Of a DNA stretch of 47,168 nt, positions 1-47,168 are shown piece by piece. How positions within the stretch are numbered: position 1 is the first letter of the stretch; each line of letters begins with the position of its first letter. Source of the DNA: an uncultured Eubacteriales bacterium. GTDB lineage: Bacteria > Bacillota > Clostridia > Peptostreptococcales > Anaerovoracaceae. The stretch covers positions 1 through 47,168 of the forward strand of contig CADBFL010000001.1 in the NCBI GenBank assembly GCA_902793875.1. The letters are read 5' to 3'. Below the pieces are notes generated by a model. The model searched no databases, had not been told where the DNA came from, and was given only the letters and a program-made list of their open reading frames with translations. Both the position numbers and the translations under genes were made by a program.

Positions 1-76
1 TGGTGCGCCCGGCGGGATTCGAACCCGCGGTCTTCGCCTTCGGAGGGCGCTACTCTATCCACTGAGCTACGGGCGC
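1..76 (-). tRNA. tRNA-Arg (anticodon CCG), CCA encoded
   Basis: Reverse complement reads GCGCCCG-TA-GCTC-AGTGGATA-GAGT-A-GCGCC-CTCCGAA-GGCGA-AGACC-GCGGG-TTCGAAT-CCCGC-CGGGCGC-A-CCA. It has a perfect 7-bp acceptor stem, a 5-bp T stem with a TTCGAAT loop, and the anticodon loop CT-CCG-AA. Confidence 0.85.
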
Positions 77-123
77 ATATGTGCCGGGCGGGAGATATGT
101 CCCGGTCCGGCGTATTTCTTCCT

Positions 124-1125
124 TTACAGGTAATCCGTCTCGTATCCCATCGGCCTGCCCATCAGGGTCTCCATCGCGTCCTCGACGGTGATGTTGCCCT
201 TGATGACATTGTAGATGGCGTCGGAGATAGGCATCTCAACATTCAGGCTTTCGGCGAGCTCGTGCACCACCTCGGCGGTGTACATGCCCTCTGCGACCAT
301 GCCGATCTCCTTTATGGCTTCTTCAGGCGTGTGGCCCTGTCCGATCAGCCTTCCGCAGCGGAAGTTCCTTGAATGTATGCTGGTGCAGGTGACTATCATG
401 TCGCCTATGCCCGCGAGACCGAAGAACGTCGAAGGCCTTGCTCCCATGACGACTCCCAGAGCCGTCGTCTCGGCGCAGCCTCTTGTCAGCATCGCCGCGA
501 GAGTGTTGTCTCCGTAGCCGAGCCCGTCGATGATGCCGGAGCCTACTGCCAGCACGTTCTTTAAGGACGCGGCGAGCTCCATGCCCATCATGTCGTCGTT
601 CAGATATACCCTGAACCTGTTGTTCATGAAGAGCTCGGCCATGGCCATGGCTGACTCCTCCTTCTGCGACGACATCGCTACGGCGGTCGGAACTCCGATG
701 CCGACCTCCTCGGCGTGGGAAGGGCCTGAGATGCATACGTATCTGTCCATGTCGAAGTATTCGCTGATGACCTCGGACATCCTCTTGTGGGTCTTCTGCT
801 CTATTCCCTTCGAGATGCAGGTGATTATCGCGTCTTTTCGGATGAAAGGCGCGGCCGCGCTGATGGCGCTCCTTACATGCTGGGCCGGAAGAGCGAAGAT
901 GACGAAGTCCGCGTCGCTGATGGCCTCCTCATTGGTTTTGCAGAAGTGGTAATCACCCTTCAGTTTGACGCCCGGAAGATAGTCCTTGTTTTCCATGTCG
1001 GCTTCCATGCGGGCGAGATGGTCCTGATCTATGTCGTAGATGTTGACTCTGCAGCCCTTTGCCGCAACGATCGTGGAGAGAGCTGTTCCGAAGCTGCCTC
1101 CGCCTACGAATGCTACTGTCTTCAT
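124..1125 (-). CDS. gpsA: NAD(P)H-dependent glycerol-3-phosphate dehydrogenase
   Basis: 333-aa ORF with the N-terminal Rossmann motif VAFVGGGSFGTAL. Length and overall sequence are typical of GpsA. Confidence 0.9.
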   Translation of the reverse strand: MKTVAFVGGGSFGTALSTIVAAKGCRVNIYDIDQDHLARMEADMENKDYLPGVKLKGDYHFCKTNEEAISDADFVIFALPAQHVRSAISAAAPFIRKDAIITCISKGIEQKTHKRMSEVISEYFDMDRYVCISGPSHAEEVGIGVPTAVAMSSQKEESAMAMAELFMNNRFRVYLNDDMMGMELAASLKNVLAVGSGIIDGLGYGDNTLAAMLTRGCAETTALGVVMGARPSTFFGLAGIGDMIVTCTSIHSRNFRCGRLIGQGHTPEEAIKEIGMVAEGMYTAEVVHELAESLNVEMPISDAIYNVIKGNITVEDAMETLMGRPMGYETDYL

Positions 1126-1250
1126 GTCGGTCCCCTTTATGAGTCGTTCTCCGGATTAACCTGAGACCAATTGTACACTTTTTGCATAAGCAAAGCAAAA
1201 CGGACCGTTATGTGATAGAATGGGTAGCGTGAAAAAGGAAGGAGACTTCA

Positions 1251-1826
1251 ATGGCAACCAACAAAAACAGAAAACAGCTGAAGTTCGTACTCAACGATAA
1301 GGACTACGAAGCGTTCGGACGCTACCGCATAATGTACACGGCTCAGGGCCGCAGGATGGTGATGAGACAGCGCATCACGTATATCATATCGGGCATCTGC
1401 ATCGCAGCGCTCTTTTATGTGTTCCCGGTATCCCAAAGCTTTACCAGGATCGCATATGTGGTCGCGGCGGTCATAGGCATCGGCGGAGCGATATTCGCCG
1501 AAAAGATCGTTCTCAAGCAGCAGAGGCAGGCGATCGAGCGCGCGGAAGCCACCGCCGACTCGGTCAATCAGCCAGAAAACACGGTGCGCTTCGATGACGA
1601 GACCTTCGAGACGAAGGCCGGGGATGATGTACAGACCTTCAGATATGCAGACATCGGACTCATCGACCTGACCGAAGAGGCCATCTACGTATGGATGAGC
1701 GATGAGATGATCATGCCTGTGCCTCTCCACGCCTTCAGGAGCCTGGACGACATGAAGGAGCTCTACAAGTGGATCAAGGCAAAGATAAAGGAGCAGGGCG
1801 GCGCAGCCGGAGACGACGATAAATAG
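1251..1826 (+). CDS. YcxB-like membrane protein (function unknown)
   Basis: 191-aa ORF with the RBS GGAAGGAG upstream. It has two central hydrophobic helices (ITYIISGICIAALFYVF, IAYVVAAVIGIGGAIFA), the layout seen in YcxB-family proteins. Confidence 0.5.
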   Translation: MATNKNRKQLKFVLNDKDYEAFGRYRIMYTAQGRRMVMRQRITYIISGICIAALFYVFPVSQSFTRIAYVVAAVIGIGGAIFAEKIVLKQQRQAIERAEATADSVNQPENTVRFDDETFETKAGDDVQTFRYADIGLIDLTEEAIYVWMSDEMIMPVPLHAFRSLDDMKELYKWIKAKIKEQGGAAGDDDK

Positions 1827-1874
1827 TCAACCAGTGTATTTTGTGAAAAACAACAAAAAATCTCTGATTTTTAG

Positions 1875-1903
1875 TTGACATCCAACACAAGTGTTGCTAT
1901 AGT
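1875..1903 (+). promoter_or_regulatory. SigA-type promoter of the metNIQ leader
   Basis: TTGACA (1875-1880), a 17-nt spacer, then TATAGT (1898-1903). Confidence 0.6.
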
Positions 1904-1940
1904 CACAAATGAACTTATTCTATGAAAGGAGCGCATCCAC

Positions 1941-2006
1941 ATGAGAACAAACATGATGATGACAATGGGAATGATGGGCATGTGCATGCGCAGAGCCGAT
2001 GAATAG
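1941..2006 (+). CDS. Met-rich leader mini-ORF (21 codons, MRTNMMMTMGMMGMCMRRADE)
   Basis: ATG at 1941 lies 9 nt after AAAGGAG, and the stop TAG is at 2004-2006. Nine of the 21 codons are ATG. It lies between the promoter and a terminator upstream of metN, and is below the size cutoff of the ORF track. Confidence 0.55.
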   Translation: MRTNMMMTMGMMGMCMRRADE

Positions 2007-2064
2007 CATAGGATAAGGTCGTAACGAATAAAACCGGAACTATGAGTTTTCTCATGTGATGCAG

Positions 2065-2097
2065 GCGGACAGGTCGTTAAGGCCGGTCCGCTTTTTT
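2065..2097 (+). terminator. Intrinsic terminator/attenuator in the metNIQ leader
   Basis: GCGGACAGG (2065-2073) pairs with CCGGTCCGC (2083-2091) with one mismatch, followed by TTTTTT. It sits 46 nt upstream of the metN start. Confidence 0.6.
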
Positions 2098-2142
2098 ACA
2101 CTCAGAACTATAGACAGAAGCTATAACGGAAAGGGATAACAA

Positions 2143-3195
2143 TTGAGCGAGCACATAATCAGTCTTCAGGGAGTGACCAAGGAATTCGATACCAAAGGGG
2201 GCAAAGTGGTCGCGCTGAAGGACATAGACCTGAATATCGAAAAAGGGGATTCGTACGGGATCATCGGGCTCTCCGGAGCCGGCAAGTCCACTCTCGTAAG
2301 GACGATCAATCTGCTTGAGGAGCCGACCGAAGGAAAGGTCCTCTTCGACGGGAAGCTGCTCACAGGGCTTTCGGCGAAGGAGCTCAACCTCGAGAGGCGG
2401 AGGATCTCGATGATATTCCAGCAGTTCAACCTGCTGATGCAGAGGGACGCGGTCGGCAACATCTGCTTCCCTCTGGAGATCGCCGGAGTGCCGAAGGCCG
2501 AGGCTGCCGAAAAGGCACGGGAGCTTCTGAAGGTAGTCGACCTCGAGGAGAGAGCGAATTCATATCCGTCGCAGCTCTCGGGAGGACAGAAGCAGAGAGT
2601 GGCCATCGCAAGGGCGCTGGCATCGGACCCCGAAGTCATACTCTGCGACGAGGCCACATCGGCCCTGGATCCGAAGACCACAAGATCGATACTGGCGCTT
2701 CTGAGAAAGATCAACGAGGAGCGCGGCATAACCCTGGTGGTCATCACGCACGAGATGGAGGTCATCAAGCAGCTCTGCAACAAGGTGGCGGTCATAGAGA
2801 ACGGCGAGATAGTCGAAAGAGGAGATGTCCAGGAGATGTTCAGAAAGCCTAAGACCAAGGCCGCCAGAAAGCTCTTCTTCCCGGACGGACAGGTCACGGA
2901 GAAGCCTCTTGTGAGGACATCGACAAAGAACAGGGTGAGGCTTGTATACGATGAATCCACCGCGGGCGAGCCTATAATCGCCAACATGATCATGGAACTC
3001 GGGGCGCCGGTGAACTTCCTCTACGCCAACCTCGACGTTCTCGGAGGAGCCCAGAAGGGACAGATGGTCATATGCCTGGCAGAAGACGCGGCGACTGCCG
3101 CGAAGCAGAAGGAATACCTCAGGGCGAAGGGAGTGGACTTCACTGAGATAGAGGAAGATGAGATCGACCACCACGGAGAGGAGGGTGATGCGTAA
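2143..3195 (+). CDS. metN: Methionine ABC transporter ATP-binding protein
   Basis: 350 aa, TTG start 6 nt after GGAAAGGGA. It has Walker A GLSGAGKST, the signature LSGGQKQR and a C-terminal NIL/ACT-like domain typical of MetN. Confidence 0.9.
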   Translation: MSEHIISLQGVTKEFDTKGGKVVALKDIDLNIEKGDSYGIIGLSGAGKSTLVRTINLLEEPTEGKVLFDGKLLTGLSAKELNLERRRISMIFQQFNLLMQRDAVGNICFPLEIAGVPKAEAAEKARELLKVVDLEERANSYPSQLSGGQKQRVAIARALASDPEVILCDEATSALDPKTTRSILALLRKINEERGITLVVITHEMEVIKQLCNKVAVIENGEIVERGDVQEMFRKPKTKAARKLFFPDGQVTEKPLVRTSTKNRVRLVYDESTAGEPIIANMIMELGAPVNFLYANLDVLGGAQKGQMVICLAEDAATAAKQKEYLRAKGVDFTEIEEDEIDHHGEEGDA

Positions 3196-3857
3196 TGGAT
3201 GCACAGACATTGATCCGGCTGCTCGGAGAGGGCACGGTCCAGACGCTGATCATGACCCTGGTCGGGACGCTCGTATCGTATCTGATCGGACTTCCGGTGG
3301 GCGTGTCGCTCATAGTCACAGGGCCCAACGGCATAAAGCCGGCTCCGCTGTACAACAGGACGATGGGCTTCATCGTCAACGTGATCAGATCGATGCCGTT
3401 CCTCATACTCATGATCGCCGTCATGCCTTACATAAGGAAGGTGATCGGGACGGGAATAGGGACATCCGCCACCACGGCGGCGCTGATAGTAGCGGCGTGG
3501 CCTTTCGTAGCCAGACTGGTGGAGCAGAGCCTGCTCGAAGTCGACTCCGGGGTCATCGAAGCCGCCCAGGCCATGGGGGCCGGCACCATGCAGATAGTCC
3601 GCAAGGTGCTGCTCCTGGAGGCAAGACCGTCGCTCATAAACGGAGCGGCAGTCGCGACCATCACCATACTGGGATACTCGGCGATGGCCGGTACGCTCGG
3701 CGGCGGAGGTCTCGGAGACATAGCCATCAGATTCGGCCACTACAGGTTCCAGCCTGATGTGATGTGGATAACGATACTCGTGCTGGTCGTGCTTGTGCAG
3801 ATAATGCAGGAGATCGGCGTGAAACTGGCGGGCAGACTTGACAACCGCCTGAACTAG
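3195..3857 (+). CDS. metI: Methionine ABC transporter permease
   Basis: 220-aa polytopic membrane protein of the MetI type. Its start overlaps the metN stop (TAATG). Confidence 0.9.
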   Translation: MDAQTLIRLLGEGTVQTLIMTLVGTLVSYLIGLPVGVSLIVTGPNGIKPAPLYNRTMGFIVNVIRSMPFLILMIAVMPYIRKVIGTGIGTSATTAALIVAAWPFVARLVEQSLLEVDSGVIEAAQAMGAGTMQIVRKVLLLEARPSLINGAAVATITILGYSAMAGTLGGGGLGDIAIRFGHYRFQPDVMWITILVLVVLVQIMQEIGVKLAGRLDNRLN

Positions 3858-3918
3858 CTATCAGATAACACTGAAAATAAAGAGAAGGTAAAACTCATAA
3901 GGGGAAAGGAGAACTGAC

Positions 3919-4761
3919 ATGAAGAACATCAAAAGATTCAGCATTCTGGCACTCGCGCTCGTACTCGCTCTCGGCGTTTTCAGCGCATGCGGCAAGAGCG
4001 GCGGCGGTGAAGAAGGCGGAGACGACAGCGCGGACAAGACCATCACAGTGGCGGCATCGCCTACGCCTCACGCAGAGATCCTGAACTCGATCAGCGACGC
4101 TCTCGCTGAAGAGGGATGGACGCTCGAGGTCAAGGAATTTGAAGACTATGTGCAGCCTAACGTTGCAACGACCGACGGCGACGTGGACGCAAACTACTTC
4201 CAGCACGTTCCGTATCTCGATGAATACAACCAGCAGAACGGCACCAAACTCGTAGCAGTAGGCAATGTGCACTATGAGCCGATGGGCGTATACGCGGGAC
4301 AGAAGAAGAGCTTCGACGAGCTGGCTGAAGGCGACAAGATCGGCATCCCTAACGATGCAACGAACGGCGCCAGGGCGCTGCTCCTTCTTCAGGACAACGG
4401 AGTCATCAAGCTCAAGGACGATGCAGGCGTGACGGCAACAGAGGAAGACATCGCCGAGAATCCTAAGAACATCGAGATCGTGCCTCTCGAAGCGGCGCAG
4501 ATCCCGGGATCGCTCGAGGACCTCGCGGTCGGAGTCATCAACGCCAACTACGCTATAGGAGCGGGGCTGGACATCAAGGGAGCCCTCGCGACAGAGGCAA
4601 GTGATTCCCTCGCGGCAGACACGTATGTGAACGTGATCGTTGTGAACGAGGAGAACAAGGACAGCGAGAAGACGAAAGCCCTTGTCAAGGCCATCCAGAC
4701 AGACGCCGTAAAGAAGTTCATCGAAGAAAAGTACAACGGCGCGGTAGTGGCGAAATTCTAG
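3919..4761 (+). CDS. metQ: Methionine-binding lipoprotein (NlpA/MetQ family)
   Basis: 280 aa with a signal peptide and the lipobox VFSAC (Cys24). It is an NlpA-type substrate-binding protein and the third gene of the met transporter cluster. Confidence 0.9.
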   Translation: MKNIKRFSILALALVLALGVFSACGKSGGGEEGGDDSADKTITVAASPTPHAEILNSISDALAEEGWTLEVKEFEDYVQPNVATTDGDVDANYFQHVPYLDEYNQQNGTKLVAVGNVHYEPMGVYAGQKKSFDELAEGDKIGIPNDATNGARALLLLQDNGVIKLKDDAGVTATEEDIAENPKNIEIVPLEAAQIPGSLEDLAVGVINANYAIGAGLDIKGALATEASDSLAADTYVNVIVVNEENKDSEKTKALVKAIQTDAVKKFIEEKYNGAVVAKF

Positions 4762-4797
4762 ACAGAGGGAAGGCGAAAAAATCAATAATCGTTTATA

Positions 4798-4832
4798 CAA
4801 AGCTCTCCTGCCTTAATGACGGGGGAGCTTTG
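4798..4832 (+). terminator. Possible weak terminator hairpin after metQ
   Basis: CAAAGCTCTCC (4798-4808) pairs with GGGGAGCTTTG (4822-4832), an 11-bp stem with one wobble. The downstream T tract is poor. Confidence 0.35.
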
Positions 4833-4879
4833 TGCTATCATTGGGAAGCGGACAAAAAACGAAAGGCAGAGACTGAGAC

Positions 4880-5581
4880 ATGCACAAAACAGCAGTGCTG
4901 GCGGGAACGCCGGTGGATACACAGATGGGGGTGGACTTTCTTAACGGAAAGAACGAAACGGCGGCAGAGGACATGCGGATAAAGCCGCTGTACAGGCCTG
5001 TGACGGAGGACTGCGACGTCCAGCTGAGGTTCCAGTATTCGGACGACGACGAAAAGCGCGATGTCCTGGATTCCATATTTGACGCGGATATCGAAGACGG
5101 CGTCAGGGACTTTTTCATATACTGCAACTCGCTTTCGGGAGCCTTCGATTTCGACAGATACGCCATGCGAAAATCCCTTGAGAGCGGAGAGGACATCCGC
5201 ATATATACCCCGCTGCAGATATACAGAAAACTCGGAGAGAACTACAGCCGGATAGGGGTCCTTGCGGCAAATAACCTGTCGGCTCATTCCATAGAGGAGG
5301 CCCTCTTGTCGTCCAACGGGGACCTGTATGTCATCGGCTCGGGAAACATGGCGATCGTAAGGGCCATAGAGGACGGAAAAGACCCGCGGCAGATCGCCGG
5401 GGAGTGCGGGCTCGCCGCTGCGGCCGCCTACATGAAGGCCTGCGGAGCTGAGGCGCTGCTTCTGGGCTGCACGCATTTTCCCTGCCTCAGGGAGGAGCTT
5501 GAAAAGATCTGCAGGCTTCCGATCATAGATCCCGCCGACATGATGTACGAAGAGCTGATGAAGCATCTCATAAGAGAGTGA
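4880..5581 (+). CDS. Asp/Glu/hydantoin racemase superfamily protein
   Basis: 233 aa with the two catalytic-Cys contexts of the family (IYCNSLSG and LLLGCTHFP). The N-terminus is not MurI-like. Confidence 0.7.
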   Translation: MHKTAVLAGTPVDTQMGVDFLNGKNETAAEDMRIKPLYRPVTEDCDVQLRFQYSDDDEKRDVLDSIFDADIEDGVRDFFIYCNSLSGAFDFDRYAMRKSLESGEDIRIYTPLQIYRKLGENYSRIGVLAANNLSAHSIEEALLSSNGDLYVIGSGNMAIVRAIEDGKDPRQIAGECGLAAAAAYMKACGAEALLLGCTHFPCLREELEKICRLPIIDPADMMYEELMKHLIRE

Positions 5582-5659
5582 TAAGAGCCGGAGGTTGACG
5601 CAAGAACATGCAATAACGCAGGATTTGCGTCAACACCGATGGTGACGCGGCATCACGGC

Positions 5660-5688
5660 CCGCCCGAAAAGGGCGGTTTTTCTTTTTA
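5660..5688 (+). terminator. Intrinsic terminator after the racemase gene
   Basis: CCGCCC-GAAAA-GGGCGG followed by TTTTTCTTTTT. A 10-bp perfect inverted repeat GTTGACGCAA/TTGCGTCAAC (5594-5634) precedes it. Confidence 0.65.
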
Positions 5689-5818
5689 ATTGTTTATTTT
5701 GGCGCCTGAATCCTTTATTTTGCAACGGATATACTATATAATCCACTATGTATATTTATGTGCCTGAATATACGGACTTCAGGCATCAAAGAAAGCATCA
5801 TTCTGAAGAAGGGACTGA

Positions 5819-8800
5819 ATGAAAATGGATAACAATTTTGTAAAAGTCGGTAAATGGGGCGAGTGCCTCTGGGGCATCAACGAGAACGGCGGGCTCTACA
5901 TCATAGAGGGTCTTGCCGGCAGCGTGGATGAAGGGATATCGCCGTGGGCTGATTCGATGGCGGCGATCACGTCCGCCAATACGGTCGGCACCGTGACATT
6001 CCCTGACGGGGCCTCTCTCGCGGGCCTGTTCAAGGGCTGCAAGAACATGGTGACTGCCGATCTCAGCGGCTTCGTCACGGACAATGTCTCGAACATGAGC
6101 TCGATGTTCGAGGGATGCGCCAACCTCAGGGAGCTCGACATCTCGTCTTTCGATACCCGCCGCTGCTCGAACATGCACGCGATGTTCAGCAAGTGCGCGA
6201 ACCTGGAGGAGATCCTTCTCGCCCAGGATTTCAGCACGGAAGGAGACGGAAGCACCCGCTGCGACAGGCTGGCTGTGAAGGAATACGGCAAGTATAAAAA
6301 GGCGAAGCCTATCTACGTCGAGGGATTCAGGGTGATATATCACGACAACCTCGACGAGGACCGCACCGAAGAAACAAGGACCACGCCGGGCGTCAGATAT
6401 ATCATCGAAGAGCCGATGTTCAGCTCGCCGAGCGACAGGGCGGTCTTCGTTTCGTGGAACACCGACCCCGATGCGAAGGGCGCGTATTACCGTCCGGGAA
6501 AGGCCGTCGATGCGCTCGACGAGGATCTCAACCTCTACGCAGTATGGGCATGGGCCCCTGTGATCAAACAGTCCCCTCAGATCAGATCATTCACATACGG
6601 AGAAAGGATACCGTTCGAAGTCCCTGAGATCGAATCCGTTAACGATCCGGAGGTCACCGGTTATCTCGAGATAAGCGAAACAGGCGAGGAAGGGACATGG
6701 AAGGTCATCAACCACAACACCATCCTTCCTGTATCCTACAACGGATGGCTCTGCAGGCTCCACGCCTCCAACAGCGTGGGCGAGGCCGTGTCCGATCCGG
6801 TCAAGCTCAATATAAAGAAGGCGAGCATTGACGTATCCGGCATACGCTGGGTCGAAGACAAAAACATGGTCTATGACGGCACGCCGAAGGAGGTCCATAT
6901 CGAGGGACTGCCTGACACCATCGAGCCGAGGTACGAGGGCAACGTCGCCACCGACGCGGGCACGTATACCGCGAGCTACGCGTTCGTCTTCGACAGGGAC
7001 AACTTCAACGAGCCTGTCACGGTAAGAGAGCACGAGTGGACCATCCGCAAGGCTGCCCTCGACATGTCGCAGGTGCGCTGGAACTACACGGGCGCATTCA
7101 GATATGACGGCACGGCCAGGAGCGTGGAGCTCACCGGCCTGCCTGAGGGAGTCACCGCGATCTATGAGAACAACGTCGCGACGGATACCGGCGTGTATAC
7201 CGCGACGGCGATGCTCAACTACGATTTCAAGAATTACGAAAAGCCGGCAGACATAGTCCCGTGCGTATGGGAGATCAGAAAGGTCACCATCGATGCGAGC
7301 TCTATCCGCTGGTCGGATTATGACGACTTCGTTTATGACGGCAACCCTAAGGGCGTGTATATCACGAACCTGCCTGACGACGCGGAGGTCGTATACGACG
7401 GGGCCGAAGAGACTCTCGCCGGCAAATACCTGGCAAGAGCGGCCTTCATCGGCAACTACAATACGAATGCTCCTGCGGAGTACGAGTGGGAGATCGCCAA
7501 GAGGCACTACGACCTCAGCAACGTCAGATGGACCGAGCAGAGGGACTTCTCGTATGACGGAGAGCCTCACGGCATAGTCCTCACAGGCGTTCCCGAGGAT
7601 CTGCAGGTAAGATATTCGGGCAATGTGGGAGTGACTGCGGGCAGCTATACCGCAAGGGCGGTGTTCATCAATCCGGACACTCACAACTACATCACGCCTG
7701 CCGACATGACCATGGAATGGCAGATAAGCAAGAAGTTCGTCGACATGTCGCAGGTCCGCTGGGATTACGAGGGAGCGTTCACATACGACGGAGAGGCGAA
7801 GGCCGTTTCGCTGGTCGGACTGCCTGAGGGCATAGGCGTGGATTACGAGAACTTCATGGCCTTCGATGCGGGCGAATACAACGCGCGCGCGATCCTGAGG
7901 TATGACGAGGACAATCTCGACGTCGAGTGGCCTGCGGACTGCCAGTGGAGGATCAACAAGAAAAAGATCGACGTGTCCGGCATCTACTGGGATTACAGCG
8001 ACGCGTTCACGTACACCGGAAGAGAGCACGCCGTTTATCTGGCGGGAGTTCCCGAAGGGCTGAACGTCGAATACGCAGACAACGTCAAGACGGAGACGGG
8101 CACATATGTCGCGAGCGCGACCCTGACTCCTGTTGACGAGGGCAACTACGAGGTGCCTGAAGTCAACGGCTGCACATGGACCATAAGAAAGGCCGAGTAC
8201 GAATTCGGAGCGATCGAGTGGACCGATTACAGGGGCTTTGTGTACGACGGAAAGGAAAAGAAGGTCAGGATCGAGTCCGGACTGGACGAGAATATCCGGG
8301 TCGAATACGAGGATGATACCGCGGTCAACGCCGGCAGGTACTTCACCAAGGCGGTATTCTCGCTGACCGATGACACCAACCTGAATCCGCCGAAGCCGGA
8401 GGGCTACTCGTGGAGCATCGCGAAGGCCAGACACGACATGTCCAAGGTCGTTTGGGACTATGAGAACGCATTCACCTACGACGGAAGCGAGAAGTCCGTG
8501 AGACTCCGCGGCGTCCCTGAAGGGGTGATAGTGAACTACAGGAACGCTTCGGCCAGCGACGCCGGAGACTATACCGCAGTCGCCCGCTTCGAGGTGCAGG
8601 ACGCTAACAACTACGAGACCAGCATACCTGACATGGTGCTCGACTGGACTATAAGAAAAGCCGTCTTCGACATGAGCGGAGCTAAATGGCAGGGAGACAG
8701 GGAATACGCCTACGACGGCGAGCTCAAGGGCGAGAGCCTGAGGCTGACCGGGCTTCCTGACGGCGTCGTCCCTGTATACGTCGACAGCACCGCGGTCGAT

Positions 8801-11800
8801 GCCGGCGAATATACGGCAAAGGCCATGCTTGCCTATGACGAGAAGAACTACGAGAAGCCTGAAGTCGCGTCCTGCCACTGGGTGATCGAGAAATCCCCTC
8901 TGGATCTCTCGAACATCAGCTGGGACTACGACAGGGCGTTCGTATATGACGGTTCCGAAAAGAGGGTGTTCGTGAGCGACGTGCCTGTCGGAGCCAGAGT
9001 GGAATACAGCAATGCATGGGCGTCTCAGGCAGGCACATACGTGGCGGCTGCCGAGATCATACCTGATGACAGCGACAACCTCATCAAGGGAAGGCTCGAG
9101 AACCTCACGTGGAGGATCGAGCGCGGCGACTACGACATGAGCCATGCCCACTGGGATTACGACAAGGCGTTCGTATACGACGGCGAAGAGCACAAAGTCG
9201 TCATCAAGGGACTCCCTGAGGGCGTGACCGCTCACTACAGGGGCAACACGGCCACGAATTCCGGAGACTACAGCGCTTCGGTCACGTTTACGGTGGCCGA
9301 TGAGCACAACTACAACATCCCTGAGATGGCCGATCTTTCGTGGTCGATCGCAAAGGCCGACTACGATCTGTCGTCCGCGGCATGGACCTACGAGGGCGAG
9401 CTCACATATACGGGAAGCCTGCAGGAGGTCACTCTGAGAGGGCTGCCTGAGGGAGTAAGACCTGTATACAGCGGCAACACCGCCGTGAACACGGGCTCAT
9501 ACGAGGCGACTGCCGATCTCATCCCTTACGATCCGGAGAACTACAATAAGCCTTCCGTGGGCGGCTGCAGCTGGAGGATCGTCAAGGCGGATTACGAGAT
9601 GTCGGCGGTGAGATGGGATTACAACACGAGCAAGACGTTCAACGGCAGCGTCCAGAACGTCGTTCTCGAGCACCTTCCGATCGGCGTTTCGGCGATCTAC
9701 TACGGCAATGAGGCAAAAGAGGTCGGGACCTACACTGCGAGCGCTGAGCTCACGGTGGCGGATCCTGTCAACTACAACATACCTTCGGTCAGCGACTGCG
9801 ACTGGGAGATCGTGCGCGCGGAGTACGATCTCAGCGGAGCATACTGGGATTACGACGAGGGCATGTACACATATGACGGCAATGCCAAGACCGTCACCAT
9901 GAAGAATCTGCCTGAAGGTCTCGGAGTATCCTACAAGGGAAACAGCGGGACGTCCGCGGGAGAGTACCTCGCCACCGCTTCGTTCGAGACATATGACAAG
10001 AACTACGAGACGCCGGATTCAGTTTCCATACCTTGGAAGATAGAGCAGCTCAGCTACGACATGAGCGGCGTCGAATGGGATTACAGGGAGAGATTCACAT
10101 ACGACGGGTCGGCCAAGAGAGTCGAGCTCACTGGCCTGCCTGTGGGCATCAAGGTAGAGTACGAAGAGAACACGGCCATAGACGCGGGCACATATACCGC
10201 GGTCGCCAGGTTCAGCAGCGAGAGCGACAACTACCGCACTCCTGAAGATATGTACTGCACCTGGATGATAGGCAAGGCGGACATAGACATACGCAGGGTA
10301 TCCTGGAACTACTCACAGAGCTTCGTGTATGACGGAACGGCCAAGACCATCGAGCTCATGAATCTGCCTGAGCAGCTCGAGGCGAGCTACAGCAACAACA
10401 GCGCGACGGAGACGGGCGCATATACCGCTCACGCCGAGCTGATGCCGCTGAGGCCTGACAACTACAACGTCCCGTTCATCAGAGACTGCGTCTGGTCGAT
10501 CGAAAAGGCCGACTACGACATGTCCGAAGCGAGATGGGAGGGCGAATTCGAATTCGTCTACGACGGGACCGAAAAGGGCGTGTACGTCACGGGACTTCCG
10601 GAAGGCGTCGTTCCTGTATACGAAGGAAACACCGCGGTCGATGCCGGCTCATATACAGCGTCGGTCGGCTTCAGGTGCGACACGGACAACTACAATGTCC
10701 CTGTGCTGGGAGACTGCAGCTGGACGATCAGAAAAGCCGTATTCGACATGTCCGGCGCCGCATGGTACGCAGAGGACAGGATCGTATACGACGGGACCAG
10801 CAAGTCCATCAAGCTGAGAGGACTTCCTGAGGGGCTCACCCCTGTGTACAGCGGCAATACAGCCGTGAACGCCGGAGACTACGAGGCTTCGGTGGAATTC
10901 GAATTCGACGAGAACAACTACTACAGACCGGAATTCGGAGGCTGCAGATGGCATATCGCTCCTGCAGACATCGATGTCGATGTGTCCGAGATACGCTGGA
11001 ACTACGACAGGCCGTTCGTATACGACGGAGAGACCAAGAGCGTCGCGATCGCACAGACGTCGACCGACGTCGGATTCCTGGACAAGCTGCGCGGGCGCAA
11101 GCCTGAGCTGAGGCTCACGGGAGTTCCTGACGGCTTCTACGTGGTATACGACAACAACTACGCTGACCAGGTCGGAGTATATTACGCGAGCGCGAAGCTC
11201 ATCAGCATCGATGATGCCGAGAACTACAACGAGCTCGTGCTGCCGAAGTTCAGATGGGAGATCGTCAAGGCAAGCGTCGACATGTCGGGAGTCAGATGGA
11301 ACTACGAAGGACCGTTCACATACGACGGAGAGGAGAAGTCGGTCGAGCTCATCGGCCTGCCGGATAACGTCGATGTAACGTACTCGGACAACACGGGCAC
11401 CGACGCGGGCGATCACGAGGCCATGGCCATGATCGAGGTCAGGGATACGCGCAATTACGAGACCCCGAAGCCTGTCAGCGGATGCTGGTGGCAGATCAAC
11501 AAGGCGACCTACGACATGTCGCAGGCCCACTGGACCTACGAGGACGACATCGAATACGACGGCAAGGAAAAGACCGTCAGGGTAACAGGCCTTCCTGAGG
11601 GCGTAAAGGTCGAATCCTACAGAGGCAACAGAGGAATGGAGGCCGGAAGCTATACCGCCGAGGTATTCCTCAGATACCAGAACAAGGAGAACTTCGAGGA
11701 GCCGCTGATGCCTGCTCTGAGATGGAGGATCCAGAAGAAGAGGATCGATACGTCCGAAGTCGAGTGGGATTACGACGAGGAAACAGGATTTGTCTTCGAC

Positions 11801-12217
11801 GAAAAACTGAAAGCCGTCAGCCTGACCGGAGTGCCTGACGACGTGGAAGTCGTCTACACCGACAACGTCAAGGCCGGCGCGGGCACATACGTCGCCAGGG
11901 CAAAGCTGATCTACGACACCAGGAACTGCGAGGCTGACAGCATACCTGATCTGAGATGGAGGATCAGGAAGGCTTCGTACGACACGTCGAAGACGCGCTG
12001 GACTTATGAGAAGCCGTTCAGATACGACGGCACCGAGAAGAGCATCGCGCTGACCGGCCTGCCTGCATCGATCGCAGTAAGGTACAGAGACAACAAGGCT
12101 TCGGCCATAGGCACATATACGGCCAAGGCGTATCTGACCTACGACAGCGACAATTATGAGATGCCTGAGGTCGATACGATGATCGACTGGTCCATCATAG
12201 GAAGGGAAGTCGAATAA
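5819..12217 (+). CDS. Giant repeat protein: BspA/DUF285-type LRR + Listeria-Bacteroides-type repeat + 23 MBG-like modules
   Basis: 2,132-aa ORF with an in-frame TGA immediately upstream of the ATG. The N-terminus has 26-residue LRR-type repeats (SNMSSMFEGCANLRELDISSFDT, SNMHAMFSKCANLEEI). One Flg_new-like repeat follows (VFVSWNTDPDAKGAYYRPGKAV..LYAVWA). After that come 23 diverged 75-85-aa modules sharing W-x-Y..(F/Y)xYDGxxKxV..GLPEGV..Y..N..AGxYTA..NY..W-I-KA..DMS. Confidence 0.85.
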   Translation: MKMDNNFVKVGKWGECLWGINENGGLYIIEGLAGSVDEGISPWADSMAAITSANTVGTVTFPDGASLAGLFKGCKNMVTADLSGFVTDNVSNMSSMFEGCANLRELDISSFDTRRCSNMHAMFSKCANLEEILLAQDFSTEGDGSTRCDRLAVKEYGKYKKAKPIYVEGFRVIYHDNLDEDRTEETRTTPGVRYIIEEPMFSSPSDRAVFVSWNTDPDAKGAYYRPGKAVDALDEDLNLYAVWAWAPVIKQSPQIRSFTYGERIPFEVPEIESVNDPEVTGYLEISETGEEGTWKVINHNTILPVSYNGWLCRLHASNSVGEAVSDPVKLNIKKASIDVSGIRWVEDKNMVYDGTPKEVHIEGLPDTIEPRYEGNVATDAGTYTASYAFVFDRDNFNEPVTVREHEWTIRKAALDMSQVRWNYTGAFRYDGTARSVELTGLPEGVTAIYENNVATDTGVYTATAMLNYDFKNYEKPADIVPCVWEIRKVTIDASSIRWSDYDDFVYDGNPKGVYITNLPDDAEVVYDGAEETLAGKYLARAAFIGNYNTNAPAEYEWEIAKRHYDLSNVRWTEQRDFSYDGEPHGIVLTGVPEDLQVRYSGNVGVTAGSYTARAVFINPDTHNYITPADMTMEWQISKKFVDMSQVRWDYEGAFTYDGEAKAVSLVGLPEGIGVDYENFMAFDAGEYNARAILRYDEDNLDVEWPADCQWRINKKKIDVSGIYWDYSDAFTYTGREHAVYLAGVPEGLNVEYADNVKTETGTYVASATLTPVDEGNYEVPEVNGCTWTIRKAEYEFGAIEWTDYRGFVYDGKEKKVRIESGLDENIRVEYEDDTAVNAGRYFTKAVFSLTDDTNLNPPKPEGYSWSIAKARHDMSKVVWDYENAFTYDGSEKSVRLRGVPEGVIVNYRNASASDAGDYTAVARFEVQDANNYETSIPDMVLDWTIRKAVFDMSGAKWQGDREYAYDGELKGESLRLTGLPDGVVPVYVDSTAVDAGEYTAKAMLAYDEKNYEKPEVASCHWVIEKSPLDLSNISWDYDRAFVYDGSEKRVFVSDVPVGARVEYSNAWASQAGTYVAAAEIIPDDSDNLIKGRLENLTWRIERGDYDMSHAHWDYDKAFVYDGEEHKVVIKGLPEGVTAHYRGNTATNSGDYSASVTFTVADEHNYNIPEMADLSWSIAKADYDLSSAAWTYEGELTYTGSLQEVTLRGLPEGVRPVYSGNTAVNTGSYEATADLIPYDPENYNKPSVGGCSWRIVKADYEMSAVRWDYNTSKTFNGSVQNVVLEHLPIGVSAIYYGNEAKEVGTYTASAELTVADPVNYNIPSVSDCDWEIVRAEYDLSGAYWDYDEGMYTYDGNAKTVTMKNLPEGLGVSYKGNSGTSAGEYLATASFETYDKNYETPDSVSIPWKIEQLSYDMSGVEWDYRERFTYDGSAKRVELTGLPVGIKVEYEENTAIDAGTYTAVARFSSESDNYRTPEDMYCTWMIGKADIDIRRVSWNYSQSFVYDGTAKTIELMNLPEQLEASYSNNSATETGAYTAHAELMPLRPDNYNVPFIRDCVWSIEKADYDMSEARWEGEFEFVYDGTEKGVYVTGLPEGVVPVYEGNTAVDAGSYTASVGFRCDTDNYNVPVLGDCSWTIRKAVFDMSGAAWYAEDRIVYDGTSKSIKLRGLPEGLTPVYSGNTAVNAGDYEASVEFEFDENNYYRPEFGGCRWHIAPADIDVDVSEIRWNYDRPFVYDGETKSVAIAQTSTDVGFLDKLRGRKPELRLTGVPDGFYVVYDNNYADQVGVYYASAKLISIDDAENYNELVLPKFRWEIVKASVDMSGVRWNYEGPFTYDGEEKSVELIGLPDNVDVTYSDNTGTDAGDHEAMAMIEVRDTRNYETPKPVSGCWWQINKATYDMSQAHWTYEDDIEYDGKEKTVRVTGLPEGVKVESYRGNRGMEAGSYTAEVFLRYQNKENFEEPLMPALRWRIQKKRIDTSEVEWDYDEETGFVFDEKLKAVSLTGVPDDVEVVYTDNVKAGAGTYVARAKLIYDTRNCEADSIPDLRWRIRKASYDTSKTRWTYEKPFRYDGTEKSIALTGLPASIAVRYRDNKASAIGTYTAKAYLTYDSDNYEMPEVDTMIDWSIIGREVE

Positions 12218-13483
12218 TTGAACGTTTATCTTGTCGCGATAATAATACTGACGCTCTGTTCGACATTCTTTTCGGCTACTGAGACTGCTTTCAGCTCGGT
12301 AAACAAGATAAAACTCAAGAACATGGCGGCCGACGACAACAAGCGGGCCGCCCATGCTCTTGCGCTTGCCGAGGACTTCGACAGGCTGATCACAGCCGTC
12401 CTGGTGGGCAATACCATATCCAACATCACGATGACGAGCGTTGCCACTGTCTACGGCATCATGACATGGGGCCAGAAGATAGGTCCCACGGTCGCGACCG
12501 TAATGGTCACGCTCCTCGTTCTGGTGCTCGGAGAGATATCGCCGAAGATCATCGCCAGGGAATACGCCGAAGAGGTCGCGCTTTTTCTGACGCCTTTTGT
12601 AAGGGTCCTCATAACGATACTGACGCCGCTGACATTCATCTTCAACGGGCTGAAGGTCCTGATCAAGAAGGCCGTCGGCAAGAAGGAGGAGCCGGAGTTC
12701 TCGGAGGATGAGCTGCTGACTATAGTCGAGGAGGCTGAGGCTGACGGAGCCATAGGCGAAGAGCAGAGCGAGCTCATCACCAACGCGATCGAGTTCAACG
12801 ACATCGAGGCCATAGACATCCTCACTCCGAGGGTCGACATCGTCGCGGTAGAAAGAGGGACGCCGGTCGCCGTGATCAAGCAGGTGTTCAGGGAATCCGG
12901 CCTTTCGAGGCTGCCTGTATACGAGGACGATCTGGATAATATCATCGGAGTGATCAACCAGAAGGACCTCTACAACAATAACGTAAAGACCATCAAAGAC
13001 ACCGAAAAGATAATAAAGCCGGTCGCATATGTAGCCGAGACGCTGAAGGCGGCCGTCCTGCTCAAGAAGATGCAGGCCAAGAGGACCCATATCGCCATAG
13101 TGGTCGACGAATACGGCGGCACCACCGGCCTCGTGACGCTCGAGGACATCATCGAGGAGATCGTCGGTGACATATACGACGAGCACGATGCGGTGACGTC
13201 GAGGGATGTCAGGCCTGCCGGCAAGGACACCTACATGGTCGCGGGCGGGGCCAACCTCGAGGACTTCTTCAAGATCTTCGATGAGGAGATAGAGGCCGAC
13301 GCCACCACGATAAACGGCTGGGTGATGATACAGCTCGACAGGCTCCCTAAGGTCGGAGACAGCTTCGTATACGAGTCGAAGCACAAGCTGTTCAGAGTCA
13401 GGATCACCAAGGCCGACGCCAGGCGCGCACTCATGACGCGGATCAGGGTGGAGGACAAGCCGGACGAAGAGCCGCGGCAGTAA
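12218..13483 (+). CDS. CNNM/DUF21-CBS-CorC_HlyC family protein (TlyC-type hemolysin-like transporter)
   Basis: 421 aa with a TTG start directly after the giant gene's TAA. It has the typical DUF21 N-terminus (FFSATETAFSS), a CBS pair region and a CorC/HlyC C-terminal domain. Confidence 0.85.
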   Translation: MNVYLVAIIILTLCSTFFSATETAFSSVNKIKLKNMAADDNKRAAHALALAEDFDRLITAVLVGNTISNITMTSVATVYGIMTWGQKIGPTVATVMVTLLVLVLGEISPKIIAREYAEEVALFLTPFVRVLITILTPLTFIFNGLKVLIKKAVGKKEEPEFSEDELLTIVEEAEADGAIGEEQSELITNAIEFNDIEAIDILTPRVDIVAVERGTPVAVIKQVFRESGLSRLPVYEDDLDNIIGVINQKDLYNNNVKTIKDTEKIIKPVAYVAETLKAAVLLKKMQAKRTHIAIVVDEYGGTTGLVTLEDIIEEIVGDIYDEHDAVTSRDVRPAGKDTYMVAGGANLEDFFKIFDEEIEADATTINGWVMIQLDRLPKVGDSFVYESKHKLFRVRITKADARRALMTRIRVEDKPDEEPRQ

Positions 13484-13521
13484 AGCTTCGATACAACATA
13501 CAGAAAGGATCGTAACTGGAA

Positions 13522-16293
<2,772 letters not shown>

Positions 16294-16332
16294 GTATATG
16301 ATGATATAGAATACAGAGGAAAGGAAAAGACC

Positions 16333-16611
16333 ATGGTAGTAGTAATCGTAGCAATAGCACTGGTAGTGGGATTCATCGCCCTTGCGGCAAATTCTCTGAA
16401 CAAGGCCAAGAACCGCATCGAACTGGCGGAGGTCGAGCTGAAAAAGTACGAGGAATCCGGCGACCCGAAGGACATAGACAACGCAAAGAAGTATTATGCG
16501 GCTGTCATCAGAGACTATAACAATCTGGTCGAGAACTTCCCGACAAACCTCATAGCTGAGCTCTTCAACTTCCCGAAGATGCACACAGAGGGCTTTGACG
16601 AAGATCTTTAG
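16333..16611 (+). CDS. lemA: Short LemA-like membrane protein
   Basis: 92 aa with an N-terminal TM helix and the LemA C-terminal signature (YNNLVENFPTNLIAELFNF). It sits immediately upstream of a DUF2207 gene, the usual LemA partner. It is about half the usual LemA length. Confidence 0.6.
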   Translation: MVVVIVAIALVVGFIALAANSLNKAKNRIELAEVELKKYEESGDPKDIDNAKKYYAAVIRDYNNLVENFPTNLIAELFNFPKMHTEGFDEDL

Positions 16612-16638
16612 GGTTCAGGACAGTTTTGGAGGATCGCA

Positions 16639-18564
16639 ATGACCGTTAACAAAAGGAATAATAAAATCGCCTTCAGGGCGGCGGCTCTGGCCGGCATTCT
16701 GGCGGTCGTGCTCATGATGATGCCGTTTGTATCCGAGCCTGTCTCGGCTGACGACAACACGATGAACACGCTGAACTACGATGTAGAGGTGGATGTCTCG
16801 GAAGACAACTCCTACGTATTCCACGAGTACATCAACATGTACTATGTGACGCCTCATCACGGCATATACAGATACCTGCCGAAGGAAGGCCAGAAGATCA
16901 CAAAGATAAAGATCCCGGACTATGACTACGAGATCTATACACAGAACGGTTTCGAGGTCATAAGGATCGGAAGCGCCAATTACGTGCTGACCGGCGAGCA
17001 GCCTTACGACATCTACTACAACATAGCGATGTTCGAGGATGAGAACGAAGAAAAGGACATGCTGCTGGTGAACCTTATCCCGGCCGACTGGGAGACGGGC
17101 ATCGAAAGCAGCGAGTGCGTCATACATCTTCCGAAAGAGGCCGACCTCAGCAAGGCCAACGTATACTCCGGCCCTTACGGCGCGGAGGGCAACGAGGATG
17201 AGGTCGTGATGGAGACGGGCGATGACGGCACGACCATCACGGTAAAGGCGGAGAACCTGCCTGCTCATCACGGCGTCACGGTCGAGCTCCCGCTTCCGCA
17301 GGGCTACTGGGTAGGCGCGCCTGAGTTCGGCAAGGTCGGACCGGCCACCATGCTCCTCTTCCTCCTCGGACCGGTCGGAGCCGCGATACTGTGGTTCCTC
17401 TTCGGCAGGGACAAGCACATGGTAAAGACGCTCGAGTTCTATCCTCCGGACGATCTGACGCCGGGAGAGATCGGATATCTCGTCGACGGCAAGGTCGACA
17501 AGCAGGACGTCATCTCGACCATAGTTTACCTCGCGGACAGAGGATACCTCGAGATAGAAGAGGTAGACCGCAAGCGCTTCAGGTTCATCGCAAAAGAGAG
17601 CCCGGGAGACGAGGTCCCGCCGTACGTCCGCTCAATTTACAAAGGCATCTTCCCTAACGGGAGGACCGAAGAATACAGCGATGAGCTTGGTATAACCTTC
17701 GGAACAAAATACCAGCAGTCGAGAGAGCAGCTCAACAGGATGTTCGCGGGATCGAGATCCATCATGAGACCGGACTCGGTCATGGCGAGATGGGGATGCG
17801 CCATCGCGGCGATCATGCCGTCTGTCGCATACGTGTCATGGGCCTCGATGAACGGTGAGGACCTGGGCATGGAGTCCGTCGTATGGCCGGCGCTGCATCT
17901 CTTCGTGGCATTATGGCTGATGTGGTCTGTATATGACAACATCCGCTCCACGTCGAAGGTCAAGACCGTGCTCAAGTGCATCGGCGCGATATGGTTCTAC
18001 TCCGTGGGCGTCGGCATACTGCCGATCGCGAGTGACGCGCTTTCGCTTCTCTCGCCTCCGAAAGCGCTTGCCATGGTGCTGTACCTGACTCTGGGAACGC
18101 TTATAAGCATGTTCTTCTCGGTCATCGCCATAGCGAAGACTGACAAGTACACAGACCTGCTCGGCAGGATACTCGGATTCAGAGACTTCATCAGGACAGC
18201 CGAACTCGACAAGCTGAACGAGCTGGTCGAGCAGGATCCGGAATACTTCTACCACATCATGCCTTACGCTTACGTGTTCGGCCTGAGCAACAAGTGGATC
18301 AAGAACTTTGAGAACATACCGATCGTCACGCCGAACTGGTACCGCGGCGTCAGAACGATGAATTCCTTCGACTACTACATGATGGGCCGCATGATGGGCG
18401 ACTGCAGCGCCAGCGTAGGCAGCCACATCGTCATGCCTTCGGCTCCTTCCGGAGGCGGCGGCTTCGGCGGCAGCGGAGGCGGCGGCTGGAGCGGCGGAGG
18501 CGGCTTCAGCGGAGGAGGCTTCTCAGGCGGCGGAATCGGCGGCGGCGGAGGCGGCGGCTGGTAA
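16639..18564 (+). CDS. DUF2207 domain membrane protein
   Basis: 641 aa with an N-terminal signal/TM, a large extracytoplasmic domain, several TM helices and a glycine-rich tail (GGGGFGGSGGGGWSGGGGFSGGGFSGGGIGGGGGGGW) characteristic of DUF2207 proteins. Confidence 0.8.
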   Translation: MTVNKRNNKIAFRAAALAGILAVVLMMMPFVSEPVSADDNTMNTLNYDVEVDVSEDNSYVFHEYINMYYVTPHHGIYRYLPKEGQKITKIKIPDYDYEIYTQNGFEVIRIGSANYVLTGEQPYDIYYNIAMFEDENEEKDMLLVNLIPADWETGIESSECVIHLPKEADLSKANVYSGPYGAEGNEDEVVMETGDDGTTITVKAENLPAHHGVTVELPLPQGYWVGAPEFGKVGPATMLLFLLGPVGAAILWFLFGRDKHMVKTLEFYPPDDLTPGEIGYLVDGKVDKQDVISTIVYLADRGYLEIEEVDRKRFRFIAKESPGDEVPPYVRSIYKGIFPNGRTEEYSDELGITFGTKYQQSREQLNRMFAGSRSIMRPDSVMARWGCAIAAIMPSVAYVSWASMNGEDLGMESVVWPALHLFVALWLMWSVYDNIRSTSKVKTVLKCIGAIWFYSVGVGILPIASDALSLLSPPKALAMVLYLTLGTLISMFFSVIAIAKTDKYTDLLGRILGFRDFIRTAELDKLNELVEQDPEYFYHIMPYAYVFGLSNKWIKNFENIPIVTPNWYRGVRTMNSFDYYMMGRMMGDCSASVGSHIVMPSAPSGGGGFGGSGGGGWSGGGGFSGGGFSGGGIGGGGGGGW

Positions 18565-18783
18565 GAAGACTTGTCCTGCCGATTGACGAGCGCCAGCGAA
18601 GGCAGAGGCATGGAAAGTCTTTTGCCAGGATCGCCCGAGAGACCGAGCCTCAGGAGAAGGACGATCGGCTGCGATCTACGGCTAGAAGACTTGTCCTGCC
18701 GGCAGACAAAGCCACAGTCCCGCCGACCGGCAAGCCAATTGCCCCGCCGGCAGACAAAACCACAGTCCCGCCGACCGGCAAGC
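18563..18783. repeat. Short intergenic direct repeats
   Basis: AGAAGACTTGTCCTGCCG occurs at about 18565 and 18684. GCCGGCAGACAAA(G/A)CCACAGTCCCGCCGACCGGCAAGC occurs twice (18699-18735 and 18746-18783). Confidence 0.6.
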
Positions 18784-18806
18784 GCGAGCGAAAGGAATTA
18801 ATACAT

Positions 18807-19421
18807 TTGAGGAATAAGATACTTATTTTCGGCGACAGCATCACATACGGACAGAAAGATCTCGAGCTTGGGGGGTGGACAAACCGCCTCAAGCTCGTGA
18901 TCGCAAATGACAGCTCAGGACTGAGCTGCCATGTCTTTAATATGGGAGTGCCGGGACAGACCACGGGCGAAGTGCTCGAGAGACTCGACAGGGAATGCAA
19001 AGGACGCATGCCCAAAGGCACCAATACTGTCATCATACTTGCGGCCGGCACTAACGATACTCAGATCATAGGGGGCAAGGTCCGTACAGACGAGGATACG
19101 CTCCGGAGCAATGTAGGGGCGCTCATCGATACCGCGAGACAGCGCGCAGATCACGTGATGTACATCGGACTCACCCCTGTAGACGAATCCCGAACCAACC
19201 CGGTGTACTGGGACAGGAAAAAGAACTGGCAGAACGAGGTCGTCGAAAACTACGACACGATCATCCGCCGGGTCTGCGAAGAAAAGGGCGTCAGATACCT
19301 GTACATGTTCGACAAGATAGATCCCCTCACCAATCAGGACGGACTCCACCCGTCTGCAGAAGGCCACCGCATCATGACGGGGCACATCGCGGGCGCGGTA
19401 TACGAATGCCTGAAAAGGTAG
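18807..19421 (+). CDS. SGNH/GDSL-family hydrolase
   Basis: 204 aa with N-terminal block I ILIFGDSITYG (catalytic Ser), a GTND block and a C-terminal DGLHP block (catalytic His). Confidence 0.8.
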   Translation: MRNKILIFGDSITYGQKDLELGGWTNRLKLVIANDSSGLSCHVFNMGVPGQTTGEVLERLDRECKGRMPKGTNTVIILAAGTNDTQIIGGKVRTDEDTLRSNVGALIDTARQRADHVMYIGLTPVDESRTNPVYWDRKKNWQNEVVENYDTIIRRVCEEKGVRYLYMFDKIDPLTNQDGLHPSAEGHRIMTGHIAGAVYECLKR

Positions 19422-19775
19422 CGGCTTTGGCGGCCCTGAAACAGAAAGCAGCTGCTGCCGGCACCCGCAAACACCCCAGGAGCGCGAGCGGCTTTTCCTT
19501 ATAATTGGAGCAAAACGAACGCGCACCGCTTTTCCCGAGCAGGCTTAAATATTACATAACCGGGGAATTCCCGTTCGCTCTCCTCTAAGCTCACTTGGTC
19601 TGCCGGCCGATCGCGCCGCTCTGTAATGCTTCCTTCCGATCTCACGGCGTTGCCGTAAAGACGGAAGCATTGATCTCCGTCGGCACAGCTCCTCCGATAA
19701 ATGCTGCCGCCCGGGCTATGTGAGGGCCTGGCGACAGCGCTGGCGCTCCCGGGGCAGACAGACAAAAGATCCTAA

Positions 19776-20405
19776 TTGGAGCGAAATGAGCCTCAGCCTC
19801 GAAAATGCACCATATACGGCAGGCCGGCAAAGCTAAAACTGGAGCGAAATGAGCGGCAGCCTCGAAAATGCACCAATTTCAGACTGAGCCAGGCGAGAAA
19901 ATTGGAGCGAAATGAGCGCGCACATCAAAAACGCACCATATACGGCAGGCCGGCAGTGCTAAAACTGGAGCGAAATGAGCGTGCATATCAAAAATGCACC
20001 ATATACGGCAGGCCGGCAGTGCTAAAACTGGAGCGAAATGAGCGCCTGCCCCGAAAATGCACCATATACGGCAGGCCGGCAACTTGAAAACTGGAGCGAA
20101 ATGAGCGGCAGCCTCGAAAATGCACCATATACGGCAGACTGACAAGCTGAAAACTGGAGCGAAATGAGCGCGCACATCAAAAACGCACCAATTCCAGGCT
20201 GATCTTAAAGGGAAAATTGGAACCAAATGAACGCATACGACGAAATGGTTCCAATTCCGGAGCGATCTGCAGGAGGAAATTGGAACCAAATGGCCGCGCA
20301 TGCCGAAATGGTTCCAATTCCGGAGTGATCTGCAGGAGGAAATTGGAACCAAATGGCCGCGCATGCCGAAATGGTTCCAATGCCACTCTGATCCGGAAGG
20401 TAAAA
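19776..20405. repeat. Tandem array of ten 63-bp hairpin-containing units (two subfamilies); a degenerate 11th unit follows to about 20468
   Basis: Unit starts are at 19776, 19839, 19902, 19965, 20028, 20091, 20154, 20217, 20280 and 20343, an exact 63-bp period. Units 1-7 read (C/T)TGGAGCGAAATGAGCG-N7-C(A/G)AAAA(T/C)GCACCA plus a 26-nt tail. Units 8-10 read TTGGAACCAAATG(G/A)(C/A)CGC..GAAATGGTTCCAA plus a tail. A solo degenerate copy lies at 19503-19535. Confidence 0.9.
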
Positions 20406-20482
20406 CTGAGGCAAATTGCTGTAAGGCGGCTGACTTTACACAAAACACAGACCGGGAAGGCCTCCTGAAATGAGCAGTCGTC

Positions 20483-20607
20483 AAAAGGTGCGGAAACACT
20501 TCAAGGTATATGAAAGTGCGGAAACACTACAAGATATCTGAATATCTGAGGGTACGGAAATACATCAGGATGCCTGAAGGTGCAAAAACACATTAAGACG
20601 CCGGGGG
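20483..20607 (+). repeat. Four direct repeats (about 28 nt) immediately upstream of the HAD gene
   Basis: The (G/A)GT(G/A)C(G/A)(G/A)AAA(C/T)AC cores start at 20487, 20515, 20551 and 20579, giving spacings of 28, 36 and 28. The 36 spacing contains an 8-nt ATCTGAAT duplication. Confidence 0.65.
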
Positions 20608-20651
20608 GTTCACCTGATGGAGATAAAGGAAGATCTATTACTGAGCGGGGA

Positions 20652-21299
20652 ATGAAAAAGAAATATATCATCTGGGACTTTGACGGTACCATAGCGTGTA
20701 CCAATGACATAATAATAGAATCCTGGCAGGCGACTTTCCGGCACTATCTTGGGCATGAACTGCCGGTCAGGGAGATAGAGGCGACCTTCGGGGAGACTCT
20801 GATGCATACCATCGCAGAGAAACTGCCCGGGGAGGATCCCGATGAGGTGATGGCCTGCTACAGGGCCTATCAGAATGCCCATTGCGAGGGCAGGGTCTAT
20901 GTGTTCGAAGGAGTGAGGGAGGTCCTGGATGAGCTCAGGACCCGGGGCTGCAGGCTCGGGGTAGCGACATCGAGGACTGCTAAGAGCTTCGGCAAATACA
21001 TGAAGGAGCTGGGCCTCGAAGACAGCATGGATGTCGTCGTCACCATGGAGGATGTCACGAAGCACAAGCCCGATCCCGAGTCGGTCGAAAAGGTGCTCGA
21101 AAAGTTCGGGGCAAAGCCCGAAGAAGCCATCATGATAGGAGATACGAAATACGACATAGCCTGCGCGAACAGGGCGGGAGTCGACAGCGTTCTGGTCGGA
21201 TGGAGCCACTGGGTGGATGAAGACGCGATGGCAGCCGAGGGTATAGAACCGGCGCACCGGATAAAAAGGCCGGAAGAACTGCTCGGCCTGATCGGATAA
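20652..21299 (+). CDS. HAD-superfamily phosphatase (PpaX/phosphoglycolate-phosphatase-like)
   Basis: It starts MKKKYIIWDFDGTIA (DxDGT motif I); motif II is GVATS and motif IV is GDTKYD. I prefer the ATG at 20652 over the track's GTG at 20580, which lies inside the upstream repeats. Confidence 0.8.
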   Translation: MKKKYIIWDFDGTIACTNDIIIESWQATFRHYLGHELPVREIEATFGETLMHTIAEKLPGEDPDEVMACYRAYQNAHCEGRVYVFEGVREVLDELRTRGCRLGVATSRTAKSFGKYMKELGLEDSMDVVVTMEDVTKHKPDPESVEKVLEKFGAKPEEAIMIGDTKYDIACANRAGVDSVLVGWSHWVDEDAMAAEGIEPAHRIKRPEELLGLIG

Positions 21300-21399
21300 A
21301 AAAGGCCGGAGGAGCTGCCCGGCCTGATCGGATAAAAAGGCCGAAGGAACTGCCCGGCCTGATCGGATAAAAAGGCCGGAAGAACTGCTCGGCCTGATC
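21259..21399 (+). repeat. Four tandem 35/36-bp units overlapping the 3' end of the HAD gene
   Basis: GGATAAAAAGGCCGGAAGAACTGCTCGGCCTGATC occurs at 21259, 21294, 21330 and 21365, and units 1 and 4 are identical. Each unit holds the hairpin AGGCCG-N11-CGGCCT. Unit 1 encodes the last 13 codons, and the stop is the GGATAA at the start of unit 2. Confidence 0.85.
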
Positions 21400-21505
21400 G
21401 GGTGAACGTGATCGAAAAACTGTTACCGAGTGATCATGATCATATTGCAAAGCAGGAACGCAGCTGAGGATGCGCGCGTGTCTGCAGGAATCAAAAGGAG
21501 ACAAA

Positions 21506-22631
21506 ATGCTGCAGCTAGAAGAAATAAGAAGCCAGCTTCCGGCTCTCATGGAGCAGATAGAGGAAGTGGGAGGTTATCTTTGACCCGGCGGGTCTTGAGA
21601 AACGCATAAAAGAGCTCGAGGACGAGAGCCTGAAGGACGGATTCTGGAACGACCAGAAGAAGGCGCAGAAGGTGCTGAAAGAAAAGAAATCTCTCGAAGG
21701 CAGACTTGCCGAATACGAGAAGCTTTCTTCTGATGCCGCCGAACTTCCGGATCTCATAGAGATAGCGGAGGAACTCGATGACGAGGACGAGGCGAAGAGC
21801 GTGGTCGCGACATTCGATGAACTTGCCGAGGAGCTCGAGGACCTGAAGACCAGGATGCTGCTGTCCGGAAAATACGACAGCAGGGACTGTATACTGAGCA
21901 TACACTCGGGCACGGGCGGAGTCGACGCGAACGACTGGGCCGAGATGCTCGAGAGGATGTACCTCAGATACTGCGAGAAGAAGGGCTTCAAAACGAAGCT
22001 GCTCGACAGGCAGGATGACGTCGACTACGGCATCAAGAGCTCGACCATACAGGTAGAGGGCGACAACGCATACGGACTTCTGAAGTCCGAGACGGGAGTC
22101 CACAGACTGGTCAGGATATCCCCGTTCAACGCGATGGGAAAGCGCCAGACATCGTTCGCGGCGGTCGAGGTCGTGCCGGATATAGGTGATGATATCGAAG
22201 TCAACATAGATCCGGGTGATCTCAAGATCGACACGTACAGATCGGGCGGCGCGGGCGGCCAGCACGTCAACACGACGGATTCGGCTGTCAGGATCACCCA
22301 CCTTCCGACCGGCATAGTCGTGACCTGTCAGAACGAGAGGTCGCAGATCATGAACCGCGAGGTGGCGATGAAGATCCTTGTGTCCAAGCTGACGAAGATC
22401 GCCGAAGAGGCCCACAAGGAGAACCTCAACGAGATAAAGGGCGACCAGTCGATGGCGACCTGGGGCTCGCAGATAAGAAACTACGTATTCCAGCCCTACA
22501 CCATGGTCAAGGACACGAGGACCGGCGCCGAGGTCGGAAACGTCGATGCGGTGATGGACGGCGACATCGATGTGTTCGTGAGGGCCAAGCTCTCGCAGGA
22601 CGCGGCTCAGAGCGGGAAACCGGCGGAATAG
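21506..22631 (+). CDS. prfB: Peptide chain release factor 2, requires programmed +1 frameshift: join(21506..21580, 21582..22631)
   Basis: Frame 0 reads MLQLEEIRSQLPALMEQIEEVGGYL and then hits TGA at 21581-21583. The +1 frame continues DPAGLEKRIKELEDE... into the track ORF 21672..22631. The SPF tripeptide (RISPFNA) and GGQ (GGAGGQHVN) are present. Confidence 0.9.
21568..21584 (+). other. prfB recoding site (internal SD + CTT TGA C slippery/stop context)
   Basis: GGGAGG-TTAT-CTT-TGA-C. It has the same CUU UGA C shift site and upstream SD-like element as the E. coli and B. subtilis prfB frameshift sites. Confidence 0.85.
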
Positions 22632-22708
22632 AAAAGAACAGGAAGGACTGCAGGATAGAAAAGAACAGGAAGGACTGCAGAATGGAAAAGCGCAGGATAA
22701 ATAAAGTC
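22628..22708 (+). repeat. 27-bp tandem triplication spanning the prfB stop and the lipoprotein RBS/start
   Basis: ATAGAAAAGAACAGGAAGGACTGCAG(G/A) occurs at 22628 and 22655. A third, diverged copy starts ATGGAAAAGCGCAGGATAA at 22682, which is the start codon of the next gene. Confidence 0.65.
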
Positions 22709-23458
22709 TCGGGAATCATGAAAAAACTTGCGGCTGCCGCGCTTGTGCTGGCCGTGGTATCAGTGTTTACTGCATGCAGCGGCGGGCAAGAAGAAGCTTC
22801 GGAAGACCTTAAAGTCATATATGACTGCTACTCGGAAAACGAAGTGGAATTCTCTACCGGGAACGGAAAACCTGTCAATACCCGTGAACACCTCTTTGTG
22901 GTGGAAAATGTTTCAGATAAGAGTATCGGCGAAGCAAAGATCCGCATCGATGCACTCGATGAGAACGGAGATGCGCTGACAAAGACAGCCGGCACCTCCG
23001 GCATCTATCATCTGCCTTATCTCATGCCCGGCGAAAAAGCGGTCGTAAGCTGCATGGATGCCGAGTGGACGGATGTCCCGGCAGGTTTCAGAACAGAGAT
23101 CACGGGAGGACGGGCAGATAAAGGAAGCGGAGCGCCGCTTACGATCACGTCTGCGTCGGAGACCTCTCCTTATTCCTGGGAGATAACGGTGAAAAATGAA
23201 GGCGACAGCGATGTGAAATGGGTGAACGGCTCTTTTGTTTCAGGCGACTCCGAAGATGACGCTGAAAGGATGCCTGTTCTGTTCGCGGTGGTAAAAGATG
23301 AGGGCGATGGAAAGATCGTTCGTGAAGGCGCCATGCTCAAAGGGGATGACTTTGCTATTGAAGATATCAATATCGCTCCGGGAGAGGAATACACAGCGGG
23401 ATTCAGTTTTGATGCACCGCTTGAAGATCCGGAATTCATAGTATGCTGGAGAATATGA
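22682..23458 (+). CDS. Putative lipoprotein, function unknown
   Basis: 258 aa with AGGAAGGA 7 nt upstream. It has a signal peptide with the lipobox VFTAC-SGG. I recognise no family. Confidence 0.6.
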   Translation: MEKRRINKVSGIMKKLAAAALVLAVVSVFTACSGGQEEASEDLKVIYDCYSENEVEFSTGNGKPVNTREHLFVVENVSDKSIGEAKIRIDALDENGDALTKTAGTSGIYHLPYLMPGEKAVVSCMDAEWTDVPAGFRTEITGGRADKGSGAPLTITSASETSPYSWEITVKNEGDSDVKWVNGSFVSGDSEDDAERMPVLFAVVKDEGDGKIVREGAMLKGDDFAIEDINIAPGEEYTAGFSFDAPLEDPEFIVCWRI

Positions 23459-23477
23459 CACGGTCCTGAACAGACAA

Positions 23478-26400
23478 ATGCTGAGGATATACGCGGGCAG
23501 AGAGAATATAGAAAAGGAACGTTTCATCTACGATCGCATCAGGGAGCGCGGAGGTGAGACGTTTGTTTTGGTGCCCGATCAGTACACGCTGGTCGCCGAA
23601 GAGCAGGCGCTCATGCATCTCGGGACGGACTGCCTCTTCGATACGGAGATACTCTCGATGAACAGGCTCGGACTCAGGGTGCTGACCGAACAGGGAACGG
23701 AATCCGTCCGTATGCTCGACAAATACGGCAGGTTCATGCTTCTGAACCTCCTGATAAAAGAGCACATGGAGGACTTTGAGATATTCCGCCGTCCGGCAGG
23801 GAAACTCGGGTTCACATCGATGCTGAACGACTTCATATCCGAGTTCAAGCAGCAGGACTGCAGTCTCGACGAGGTCGAAGAGCTGCTCTCGGAAAGCGGG
23901 GACGACCCGATACTCACGGCCAAGCTGAAAGAGCTCCGGGGAGTCATCGATGCGTATGAAGAAAGGATAAGCGGAGTCTTCACCGATTCCGAGGACTACA
24001 TCGCGATGTACGTAGCGGCGATAAAGGATTCGAAGCTTGTGCGCGGCAGGACCTTCTGGATATACGGCTACGACAGCATCACGCCGAAGTTCGCCGACGC
24101 CGTGATCGAGCTCGCGTCTGCGGCGGAATCGGTCAATTTCGTGGTCAACAGAGGGGACTTCGGCCTCGATGACAGGCTGATCAGGTCGCTTTCGGGACTC
24201 GCCGCTTCAAAGAACATCGATGTATCGTGCGAAGAGATCGATGAGTCCGCGTACGGATCCGAAAAATCCGCGACCGTGTCGCGCATCGAAAAGTATCTCT
24301 TCAAAGACAGCCTGAGCGAGGAGGAAAGAAAAGAAAACGAGGACTTCATCCCCGCGGATCTTACGCTGCTGTGCGCGGCAAATCCGTACTACGAGGCTGA
24401 GAGCGCGGCCGCCTACATATGGCACCTTGTGAGGGACCTCGGCTACAGGATGAAAGAGATACAGGTCATAGCAAACGACGAGGGCGCGATGCAGCCTGTA
24501 ATAAGGAGGGTCTTCGCCGAATACGGCCTGCCGGTATTCGCGGATTCGTCGAGGGACATAACTGACAGCGCGGCGGTCAGCTTCATAGTCGACATGCTCG
24601 AGTTCGTCAGGAGCCGCAAGCTGCCGCAGTATCTGTTCGCGATGCTCAAGTCCGGACTCACGGAGTTTGACGACAGCGACATAGAAGACCTCGAAAACTA
24701 TGCGAGAGCATACCGCATAAAAGGTTCGATGTGGGACAGACCGTTCAGGTACGGAGCGGATGATCTGGGCGAAGAGAAGTTCGCAGCCGTCGAGTCGATG
24801 AGGGAAGTCATCATGTCGAAGATATCCGTCCTCGAGGCCCTTGCGAAAAAGGGCGAAAGGACGGTCGGAGAATTCACCGGCGCGTTCAGAAAGTATCTGA
24901 GGGACGACTGGCGCCTCGGAGAAAAGGTCGCCGAAGCTGCGGCCCTTCAGGAGAAGGCCGGTCTCCACGATGAAGCCCAGAGGATGACCCAGAGCTTCGA
25001 AAAGGCGCTTGAGATACTCGCTCAGATGGACGAGATAATGGGAGACTCCGCCATGGATCCGGAGGAGTTTACGGACATATACGAAGCCGGGCTTTCGGAC
25101 GTGGAGGTCGGGGTGATCCCGCCGGCGGCCGACGCGCTTTCGATGGGCACCATGATAAGGACCCGCCCGGGCAGGATCCGCGCCGCCGTCATACTCGGCG
25201 CCAACGAAGGCGTGCTGCCTCTGACTCCTTCGACCGAAGGGCTCTTCTCGGCGGATGAGAAGGAATACTTCAGGGAGAAGGGATTTGCCCTCGGCAGTCT
25301 CGACGACATAAAGATGGATGAAGAGAATTCGGCGATGTACAGGATGATGTCGAAGCCGGCCGAAAAGATATACATAAGCTGGTCGATGACCGACACCAGC
25401 GGAGGCGACGCCGGCGAAAGCCCTGTTATCGAGACGATACGGGGGCTCTTCCCGAAAACGAAAGAAAGCGGATTCGTCAGAAAGGATATAATAAGCGAAG
25501 GCTGGGGGCTCGGCCTGGTGCAGGAGCCGGACGAGGCCATGCGCCACCTCATAAACCGCATGAAGGACCCGAACTCGCCTGAAGAGCCGGAGGCGCTGAC
25601 CGCGGCCCTGCTGAAATGGTACGCGGACAACAGAAAAGACAGGCTGGAGGCGATGCTGGCTGCGGCGGACTACGACAACGACCCGGCGCCTCTTTCGCGC
25701 AGCACCGCAAAAGAACTGTACACGGGAAGCGACGGGGCGCTGAGGCTCAGCGCATCCTCGATCAGCGGATATGTGAACTGCCCGTTCGGATACTTCATCG
25801 ACAAGGGCCTCAGACCGAAAGAGGAGAGGGAATTCGCAAGCGACTCGCGCTCGGTGGGAGATGTTTACCACGAGTGCCTGATGGCGGTAGCCAGGCAGAT
25901 AATGTCGGACAGCGCGCTGCCGCAGAAGATAAGGGACGGTGACAGCGAAGAACTCGAGGCGCTGGTGAACGCCGCGCTCGACGAGCTTTCATCGTCATAC
26001 AGAGGAGGACTCTTCATATCCACCGGGAGCGAGGAGTTCCGCATGAGCCGCATAAGGGAGATATGCGCAGCCGCGGCAAAGGCGATGGCAGAGCAGCTGA
26101 GCGCCATGTCGGTGAGCTCGGCGGATTTCGAGGAGGCTTTCGGAAGGAGCGGCAGGTTCGGCCCGATAAGCTTCAGATCCGGAGAGGATGAAGTCTTCGT
26201 CGAGGGAAGGATAGACCGCGCGGACTATCTGGATGTGGACGGCAGCCGGCGCGTGAGGATAGTCGACTACAAGACCGGCGCAGACAAGCTCGATCTCTGG
26301 AAGATGAGGCAGGGCCTGAAGATGCAGCTGATGATATATCTGATGTCGGCGTCGGGAGAAGGTCTGGAGCCGGCGGGCATGTTCTACTTCAACATCAGCG

Positions 26401-26828
26401 ACCCTATAGAAGCGGCCAACGACAAGGCGATGAGCAAGCTCGAAGAGATCAGCGGCAGGAAGCCGGAAGACTCTTTCGCGCTCAGGGGAGCCTTCATAGA
26501 TGAAGAGGGCATACTCGACGCGATGCCGCCTTCCGTCCTGCAGTCGGCAAAAGACGGCATCAGCCGCGAGGAGTACGAAGAAGTGAGAGCCGATGTGCTC
26601 GGACAGATAGAGAAGACCGCGGAGGGGATTCTGAACGGCAGGATAGGCATCAATCCGCTCAGGAACGACAATGTGCTCGTGTGCAGGAACTGCAGCTACG
26701 GGCCGGTCTGCAGGCGTGACAGGGGGTATGCGAAGAACCGGTACCGCAGCCTGAAACCTAAGCCGAAAAAGGACGCCGCGGAAACAAGCGAAAAGAAGAA
26801 GACAGCGAAGGACGATCGGGATTCCTGA
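23478..26828 (+). CDS. addB: ATP-dependent helicase/nuclease subunit B (AddB/RexB)
   Basis: 1,116 aa with an AddB-type N-terminus (VLVPDQYTLVAEEQAL). The C-terminal PD-(D/E)XK nuclease has the Fe-S cysteines (CPFGYF ... CRNCSYGPVC) and RIVDYKTG. Confidence 0.85.
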   Translation: MLRIYAGRENIEKERFIYDRIRERGGETFVLVPDQYTLVAEEQALMHLGTDCLFDTEILSMNRLGLRVLTEQGTESVRMLDKYGRFMLLNLLIKEHMEDFEIFRRPAGKLGFTSMLNDFISEFKQQDCSLDEVEELLSESGDDPILTAKLKELRGVIDAYEERISGVFTDSEDYIAMYVAAIKDSKLVRGRTFWIYGYDSITPKFADAVIELASAAESVNFVVNRGDFGLDDRLIRSLSGLAASKNIDVSCEEIDESAYGSEKSATVSRIEKYLFKDSLSEEERKENEDFIPADLTLLCAANPYYEAESAAAYIWHLVRDLGYRMKEIQVIANDEGAMQPVIRRVFAEYGLPVFADSSRDITDSAAVSFIVDMLEFVRSRKLPQYLFAMLKSGLTEFDDSDIEDLENYARAYRIKGSMWDRPFRYGADDLGEEKFAAVESMREVIMSKISVLEALAKKGERTVGEFTGAFRKYLRDDWRLGEKVAEAAALQEKAGLHDEAQRMTQSFEKALEILAQMDEIMGDSAMDPEEFTDIYEAGLSDVEVGVIPPAADALSMGTMIRTRPGRIRAAVILGANEGVLPLTPSTEGLFSADEKEYFREKGFALGSLDDIKMDEENSAMYRMMSKPAEKIYISWSMTDTSGGDAGESPVIETIRGLFPKTKESGFVRKDIISEGWGLGLVQEPDEAMRHLINRMKDPNSPEEPEALTAALLKWYADNRKDRLEAMLAAADYDNDPAPLSRSTAKELYTGSDGALRLSASSISGYVNCPFGYFIDKGLRPKEEREFASDSRSVGDVYHECLMAVARQIMSDSALPQKIRDGDSEELEALVNAALDELSSSYRGGLFISTGSEEFRMSRIREICAAAAKAMAEQLSAMSVSSADFEEAFGRSGRFGPISFRSGEDEVFVEGRIDRADYLDVDGSRRVRIVDYKTGADKLDLWKMRQGLKMQLMIYLMSASGEGLEPAGMFYFNISDPIEAANDKAMSKLEEISGRKPEDSFALRGAFIDEEGILDAMPPSVLQSAKDGISREEYEEVRADVLGQIEKTAEGILNGRIGINPLRNDNVLVCRNCSYGPVCRRDRGYAKNRYRSLKPKPKKDAAETSEKKKTAKDDRDS

Positions 26829-27793
26829 TGGAGATAGTATCGGCGGGGAGCAGCAGCTCCGGCAATTCATACATCATAATAGCGGGACCGCACACCATAA
26901 TACTCGATGTGGGCCTGCCGGCGAAGAAGATAAAGGGGGCGCTCGAGCATCTCGGATGCGCGCCTGAAGACGTCGGCGCCGTTCTCGTCACGCATGAGCA
27001 TGTCGACCACGTGAAAAGCGTCAGGGCGATCAGCCGCTGCTGCATGAACGCGGATTTCTTTGCGAGCGCGGGGACGGTCAGGAGCGCTCAGAACTTCAGC
27101 CATGTTCCCGAAGAACGCATCCGGCTGATGAGAAGCGGAGACAGCGTCGTGATCACAGGCGCCGACAAAGCGCGGGGTGATGAAACGCCGGACATGCCGG
27201 ATGACGAACTCTGCGCGGATGACGAGCTCTGCGCGGATAAAGAGATCTGCGCGGATGACGCGGATGACAGAGTGGTGATACGCTCGTTTTCGCTCAGTCA
27301 CGACGCGGCGGAGCCGCTCGGCTTCTCGGTCGAAGCCGGGGGCGAGAAACTCGCCGTCGTGACCGACTGCGGCACCATAAACGACGAGGTGTTCGAGGCC
27401 GTGAAGGACGCGGACCAGCTCGTTTTCGAGGCCAACCACGAAGAGGAGATGCTGATGTTCGGAGAGTATCCGTATCCGGTGAAGGTCAGGATAAAAAGCG
27501 ACATGGGCCACCTCTCCAATGTCTGCGCCGGCGACGTTCTGGCGCGCATACTCGAATACCGCGCACGGCGCCGTGAGCAGCGTCAGGGGGACGGTTCTTC
27601 CGATGCTCCCGTCCGCAGGCCGCTCCGGATAATGCTGGCGCATCTGAGTTTTCACAACAACACGCCTGACTTTGCGAAGCAGACCGTCGAGGACAGGCTC
27701 GATGCGGCAGGCTTCATGAAAGGCAGTGACTATCTGCTCGACGTCGCCGCAAAGGAAGGTCTCACATTCATGCCGGGAGAGAGCGATGCTTGA
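26828..27793 (+). CDS. MBL-fold metallo-hydrolase (YycJ/WalJ-like) with an acidic Cys-containing repeat insertion
   Basis: 321 aa with the metallo-beta-lactamase motif THEHVDHV. Its ATG overlaps the addB stop (TGATG). It contains the insertion DDELCADDELCADKEICADDADD. Confidence 0.8.
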   Translation: MEIVSAGSSSSGNSYIIIAGPHTIILDVGLPAKKIKGALEHLGCAPEDVGAVLVTHEHVDHVKSVRAISRCCMNADFFASAGTVRSAQNFSHVPEERIRLMRSGDSVVITGADKARGDETPDMPDDELCADDELCADKEICADDADDRVVIRSFSLSHDAAEPLGFSVEAGGEKLAVVTDCGTINDEVFEAVKDADQLVFEANHEEEMLMFGEYPYPVKVRIKSDMGHLSNVCAGDVLARILEYRARRREQRQGDGSSDAPVRRPLRIMLAHLSFHNNTPDFAKQTVEDRLDAAGFMKGSDYLLDVAAKEGLTFMPGESDA

Positions 27794-28265
27794 GATAAAG
27801 ATCATCTGCGTCGGAAAACTGAAAGAAAGATACTGGGAGGCGGCGATCGCCGAGTACATGAAGAGGCTCGGCGCATACTGCAGGATCTCCGTGACCGAGG
27901 TCCGAGAGGAGAAACTGCCCGCCAACGCTTCGCCGGCCGATGAGCGCGCCGTGATGGAGGCGGAGGGCAGGGCCATCCTCTCGAAGACCGCCAAGGGAGA
28001 CTGCGTGATCGCGCTCGATGTGAGAGGCAGGGAGCTCAGCTCGGAGGAGCTTGCCGAAAAGATAAGACAGACCGCCTTTACACATCCGGTGATAGTCTTT
28101 ATCATAGGGGGGAGCCTCGGGCTCAGCGATGAAGTAAAACAGAGAGCGGATCTCAGGATGAGCTTCGGCAGGATCACCCTGCCGCATCAGCTCGCGAGGG
28201 TCGTTCTGGCAGAGCAGATATACAGGGCGTTCAAGATCAACGCCGGAGAAACATACCACAAGTGA
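27786..28265 (+). CDS. rlmH: 23S rRNA (pseudouridine1915-N3)-methyltransferase
   Basis: 159 aa starting from the internal ATG at 27786 (MLEIKIICVGKLKE...), a typical RlmH/SPOUT sequence. It overlaps the MBL gene stop by 8 nt. The track's upstream start at 27726 adds an atypical 20-aa extension. Confidence 0.9.
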   Translation: MLEIKIICVGKLKERYWEAAIAEYMKRLGAYCRISVTEVREEKLPANASPADERAVMEAEGRAILSKTAKGDCVIALDVRGRELSSEELAEKIRQTAFTHPVIVFIIGGSLGLSDEVKQRADLRMSFGRITLPHQLARVVLAEQIYRAFKINAGETYHK

Positions 28266-28334
28266 GCCGGAAGGGATCAGGAAGGACCAGAAGGACCGTC
28301 CTGCTGACAGACCCTCGGCACGGAAAGGAATCAG

Positions 28335-28514
28335 ATGGCGAATAAATACAGCAAGAGCAACAAATCATCAAAAGCCGCAGAAGAAAAGACGATGCAGGAC
28401 TACGAGGAGCGCAGAAAAAAGCTCAATAAAGGAGCGCGGATAATGGCTCTGGTGCTCGTCGCGTCCATGATCGTGTTCTATGTGATATCGGCCGGACTGC
28501 TCCTTTTCGACTGA
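28335..28514 (+). CDS. Small (59-aa) C-terminally anchored membrane protein, unknown function
   Basis: ATG at 28335 lies 7 nt after GGAAAGGA. The protein reads MANKYSKSNKSSKAAEEKTMQDYEERRKKLNKGARIMALVLVASMIVFYVISAGLLLFD, with a basic N-terminal half and one TM helix. It is just under the ORF-track cutoff. Confidence 0.45.
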   Translation: MANKYSKSNKSSKAAEEKTMQDYEERRKKLNKGARIMALVLVASMIVFYVISAGLLLFD

Positions 28515-28539
28515 TCCCGGGATGCGGCCCGGCCCTTCA

Positions 28540-28575
28540 GGCTGCCCGCAGCCGCCCCGTTCTTTTGTTTTTTTG
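28540..28575 (+). terminator. Probable terminator after rlmH/small ORF
   Basis: GGCTG-CCCG-CAGCC hairpin (28540-28553), followed 8 nt later by TTCTTTTGTTTTTTT. Confidence 0.4.
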
Positions 28576-28658
28576 CGCTTATACTAAAAAAAGTACACGA
28601 CGTAGTCCTTGAAATTACTACGTTAAAAGATTATCAATAGAAAAGACCAATGTTTTGT

Positions 28659-28687
28659 TTGAAGAACACGCCTGCAGATACTATAAT
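28659..28687 (+). promoter_or_regulatory. SigA-type promoter of the V-ATPase operon
   Basis: TTGAAG (28659-28664), a 17-nt spacer, then TATAAT (28682-28687). A 7-bp inverted repeat ACGTAGT-N10-ACTACGT (28600-28623) lies just upstream. Confidence 0.55.
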
Positions 28688-28809
28688 TAGTATGTGTAGG
28701 ACTTTGTTTTTTTGGGAATGAATGACATAGCATTCAAGACATAAAGAGCGAAGGAATCGCTGAAAGTTTTCGGTTAATGAACGTGTTGATCCAGGAACAG
28801 GAGGTGCCT

Positions 28810-29373
28810 ATGGAACTACAGATTCAAGATCTTGTTACCTCTATCCGCAAAGAAGGGGTAGAGGCGGCAAACGCCGAAGCGGAAGCTATCATTGCAGAAG
28901 CCAAAAGGAAAGCCGACTCGATCATCGGCAGCGCAAAAACTGAGGCTCAGCAGTACAAGGACACAGCTGAGAAAGAGATCAATATCCTCAGAGAGAGCGC
29001 CGAGGTGAGCGCCGACCAGGCCAGGAGGGACGCCGTGCTTGCATTCAGGACGGAGATCCAGGGAGAATTCGAAAAGATACTCTCGGCCGCGGTCAGCAAG
29101 GAACTTTCCGGGGAGGCTCTCGGCAAACTGATCCGCGCGGCTGTTGCCGGCGAAGATATCGCAGCTTATACTGCGGAGGTCGCCGAGGTGAGCGATGCTC
29201 TGAAGGGCGAGCTTGCCAGGGAGATCAAGAACGGACTGGAGATCAGACCGACCAGGAGCGTGCAGCAGGGATTCCGGCTTGCGTCAAAGGACGGCTCCGG
29301 TTATTTCGACTGCTCGGATGAAGGAATCATGGAGATGCTGATGCCATACTTCAGAGACCTGGATTTCCAGTAA
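28810..29373 (+). CDS. ntpE: V-type ATPase subunit E
   Basis: 187 aa from the ATG at 28810, 6 nt after AGGAGG. It is a long Ala/Glu/Lys-rich N-terminal helix (EAANAEAEAIIAEAKRKADSI) followed by a globular C-terminal domain. It is the first gene of the operon. Confidence 0.75.
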   Translation: MELQIQDLVTSIRKEGVEAANAEAEAIIAEAKRKADSIIGSAKTEAQQYKDTAEKEINILRESAEVSADQARRDAVLAFRTEIQGEFEKILSAAVSKELSGEALGKLIRAAVAGEDIAAYTAEVAEVSDALKGELAREIKNGLEIRPTRSVQQGFRLASKDGSGYFDCSDEGIMEMLMPYFRDLDFQ

Positions 29374-29388
29374 AGAAGGAGGCAAAGC

Positions 29389-29910
29389 ATGGCTTCGTAT
29401 TATTATCTGATTCCAAGCCTGCCTGAACTGAGAGCAGACGGCGAAATGCCGCTGACCTACAGCGAATTTCTCAACTGCTGCCAGGGGAACGTAAGCGAAA
29501 CGGTATTCGGGCTTCTCAAGGATCTCGAACTGTCCTCGACTGAGGGACCTCTGGTGCGGGAATGGGCGCAGTTCTACGGGATGCTCACGAAAGAGCTCAG
29601 CTACCAGAGGAGCATGAACCTCGGAAAGAGCTACTCGTCGGCATACGACAAGGACGGCATCATCGCGCAGGTCGTAGCATCGGCGCTGTCGGCAAAGAAT
29701 CCGCTCGAGGCCGAGAAGATACTGCTTGAATACGAGTTCGAAAACCTCGATTCACTTGTCGGGCTGCACATGTTCGATGACTATGTGCTTTTCGGATATG
29801 CGATCAAACTGAAACTGCTGGAACGTCTTAACTGTTTCGAGCAGTCCAGGGGCAAGGCTGAATTCACATCCCTCTTCGAGGGACTGCAGCAGCAAGTATA
29901 CAGTTTGTAA
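29389..29910 (+). CDS. DUF2764 protein (occupies the subunit C/d slot in E-DUF2764-A-B-D-I-K type V-ATPase operons)
   Basis: 173 aa starting MASYYYLIPSLPEL, typical of DUF2764. It lies between the E and A subunit genes. Confidence 0.65.
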   Translation: MASYYYLIPSLPELRADGEMPLTYSEFLNCCQGNVSETVFGLLKDLELSSTEGPLVREWAQFYGMLTKELSYQRSMNLGKSYSSAYDKDGIIAQVVASALSAKNPLEAEKILLEYEFENLDSLVGLHMFDDYVLFGYAIKLKLLERLNCFEQSRGKAEFTSLFEGLQQQVYSL

Positions 29911-29922
29911 CAGGAGTGTTAT

Positions 29923-31650
29923 ATGAAGACAGAAACAGGATATGTAGCCGGAGTCAACGGAAACCTGATCAAAGTTGATTTCGATGGCTCCGTTCGAAAG
30001 AATGAAGTTGGTTACATCCTCGTTGGAGATAAACGCCTCAAGGGAGAGGTCATACGTATCAATAACGGGGAGGTAAGCATGCAGATCTACGAGATGACAG
30101 ACGGCATCAAGGTCGGCGACCCTGTAGAGTTCACCGGCGAGCTCATGTCCGTAGATCTGGGTCCGGGACTGCTGACCCAGGTATTTGACGGTCTGCAGAA
30201 CCCGCTGCCTGAACTTGCAGAGCAGTGCGGATTCTTCCTGGAAAGAGGCGTGTACCTTGACGCGATCCCTGACCGCGACTGGGAGTTCACGCCGACCGTA
30301 AAGATCGGCGACCGCGTAGAGGCTGGCAGCACCGTCGGCACAGTGCCTGAGGGTCTGTTCACCCACCACATCATGGTCCCGTTCACACTCAAAGGAAACG
30401 ACTGGACAGTAGAGTCCGTCAAGGCGGCGGGCACATACAACGTGCACGACACGGTCTGCACCATCGTCAACGACAAGGGCGAGAAGAAGGATCTTACCAT
30501 GATCTTCACTCAGCCGGTAAAGCAGGCGGTCAAGTGCTATGCGGAGAGGCTTCGTCCGAACGAACCGCTCGTAACGAAGATCCGCTGTATCGATGCCTTC
30601 CTGCCGGTCGCGAAGGGCGGCACATTCTGCACCCCGGGACCGTTCGGAGCGGGCAAGACGGTACTGCAGCACATGCAGGCCAAGAACTCCGATGTTGACA
30701 TCGTTATCGTAGCGGCCTGCGGAGAGCGTGCCGGCGAGGTAGTAGAAGTACTGAAGGAATTCCCTGAACTGACCGACCCTAAGACAGGGCGTTCGCTCAT
30801 GGAGAGGACCATCATCATCTGCAACACCTCGTCCATGCCGGTAGCCGCCAGAGAGGCGTCCTGCTATACAGCGGTGACCCTGGCCGAATACTACAGACAG
30901 ATGGGACTCGACGTTCTGCTCCTCGCAGACTCGACGAGCCGCTGGGCCCAGGCGATGCGTGAGATGTCCGGACGTCTTGAGGAGATCCCGGGCGAGGAAG
31001 CCTTCCCGGCCTACCTCGAATCGACGATCGCGACCTTCTACGAAAGAGCCGGAAAGGTGCGCCTCAACGACGGATCGATCGCTTCGATCACCATCGGCGG
31101 CACGGTATCCCCGGCCGGCGGTAACTTCGAAGAGCCTGTGACGCAGGCTACGCTGAAGGTAGTAGGAGCATTCCACGGACTTGCGAGAGAGCGTTCCGAC
31201 GCGCGTAAGTACCCGGCCATCCACCCGGTGGAATCCTGGTCGAAGTACGTGGGCGTCGTCGACATGGACCGCATCCACACGGCGCGCGGCATACTCATCA
31301 GAAGCACGGAGGTCAACCAGATGATGAAGGTAGTCGGCGAGGAAGGTACTTCCAGCGAGGACTACATCATTTATCAGAAGGGAGAGCTTCTGGACGCGGT
31401 ATATCTGCAGCAGAACTCGTTCGATCCTATCGACCAGGCGTGCATGCCTGACAGGCAGCGCAGGGAGTTCGATGTGCTCTACGATGCGATGATGCAGACA
31501 TACGCTATAACGGACAAGAAGGAGATCAGAGCGTTCTTCAACCAGCTCAGACAGGAATTCCTCGACTGGCACGGCACTGAGTTCGAGACCAAGGAGTTCG
31601 AGGCTCAGCAGAAGAAGATCACTGACTTCTACATGTCTAAAGTAGGTTAG
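29923..31650 (+). CDS. ntpA: V-type ATPase catalytic subunit A
   Basis: 575 aa with Walker A GPFGAGKT and full-length similarity to V/A-type A subunits. Confidence 0.95.
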   Translation: MKTETGYVAGVNGNLIKVDFDGSVRKNEVGYILVGDKRLKGEVIRINNGEVSMQIYEMTDGIKVGDPVEFTGELMSVDLGPGLLTQVFDGLQNPLPELAEQCGFFLERGVYLDAIPDRDWEFTPTVKIGDRVEAGSTVGTVPEGLFTHHIMVPFTLKGNDWTVESVKAAGTYNVHDTVCTIVNDKGEKKDLTMIFTQPVKQAVKCYAERLRPNEPLVTKIRCIDAFLPVAKGGTFCTPGPFGAGKTVLQHMQAKNSDVDIVIVAACGERAGEVVEVLKEFPELTDPKTGRSLMERTIIICNTSSMPVAAREASCYTAVTLAEYYRQMGLDVLLLADSTSRWAQAMREMSGRLEEIPGEEAFPAYLESTIATFYERAGKVRLNDGSIASITIGGTVSPAGGNFEEPVTQATLKVVGAFHGLARERSDARKYPAIHPVESWSKYVGVVDMDRIHTARGILIRSTEVNQMMKVVGEEGTSSEDYIIYQKGELLDAVYLQQNSFDPIDQACMPDRQRREFDVLYDAMMQTYAITDKKEIRAFFNQLRQEFLDWHGTEFETKEFEAQQKKITDFYMSKVG

Positions 31651-31668
31651 CTGAGAGGACGGTGTGAT

Positions 31669-32964
31669 ATGCAAAAAGTATATACGAAAATAGAATCGAT
31701 CGTAGGCAACGTAGTCACCGTCCGCGCCGAGGGAGTCAGAAACGGCGACCTTGCGCTCGTGGGAGACAGCTATGCCAACGTCATCAAGCTTGAGAAGGAC
31801 ATGGTGTCCCTCCAGGTATTCGCGGGAGCTCAGGGCGTCAGCACGACAGACCCTGTACGCTTCCTCGGCAGACCGATGATGGTATCCTTCTCGGAGCATC
31901 TGCTCGGCCGTGTATTCGACGGAGCGGGCGTGCCGAGAGACAACGGTCCTGCCCTTACAGAAAACATGATCCCTATCGGCGGGCCTTCATTTAACCCGGC
32001 GAAGAGGATCCTTCCTAACAAGATGGTACGTACCGGTATCCCGATGATCGACGTGTTCAACACGCTGGTAGAGAGCCAGAAGCTCCCGATCTTCTCCATC
32101 TCCGGAGAACCATACAACCAGCTGCTGTCGAGGATCGCGATGCAGGCCGAGGTAGACATCATCATCCTCGGAGGCATGGGACTCAAGTACGATGACTACA
32201 TGGAGTTCCGCGACACGCTCGAAAAGGGCGGCGCCATGAGCCACACTGTAATGTTCATCCATACCGCTGCGGACCCTATCGTAGAGTGCACGCTGGTGCC
32301 TGACATGTCGCTGGCCGTTGCCGAGCAGTTCGCTCTCGAAGGAAAGAGAGTGCTCGTTCTTCTGACGGACATGACGAACTTCGCCGATGCCCAGAAGGAA
32401 ATGGCGATCACGATGGAGCAGGTGCCGTCGAACCGTGGCTATCCGGGCGACTTATACAGCTGCCTTGCCTCGCGTTACGAAAAGGCCGTGGATATAGAAG
32501 GAGCGGGCTCCATCACCATCCTCGGAGTAACGACGATGCCGGGCGACGATGTTACCCACCCGGTTCCTGACAACACAGGATACATCACAGAGGGTCAGTT
32601 CTATCTGAAGGGCGGCCACATCGAGCCGTTCGGTTCGCTGTCGCGTCTGAAACAGAACGTAAACGGCAAGACCAGGGACGACCACCGCGCGCTGATGGAC
32701 GGCATGATCAAGCTCTACGCCCAGTACAAGGAATCCCTCGAGAAGAAATCCATGGGATTCAACATGACTGAGTGGGACGACAAACTCCTGAAGTACGGCG
32801 AGCTCTTCGAGAAGAAGATGATGGACCTGTCAGTAAACATCCCGCTTGAGGACGCGCTCGATCTCGGCTGGGACATCCTCGCAGACTGCTTCGATCCTGT
32901 AGAGACGGGAATGAAGACGAGCCTGATCGAGGAAAGATGGCCGAACAAGGAAGCGCTGGCTTAA
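31669..32964 (+). CDS. ntpB: V-type ATPase subunit B
   Basis: 431 aa, a typical non-catalytic B subunit. Confidence 0.95.
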
Positions 32965-32979
32965 CAAAGGAGCGTGTCC

Positions 32980-33588
32980 ATGGCTATCAAACTAACCAAG
33001 AACGAGCTGAAGAAGCAGAAGGACAACCTTAAGCAGTTCCAGCGCTATCTTCCGACGCTGCAGCTCAAAAAGCAGCAGCTCCAGTCGGTGATAATGGGCA
33101 TACGCAACGAGCTGGAACGCAAGGAAGCCGAACGCATTCAGATGATTGGTGACCTGGACGACTGGATAGCAGTATTCGCAGAGAATGAGATCTTCGACGA
33201 AGACAAGAAACTCGACCGGCTGGTGCAGCCGGACAGGGTGATCGTCAAGGACGAGAACGTGGCGGGCGTCACGATCCCGGCCTTCGAAGAGCTCACGTTC
33301 AAGGACATCAGCTACGATGTGGACGACTATCCGCTGTGGGTAGATACCGCCTGCTTCAAGCTGCGTGAGATCGCCAGGCTGGACGCGATAGTCTCGACGC
33401 TGAGGAAACAGGCCGAGCTTCTTGAGAAGGAGCTCCGCACGACTTCCCAGAGGGTCAACCTTTTCGAGAAGGTCAAGATCCCGGAAGCCAAAGAGAACAT
33501 CCGCGTCATCCAGGTATACCTGGGAGACCAGCAGACAGCTGCCGTTGTCCGCGGTAAGATCTCGAAGAAGAAATTAGTGGAGGTATAG
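32980..33588 (+). CDS. ntpD: V-type ATPase subunit D
   Basis: It starts MAIKLTKNELKKQKDNLKQFQRYLPTLQLKKQQL, a typical coiled-coil D subunit. The ATG at 32980 is 7 nt after AAAGGAG, whereas the track's GTG at 32974 is only 1 nt after it. Confidence 0.9.
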   Translation: MAIKLTKNELKKQKDNLKQFQRYLPTLQLKKQQLQSVIMGIRNELERKEAERIQMIGDLDDWIAVFAENEIFDEDKKLDRLVQPDRVIVKDENVAGVTIPAFEELTFKDISYDVDDYPLWVDTACFKLREIARLDAIVSTLRKQAELLEKELRTTSQRVNLFEKVKIPEAKENIRVIQVYLGDQQTAAVVRGKISKKKLVEV

Positions 33589-33590
33589 CG

Positions 33591-35414
33591 ATGGTAGAAA
33601 AAATGAAAATGGTTCACATCGTGACGACTGCCTCCCGCAAGGATGAGATGCTGAAAGCTCTCCGCGATGTCGGAGTGATGCATCTCGCCGAAAAACAAAG
33701 TGCAGATCGCGGAGTATCCGAACGATTCCAGACCCTGTCCCGCACGGCGATGGCCCTCGGGGACTACGCCGAAAAGAAACAGGTGCCTGCTGAAGAGATA
33801 CTGAGCGATGATGAATTCAACAAAATGTATGCGGGCGTGCTCGAAGCGATCGACCGCAAGGCAGCGCTTGGCCAGGAGATAAGCAGCGCCAACACAGAGA
33901 TCGACAGGATCCGGGCGTGGGGCGAATTCTCGCCGGCCGACGTGGAGGCTCTCAGAAGTGAAGGCTACGATCTCCACTTCTACCGCCTGGGCGACAAGGA
34001 ACTCGAGGCGGCTCTGGAGCATGAGGATGTCAGGCTCATAAGGCTTGCTCCTGTAGACAAGCAGGCTGCTGTCGCGGTGTTCGGCACGCTTCCGGCGGAT
34101 ATCCCGGCAACGGAATTCATGCTGCCGGAGAAGAGCATGAGAGAACTCGAGGCGGACATAAAGACTGCCGGAGAGGGCATCGGGGAATGCGACTCGACCC
34201 TCAGGGCTGCATCCGTCTACGAGAAGAGCTTCAAGGATCAGCTGCTCAAGGCCAGCAACGAGCTCAATTACGCGACTGCCGATGCGACATGTCAGAGCGA
34301 TGACGATTTCGTCTGGCTCTCGGGATACATCCCTGAAGTCGAGATGGACAAGTTCAGGACGATGGCAGAACAGACGCAGTGCGCGTGGGCTGCAGATGAT
34401 GTGGATGAAGACGACGATCAGATTCCTACAAAGCTGAGATATACGAAGGTATCGAAGCTGATCGAGCCGGTATTCAACATCCTCGGCATACTGCCGGGAT
34501 ACAGAGAGCAGGACGTCTCGCTGTGGTTTCTCCTGTTCTTCACTCTGTTCTTCGCGATGATAATCGGAGACGGAGGATACGGCGTGCTCATACTGCTCGG
34601 CACCATAGCTCTCAGAGTAAAGACAAAAGAGAGCTCCACGGTGACCTTCCTGCTCTTCGTACTGTCGATCGCCACCATTGTGTGGGGTGCCGTCACAGGC
34701 ACATGGTTCGGCATGGAGAGCGCCATGAAGGTGCCGTTCCTGAAGGCTCTGGTCATACCGAGTCTGGCTACGTACCCTGAGTACTTCGGCCTTACAAGCA
34801 ACGTGACGCAGAACGCGATAATGAAATTCTCGTTCTCGATAGGCGCGGTACAGATGGCTCTCGGATCCATCCTGGCCATAAAGGACAAACTGGCCAAGAA
34901 AGACCTTTCGTGGGTCGCGAATCTCGGATGGGCCATAGCGGTCATCGCGATGTACCTGCTGGCTCTGAATCTGGTCATACACGACCCGATTCCTCTGAAG
35001 CCGGTATTCGCCATGATAGGCGTAGCGTTCGTCCTGGTGCTGCTCTTCGGCGGAATGTCGCCTGAGCTGAGCTTCGCGCAGGGACTGAAGGCGGGTCTTG
35101 CGAATGCGTTCACGGACTTCCTTGACACCATAAGCTGCTTCGGCAACGTAATGAGTTACATCAGACTGTTCGCGGTCGGAATGGCCGGTGTGGCGATCTC
35201 GCAGAGTTTCAACGGGATCGCGGCCGGCATGAGCGGCCCTCTGATCATACTCGGTGTCCTGGTCGTGCTCATAGGCCACGCACTCAACATAATAATGTGT
35301 TTCCTGTCAGTAGTCGTTCACGGCGTGCGTCTGAACGTGCTCGAGTTCTCCGGCCAGGTAGGCCTGGAGTGGACGGGACTCCCTTACGAGCCATTCAAAG
35401 AGCTTGAAAAATAA
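33591..35414 (+). CDS. ntpI: V-type ATPase subunit I (a-subunit homologue)
   Basis: 607 aa with a soluble N-terminal half and a polytopic C-terminal half. The conserved Arg context is present (NVMSYIRLFAVGMA). Confidence 0.9.
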   Translation: MVEKMKMVHIVTTASRKDEMLKALRDVGVMHLAEKQSADRGVSERFQTLSRTAMALGDYAEKKQVPAEEILSDDEFNKMYAGVLEAIDRKAALGQEISSANTEIDRIRAWGEFSPADVEALRSEGYDLHFYRLGDKELEAALEHEDVRLIRLAPVDKQAAVAVFGTLPADIPATEFMLPEKSMRELEADIKTAGEGIGECDSTLRAASVYEKSFKDQLLKASNELNYATADATCQSDDDFVWLSGYIPEVEMDKFRTMAEQTQCAWAADDVDEDDDQIPTKLRYTKVSKLIEPVFNILGILPGYREQDVSLWFLLFFTLFFAMIIGDGGYGVLILLGTIALRVKTKESSTVTFLLFVLSIATIVWGAVTGTWFGMESAMKVPFLKALVIPSLATYPEYFGLTSNVTQNAIMKFSFSIGAVQMALGSILAIKDKLAKKDLSWVANLGWAIAVIAMYLLALNLVIHDPIPLKPVFAMIGVAFVLVLLFGGMSPELSFAQGLKAGLANAFTDFLDTISCFGNVMSYIRLFAVGMAGVAISQSFNGIAAGMSGPLIILGVLVVLIGHALNIIMCFLSVVVHGVRLNVLEFSGQVGLEWTGLPYEPFKELEK

Positions 35415-35493
35415 CGTTACTTTGATCCCCCGTCCGTTCCGGGAATCCGGGCGAAGCGAAGGATCCGATAATTAAAAGAAAAGGAGAACAACT

Positions 35494-35931
35494 ATGAATC
35501 TTGCACTTATAGGTATGGCTGCGGCCCTTGGTTTATCTGCTGCCGGTTCGGCGTTCGGCGCCGGATTTGCCGGTATGTCTGCAGTAGGAGCATGGAAGAA
35601 ATGTTATGCCAGCGGCAAGCCTGCTCCGTTCATCATGATCGCTTTCACCGGCGCGCCTCTTACACAGACCATTTACGGTTTCCTGCTGATGAACTTCATC
35701 AACGGCAGCGCTGCCAACAATCCGGGACTCGCTCTCGGCGTAGGCCTCTTCGGAGGATTCGCGATCGGAATGTCCGCCCTCTTCCAGGGCAAGTGCGCGG
35801 CGGCATCCGCTGACGCTCTCGGCGCAACAGGAAAAGGTACCGCGAACTACTTCATCGTAATCGGTATCGTAGAGACAGTAGCTCTGTTCACACTCGTATT
35901 CGGACTGCTGCTCCTCAACAGCGCCGCATAG
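35494..35931 (+). CDS. ntpK: V-type ATPase proteolipid subunit K
   Basis: 145-aa, 4-helix proteolipid with T57-Q58, Q98 and the carboxylate E127 (IVETVALF). Confidence 0.9.
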   Translation: MNLALIGMAAALGLSAAGSAFGAGFAGMSAVGAWKKCYASGKPAPFIMIAFTGAPLTQTIYGFLLMNFINGSAANNPGLALGVGLFGGFAIGMSALFQGKCAAASADALGATGKGTANYFIVIGIVETVALFTLVFGLLLLNSAA

Positions 35932-36040
35932 TTAATCACACCTAACGGGGCCTGACCCCGTTAAAGACAACTAACGGACAACTAACGGGGCCTGACTGCC
36001 CCCGTTAGATCATTGCAGAACTGCACAAAGCAAGTTTGAT

Positions 36041-36076
36041 GGAGGGACGGCGAACAGCCGCCCCTCCGTTTTATTT
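36041..36076 (+). terminator. Intrinsic terminator of the V-ATPase operon
   Basis: GGAGGGACGGC-GAACA-GCCGCCCCTCC, with one unpaired base in the stem, followed by GTTTTATTT. Confidence 0.7.
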
Positions 36077-36301
36077 GTGTATCAGATGCCGTATGCCGCC
36101 CGGCCATACACAAAATTACCCTCATGAGGCGGTGCATGAGCTCACGAACGTTCTGTTTTGTGTATGGCCGGTACATATTCTCAAAACGATACACATGATT
36201 GCGCGAAAAGCTGTGTATCGTTTTTCGAAATCGATATACCCATACACAAATCGGCCGATCTGAGGTCTTTTCTCAGGGCCGGGGCCGTCAAAAATGTGTA
36301 T
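36076..36301. repeat. Block 1: seven TGTGTAT/ATACACA cores in alternating orientation forming nested inverted repeats
   Basis: Cores are at 36076(+), 36106(-), 36159(+), 36189(-), 36212(+), 36242(-) and 36295(+). The extended inverted repeats are TTTGTGTAT/ATACACAAA (36074-36114), TTTGTGTATGG/CCATACACAAA (36157-36250, outer) and the perfect 13-bp AAAACGATACACA/TGTGTATCGTTTT (36183-36224, inner). Confidence 0.85.
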
Positions 36302-36323
36302 GAAAAGCAAAGAACTGACGATC

Positions 36324-36550
36324 ATTACACCAAACATGACTCCGGCAAGGATTATTGCAGCGGCTAAGCGCTGTCCGGGTGTAAATCTCGTATGCGCTTG
36401 ATTAGAATTACACCGTTTTCACCGAATACGGTGTAATCCTGCATCCGTGGCCGCCTGGATTACACCCGGATGTATATAAACCCGCCATTATAGCGGGCAT
36501 GATCGCAGGAACGGTGTAATATGGAAAGGCACGGGGATGATTTTACACCC
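36324..36550. repeat. Block 2: seven TTACACC/GGTGTAA cores in alternating orientation
   Basis: Cores are at 36324(+), 36378(-), 36407(+), 36429(-), 36459(+), 36512(-) and 36543(+). The best pair is ATTACACCG-N13-CGGTGTAAT (36407-36437). Confidence 0.85.
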
Positions 36551-36574
36551 GAATAAGCACACAGGCGCTTATCC

Positions 36575-36745
36575 GGACTGTACAGGCTGAAAACGAAGCA
36601 TGGCCCCCCCTGGACTGTACAGGCTGAAAACGAAGCATGGCCCCCTGGGCTGTACAGTCTGAAAACGAAGCATGGCCCCTCCGAATCGTTTAGTCTGAAT
36701 GCGAATTATGGCTTCTCCTGACTGTACAGTCTGAACCTGTACCAT
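36575..36745. repeat. Block 3: tandem 35-37-bp repeats carrying the palindrome CTGTACAG
   Basis: GG(A/G)CTGTACAG(G/T)CTGAAAACGAAGCATGGCCCC starts at 36575, 36612 and 36647. A degenerate fourth copy lies at about 36683, and a partial fifth copy (GACTGTACAGTCTGAACCTGTACC) at 36719. Confidence 0.85.
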
Positions 36746-36750
36746 AGTAT

Positions 36751-36794
36751 ATAAAAAACCGGCAGCGTTCCGATACGGTACAGTGCTGCCGGTT
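36751..36794 (-). terminator. Intrinsic terminator of the minus-strand orphan gene
   Basis: A perfect 10-bp stem AACCGGCAGC/GCTGCCGGTT (36757-36766 and 36785-36794). On the minus strand it is followed by TTTTTTAT. Confidence 0.7.
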
Positions 36795-36846
36795 GTAATC
36801 ATATTATGATCTCTGTCGATTTGTTATCATTCGCCAATTATTGCTG

Positions 36847-37857
36847 TTATTTGTCCCATGGGACCTGATCGCGGTAGCTTCCGAAAGGAGTCACCGGCAG
36901 GTATACGTTCATGAGGAAGTTGCGGTCCTCGAGGTGCTTTTCATCGAGGCTCAGCTTTATGCAGACAGCCCAGCCGCCGTCAAACGTGAACTGGATCGTG
37001 TCTCTTGAGATCTCGCCGTATTTGCCTGTCGCCATCCTTACATCCAGTAGATCGGTAGGGAACCTGACAGGCTGGACGGTGTGGTTGGAGTTGTTCGGCA
37101 TGCAGCCGAGGCCCGCGTGGGAGTTGACGCAGCCTATGCGTGTGACCTCAAGCTCAGGTATAGGCTTGATGAAATAGTAGTCGTATTTGCCGTAGAAGAA
37201 ATCGAGCATTCTCTGCGGGGCTTCCGGATGGTACTTGCAGATGCGCGGGAGCTCGTTGCCTATCGCCTTGAGCATAGGACCGATGAGCTTGCCGTAGAGG
37301 AATTCTTCCTCGCGAAGAAGCTCGTGCCATGTTTCCGTGTCATACGGCTCAAAGGACTGAAGGATCTCGTTCATGTCCATAAAGTACTCATTGGAGCACG
37401 GCACGCGGAAGATCCTTTCGCCGAAGTCGTCGATCTCGTTGAACCTGCTCACGAAGTTGTCGTCGCGCATGTTAGGACTGCGGTCGGCAACCTTCATCGA
37501 TGAGAGCACGTTGGCGTCGCTCTTGACTGAGATCGATATGTGCCAGTCGAATTCAGGCCGCTCGATGAGCAGCTCGCCGAAAGAGTCTTCTTCGAGCTCC
37601 CTTACGAGGTAGTTGAAGCGGATCCTGAGAGGCTCTCCTCCCTTGAGGAAGACATACGGCTCTTTGGAAGTGATGCGCCTCATGGCAGGCCTTGCCTGTC
37701 TGTCGGCGAGCTTTTTGTCCGCGCCCGGAGCCTTGTCCCAGACCTTGAGAAAATACTGGTATTCTTCGTCATCCCTGAATTCATACGGGACATCTCTGTC
37801 CTGCAGGATGCTCTCGAGTGACCATGCCGTGGCTGCTACGAGAAGTTCGTTTATCAT
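36847..37857 (-). CDS. Hypothetical cytoplasmic protein, 336 aa, no family recognised
   Basis: I prefer the ATG at 37857 (MINELLVAATAW...), 7 nt after GGAGGA. The track's start at 38004 adds 49 residues with no RBS. There is no signal peptide or TM helix. It is the only substantial minus-strand gene besides gpsA. Confidence 0.7.
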   Translation of the reverse strand: MINELLVAATAWSLESILQDRDVPYEFRDDEEYQYFLKVWDKAPGADKKLADRQARPAMRRITSKEPYVFLKGGEPLRIRFNYLVRELEEDSFGELLIERPEFDWHISISVKSDANVLSSMKVADRSPNMRDDNFVSRFNEIDDFGERIFRVPCSNEYFMDMNEILQSFEPYDTETWHELLREEEFLYGKLIGPMLKAIGNELPRICKYHPEAPQRMLDFFYGKYDYYFIKPIPELEVTRIGCVNSHAGLGCMPNNSNHTVQPVRFPTDLLDVRMATGKYGEISRDTIQFTFDGGWAVCIKLSLDEKHLEDRNFLMNVYLPVTPFGSYRDQVPWDK

Positions 37858-38031
37858 AATGAAGTCCTCCGTACATATATCAGATAAGGAAATCTCATGC
37901 TGTTTAAGAGCGGCAGCGCCGCTACAGTTTATTATAAACCACGAGCGATAAAAAAACATCAAAGAGCGGATATTTTTTAGCGGCCTTGTGCTAAAATTAA
38001 ACATGGATCTCAGTTTCAGAGAGGACGGATA

Positions 38032-39522
38032 ATGACAGATATAACCAAACTGCAGAACGGCAGCGACATAAGAGGCATAGCCTCAGAGGGCGTGCCGGGC
38101 GAAGAGGTAGATCTCACAAGGGAAAGAGCGGGGCAGATAACAGGAGCGTTCTGCTACTGGCTCTCGAAGAAGGTGCAGAAGAACCCGGTAATGCTGAACA
38201 TATGCGTCGGCATGGATCCGAGGATATCGGGTCCCGAACTCAAAGAGGGCGTGCTCGAGGCGATCAGCCTCTGGGGCGCTCACGGCAGTGACGCCGGCAT
38301 AGCCACGACGCCCGCGATGTTCATGTCTACGGTCCTTCCGTATTTCGAATTCGACGGCGCCGTCATGATAACGGCCAGCCATCTTCCGTACAACAGGAAC
38401 GGCTTCAAGTTCTTCACCGCCGAAGGCGGACTCGAAAAGGAAGACATAGCCGAGATACTCAGGCTGGCTTCGCGATACAACTTCATAGGCGGAGTCTATG
38501 ACAGGGACGGGGCAAACGTGATGCCGATGTACGCGGCATATCTGCGCCAGATGATCACACAGGGCCTGGCCGATGTGCCGGGCTATCTGAAGGGCATGCA
38601 CATAGTGGTGGATGCCGGGAACGGAGCCGCGGGATTCTTTGCGTCGGAAGTCCTTGAGAAGCTGGGCGCCGATATAAGCGGAAGCCTCTATCTTGAACCG
38701 GACGGGACCTTCCCGAACCATCCTGCGAATCCGGAGGACAAAGACGCCATGGCTGAGATATGCAAAGCGGTCAGAGACAGCGGAGCCGATCTCGGCATAA
38801 TATTCGATGCCGACGGAGACAGATCGGCAGCGGTCGCTCCGGGCGGAAGGCCGCTGGCCAGAAATGAGATCGTAGCCCTGGCGGCTGCGCTGGCGGCTGA
38901 TGACTATCCGGGCGGCACCGTGGTCACGGACAGCGTCACATCCGATGAACTGCATGACTTCCTCGAAAAGAAGCTCGGGCTGAAGCACTTCAGATACAGA
39001 AGGGGATACAGGAACGTCATCGGCAAGGCGAAAGAGCTGAAAGAACAGGGGGAGAACGCCTTCCTCGCGATAGAAACATCGGGCCACGCGGCGTATTCCG
39101 ACAACTATTTCCTGGATGACGGGGCCTTTCTCGCGGTCCAGATAGTGGTCAACGCGGCCAGGCTCAAAAGAGACGGCAAGGAGATAACGGAGCTCATAAA
39201 AGGACTGAAGTCGCCGGCCGAGTCGGAGGAATTCAGGCTCAGGATAAAGGCCGAAGATTTCAGAAAGTACGGGCAGGGCGTGCTCGAGGACTTCGAGAAG
39301 TGGGCCGAGTACTCGAAGAAGTTCGAGGTCGTGAAGCCGAACTACGAGGGCGTAAGGGTCAACTACAGACTCGACGGCAAGTGCGGATGGTTCCTGCTGA
39401 GGATGTCGCTGCACGATCCGGTGATGCCTCTCAACATAGAGTCGGATGAAGAGGGAGGAGTCGAAAAGGCCCTCGCCGAGATACGCGAATTCATGAAAGG
39501 ATATAAAGAGATAGAACTGTAA
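38032..39522 (+). CDS. Phosphoglucomutase/phosphomannomutase family protein
   Basis: 496 aa with the active-site loop TASHLPYNRNGFKF, the metal loop FDADGDR and the sugar loop ETSGH. Confidence 0.9.
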   Translation: MTDITKLQNGSDIRGIASEGVPGEEVDLTRERAGQITGAFCYWLSKKVQKNPVMLNICVGMDPRISGPELKEGVLEAISLWGAHGSDAGIATTPAMFMSTVLPYFEFDGAVMITASHLPYNRNGFKFFTAEGGLEKEDIAEILRLASRYNFIGGVYDRDGANVMPMYAAYLRQMITQGLADVPGYLKGMHIVVDAGNGAAGFFASEVLEKLGADISGSLYLEPDGTFPNHPANPEDKDAMAEICKAVRDSGADLGIIFDADGDRSAAVAPGGRPLARNEIVALAAALAADDYPGGTVVTDSVTSDELHDFLEKKLGLKHFRYRRGYRNVIGKAKELKEQGENAFLAIETSGHAAYSDNYFLDDGAFLAVQIVVNAARLKRDGKEITELIKGLKSPAESEEFRLRIKAEDFRKYGQGVLEDFEKWAEYSKKFEVVKPNYEGVRVNYRLDGKCGWFLLRMSLHDPVMPLNIESDEEGGVEKALAEIREFMKGYKEIEL

Positions 39523-40373
39523 TGGCTAAGAATGCGGGATCGAAAAACACAAAGATAAGACGCGGCGCCGAGAACGTGATCATGGTCTGCCTTGCCCTGA
39601 TCGTGCTGGTGTCCGGCTGGAAGATATACACCATAATGCGCGGATATCACGAGGGGCAGCAGGTATATAAGAAGATATCAGAGCAGACCGCGAAGAACGG
39701 CTTCACCGGTGACATCGACTGGGACAAGCTCCGGAAGATAAACCCCGATGTCGTGGGATGGCTCTACTATAAAGACACCGTAATCGACTACCCTATAGTG
39801 CAGGGAGAGGACAACGACAGGTACCTGTGGACTCTGTTCGACGGCAGCGTCGGAGGCTTCGGCACGCTCTTTGCCGACGCCGCGACAGAGGCTCCGTTCA
39901 GGCAGTTCAATACGATAGTGTACGGCCATCACATGAAGGACGGCTCGATGTTCGCTCCGCTCAAGCAGCTCAAGTCGAGCGATTACGCGAAGGAACACCC
40001 TCAGCTCGAGCTGATCACGCCGGAAGGCAAATTCCATCTGGTCATATGGGCCTTCCTCAACCAGCCTGCGGACAGCCAGATATACGTGACCAACATACAC
40101 GATAAAACCGAGAGGGAAGAATATCTCAAACTCATCGAAGACCTCGCGGACTATACCACTGACGTGAAGGTCAGCGCCGACGACAGACTGGTCATACTTT
40201 CGACCTGCGCGTATGAGTACCAGGACGCCCGCTACATGGTGGTCGGAAAGATGGTCCCGTGGAAAGGCCAGAAGATCAACATGAGCTACGCCGAGCCTGA
40301 GGACGCGGAAGCGGATGCTGATGCTGATGCTGATGCTGATGCGGACACGGAAGAAGGCGGCGGGGACGAATAG
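39522..40373 (+). CDS. srtB: Class B sortase
   Basis: 283 aa with an N-terminal TM anchor, INPDVVGWL..IDYPIVQ, the catalytic-His context YGHHM, the catalytic-Cys context ILSTCAYE and an acidic (AD)n tail. Its start overlaps the preceding stop. Confidence 0.85.
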   Translation: MAKNAGSKNTKIRRGAENVIMVCLALIVLVSGWKIYTIMRGYHEGQQVYKKISEQTAKNGFTGDIDWDKLRKINPDVVGWLYYKDTVIDYPIVQGEDNDRYLWTLFDGSVGGFGTLFADAATEAPFRQFNTIVYGHHMKDGSMFAPLKQLKSSDYAKEHPQLELITPEGKFHLVIWAFLNQPADSQIYVTNIHDKTEREEYLKLIEDLADYTTDVKVSADDRLVILSTCAYEYQDARYMVVGKMVPWKGQKINMSYAEPEDAEADADADADADADTEEGGGDE

Positions 40374-40475
40374 CTCCCGGATGTGCAATCGGGAGCTCCG
40401 ATGTGATACAATTACTTTGTTGTTCAAAGCTGCGGCGTGCCGCCCGCGGGGATAAGCAAGTGAAAGGATGTAATT

Positions 40476-41024
40476 ATGGACTATAAAATGACTATCGCCG
40501 GACTCGAGAGACGTCTGCCTCTCTGCAGGGTAACAGACGACCTTTATATCGCCGGATTCATTATGTTCAATGATGTCGAGATCACGGAAGCGTGCGCAAA
40601 GGCTCTTCTCGAAAAGGCGCCTGACTTCGACGTGATGATCACAGCCGAGAGCAAGGGCATCCCTCTTGCATACGAGATGTCGCGCCAGTCAGGCAAGCCG
40701 TACATCGTTGCCCGCAAGGGAGTCAAGCTCTACATGCGCGACGCCATCATGGTGCACGTCAAGTCCATAACGACTTCGGGCGTGCAGACGCTCTGCCTCG
40801 GAAGAGACGAGAAAGAACTGATGGAAGGGAAGAAGATACTCATCGTCGATGACGTGATCAGCACCGGAGAATCGCTGAATGCGCTCGAACAGCTGGTGAA
40901 CGAAGTGGGAGGAAAGATCGTCGGCAAGTTCGCGGTGCTCGCTGAGGGCGAGGCTGCCGGGAGGAAGGATATACAGTTCCTCGAGTACCTGCCGCTCTTC
41001 ACGCCGGACGGCAAGCCGAAGTAG
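40476..41024 (+). CDS. Phosphoribosyltransferase (adenine-PRT-like)
   Basis: 182 aa with the PRPP-binding motif KILIVDDVISTGESL. Confidence 0.75.
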   Translation: MDYKMTIAGLERRLPLCRVTDDLYIAGFIMFNDVEITEACAKALLEKAPDFDVMITAESKGIPLAYEMSRQSGKPYIVARKGVKLYMRDAIMVHVKSITTSGVQTLCLGRDEKELMEGKKILIVDDVISTGESLNALEQLVNEVGGKIVGKFAVLAEGEAAGRKDIQFLEYLPLFTPDGKPK

Positions 41025-41052
41025 ACAGCGGCTCAAAGCATTGGAATCTCAG

Positions 41053-41079
41053 GCCTCCGTGCGCGGAGGCTTTTGATTT
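41053..41079 (+). terminator. Intrinsic terminator after the PRTase gene
   Basis: GCCTCCG-TGCG-CGGAGGC followed by TTTTGATTT. Confidence 0.75.
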
Positions 41080-41156
41080 GATCACAAAATAACGGGATTG
41101 TTTTGTATTTGGTACACAAATTAAACCTCTGAATTTGAGTTTTTTCACAAAAAGTA

Positions 41157-41185
41157 TTGACACACAATCTTCACAATGCTATCAT
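41157..41185 (+). promoter_or_regulatory. SigA-type promoter of the liv leader
   Basis: TTGACA (41157-41162), a 17-nt spacer, then TATCAT (41180-41185). Confidence 0.6.
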
Positions 41186-41226
41186 CACGCTGTACACAAA
41201 TTCTGTGCACTTGTAAAGGAGACCAA

Positions 41227-41322
41227 ATGTATTTCAGCTCAGGCGTGATCGTAATCAGCATTATCAGCGTCCTTCTGGTCGGCAGACTGGTAGAGGGCGA
41301 AATTATGCTGCAGGGCGATTGA
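41227..41322 (+). CDS. Ile/Val/Leu-rich leader mini-ORF (31 codons, MYFSSGVIVISIISVLLVGRLVEGEIMLQGD)
   Basis: ATG lies 5 nt after AAAGGAG. Fourteen of 31 codons are Ile/Val/Leu, with the block VIVISIISVLLV. It lies between the promoter and a hairpin upstream of the BCAA transporter operon. It could alternatively be a small hydrophobic peptide. Confidence 0.45.
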   Translation: MYFSSGVIVISIISVLLVGRLVEGEIMLQGD

Positions 41323-41352
41323 GTACAAAGGTCACTGAATCTGATGCTTGGG

Positions 41353-41380
41353 AGCCCGCAGCGATGCGGGCTTATTAAAT
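41353..41380 (+). terminator. Candidate attenuator hairpin in the liv leader
   Basis: A perfect 8-bp stem AGCCCGCA-GCGA-TGCGGGCT followed by a weak U tract (TATTAAAT). It sits 84 nt upstream of livJ. Confidence 0.4.
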
Positions 41381-41463
41381 GCCCGGGCAGGGACTCGCAA
41401 GTCACTTATCAGCTATCACTCAGTCAGTTAATTCTTAGGTAAATCAGGAAAGGGAGAAACAAA

Positions 41464-42642
41464 ATGAAAAAGACATGGGCAAAAGTCGTAGTTGTAGCAA
41501 TCTCCTGCATGATGGTGTTCTCGTTCGCGGCTTGCGGCAGCAAGAGCGGCGGAAGCGGCGGAGATGCAGGAGACAATACACTGAAGCTGGGAAGCACCGG
41601 CCCTCTTACAGGACCTGCAGCTATCTATGGTAACGCTGTAAAGAACGGCGGACAGATCGCTGTTGATGAGATCAATGCGGCTAATCCGGACGGCGTTCAG
41701 GTTTCGTGGCAGGTAGAGGACGATGAGGGTGACGGCGAGAAAGCAGTCAACGCATATAATAAGCTGGTCGATGACGGGATGCAGGTTCTTCTCGGTTCCG
41801 TAACATCCGGAGCATGCGTCGCAGTAGCGGAAAAAACATTCGAGGACAGAGTCTTCACACTTACGCCGTCTGCATCACAGACTGCCGTAACTGAAGGCAA
41901 GGACAATGTATTCCAGCTCTGCTTCAGAGACCCTGACCAGGGTACGATCTCGGCGGACTACATCGTAGAGAATTTCCCTGATGCGAAAGTAGGAGTTATC
42001 TACAACAATGCAAGTGACTATTCTGCGGGAATCTTCGATGGATTCAAGAAGGAGTTTGAGGCAAAGGGAAAAGAGATCGTAGCAGTAGAGGCGTTCGCGG
42101 ATGATGCAAACACTGATTTCCAGGCGCAGCTCAACTCGATGAAGAACGCAGGCGCAGACCTTGTGTTTGTTCCGAATTACTACACACCTGTATCGAACAT
42201 CCTCGTTCAGGCGGACAAGATGGGATACAAGCCGACATTCTTCGGTTGTGACGGCGTTGACGGAATCCTTACACTTGAGAACTTCGACAAGAATCTGGCA
42301 GAGGGAGTATACCTCCTGACACCGTTCACAGCTTCTGCTGAGGATGAAAAGACCCAGAAATTCGTTGAAGCATACAAAGAAGCTTACGGTGAGGAGCCTA
42401 ACCAGTTTGCAGCTGACGCATATGACTGCGTATATGCAGCATATGATGCCTTTGCTAAAACAGGCCTCAAAGCAGACGCTTCCGCAGCTGATATATGCGA
42501 AGCAATGGTCAGCCAGTTTACAGGCGGATTCTCATATGAAGGACTTACTGCCTCCGGTTCTATGAAATGGAAGGAGACGGGCGAAGTCGACAAGATGCCG
42601 GCTGTATATGTCATCGAAGGCGGAAAGTATGTTGAGAAGTAA
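41464..42642 (+). CDS. livJ: Branched-chain amino acid ABC transporter substrate-binding lipoprotein
   Basis: 392 aa with the lipobox FAAC-GSKSGG. It is a type I periplasmic-binding-protein (Leu/Ile/Val-binding) family member. Confidence 0.85.
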   Translation: MKKTWAKVVVVAISCMMVFSFAACGSKSGGSGGDAGDNTLKLGSTGPLTGPAAIYGNAVKNGGQIAVDEINAANPDGVQVSWQVEDDEGDGEKAVNAYNKLVDDGMQVLLGSVTSGACVAVAEKTFEDRVFTLTPSASQTAVTEGKDNVFQLCFRDPDQGTISADYIVENFPDAKVGVIYNNASDYSAGIFDGFKKEFEAKGKEIVAVEAFADDANTDFQAQLNSMKNAGADLVFVPNYYTPVSNILVQADKMGYKPTFFGCDGVDGILTLENFDKNLAEGVYLLTPFTASAEDEKTQKFVEAYKEAYGEEPNQFAADAYDCVYAAYDAFAKTGLKADASAADICEAMVSQFTGGFSYEGLTASGSMKWKETGEVDKMPAVYVIEGGKYVEK

Positions 42643-42736
42643 TACACTGACTGACTTAAGTGTATAGTTGTTGGCCGAGGGGTGTTGCATGCAATGTGCG
42701 GCACCCCGAAGCCGCGTTTAACAGAAAGAAGAAACC

Positions 42737-43621
42737 ATGAATTTTTTGACTAACATCATCTCAGGCCTCAGCCTGGGCAGCGTATATGCGATCATAGCGC
42801 TTGGATATACGATGGTCTATGGTATCTCAAAAATGCTTAACTTCGCCCACGGGGATGTCATCATGATCGGAGCGTACATGTCGTTCGTCATGACACAGTA
42901 CATCGGAGCGAACGGATGGATCGCCCTTCTGGTGGCCATGGCCGTATGCACTTTGCTCGGCATCACCATCGAGAGGCTGGCGTACCGACCTCTCCGCGGC
43001 ACAGGTTCCCTCGCTGTCCTGATAACGGCAATAGGAGTATCGTATTTTCTGCAGAATATGGCTCTTCTTATCTGGGGTGCAAATCCCAAGATGTTCACAA
43101 GCCTGTTCAAAGGAATGAGTCCTGTGCATGCTGCAGGAGGGAAGCTTACCATTACGCCGGAATCGATCCTCACCATAGCAGCCAACATCGTAATCATGAT
43201 CGCGCTGACGCTGTTTGTAAGCAAGACAAAAGCGGGCAAGGCTATGAGGGCCGTGTCCGAAGACAACGGGGCCGCCCAGCTCATGGGCATAAATGTCAAT
43301 CAGTCCATATCGCTCACCTTTGCGATAGGATCGGGACTTGCTGCCGTCGCCGGAGTGCTGATGTGCTCGGCTTATCCCATTCTGATGCCTACTACCGGCG
43401 CGATGCCGGGCATCAAGGCGTTCACTGCAGCAGTCTTCGGCGGTATCGGATCCATTCCGGGAGCGATGATCGGAGGGCTGATTCTTGGCCTGATCGAAAT
43501 CTTCTCGAGAGCATATATCTCGACAGAACTCTCAGACGCCATCGTGTTTGCATGCCTGATCATCGTGCTGCTGGTCAAGCCTACGGGTCTGCTCGGCAAG
43601 AAGATCAGCGAGAAAGTGTAG
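42737..43621 (+). CDS. livH: Branched-chain amino acid ABC transporter permease
   Basis: 294-aa polytopic LivH-type permease. Confidence 0.9.
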   Translation: MNFLTNIISGLSLGSVYAIIALGYTMVYGISKMLNFAHGDVIMIGAYMSFVMTQYIGANGWIALLVAMAVCTLLGITIERLAYRPLRGTGSLAVLITAIGVSYFLQNMALLIWGANPKMFTSLFKGMSPVHAAGGKLTITPESILTIAANIVIMIALTLFVSKTKAGKAMRAVSEDNGAAQLMGINVNQSISLTFAIGSGLAAVAGVLMCSAYPILMPTTGAMPGIKAFTAAVFGGIGSIPGAMIGGLILGLIEIFSRAYISTELSDAIVFACLIIVLLVKPTGLLGKKISEKV

Positions 43622-43628
43622 GTGAGCC

Positions 43629-44771
43629 ATGGCAGACAGAATTCTTAACCTGAAATCGATCGGCTCAAGGGGCCTCAAGAACGCCGTGAAGGGCAACGAA
43701 TACCGCAGAGAGGCTTCCATATCCTACGGGATCCTGATAATCGGATACATCCTGCTGTCGCTCGGCGCGGCTACAGGCCTTATCGGGCATAATCTTCAGG
43801 GGCAGTTCGTCCCGATCTGCGTGTATGTTTCGCTGGCCGTTTCGCTGAACCTCGTCGTGGGCATATCCGGAGAGCTTTCGCTCGGACACGCGGGCTTCAT
43901 GGCCGTCGGTGCATTCAGCGGCATAGTCATGGAACGCATGCTGCTAGCTCATATGAGCTTTGAACCGGCTGTCATGATACTATCGATGCTCTTCGGGGCA
44001 TGCATGGCGGCGATCGCGGGATTCATTATCGGCATCCCTATACTGGGACTGCGCGGCGACTACCTCGCCATCGTGACGCTCGCGTTCGGAGAGATAATAA
44101 GGAACTTCATGAACGTGCTCTACTTCGGCCTGGATGAAAACGGCCACCTGAAGTTCGCGTTCAATCATACCATCGAAGGCATAGAAAACAGCCAGAGAAT
44201 CATAACCGGAGCCATAGGAGCGACCGGAACAAAGACTATATCCACGTTCAACTGGGGCTTGCTGCTTTGCATCTTCACTGTCTTCGTTGTGCTCAACATG
44301 AAGAACTCCAAGCAGGGAAGAGCCATAATGGCAATCAGGGACAACCGCATCGCAGCAGAATCCATCGGACTCGATGTAAGGAAGTACAAGCTCATGGCGT
44401 TTGTCGTCAGCGCGGCTCTTGCCGGGATGGCGGGATGCCTGTTCGGACTGAACTACAGCACACTGGTGCCTCTTAAGTTCAACTTCAACACATCGGTACT
44501 GATCCTGGTGTTCGTCGTACTCGGCGGAGTAGGAAATATATGGGGCTGCATAATCGCGGCCACAGTGCTTACCATACTGCCTGAGGCATTCAGACAGTTC
44601 GCTGATTACAGGATGCTGACCTACGCCATCGTACTCATCCTTGTCATGATCTGCACATATAACCCGACCATCAAAGCCAGGGTCACGGCCATATGGAACA
44701 GGATCAACCCGTTCAAAAAGAAGGGCGGCGACAAACCGAAAAAGAAAAAGACCGGAAAGGAGGCTGCATAA
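43629..44771 (+). CDS. livM: Branched-chain amino acid ABC transporter permease
   Basis: 380-aa LivM-type permease with a Lys-rich C-terminal tail. Confidence 0.9.
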   Translation: MADRILNLKSIGSRGLKNAVKGNEYRREASISYGILIIGYILLSLGAATGLIGHNLQGQFVPICVYVSLAVSLNLVVGISGELSLGHAGFMAVGAFSGIVMERMLLAHMSFEPAVMILSMLFGACMAAIAGFIIGIPILGLRGDYLAIVTLAFGEIIRNFMNVLYFGLDENGHLKFAFNHTIEGIENSQRIITGAIGATGTKTISTFNWGLLLCIFTVFVVLNMKNSKQGRAIMAIRDNRIAAESIGLDVRKYKLMAFVVSAALAGMAGCLFGLNYSTLVPLKFNFNTSVLILVFVVLGGVGNIWGCIIAATVLTILPEAFRQFADYRMLTYAIVLILVMICTYNPTIKARVTAIWNRINPFKKKGGDKPKKKKTGKEAA

Positions 44772-45850
44772 ATGGCTCCAAAAGATAAAAGAGACGAGAT
44801 CCGCGAGACCGAAATCTCGGAAACCGGTCATACTTATGAGAACAGACAGGAGATATACTACAACGACAACGTCGGCGGAAGAGCCGTGTTCGTTGACTCC
44901 AAGGAGCAGTACGGACCGGACGAGCCGTACAATGATCAGGTCTATCTTCCTGAAAAGGACAAGGGCAAGGCGCCGGTGCTCGAAGTAAAGGGCCTCGGCA
45001 TAGACTTTGGCGGACTGACCGCGGTAGACAATTTCAACCTCACGCTCGGCAGGACCGAGATCGGCGGACTGATCGGACCTAACGGCGCCGGCAAGACCAC
45101 GATCTTCAACATGCTGACCAAGGTGTACGAGCCGACCAGGGGAGAGATCTTCTTTGACGGAAAGAGCACCAAGGGCATGACTACCGTGGACATCAACAAG
45201 GCCGGAATGGCGCGTACCTTCCAGAACATCAGGCTTTTCGACAAGCTGACTGTAGAGGAGAACATAAAGGTCGCCCTCCATCACACCACGGACTACGGTC
45301 TGATCAGCGGGATGTTCCACACGCCTAAGTACAGGCACGAGGAATTCCGCATCCGGAAGGAGGCGATGAAGTACCTCAAGATATTCGGCATGACGAAAAC
45401 TGCCGACTACAGGGCGGGGTCGCTGCCGTACGGAGCTCAGAGGAGGCTCGAGATCATGAGGGCTCTGGCTACAAAGCCTAAACTGCTGCTGCTCGACGAG
45501 CCTGCGGCGGGCATGAACCCGTCCGAGACATCCGAACTCATGGAGACCATCAAGGAGATCCGCGACAGGTTCCAGATCGCGATATTCCTGATCGAGCACG
45601 ACATGAACCTGGTCATGAACATCTGCGAGGGCATCGTGGTGCTCAATTACGGCCGCGTCATCGCCAAGGGCAGCGCGTCCGAGATCCAGAGCAATCCGAA
45701 GGTCATCGAGGCCTACCTCGGCAAGAGCAGAGGCAAGATGGAAGAGGAAGAAAAGAACGAGGACATCGAGGAAGCTCTCAGCAAGGGCAAGCTCGAATCC
45801 GCTGCTTCCGGCAAGCCTGACGCCGGGTCATCGGGGAAGGAGGTCGGATA

Positions 45851-45851
<1 letters not shown>
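44772..45851 (+). CDS. livG: Branched-chain amino acid ABC transporter ATP-binding protein with N- and C-terminal extensions
   Basis: 359 aa with Walker A GPNGAGKTT and the signature YGAQRRLE. The ATG abuts the livM stop. An alternative GTG start at 44976 (VLEVKGL) would remove a 68-aa acidic N-terminal extension. Confidence 0.8.
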
Positions 45852-46561
<710 letters not shown>

Positions 46562-46733
46562 ATACCGCGGCAAAGCAGCTGCGCGCGGTCATTGATGCAT
46601 CTTCAGCGGCTCCGGATCCTGTCCGGGGCCGCTTGCATGTCTCATAAGAGTATACACTACGGAATGGAACGGAAAGACTCGAAAGAGCCGGAGGCTGCCA
46701 TTCCGGTCGGCTGTAGATGCATGGAGGAATAGA

Positions 46734-46985
46734 ATGAAAGATAAGAAACCTGAGAGCGCGGAAGAGACGAAGCTCCTGGAGCCGGATGATCTCGAATCGA
46801 TATCGGGCGGACTGCCGCCCATGGAAATGCTTACTGCAGAAGAACGCGAACGCTATTTTCATCTGAAGAACTGGTCGCTGGAAATCATGAAACATTCACC
46901 TATTCCGGCGGAAAGAATCTCTGCAGGGCAGCAATATTCGGATTATGTAAGGTTTCTGGAGAATAAGTACGGAAAAGCTAAATAA
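46734..46985 (+). CDS. Small secreted-peptide precursor candidate with a double-glycine (GG) leader
   Basis: 83 aa with GGAGGA 7 nt upstream. The N-terminal 26 aa end in LLEPDDLESISGG, which matches the GG-leader consensus positions L-12, acidic -8, L-7, I-4, G-2 and G-1. A terminator follows. Confidence 0.6.
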   Translation: MKDKKPESAEETKLLEPDDLESISGGLPPMEMLTAEERERYFHLKNWSLEIMKHSPIPAERISAGQQYSDYVRFLENKYGKAK

Positions 46986-47037
46986 AAACAGTCCGTGCAG
47001 GACATAGGGGCAGAAGCATGTACAGCAAATCTGTATC

Positions 47038-47069
47038 AGCCGGCAGACCGCGCTGCCGGCTGTTTTTTT
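47038..47069 (+). terminator. Intrinsic terminator after the GG-leader peptide gene
   Basis: AGCCGGCAG-ACCGCG-CTGCCGGCT followed by GTTTTTTT. Confidence 0.8.
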
Positions 47070-47126
47070 GTCCGCTTCCCGACGTCTGCAGATTCTTGAA
47101 TCGGTCGTTTATTCAGGGTTTTTTTA

Positions 47127-47135
47127 TGTTATAAT
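47127..47135 (+). promoter_or_regulatory. Possible extended -10 promoter reading out of the window
   Basis: TGTTATAAT (TG-N-TATAAT) with a weak -35 region. The downstream sequence is cut by the window end. Confidence 0.35.
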
Positions 47136-47168
47136 GTTCCCGTTGAATATAACGGCGTTGCCGTAATG

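Follow-up and report, generated by a model that had tools for sequence, protein, structure and literature searches.

A methionine-codon-rich leader ORF upstream of metNIQ as a candidate ribosome-read attenuator in Anaerovoracaceae

The transcript leader of a metNIQ operon, which encodes a methionine ABC importer, was found to contain a Met-rich mini-ORF followed by an intrinsic terminator. Judged from sequence comparison, this leader is very likely a methionine sensor that is read by the ribosome. How it is wired is a less secure matter, and it is probable that metNIQ is controlled by ribosome-mediated transcription attenuation, with the supply of charged elongator Met-tRNA as the signal. The proposal is built on the observed parts of the leader, their conservation and reading frame, the helices P1, P2, T (terminator) and AT (antiterminator), and the direction of an energy shift between conformers. 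The first-pass annotation had proposed the leader as a candidate Met-keyed leader-peptide attenuator, and this reading is supported, since its computable checks found the Met run conserved in orthologous leaders, the terminator conserved with compensatory changes in its lower stem, and no match to a known riboswitch or T-box.

The order of elements at positions 1875-2142 of the window (the whole stretch of 47,168 nucleotides that was analyzed) is promoter, Met-rich mini-ORF and terminator hairpin, and metN-metI-metQ follow (Table 1). The near-consensus promoter, the 21-codon ORF with AUG at 9 of 21 codons and the terminator had all been described before and were recovered at the same positions. 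The promoter consists of a -35 element (TTGACA, 1875-1880) and a -10 element (TATAGT, 1898-1903) with a spacer of 17 nt and a TG at 1895-1896, and would place the transcript start at about 1909-1911. Promoter-like sites were not in excess over chance, with 1 seen in 3.3 kb against 1.4 expected; the promoter was taken as real because it is conserved in orthologous loci, not because of the site count. The start codon of metN is TTG, with the Shine-Dalgarno (SD) sequence GGAAAGGGA upstream.

Table 1. Features of the leader and of the metNIQ operon, in window coordinates
Feature	Coordinates	Strand	Description
Sigma-A type promoter	1875..1903	+	11/12 consensus matches; kept in orthologous loci
P1 5' strand (A)	1909..1924	+	Core CUUAUUCUAUG at 1914-1924; 4-nt extension at 1909-1912; RNAalifold
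SD of the mini-ORF, AAAGGAG	1925..1931	+	In the P1/P2 internal loop; 9 nt before the ATG at 1941
P2 5' arm, GCGCAUCCACAUG	1931..1943	+	Contains the start codon (1941-1943); RNAalifold
Leader ORF, 21 codons, MRTNMMMTMGMMGMCMRRADE	1941..2006	+	Stop codon UAG at 2004-2006; frame kept in 38 leaders
Eight elongator AUG codons (5, 6, 7, 9, 11, 12, 14, 16)	1953..1988	+	Nucleotides invariant
P2 3' arm, CAUGUGCAUGCGC	1979..1991	+	Last base of Gly13 and codons 14-17 (Met-Cys-Met-Arg); pairs with the start-codon region
P1 3' strand (B)	2007..2022	+	CAUAGGAUAAG at 2007-2017; extension 2019-2022 overlaps the antiterminator strand
Antiterminator 5' strand (B'), GGUC-G-UAACGA	2017..2027	+	Pairs with 2074-2084, the terminator loop and upper 3' arm
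Small hairpin H (UAUGAG-UUUU-CUCAUG)	2041..2056	+	Between the antiterminator strand and the terminator
Intrinsic terminator	2065..2097	+	Stem 2065-2070:2086-2091 and 2072-2075:2081-2084; loop 2076-2080
metN, methionine ABC importer ATPase	2143..3195	+	Pfam ABC_tran 2.4e-34; NIL domain 1e-15
metI, permease	3195..3857	+	Pfam BPD_transp_1 3.7e-14
metQ, substrate-binding lipoprotein	3919..4761	+	Pfam Lipoprotein_9 (NlpA) 9e-86

The AUG codons of the leader ORF begin at 1941, 1953, 1956, 1959, 1965, 1971, 1974, 1980 and 1986, and the eight internal ones (1953-1988) are proposed to be the sensing codons. The pattern ATGNNNATGATGNNNATG matched once in the 47 kb window, as compared with 0.01 matches expected from shuffled sequences, and therefore the AUG run is not a chance product. 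Successive AUG triplets recur every 3 or 6 nt. An ORF of 21 codons is shorter than the usual length limits of gene callers and is therefore overlooked by annotation pipelines.

Conservation of the leader and riboswitch searches

Of 39 related loci, 38 have a Met-rich mini-ORF ahead of metN; the loci represent roughly 36 species-level genomes of Anaerovoracaceae/Mogibacterium from rumen and gut. Thirty-eight leaders with an intact 5' part, namely 37 loci from genome and metagenome scans and the window, were compared. In every one of them the AUG run is in frame with the start codon, which answers the check on metN upstream regions that the first-pass annotation had proposed for the Met run. The distance from the start codon to the core is 24, 27 or 33 nt, each divisible by 3, and the SD-to-AUG spacing is 8-10 nt, again in 38/38 leaders.

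The leader peptides of these 38 leaders have 20-25 aa with 7-9 Met. Their core, M-x-M-G-M-M-G-M-C-M-C, is almost invariant and the residues flanking it are not conserved; codons 2-8, the C-terminal tail and the indels drift. The stop codon varies in position over 0-14 nt and always lies 0-14 nt ahead of the antiterminator strand. At the nucleotide level, the third positions of both Gly codons are invariant, as is UUCUCAUGU. Nucleotide conservation thus far exceeds the needs of a leader peptide, and therefore some further constraint acts at the RNA level, beyond that explained here. A protein search with the 40-aa peptide of locus L040 returned no match, and a metagenome scan with ATGGGNATGTGYATGTGY returned mostly eukaryote-like (ATGTGC)n and (TG)n microsatellites, L084 and L085 being the only genuine leaders.

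Nine remoter Clostridia, including the isolate and cultured type strain Herbinix hemicellulosilytica T3/55T (L068), were found to have unrelated Met-rich uORFs before metN, of 30-40 codons with 7-12 Met, each with an SD and a terminator. In most of the nine, the best terminator-pairing strand is located at or near the uORF stop codon. The layout of uORF plus terminator is the same as in the close leaders and almost no RNA sequence is shared; the distant uORFs are taken to be independent or diverged versions. The M-G-M-C-M-C motif was found again in remoter families, and the Herbinix leader contains AUGUG repeats with a 9-nt period.

Both an S-box and a T-box core had been reported absent from the leader by eye, and the Rfam searches agree. 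At the gathering score, the only match in the whole window was a tRNA; at E<=10, region 1800-2250 gave just two meaningless snoRNA matches, with no riboswitch and no T-box; and at E<=1, the L031 and L068 leaders gave no match. SAM-I (RF00162), the other SAM/SAH classes (Rfam 15) and T-box (RF00230) were not detected in the leader, and the positive control for RF00162 scored 89-94 bits in the Cellulosilyticum relatives L057, L060 and L065. In these three, the SAM-I riboswitch is located ~90-200 nt upstream of metN, that is, at the same place as the Met-uORF leader, which is consistent with replacement of the usual riboswitch by this leader.

Leader helices, terminator and antiterminator

Relative to dinucleotide shuffles, folding of the whole leader (1910-2100) has z = -3.8, and the RNAalifold consensus recovered P1, P2 and the terminator. 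The 5' strand of P1 is the extreme 5' end of the transcript and adjoins the SD on its upstream side, and the 3' strand begins right after the stop codon of the leader ORF. P1 is paired in 95.9% of cells, its duplex has -15 to -21 kcal/mol in 17 leaders, and compensatory pair changes were seen in L036, L020, L023, L001, L030 and L018; those in the last three include the extension 1909-1912:2019-2022. For P2, compensatory pairs were found at 1933:1989, which is G-C in the window vs A-U elsewhere, and at alignment columns 31:84, which are G-C in L030 and L034. A Cys-to-Arg change in the peptide is tolerated where P2 pairing is kept (window, L030 and L034).

Together, P1 and P2 form a long bipartite stem that encloses the whole uORF and would compete with the antiterminator. 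The bulk of the AUG run sits in the P2 loop (1944-1978), whose 35 nt roughly match one ribosome footprint, and AUG codons 14 and 16 fall in the P2 3' arm. Hairpin H, possibly a spacer or pause element, changes from G-C to A-U on both sides in 3 leaders, and its CUCA takes another partner in one subgroup of loci (e.g. L008). Within the named structure, only 6 pairs have both sides changed, covariation being thin because the leader sequences are so alike.

Masked folds of the window also gave a 14-bp helix between 1933-1947 and 2049-2062, which was rejected; it needs the variable codon 2 (AGA) and falls to 6 bp in most orthologues. Two further pairings, AUGGGAA of the Met run with UUCUCAU (2048-2054) and the hairpin CAUAG:CUAUG between B and the 5' side of H, are possible in conserved sequence and show no covariation.

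The terminator, described earlier from the window, is conserved in the leaders. Its fold has -18.7 kcal/mol and is followed by U6 at 2092-2097; a simple terminator scan picked up just the upper part of the hairpin. The lower stem covaries, with 5 pairs changed on both sides, and the loop and upper stem are nearly invariant.

The first-pass annotation could not find a convincing antiterminator by eye, but one exists. The pairing 2017-2027:2074-2084 was present in 36/36 leaders tested, with a mean of -11.9 kcal/mol vs -5.2 kcal/mol for shuffled sequences, and in the window it reaches 2011-2014:2086-2089 and 2034-2036:2066-2068. It is paired in 94.5% of cells, and includes one compensatory change (G-C to A-U in L034) and a G-U in L030. 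An antiterminator made from the terminator 5' arm and the ORF or upstream RNA was also considered and rejected, as only weak, G-U-rich and non-conserved pairings were obtained. Locus L047 has a copy of the terminator 5' arm (GGGCAGAC) upstream of the SD; it is not conserved in the relatives L050, L056 and L067 and was rejected.

When the leader was folded in steps, the lowest energy belonged to the antiterminator as soon as 2079-2085 was out and to the terminator only after 2091. The two conformers were further compared in 32 leaders, and in 31 at the stop-codon step, where one leader had its antiterminator strand fully covered. With the whole leader free, the terminator conformer was ahead by 12.0 kcal/mol; a ribosome placed on the stop codon reduced the lead to 8.1 kcal/mol, and withholding the 5' part, which mimics ribosomes on the AUG run, reduced it to 5.6 kcal/mol, a shift in the direction expected of the attenuator. 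In the window, this last condition makes the antiterminator the fold of lowest energy. Most orthologues thermodynamically prefer the terminator in every state, so that the switch has to be kinetic. When the ribosome was masked in nearest-neighbour folds, P1 still closed around the mask, and the folding model allows P1 and the core antiterminator together; the two overlap by only 4-6 nt.

Proposed mechanism and alternative readings

In the proposed wiring, transcription would begin at ~1909, and a ribosome would load at the SD and AUG (1925-1943) and then decode eight more AUG codons over 36 nt. With ample Met-tRNA, the ribosome would pass through the ORF and depart at the UAG (2004-2006), and the vacated RNA would close P2, in which the start-codon region pairs with codons 14-17, and P1, in which the 5' end of the transcript pairs with the 16 nt after the stop codon. 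With 2007-2022 held in P1, the terminator (2065-2091) would form, the polymerase would halt at 2092-2097, and metNIQ would be off.

When Met-tRNA is scarce, one or more ribosomes would be held on the AUG run and P2 would be unable to close. The stem, being without a nucleus, would remain open, leaving 2011-2036 available for the emerging terminator strands. The core pairing of GGUC-UAACGA with UCGUUA-GGCC (2017-2027:2074-2084) would then prevent nucleation of the terminator at its loop, and the polymerase would continue into metN. Translation of the ORF, stalling on AUG codons, the holding open of P1 by a stalled ribosome and the outcome at the terminator are steps that we infer. The P1 5' strand (1909-1924) is upstream of the SD and outside the reach of a ribosome stalled on the AUG run; we argue that P1 would be kept open by sterics, by loss of the P2 nucleus and by queued or initiating ribosomes. 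In B. subtilis, transcription is faster than translation, so that attenuation coupled to the ribosome is harder to achieve in Firmicutes.

It is possible, if doubtful, that the same sensor has the opposite default, such that the antiterminator, coaxially stacked on P1, is the RNA's own state and an untranslated or stalled leader reads through. Termination would then occur only if a ribosome passes all AUG codons in time and reaches the stop codon, where it would cover 2007-2015 and melt P1 as the terminator is made. In the simulations, the antiterminator appeared in every state once 2079-2085 was out, beside an intact P1 core, and P1 and the antiterminator lie on one continuous strand (2007-2027), so that stacking is possible. 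However, the GGUC of the antiterminator strand is also a pairing partner of the P1 extension (1909-1912:2019-2022), which shows changed pairs, as expected of a competitor and not of a stacking partner. Compared with a free B strand, a ribosome on the stop codon does move the balance toward the terminator (8.1 vs 5.6 kcal/mol), but the terminator has its greatest lead, 12.0 kcal/mol, in the wholly free leader. The stop codon is always close (0-14 nt) to the antiterminator strand, as this wiring would have it; in most loci, however, the footprint of the stop-codon ribosome ends 1-2 nt short of that strand, and therefore the strand is not blocked directly.

The opposite default would also sidestep the difficulty that methionine starvation blocks initiation as well. 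It is conceivable, though we would not expect it, that methionine is read in two steps, with the start codon locked in P2 and the antiterminator possibly being the state of the untranslated leader. If so, a shortage of fMet-tRNA (no initiation) and a shortage of elongator Met-tRNA (slow decoding) would both lead to read-through, and the importer would be switched off only by a ribosome that initiates and ends on time. Such two-step wiring would be new among leader-peptide attenuators and would solve the paradox of sensing the initiating amino acid.

Two readings that make the ORF secondary or incidental are, even taken together, improbable. In one, sensing would be done by the conserved RNA, as a riboswitch not described before that responds to SAM, methionine or a related compound; in the other, a TRAP-like protein binds the repeated AUG or AUGUGC triplets. 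The extreme nucleotide conservation, which extends to synonymous positions and unpaired stretches, would suit an RNA sensor, but much of this invariance is accounted for by the single Met codon together with P1, P2 and the antiterminator. A riboswitch controls metN in relatives, whereas the leader itself matches no Rfam model. The presence of AGGUC in both the antiterminator strand and the terminator and the 9-nt period of the AUGUG repeats in Herbinix are further points in favor of these readings. Against them, the start codon, behind a good SD at 8-10 nt, always shares its frame with the AUG run, the start-to-run indels are all multiples of three (38/38 leaders), and other Clostridia keep the plan of uORF plus terminator with unrelated sequences. 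The conserved SD, start codon and frame argue in particular against TRAP-like attenuation.

Still less credible is a Met/Cys-rich nascent peptide that arrests the ribosome by sensing free methionine or SAM in its tunnel, in the manner of TnaC or SpeFL. The nearly invariant core of the 38 leaders and the recurrence of M-G-M-C-M-C in remoter families would fit such a peptide, as would the CMCRRMC end of the Streptomyces lividans metL peptide (PMC8079986). The Cys codons are, however, explained by P2, and Arg appears exactly where the pairing partner changes (window, L030 and L034); the residues flanking the core are not conserved, and stalling in response to high methionine would, without an inverted wiring, allow read-through when the need for import is lowest. 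It is highly improbable that the ORF encodes a functional small protein (e.g. a metal-binding or antioxidant Met-rich peptide) or arose by chance beside a hairpin that is an ordinary terminator or stabilizer: Met- and Cys-rich motifs in other proteins do bind Cu(I), and unrelated Met/Cys-rich ORFs of 100-115 aa with MGMCMC occur in soil metagenomes (L082, L093 and L108), but chance is ruled out (1 match vs 0.01 expected), the peptide termini are unconstrained, the ORF always lies between promoter and terminator directly upstream of metN, and a terminator inside one transcription unit is sensible only as a regulated stop.

If ribosome-mediated attenuation by Met-tRNA supply is true, charged Met-tRNA would join the signals that control methionine uptake, and the leader would be a natural system for studying how the ribosome senses an amino acid that is also required for initiation. 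The layout is unusual in that the ORF lies wholly inside a stem and the antiterminator targets the terminator loop. The leader is absent from Rfam, and the alignment of orthologous leaders could serve to build a covariance model.

Comparison with known systems

Leader-peptide attenuation is a textbook mechanism that is considered rare in Firmicutes, where the S-box and T-boxes run methionine genes. The leader resembles the trpL, hisL, leuL, thrL, pheL and ilvL leaders of E. coli and Salmonella in having a short ORF with its own SD and codons for the amino acid of the operon, a terminator with an antiterminator predicted to compete with it, and a stop codon just ahead of the antiterminator strand. 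As in these classical attenuators, the untranslated leader would take the terminator-permissive form. It differs from them in that the residue sensed would be Met, whose codon is shared with the start, and in that it precedes an importer operon instead of biosynthetic genes, in a Clostridium-class Firmicute. Furthermore, the counterpart of 'region 1' is upstream of the SD and not within the ORF, so that a two-part stem surrounds the entire ORF; the antiterminator recruits the terminator loop and 3' arm, not the 5' arm; and the leader matches no Rfam leader family.

To our knowledge, methionine has never been shown to be the sensed residue of a leader-peptide attenuator. This leader would be a Met-keyed attenuator of a kind not yet characterized, the sole precedent found in an incomplete literature search being the 'metL' annotation in S. 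lividans. In S. lividans TK24, a 'metL' leader peptide was annotated before metNIQ and read as methionine-dependent attenuation; it is leaderless, has 29 aa with only 3 internal Met, and no typical terminator was found (PMC8079986). That annotation is based on transcript-start mapping alone, with no conservation or functional test reported (PMC8079986). The CMCRRMC end of metL resembles the MCMC end found here.

Further uORF sensors, recognized recently, respond to amino acids beyond the classical ones. In mycobacteria, polycysteine leaderless uORFs act on translation initiation of the next gene and not on a terminator (bioRxiv 10.1101/834739), and the cysS uORFC-8-2 and aroF uORFC-13-1 motifs were described as uORF amino-acid sensors (PMC8632094). 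The mycobacterial uORFs, which sense the other sulfur amino acid, are likewise buried in a long and very stable leader duplex. Neither they nor the uORFC-8-2 and uORFC-13-1 motifs sense Met.

A leu/phe leader is known from Lactococcus (RF01743). Leaders of hisS and hisZ have been described in Firmicutes by Naville and Gautheret in 2010 (PMC2965389). Both cases show that Firmicutes do use ribosome-mediated attenuation and that it can take the place of T-boxes; they concern other amino acids and have no sequence or Rfam similarity to the present leader. The usual controls of metNIQ in Firmicutes are SAM-I riboswitches and Met-specific T-boxes, which sense SAM or uncharged tRNA. The Met-rich leader has the same position, the same operon and the same output, an intrinsic terminator, as these elements, but it has neither an aptamer nor a tRNA-binding leader and would instead sense charged Met-tRNA at the ribosome.

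Anatomy of the metNIQ leader and its conservation

The first-pass annotation had described a promoter, a Shine-Dalgarno sequence (SD), a 21-codon mini-ORF (uORF) and a hairpin with a U-tract ahead of metNIQ, the methionine ABC importer operon, and this layout proved right in each detail, with its parts where they had been placed. AUG accounts for 9 of the 21 codons, and a pattern covering part of the AUG run occurred once in the 47 kb window against 0.01 occurrences expected. The fold of the window leader was better than those of 200/200 shuffled sequences (z = -3.8). The metN gene (ABC_tran and NIL domains) begins 45 nt past the U6 tract and is followed by metI and by metQ (NlpA lipoprotein). 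A small hairpin 3' of the terminator, ahead of the metN SD, was kept solely in the closest relatives (L001, L002 and L039).

Features of the leader and of its surroundings (window positions; colons separate paired strands)
Feature	Position	Strand	Basis
tRNA gene, 5' of YcxB-like gene, opposite strand	4-76	-	69.5 bits
gpsA (NAD-dependent glycerol-3-phosphate dehydrogenase), 5' of YcxB-like gene, opposite strand	124-1125	-	
YcxB-like gene, 5' neighbour of metNIQ leader	1251-1826		coordinates as given
Extended -10 promoter	TTGACA 1875-1880, TG 1895-1896, TATAGT 1898-1903	+	sequence
P1	1914-1924 (CUUAUUCUAUG, first transcript nucleotides) : 2007-2017 (CAUAGGAUAAG, 11 nt past stop)	+	RNAalifold
SD, AAAGGAG	1925-1931	+	sequence
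P2	1931-1943 (SD-to-start region) : 1979-1991 (codons 14-17)	+	RNAalifold
Mini-ORF, 21 codons, MRTNMMMTMGMMGMCMRRADE	1941-2006	+	sequence
Antiterminator core	2017-2027 : 2074-2084		complementarity
Antiterminator extensions	2011-2014 : 2086-2089; 2034-2036 : 2066-2068		window folds
Hairpin H	2041-2056		
GC-rich hairpin of the terminator, -18.7 kcal/mol	2065-2091	+	folding
U6 tract, directly 3' of GC-rich hairpin	2092-2097	+	sequence
Hairpin UAUAG-acagaag-CUAUA	2108-2126		
Racemase-like gene	4880-5581		
Single 2132-codon ORF, 3' of racemase-like gene	5819-12217	+	

The MetN protein was used as a query against one genome per GTDB species, which yielded 80 loci. The closest 39 (MetN identity 74-94%) fall in Clostridia, Peptostreptococcales, and belong to MAGs from rumen and gut that carry the labels Mogibacterium, Anaerovoracaceae or Clostridiales. 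A mini-ORF of the window type was found 5' of metN in 38 of these 39 loci; at the other (L035), just 80 nt of upstream sequence is present. The 5' part is intact in 38 leaders, namely those of the window, of two metagenome contigs and of 35 of the 39 closest loci. In these leaders, SD-to-AUG spacing was 8-10 nt, and the start was separated from the invariant core by 24, 27 or 33 nt, always in frame. Their peptides had 20-25 aa, of which 7-9 were Met, and varied freely both at codons 2-8 and in the C-terminal tail. The stop codon is UAG, UAA or UGA, 0-14 nt ahead of the following conserved block. Frame and spacing are kept while the flanking codons and the stop drift, and therefore the conservation pattern suggests a translated ORF in which the codon run counts and the protein does not. 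Conservation of the Met run in orthologous leaders, a question raised by the first-pass annotation, was thus borne out (frame kept in 38/38).

Several variants were observed. The L016 leader lies 560 nt 5' of metN, with tandem repeats inserted past the terminator (L016:400-780, about 370 nt, units with CCGGA...TTGATAAC). Two MAGs have two metNIQ operons with a leader copy each (L014/L015 and L027/L028), the L014 copy being a decayed remnant. In L017, at about 2905-3000 in the stretch that separates the terminator from the metN SD, and also in L014 and L028, a decayed second Met-run copy with a broken frame, e.g. ATGATGATGGAATTGAGAATGATGGACATGTGCATGTGC, looks like a remnant of leader tandem duplication. 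Natural deletions remove the P1 3' strand, antiterminator strand and hairpin H (L006), the terminator 3' arm (L019), most of the P1 5' strand (L033), or the P1 5' strand, SD and start codon (L007), and could be genuine regulatory mutants or MAG assembly artefacts.

Predicted RNA structure and antiterminator

RNAalifold analysis of an alignment of 31 leaders (74% identity per column, with long invariant blocks) predicted three helices, P1, P2 and the terminator. The predicted two-part stem formed by P1 and P2 would enclose the mini-ORF entirely; the start codon would be paired and the SD would lie in an internal loop. In P2, the window has G-C where A-U occurs elsewhere, and columns 31:84 are G-C in L030 and L034; these compensatory changes convert Cys to Arg in the peptide, which suggests that its 'MCMC' end reflects an RNA constraint and not a protein constraint. 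P1 was retained with differing sequences in L036 (CUACGC:GCGUAG), L020 and L023, and is extended by 3-6 more pairs into the next block, with altered pairs in L001 (CUGA:UCAG), L030 (CAGA:UCUG) and L018 (UAUGAC:GUCAUA). Covariation was found at five pairs of the lower terminator stem; the loop and upper stem (CAGGUCGUUAGGACCUG) are nearly invariant, which is unusual for a plain terminator. Conservation going beyond what the proposed attenuator explains covers both Gly codons, which are invariant at their third position, as well as UUCUCAUGU and hairpin H.

No convincing antiterminator had been found by eye in the first-pass annotation, but an invariant block 3' of P1 (GGUC-N-UAACGA) was found to complement UCGUUA-N-GRCC, the sequence of the terminator loop together with the upper part of the 3' arm. 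The duplex was present in 36/36 leaders tested (mean -11.9 kcal/mol, compared with -5.2 for shuffled strands), with 94.5% of cells paired, a G-C to A-U double change in L034 and a G-U intermediate in L030. In stepwise folds of the window, the antiterminator was the minimum-energy structure once 2079-2085 had emerged and was replaced by the terminator at 2086-2091; with its extensions it spans the entire terminator. Because it occupies the loop and the loop-closing pairs, the antiterminator would be expected to block nucleation of the terminator hairpin.

Ribosome position and alternative readings

Energies of the terminator and antiterminator conformers were compared in 32 leaders. The terminator was ahead by 12.0 kcal/mol (range 7.8-18.9) with the entire leader free, by 8.1 with a ribosome on the stop codon and only the RNA beyond it folding (31 leaders, the antiterminator strand of L022 being fully covered), and by 5.6 (range 0-10.7; 32 leaders) when folding started from the first base past the stop codon, mimicking ribosomes that occupy the 5' half. 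Withholding that half made the antiterminator the minimum-energy fold of the window. The direction of this modeled shift fits the requirement of classical attenuation.

At 35 nt, the P2 loop roughly matches the footprint of one ribosome. It contains AUG codons 5-12, with codons 14 and 16 in the P2 3' arm, and a ribosome waiting at any AUG of the run would prevent P2 formation. Ribosomes on the run would favour the antiterminator; once they had cleared the leader, P2 and P1 would close, removing the antiterminator strand, and the terminator would form. The P1 5' strand sits 5' of the SD, outside the cover of a stalled ribosome, and P1 persisted around the mask in masked-ribosome folds, coexisting with the core antiterminator. 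P1 may nevertheless be kept open by loss of the P2 nucleus, by an 82-nt loop filled with one or two ribosomes, and by a 30S subunit on the SD, which would sit just 1 nt from P1.

The observation is confirmed, and its interpretation as a Met-keyed leader-peptide attenuator is supported. The sensor is very probably the ribosome reading the AUG codons; the particular P1/P2-antiterminator switch is somewhat more likely than not. It is possible that the same parts are wired differently, with the antiterminator stacked on P1 as the default and termination only if the ribosome reaches the stop in time, in which case the element would also be sensitive to initiation failure. If the RNA itself were a riboswitch or a protein target and its ORF incidental, neither the perfectly kept frame of the mini-ORF nor the retention of this layout by unrelated sequences would be easy to explain. 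An arrest peptide seems unnecessary, as RNA pairing accounts for the Cys codons and the flanking residues vary. Genomic context and statistics rule out both a chance ORF and a free-standing small protein.

Other lineages and known leader peptides

At nine of the 41 more distant loci (MetN identity 52-58%) there is a Met-rich ORF that differs markedly from that of the window; these ORFs, such as MTFRKNGMMNMMDMCCMGMCMCTFTDKLISMT and, in Herbinix, MRTSVIVMCNMCDMCGMCNMYDMPYKILRSDR, are 30-40 codons long and contain 7-12 Met, all with an SD and with a strong hairpin and U-run between them and metN. In most distant families, the strand pairing best with the terminator adjoins or overlaps the uORF stop codon. 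At three Cellulosilyticum loci a SAM-I riboswitch (89-94 bits) stands in place of the uORF leader and, because it takes the same position, the uORF-plus-terminator plan appears from sequence comparison to be one among several interchangeable metN controls in Clostridia. The riboswitch matches at these loci double as a positive control for the Rfam searches, in which Rfam 15 gave no match on the window leader at gathering score or E<=10, in agreement with the first-pass annotation, which saw no S-box or T-box core there, and none at E<=1 in the L031 and L068 Met-uORF leaders.

Matches to the pattern ATGGGNATGTGYATGTGY (L081-L160) were mainly (ATGTGC)n and (TG)n microsatellite-like DNA on environmental, probably eukaryotic, contigs, and caution against pattern searches for Met/Cys-rich uORFs. 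Three soil/peat metagenome contigs (L082, L093 and L108) have Cys-rich ORFs of 100-115 codons with 21-27% Met (...MMGMCMCHDCSTMKDCSMN...), which share the MGMCMC motif; leader context is absent.

Leader peptides are rare in Firmicutes according to Naville and Gautheret (PMC2965389). Mycobacteria are known to have uORFs that sense Cys (10.1101/834739), a recent ncRNA survey includes uORF motifs for Cys and Phe (PMC8632094), and a large motif catalogue contains no Met leader (PMC5737381). The sole Met precedent found in the literature searched, whose coverage is incomplete so that a recent description is possible, is metL of Streptomyces lividans TK24, annotated in one paragraph ahead of metNIQ (PMC8079986). 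This annotated ORF is leaderless and encodes 29 aa with three internal Met, and has no clear terminator (PMC8079986). The window element matches none of the Rfam leader families; it has the sequence-level features of the trp, his, leu and thr leaders, and its proposed mode of action is like theirs. Clean, widespread and amenable to experiment, it would carry a textbook mechanism over to the one amino acid that also starts translation, rather than introduce a new principle.

Follow-up and report, generated by a model that had tools for sequence, protein, structure and literature searches.

The window, by which we mean the whole stretch of 47,168 nucleotides that was analysed, carries a gene for an SGNH/GDSL hydrolase (18807–19421, plus strand; the identical protein is listed with PF00657 and PF13472) and, downstream of it, a gene for a HAD-family hydrolase of 215 amino acids (20652–21299, plus strand; Pfam HAD families, from the L001/L002 gene calls), which is followed by prfB. 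The initial annotation had placed a gene-free gap of about 1.2 kb between the two hydrolase genes, and this holds for 19422–20651, where no gene is called in two independent assemblies (L001 and L002). Within the gap, positions 19774–20403 consist of ten units of 63 bp that are arranged head-to-tail, with starts at every 63 bp from 19774 to 20341. Ten units with an exact period of 63 bp had also been reported initially, whereby the start given there, 19776, belongs to the same register. The 5′ motif of the unit yields 12 matches in the window compared to 0.27 expected by chance.

The units fall into two types. Units 1–7 (type A, 19774–20214, plus strand) read TGGAGCG...YGCACCA and have a stem that contains an A.A mismatch and, in most cases, a G.T pair, whereas units 8–10 (type B, 20215–20403, plus strand) have a perfect 11-bp stem (AATTGGAACCA/TGGTTCCAATT), so that the division into a mismatched and a perfect stem subfamily was found as described. 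The hairpin identities that had been noted between units 2 and 6 and between units 3 and 7 extend over positions 1–39 and 4–39, respectively. From type A to type B, stem pair 8-35 changes from G:C to A:T and pair 10-33 from G:C to C:G, while the A.A oppositions at pairs 7-36 and 11-32 become A:T pairs. Thus, the double compensatory changes occur as stated in the initial annotation, except that pair 10-33 is G.T and not G:C in 60 of the 75 distinct type A units.

Further modules surround the array. Upstream lies X′, a partial inverted copy of a module X (19454–19502, plus strand), which matches the inverted X arm ahead of a module S in contigs L040 and L046. Module S itself (19503–19566, plus strand) had been read as a solo degenerate copy of the unit; the likeness is real for its first 24 nt, which are type A-like, and the rest is unrelated. 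This 63-nt module sits between inverted X copies (X′ and X) in the window, L040, and L046. Module X (19567–19773, plus strand) measures about 135 bp, forms a GC-rich double hairpin, and is split into 19567–19623 and 19703–19773 by a 79-bp hairpin insert (19624–19702), which is present at this locus only (window, L001, L002, and L039). A 56-bp piece of the insert recurs with 87.5% identity in L035 (3695–3750), far from arrays, and the 79-bp segment may be a second small dispersed element. The trailing sequence downstream of the array (20404–20484, plus strand) includes what had been taken for a degenerate 11th unit (20404–20466). Its likeness to a unit is confined to about the first 13 nt, and the sequence is restricted to this locus (window, L039, and L032). 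It is followed, just upstream of the HAD start, by a locus-specific 28-bp repeat with the core GTGCGGAAACAC (20485–20604, plus strand), of which there are four copies in the window and five in L002 and L039.

The insertion between the SGNH and HAD genes

The entire 1230-bp segment from the SGNH stop to the HAD start (19422–20651, plus strand) is also present in the same-species contigs L001, L002, L039, and L032, whereby L039 and L032 represent the window's own locus with 98.5% and 89% identity, respectively. It is missing in relatives. In six contigs from four lineages (L025–L030), the SGNH and HAD genes directly adjoin or run into each other (−4 to +6 bp); SGNH protein identity is 90% for L025, 86% for L026/L027, 74% for L028/L029, and 71% for L030, and the L025 junction reads TAGCGGATGATGGAAATGAAAAAG. 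Since the two genes abut in relatives, the whole 1.23 kb is a recent, lineage-specific insertion. No clear target-site duplication was detected at this locus, which offers the single filled/empty comparison. Within the species the number of units at the locus is 7 (L001), 10 (window), 11 (L002), and 16 (L039), and the unit order differs as well; all sequences analysed are metagenome assemblies, and as short-read assemblies can collapse tandem arrays, these absolute copy numbers are soft.

Among the relatives of the SGNH protein, only one is named, namely a partial protein of a Mogibacterium sp. MAG with 88% identity. In the NCBI taxonomy, Mogibacterium belongs to the Anaerovoracaceae within the Clostridia. 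One related contig comes from project PRJEB21624, which we take to be a cattle-rumen study. The host is an uncultured Mogibacterium-like bacterium (Anaerovoracaceae) and probably of rumen origin.

Several other features were observed in the surroundings of the insertion. The prfB gene, which encodes RF2, has a canonical site for programmed +1 frameshifting (window 21507–21584), with the ATG of ORF0 at 21507, a GGGAGG, and CTTTGAC at 21578–21584. Thus, the 319-aa ORF at 21672–22631 is only the downstream part of RF2. At 21258–21401, a 35-bp hairpin unit (GGCCGG...CCGGCC) is repeated four times. The copies start within the 3′ end of the HAD gene, so that the last 13 HAD codons and the TAA stop (21297–21299) consist of 35-bp unit sequence, they look like intrinsic terminators on the minus strand, and they were found at this locus only (L039). 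Other intergenic minisatellites of the clade have periods of 22–107 bp, and several of them are palindromic (window 18691–18783, 22626–22697, and 36572–36735; L030 5836–6043; L034 5749–5866; L044 4795–4951; L037 2266–2399), which suggests that intergenic DNA is generally prone to tandem duplication in this clade. The Gly-rich low-complexity tail of a DUF2207 protein (window 18450–18558) is encoded by a CGG/GGC triplet repeat, in place of which relatives have a version with a 36-bp period.

Complementarity, folding, and coding capacity of the units

For the analysis of the unit itself we used a set of 156 units, 128 of them distinct. The spacing is 63 bp throughout the arrays of this set, and two exceptions of 62 bp occur in loci found later in ENA (about 170 junctions). 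Each unit consists of an inverted-repeat core of about 42 nt and a 21-nt linker. Positions 1–15 and 29–41 are nearly invariant, including the unpaired A12, A13, A30, and A31, while the loop (16–28) and the linker (42–63) are highly variable among the 128 distinct units. Since it is mainly the arms that are conserved, the array is no minisatellite that drifts uniformly. Besides types A and B, a type C (TGGTGCR/YGCACCA) was found, which is perfectly paired apart from a single G.T wobble in one of its five units; here, pair 7-36 is T:A and pair 10-33 is G:C or A:T. In a type A′ (TAGGGCR/TGCACTA), pair 5-38 is compensated to A:T, while two other A′ units are broken at this pair (A.C). Three units are A/B hybrids, which are in register and have arms that do not match.

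Across 120 distinct 45-nt cores, 84.3% of the 960 stem cells are paired, compared to 24–37% in slid registers. Four of the eight stem pairs are changed on both sides, and none of 500 shuffles reaches the observed covariation score, although kinship among the units inflates such statistics and the number of independent events is about five. On the sense strand, 58 units have G.T and 3 have T.G at pair 10-33, which is compatible with G.U pairing in RNA. Attempts to derive extra helices from mutual information between loop and linker were not accepted, as the signal is dominated by linkage among few linker variants.

Folding energies differ strongly between the types. The type A hairpin has −2.2 to −3.7 kcal/mol as DNA (z about 0) and −6.7 to −7.7 kcal/mol as RNA (z −0.6 to −0.9), which is no better than shuffled sequence, whereas type B has −11.5 (DNA) and −17.6 kcal/mol (RNA) with z about −3.8, and types B and C both fold much better than shuffles. 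For the whole array, z is −2.7 on the plus and −3.4 on the minus strand; being similar, these values do not discriminate between the strands. For the 352-nt leader, folding is not improved over shuffled sequence. The initial annotation had argued for selection on structure, as RNA or cruciform DNA. In favor of this, the arms are kept complementary by several independent double changes and the array is non-coding; against it, the seven type A units among the ten of the window form only a marginal hairpin. As for the kind of structure, compensation fits RNA hairpins, hairpins of single-stranded DNA, and template-switch correction of quasi-palindromes alike.

As 63 bp equal 21 codons, the array might also encode a protein made of 21-residue repeats. 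There is a minus-strand ORF of 206 aa (19879–20499), one minus-strand frame has no stop in the 50 type B units, and the ORF is matched by 11 database proteins. Yet, whichever frame is read, at least 21 of the 75 type A units contain a stop, the variability shows no 3-base periodicity and hence no sign of codons, and the 11 matches have no Pfam domain and are antisense calls over these same arrays. The flanking genes lie on the opposite strand, and the gene calls of L001 and L002 leave the gap empty. We consider a repeat protein hardly credible. A mini-ORF (GGAG...ATG, unit positions 5–15) was discarded as well, because ACG or ACA replaces the ATG in 12 of the 50 type B units.

Other known kinds of array were also considered. 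A CRISPR array, in which constant repeats would alternate with unique spacers of at least about 26 nt, usually near cas genes, does not agree with the variable segments, which measure 10–13 nt (loop) and about 21 nt (linker) and occur in few related variants, nor with the flanks, which contain no cas genes. A series of terminators was rejected, since no T-run follows the hairpins and all terminator-like matches of the gap are minus-strand matches located outside the units. A scan of 18500–22800 for sigma-70 promoters yielded none. In Rfam 15, a tRNA was the only match of the whole window at the gathering score, and a search of 19300–20800 with E values up to 10 gave a best E of at least 0.45, which is far below the threshold.

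Occurrence and turnover at other loci

In order to find further units, JGI metagenome contigs were scanned with a pattern covering unit types A and B. This led to 17 stretches with 1–14 units each on 16 contigs from two JGI metagenomes, with two arrays sharing a single contig of 17 kb. L039 and L032, which represent the window's own locus, are among these contigs, and the remaining stretches lie at different places. Searching proteins with the antisense ORF gave only the 11 domainless database proteins mentioned above, three of which led to further array contigs in ENA. Taken together, strict 63-bp arrays were found on other metagenome contigs in about 15 distinct gene contexts. The flanking genes are unrelated housekeeping genes, and the contexts include uvrB|uvrA, a SpoU-type methylase gene (rlmB-like)|rpmG-secE-nusG, NifH-like|nitrogenase-like, YitT|FeoA, AcnX swivel protein|an unidentified gene, AMP-binding enzyme|IF-2B family, and HTH regulator|PadR, as well as positions upstream of MarR and upstream of glgC, and others. 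The tetranucleotide composition of the array contigs correlates with that of the window at r 0.80–0.96, compared to at most 0.71 for unrelated taxa. Neither a transposase nor a recurrent neighbour gene was found among 20 array-flanking proteins. The gap had no blastn match in phage and plasmid collections, and the unit pattern had none in viral contigs. Among 185,579 GTDB species-representative genomes, the pattern matched 21 times, each time as a single scattered match in unrelated taxa, which was taken as chance. Thus, either this set lacks the host species or its arrays were left unassembled.

Dispersal bears on a further explanation, according to which the array is a neutral, locus-specific minisatellite (VNTR) that arose by local duplication and whose compensated stems are due to chance. 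The initial annotation had itself named a strain-specific array with freely varying copy number as neutral behavior, and this applies in part: the number ranges from 7 to 16 units between strains, and sister lineages lack the insertion. Such an origin would also agree with the presence of several further intergenic tandem repeats, each confined to its own locus, in the window and in related contigs. Locus specificity is contradicted, however, by units at about 15 unrelated loci, whereas the window's other tandem repeats are confined to their loci. Moreover, the arms are invariant and variation is confined to loop and linker, and complementarity is far above that of the shuffled and slid controls. 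We therefore regard a neutral VNTR as highly improbable.

Most arrays are accompanied by module X, which recurs at at least ten loci. An alignment of 13 X copies revealed that its long hairpin is kept, with 11 of 35 predicted pairs compensated by changes on both sides. The modules form mosaics of the types X′-S-X-A(n)-B(m), B(n)-X-A(m), and A(n)-B(m)-X, as well as B-only and A-only arrays, and these mosaics occupy intergenic spacers, where their start often coincides with, or extends over, the upstream gene's stop codon. In L045, L042/L049, and L041, the first unit supplies this stop codon and sometimes the last codons, while in L038 the stop is supplied by linker-like sequence ahead of the first unit. 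Several arrays are located within probable operons, for example, at uvrB|uvrA and rlmB-like|rpmG. At 13 of 14 scorable loci, the units are co-oriented with the nearest genes on both sides, the exception being the A block of L046. In the same contig, two B units at 6647–6772 are inverted directly after the forward A block, which is the only inverted arrangement seen.

Loci that are shared between genomes give some insight into the turnover of the arrays. At YitT|FeoA, two strains with about 95% identity differ in the presence of a block of about 480 bp, which comprises an X core, four A units, and an inverted X core. The block lies at 7117–7596 in L034, corresponds to the 4466–4465 junction in L050, and is bounded by inverted X copies, and the difference can be read either as a hairpin-bounded deletion or as an insertion. 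Together with the A/B hybrids, this segment points to recombinational turnover. At a larger distance, arrays at rlmB-like|rpmG and at AMP-binding|IF-2B are shared by two species with a DNA identity of about 85% in the flanks. The contents of these arrays differ: six A/A′ units and a degenerate seventh stand against two B units at one junction, and X-A7-B5 against one A, four B, and a degenerate sixth unit at the other. As both species have arrays at the same two junctions, some loci are old and undergo internal turnover and are not merely transient. Unlike these shared loci, the insertion between the SGNH and HAD genes is recent.

The orientation of the units leads to the question of whether the host uses them. 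It might be that the arrays are host-selected structured RNAs, which act either in cis as intercistronic hairpins (in mRNA stability, processing, or the uncoupling of genes) or in trans as an RNA with multiple hairpins by which an RNA-binding protein is titrated. This would agree with the co-orientation at 13 of 14 loci, the location of several arrays in probable operons, the G.U-compatible pair 10-33 of the sense strand, the near-invariance of the four unpaired A's together with the almost fixed unit length, the arrays kept at orthologous loci in two species, and the good folding of types B and C. On the other hand, type A, which is the commonest unit, folds no better than shuffles, hybrid units with broken stems are tolerated, near-identical strains vary freely in copy number and unit make-up, sister lineages with abutting SGNH and HAD genes do without the array, and no Rfam family matches. 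The directional argument is also ambiguous. In the Bacillota, most genes follow the direction of replication, so that the sense strand of the arrays is also the lagging-strand template; gene and replication directions are therefore confounded, and both the orientation bias and the G.T pairs can be explained equally well by hairpins of RNA and by hairpins of single-stranded DNA. Overall, a host-selected structured RNA seems unlikely to us.

A role at the DNA level was considered as well. Each unit could present an inverted-repeat site for a dimeric protein of the nucleoid-associated, partition-like, or topoisomerase type, whereby phasing at 63 bp, about six helical turns, would place all sites on one face of the helix. 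Half-sites of an inverted repeat co-vary just as the arms of an RNA stem do, the 63-bp period is almost never broken, and the conserved bases reach past the paired arms (AAATG and GAAA). Against this, the G.T positions make the half-sites asymmetric in duplex DNA for most A units, a symmetric duplex site is not expected to show a strong gene-orientation bias, and no candidate gene for a binding protein recurs beside the arrays. The helical-phase match may be coincidence, as 63 is likewise the length of 21 codons. Such a binding platform would thus be a rather improbable explanation.

Relation to described repeat systems and possible mechanism

The initial annotation knew of no described element with this form. 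This view does not stand, insofar as the array can be placed as one locus of a dispersed, modular repeat family of the REP/BIME, BOX, and MIRU kind, with which it was compared by the descriptions of those systems. REP/BIME elements are short imperfect palindromes in intergenic transcribed regions, at the 3′ ends of genes or between operon genes, of enterobacteria and pseudomonads. The present units share with them that they are non-coding, dispersed palindromes (about 15 loci) with mosaic clusters, variable copy number, and compensated stems. In contrast to BIME units, which alternate in orientation and are separated by defined linker motifs, the 63-bp units are strictly head-to-tail with a fixed period, apart from the two inverted B units of L046; they are also longer (42-nt core and 21-nt linker), and the host is a Gram-positive of the class Clostridia. 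REP/BIME elements have a cognate RAYT (IS200/IS605-like Y1) transposase, the gene of which is flanked by the repeats. For the present family, 20 array-flanking proteins from contig fragments were scanned, and none of them is a transposase.

BOX elements of Streptococcus pneumoniae have the structure boxA-boxB(n)-boxC, belong to the Bacillota, are predicted to form stable hairpins, and are located beside genes with which they are co-transcribed. The likeness here is a dispersed, non-coding, and modular build with a tandem internal subunit that occurs in variable number between other modules, as is also the case for the present arrays. The subunit measures 63 bp instead of 45 bp, though, the arrays reach 16 units, and two to three interchangeable hairpin subtypes are combined with module X in variable order; the comparison with BOX is one of build and not of sequence. 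MIRUs are tandem units of 40–100 bp in intergenic spacers within operons of mycobacteria, and they resemble the present arrays in their co-orientation with the flanking genes, their strain-variable copy number, and the overlap with the upstream stop codon at some loci. However, MIRUs are described as having small ORFs that overlap the stop and start codons of their neighbours and thereby couple translation, whereas all frames of the type A units have stops and the ATG at unit positions 13–15 is not conserved, as described above for the type B units. What defines the present family is the symmetry of its hairpins, and the phylum differs. Finally, MITE-like elements (Correia/NEMIS, RUP, and ERIC) and STAR of Staphylococcus aureus are likewise small, non-autonomous intergenic elements with inverted repeats, and in many cases they are transcribed together with genes, the ends of which they can provide or modify. 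They are mostly single units with terminal inverted repeats and target-site duplications, whereas in the present family phased tandem arrays predominate and no duplication was seen.

On this comparative basis, the best-supported classification is that of a new family of the REP/BIME, BOX, and MIRU kind. We consider it likely that the array is one locus of such a lineage-restricted, non-coding, modular interspersed family of hairpin repeats. According to the mechanism that we propose, an element would have been inserted between the SGNH and HAD genes, which had previously abutted, and the arrays would grow, shrink, and reshuffle by whole units through slipped-strand mispairing or unequal recombination. 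What is copied or recognised may be the sense-strand hairpin, which would explain why the arms and the adjoining unpaired A's are constant; the sense strand is also the lagging-strand template in single-stranded DNA and the strand that co-transcribed RNA contains. This constancy could be kept either by selection on propagation or by template-switch correction of quasi-palindromes. The effect on the host would probably be near-neutral, and any effect might be a by-product in cis, in that hairpins in the transcript would uncouple neighbouring genes or shield the upstream mRNA from 3′ exonucleases. Uncoupling and protection of this kind have been reported for REP and BOX elements.

Several findings sit less well with this explanation. 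Neither a transposase nor a recurrent neighbouring gene was found beside the arrays, no clear target-site duplication was seen at the filled/empty comparison, and arrays persist at two loci in two species. Moreover, the 63-bp length is kept strictly despite heavy substitution in the loop, which seems tighter than would be expected for a neutral repeat. The strict length and the four unpaired A's could hint at a host function, and a low probability of such a function is kept alive by the near-absolute 63-bp length, the unpaired A's, and the persistence across species. In a more specific form, the units would be phased hairpin cassettes that the host uses, with constant stems, A-rich internal loops, and fast-changing apical loops of 10–13 nt. 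They might be an intercistronic RNA that sets the expression of essential neighbours (prfB, uvrA, and rpmG-secE-nusG), or the substrate of an undiscovered, hairpin-specific HUH/RAYT-like enzyme of Clostridia that builds head-to-tail arrays. Such host-used cassettes are a speculative proposal, which we regard as doubtful.

The hairpin repeat family overturns nothing in current understanding. It adds a well-defined family to the poorly studied uncultured Anaerovoracaceae of the rumen, where such repeats are hardly catalogued, partly because short-read MAGs break at them; many contigs with the flanking gene are only 1–5 kb long. The locus is also an example of an insertion that splits formerly abutting genes upstream of essential genes, and strain typing in metagenomes could make use of the arrays as VNTR markers. 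With three hairpin modules that have compensated variants, the family offers a natural case for the question of how hairpin symmetry is kept up, by selection or by template-switch correction.

Follow-up and report, generated by a model that had tools for sequence, protein, structure and literature searches.

The intergenic DNA from 36077 to 36548 of the window, by which we mean the whole stretch of 47,168 nucleotides that was analysed, consists of two adjacent copies of a dispersed repeat family, one of the T-type and one of the G-type, fused by a deletion. The family is apparently undescribed, judging by Rfam, BLAST and general knowledge, with the literature searched only in small part. Its members keep short invariant words, their exact spacing and a helical rhythm in A/T content, and their remaining sequence has diverged to background identity. 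With a probability of roughly 0.5, we read the elements as shape-encoded, protein-wrapping DNA, perhaps sites for gyrase or for a nucleoid protein.

Architecture of the locus

The original prediction had described a spacer without convincing ORFs, built from three consecutive blocks of repeats and flanked by convergent terminators. Both terminator hairpins are evident in the sequence, and only ORFs of at most 77 aa overlap positions 36074-36750. The upstream genes form a V/A-type ATPase operon according to Pfam. On the other side, a HaeIII-type restriction endonuclease domain was recognised in the product of the minus-strand gene that had been taken for an orphan. The genes around the array are those for ATPase, restriction endonuclease, PGM and sortase. 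The features of the region are the following.

36041..36076, plus strand: intrinsic terminator of the V/A-ATPase operon (hairpin and T-run, GGAGGGACGGCGAACAGCCGCCCCTCC then GTTTTATTT), at the left edge of the variable block
36075..36734, no strand: variable block of 660 bp, present or absent among strains, taking in blocks 1-3 of the original prediction; from strain comparison
36077..36330, no strand: element 1, T-type (TTTGTGTAT/ATACACAAA), equal to block 1; from core positions and the nhmmer profile
Parts of element 1: P1 36077-36111, L 36112-36159, P2 36160-36194, s (hairpin) 36195-36212, P3 36213-36247, L 36248-36295, P4 36296-36330
36296..36548, no strand: element 2, G-type (CGGTGTAA/TTACACCG), equal to block 2; fused to element 1 via a deletion
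Parts of element 2: hybrid P4/5 36296-36330, L 36331-36378, P5 36379-36413, s 36414-36430, P6 36431-36465, L 36466-36513, P7 36514-36548
36572..36752, no strand: block 3, tandem repeat of 35-37-bp units with CTGTACAG; from TRF and repeat finding
36751..36794, minus strand: terminator hairpin of the minus-strand gene (AACCGGCAGC...GCTGCCGGTT, with the T-run on the minus strand)
36847..38004, minus strand: neighbouring gene for a protein with a HaeIII-like restriction endonuclease domain (Pfam PF09556 RE_HaeIII, E=2.8e-26)

The seven TGTGTAT/ATACACA cores that had been said to alternate in orientation were all located, at 36076(+), 36106(-), 36159(+), 36189(-), 36212(+), 36242(-) and 36295(+), and just three other copies occur in the 47 kb. 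Equally, all seven TTACACC/GGTGTAA cores are present in strict alternation (36325, 36378, 36408, 36430, 36460, 36513 and 36543), with no further copy outside 36325-36543 in the 47-kb window. A perfect 13-bp inverted repeat (I3, 36183-36195/36212-36224) is nested within an 11-bp one (I7, 36157-36167/36240-36250), as had been noticed before.

Blocks 1 and 2 had been regarded as distinct designs, a distinction that does not hold. As ATACACA and TTACACC occupy equivalent positions, the two blocks are one series of 14 sites, with centre-to-centre gaps of 30, 53, 30, 23, 30, 53, 30, 53, 30, 22, 30, 53 and 30 bp. The 14 sites make up seven 35-bp P units (P = GTGTAW-N23-WTACAC), which have mutually unrelated interiors in the window and are separated by linkers that alternate between long (L, 46-48 bp) and short (s, 16-18 bp). 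A pattern of two P units was matched in none of 100 shuffles of the window, in line with the earlier statement that the number of cores is far beyond chance.

Block 3 is indeed a tandem array of 35-37-bp repeats, with CTGTACAG occurring four times within five units (three good and two degenerate) at 36575-36752. The idea that it shares a TGTA design with blocks 1 and 2 has to be abandoned. It is an unrelated tandem duplication of the local flank, and its copy number and sequence vary even among near-identical strains. L002 and L007 have one degenerate unit only, and the copies in L073 differ from those of the window despite flanking genes that are 98-99% identical. At the other family loci, no special link of tandem repeats to arrays was seen. 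Block 3 was hence set aside as a strain-variable local repeat outside the dispersed family.

A dispersed family in rumen and gut genomes

One genome per species was scanned for two P units 18-48 bp apart, a pattern for which base frequencies predict about one chance match. The scan returned 59 loci. Of these, 51 come from 11 MAGs of rumen or gut origin, with as many as 13 in a single MAG, whose labels read Mogibacterium sp., Anaerovoracaceae, Clostridiales or Bacillota. Synteny at 76% identity between one of these MAGs and a different part of the window places the window in this lineage (Peptostreptococcales). All 51 family loci show spacings of 82-83 and 51-53 bp. The eight remaining matches, from unrelated phyla, are tandem repeats of other periods and are best put down to chance. 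Shared architecture at 51 loci identifies a dispersed repeat family and not a single-locus RNA, which answers the question of homologous copies that the original prediction had raised. The nhmmer profile built from 82 family copies matches the window at 36065-36559 only, and viral, plasmid and phage collections contained no related sequence.

The basic module of the family is P-L-P, or GTGTAW-N23-WTACAC, N46-48, GTGTAW-N23-WTACAC, with a length of 116-118 bp and 82 strict copies. Modules occur singly (120 bp), extended by one unit (172 bp), as pairs of about 254 bp (the commonest form) joined via s, a 17-18-bp A/T hairpin linker, and in longer arrays. The module period of about 135 bp corresponds to 13 helical turns. 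The array ends look like inverted repeats (...ATTTGTGTAW/WTACACAAAT...).

All family loci are intergenic, in 9 convergent, 18 tandem and 5 divergent settings, so that the bias towards 3' gene ends is weak. The neighbours that were checked are unrelated housekeeping genes. Within 8-kb flanks, about 400 kb in total, we found no recurrent neighbouring gene or transposase, no RAYT gene and no linked regulator gene.

Two main subtypes, T-type and G-type, can be told apart by the base just outside the core, on which the four sites of a module agree (T/A/T/A in 36 modules, G/C/G/C in 29). The two bases that flank the cores are partly conserved, and further core-flank variants are partly genome-specific. 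In some subfamilies, copies from different genomes share 70-85% identity along their entire 254 bp, which makes this a family by descent.

Turnover among strains and relatives

Contigs that encode an identical ATPase K subunit come from rumen metagenomes, and strains differ widely at the locus. L005 matches the window up to 36074 and has 10 bp in place of 36075-36734, with flanking genes that are 94-98% identical. L006 is without everything from 35976 to 36850. Across these two block-less strains, identity in the flanking genes is 88-98%. Eight P units are present in L002 and L007, where P4 and P5 are separate and lie 36 bp apart. The fourth unit of the window (36296-36330), which has a 3' core of the G-type, combines their units 4 and 5 in one hybrid and is thus a deletion product. 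In L073, the distance between P4 and P5 is about 480 bp and is filled with other repeats.

This strain (L008/L075 plus L073) is 99% identical to the window on the ATPase side and 98% identical on the downstream side. It carries a 1.75-kb IS3-family element, seen in L008 and L073, inside a core, with a 3-bp TAT duplication corresponding to 36216-36218 (within GTGTAT). The ORF of the element has HTH_21, rve and rve_2 domains, and its ends differ from the array ends. Targeting of the core by this element was considered and rejected, since three other flanks of the same element end in AAC and not in GTGTAT; the insertion was taken to be incidental.

The family decays via deletions and occasionally expands when the 135-bp period is directly duplicated. 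L016, L023 and L063 show recent cases of such duplication, with halves that are 70-84% identical. The orthologous array in L031 and L032 is conserved to about 93%, against a poorly aligned upstream flank and 86.5% across the 1.2-kb region. At the orthologous positions of other species pairs (L016/L038 and L026/L040), cores and lengths are kept and the interiors cannot be aligned.

Helical phase and A/T rhythm

The 82 copies were chosen by their perfect cores, with interiors left unselected, and among them the median interior identity is 29%, so that most copies are old. Their aligned A/T profile has a sharp peak at 10.5 bp (amplitude 10.2, against less than 5.8 at other periods), which none of 2000 column permutations matched. 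The peak persists when the cores and 5 bp on either side are masked (0 of 5000), and it is present in T-type and G-type copies taken separately. Individual copies agree in A/T phase with a coherence of R=0.89 (Rayleigh p~1e-28), and R is 0.905 across 48 clusters with less than 45% interior identity. A/T maxima lie at columns 19.3+10.5k, symmetric about the module centre, and all four module cores are centred on A/T minima.

The window follows the same pattern. With a helical repeat of 10.4 bp per turn, the centres of its 14 cores fall in phase (R=0.918, reached by none of 20000 random placements), and in the raw sequence the 10.5-bp peak of the array ranks 5th among 467 windows. Across the short linker there is a phase slip of about 1.6 bp, which indicates that coherence extends over the 118-bp module and not over the array as a whole. 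Variants in which the long linker is reduced to 6 bp (L051) are out of phase.

A 10.5-bp periodicity in A/T content is a property of duplex DNA and hence not an RNA constraint. That length, helical phase and A/T rhythm have been held in copies whose interiors are down to background identity points to a constraint on DNA geometry. The periodicity shows a DNA-shape constraint; it is silent on which protein imposes it, or whether any does.

DNA wrapping as the preferred reading

The element would act as duplex DNA. With the cores all on one side of the helix, and A/T-rich patches every 10.5 bp between them, the DNA appears to be pre-shaped to bend or wrap on a protein surface. The wrapping protein would read GTGTA in major grooves that face inward. 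Candidate partners are a wrapping enzyme or a nucleoid protein, and gyrase has the best-documented precedent, namely BIME-2 and the 130-bp motif of E. coli. BIME-2 elements are strong gyrase sites independent of transcription, and the gyrase cleavage sites of E. coli are overrepresented in BIME-2 and 3' of highly transcribed operons (PMC6379681). Sites at operon ends could absorb transcription-driven supercoiling or organise the nucleoid. Since GTGTA is invariant and gyrase does not normally need a 5-bp anchor, a sequence-specific protein may be involved instead of gyrase or besides it.

The E. coli gyrase motif is symmetric and degenerate, spans 130 bp and has arms with a GC% periodicity of about 10.75 bp (PMC6379681). 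It resembles our modules, as does the Mu SGS, in symmetry, in a size of about 120-130 bp and in a GC/AT periodicity of about 10.5-10.75 bp that is read indirectly via bendability (PMC6379681). However, the gyrase motif lacks invariant anchor words, and a non-periodic central cleavage region lies between its periodic arms, whereas the rhythm of the present family continues through the centre and is accompanied by four invariant GTGTA words. Nucleosome-positioning sequences of eukaryotes and archaea likewise alternate A/T and G/C with a phase of about 10 bp that favours wrapping on protein. They differ from the family, which has specific anchor motifs and discrete mobile or duplicating units, and for which no histone-like partner is known.

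The likeness to BIMEs goes beyond gyrase. Both are dispersed intergenic clusters of units of about 35 bp that alternate in orientation, with fixed-length linkers that are alternately long and short and a variable number of units, and both are frequent at operon 3' ends, with a weak bias in the case of the family. Nevertheless, a REP unit is a GC-rich imperfect palindrome that is conserved over its full length, whereas the family unit is conserved over only 6-10 bp at each end and forms no hairpin. The explicit 10.5-bp A/T rhythm and the phasing on one face also set the family apart from BIMEs. Finally, BIME hosts are Proteobacteria and the present hosts are Clostridia. To our knowledge, repeats of the REP/BIME type have been well studied in Proteobacteria and hardly at all in Clostridia, and their function at the level of the host is debated. 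The suggestion that the spacer is REP/BIME-like thus stands as far as dispersal (51 intergenic loci in 11 MAGs), alternating orientation and alternating linkers are concerned, and fails on the specifics of REPs and REPINs, as the units are not palindromic and the stems are A/T-rich 6-mers. The hairpin TAACGGGGCCTGACCCCGTTA, which was considered as a REP, is found only directly 3' of the ATPase K gene.

Several other known arrays were considered and dismissed. CRISPR arrays consist of identical 24-48-bp direct repeats with unique spacers and mostly adjoin cas genes. In the present arrays the conserved words are 6-10 bp long and inverted, the interiors differ, and there is no cas gene among the ATPase, restriction endonuclease, PGM and sortase neighbours. 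DnaA boxes have the consensus TTWTNCACA. The window sites read CCATACACA and CGATACACA, with positions 1-2 other than TT, and the G-type sites end in CACC, so that a DnaA-box cluster does not apply. For integron attC sites, res sites and half-sites of the WalR/LacI type, spacing or flanks do not fit.

Alternative explanations

Among the alternatives, a selfish element of the REPIN/RAYT or MITE type survives best, and we regard it as possible but rather unlikely. The cores would then be transposase sites, used as single-stranded hairpins or as terminal or subterminal inverted repeats, and the arrays would persist by replicating and not through use to the host. REPINs are defined as two inverted REPs and a spacer, mobilised by a single-copy RAYT (PMC3337134). 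They share with the family the spaced doublets, the many copies per genome, the lineage-specific subfamilies and the long persistence (PMC3337134). The dispersed intergenic copies with partly genome-specific subfamilies, the presence or absence among strains and the gain or loss of whole units all fit a selfish element, and so does the switching in concert of the core-adjacent base. This four-site concordance also agrees with a pairing of the sites in single-stranded DNA. Complementarity extends for 3-4 nt past the cores across the long linker (0.90, 0.73, 0.73, 0.52) and also through the short linker, which forms a small hairpin of the form NNN-TTTT-loop-AAAA-NNN.

Against a selfish element, the 35-bp units are not palindromic. 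Inward from the cores, complementarity extends for a mean of 0.41 bp in 189 units, which is about random, and hairpins within the 35-bp units were rejected on this ground. The stems that could form are A/T-rich 6-10-mers with loops of 16-47 nt, unlike the GC-rich hairpins of REPs. In a REPIN the two arms pair along their whole length to give a long hairpin, whereas the halves of the 23 doublets of the family are no more alike as inverted copies (0.35) than as direct ones (0.41), and the interpretation of doublets as inverted copies was dropped. When doublets were oriented by EM (+ then -), the outcome was driven by the linker flank. MITEs with protein-binding sites, such as the Correia elements of Neisseria, resemble the family in being non-coding and intergenic, 100-300 bp long, with inverted ends and insertion polymorphism among strains. 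The family differs from them in keeping spacing and shape rather than sequence, and neither a target-site duplication nor a parent IS was seen. In particular, the sole empty site observed, in L005, has no clean target duplication, and no transposase recurs in the array flanks. Selfish spread alone also leaves unexplained that old copies keep exact lengths and helical phase. This alternative concerns origin and does not exclude a function of DNA shape for the host.

An array of operators or decoys for a sequence-specific dimeric regulator, for example one of the GntR/YtrA type with GT...AC half-sites, would control the neighbouring genes or titrate their regulator. We consider it quite doubtful. 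The half-sites are invariant, come in inverted pairs on one helical face and have partly conserved flanking bases. They also resemble the half-sites of the YtrA operator of B. subtilis, AGTGTA-N13-TACACT. Nevertheless, the array of the window lies between convergent terminators, where there is no promoter to control, and the neighbours of the family are unrelated housekeeping genes in every orientation. Moreover, no ordinary dimer operator has half-site spacings anywhere near 30, 23 and 53 bp, and the flanks hold no linked regulator gene. From the earlier proposal of operator-like sites, the compatibility with protein binding on one helical face can be retained; the action would be genome-wide and not that of a local regulator array.

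The earlier proposal of a structured non-coding RNA or protein-sponge RNA with multiple hairpins, transcribed from the spacer, now appears very improbable. Read-through from the ATPase operon is conceivable, and the region folds far better than its shuffles on both strands (z of -5.8 and -8.0). However, the folding excess arises because the cores are inverted. Searched against Rfam, with its large ornate RNAs, at the gathering threshold, the whole window gave a tRNA as the sole match, and at E<=10 the region 35900-36900 gave sub-threshold noise only. In an analysis of covariation (MI/APC, 82 copies), the signal was confined to the four core-flank columns, whose joint change marks the subfamily. 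At the W position the bases frequently cannot pair, with A/A in 20 modules. In addition, the elements are found in every orientation with respect to transcription, close strains can do without the block, and a 10.5-bp compositional rhythm has no rationale in RNA.

That the arrays are neutral junk, the functionless product of a short segment duplicated and inverted locally time and again, would suit block 3, which is clearly of this kind, and the direct 135-bp duplications, but it is hardly tenable for a family with the same architecture at 51 unlinked loci in 11 genomes, where cores, lengths and A/T phase are kept while interiors have fallen to background identity, and this conservation across genomes argues strongly against it.

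Implications

At the locus itself, the array accounts for a hotspot of strain variation, and annotators should be cautious about calling small ORFs or RNAs there. As to how the family spreads, a transposase, ectopic conversion and duplication are candidate routes. Going further than the DNA-wrapping reading, we tentatively envisage self-propagating modules of about 120 bp, shape-encoded by 10.5-bp A/T patches and four GTGTA anchors on one face, that might serve as bacterial positioning sequences. They could dock a candidate wrapping protein, or gyrase and an anchor protein jointly, and might in this way mark the boundaries of operons in uncultured rumen Clostridia as fixed landmarks of topology or of the nucleoid. 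If a wrapping partner, be it gyrase or a nucleoid protein, were confirmed, the family would provide a natural, sequence-minimal model of how topological landmarks are placed in bacteria, and a way into the study of how the chromosome is organised in an uncultured rumen lineage.

Array turnover between strains

When window 35964-36154 is compared with the corresponding stretch of another strain (L002, 4471-4680), the terminator, the first GTGTAW-N23-WTACAC unit and the first long linker cannot be aligned, and yet the array architecture is identical. The ATPase genes of the two strains are 94% identical. The shared architecture with unalignable sequence suggests ectopic conversion, in which a paralogous copy took the place of the original, and not point divergence.

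Another strain, represented by loci L008/L075 and L073, is 99% identical to the window on the ATPase side and 98% identical on the downstream side. It carries a 1.75-kb IS3-family element (L075/L008 4711 onward, L073 1265-3013; equivalent window site 36216-36218), which is inserted precisely within a GTGTAT core, with a 3-bp TAT duplication. The inverted ends of the element are TGAAGTGTACCC and TAAACTGTACCC, and GTGTAC is present in the end of the element itself.

Variant and look-alike arrays

In the variant array of locus L051 (2450-3000), the long linker has shrunk to 6 bp, resulting in tandem pairs of units joined by the short linker, with a period of 93 bp. A 49-bp direct repeat, itself a terminator-like hairpin, flanks the entire array on both sides. 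A Flavobacterium MAG (L050, 460-1150) contains a 77-bp tandem array in which a 17-bp palindrome, TTACAC-TAAAA-GTGTAA, recurs at intervals of about 38 bp and which looks like an operator array. It has the core word in common with the array family of the window, but differs in architecture and is unrelated.

Flanking hairpin and neighbouring gene

The hairpin TAACGGGGCCTGACCCCGTTA and partial copies of it lie immediately 3' of the ATPase K gene (window 35931-36007), and strains differ in its copy number and orientation. In the fetched loci, the hairpin was found at no other position, and it is therefore not a dispersed REP.

The minus-strand "orphan" gene (36847-38004) encodes a protein with a HaeIII-type restriction endonuclease domain (PF09556), and its called length differs between strains (337, 361 and 385 aa). 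No methyltransferase was found among its immediate neighbours (PGM, sortase and ATPase).

Other tandem repeats in the window

Further intergenic repeats are present:

19527-20579, 1 kb, with about nine tandem 63-bp units (6 x 10.5 bp) at 19777-20381
21258-21401, tandem repeat, 35 bp x 4.1
22626-22697, tandem repeat, 27 bp x 2.7

The first region has the strongest 10.5-bp A/T peak of the window. Adjoining its 63-bp units, a segment of about 200 bp (19567-19761) is 91% identical to sequence within the insert between array units 4 and 5 in L073; its matches in locus L003 are partial and weaker. Short intergenic tandem repeats seem to be abundant in these genomes.
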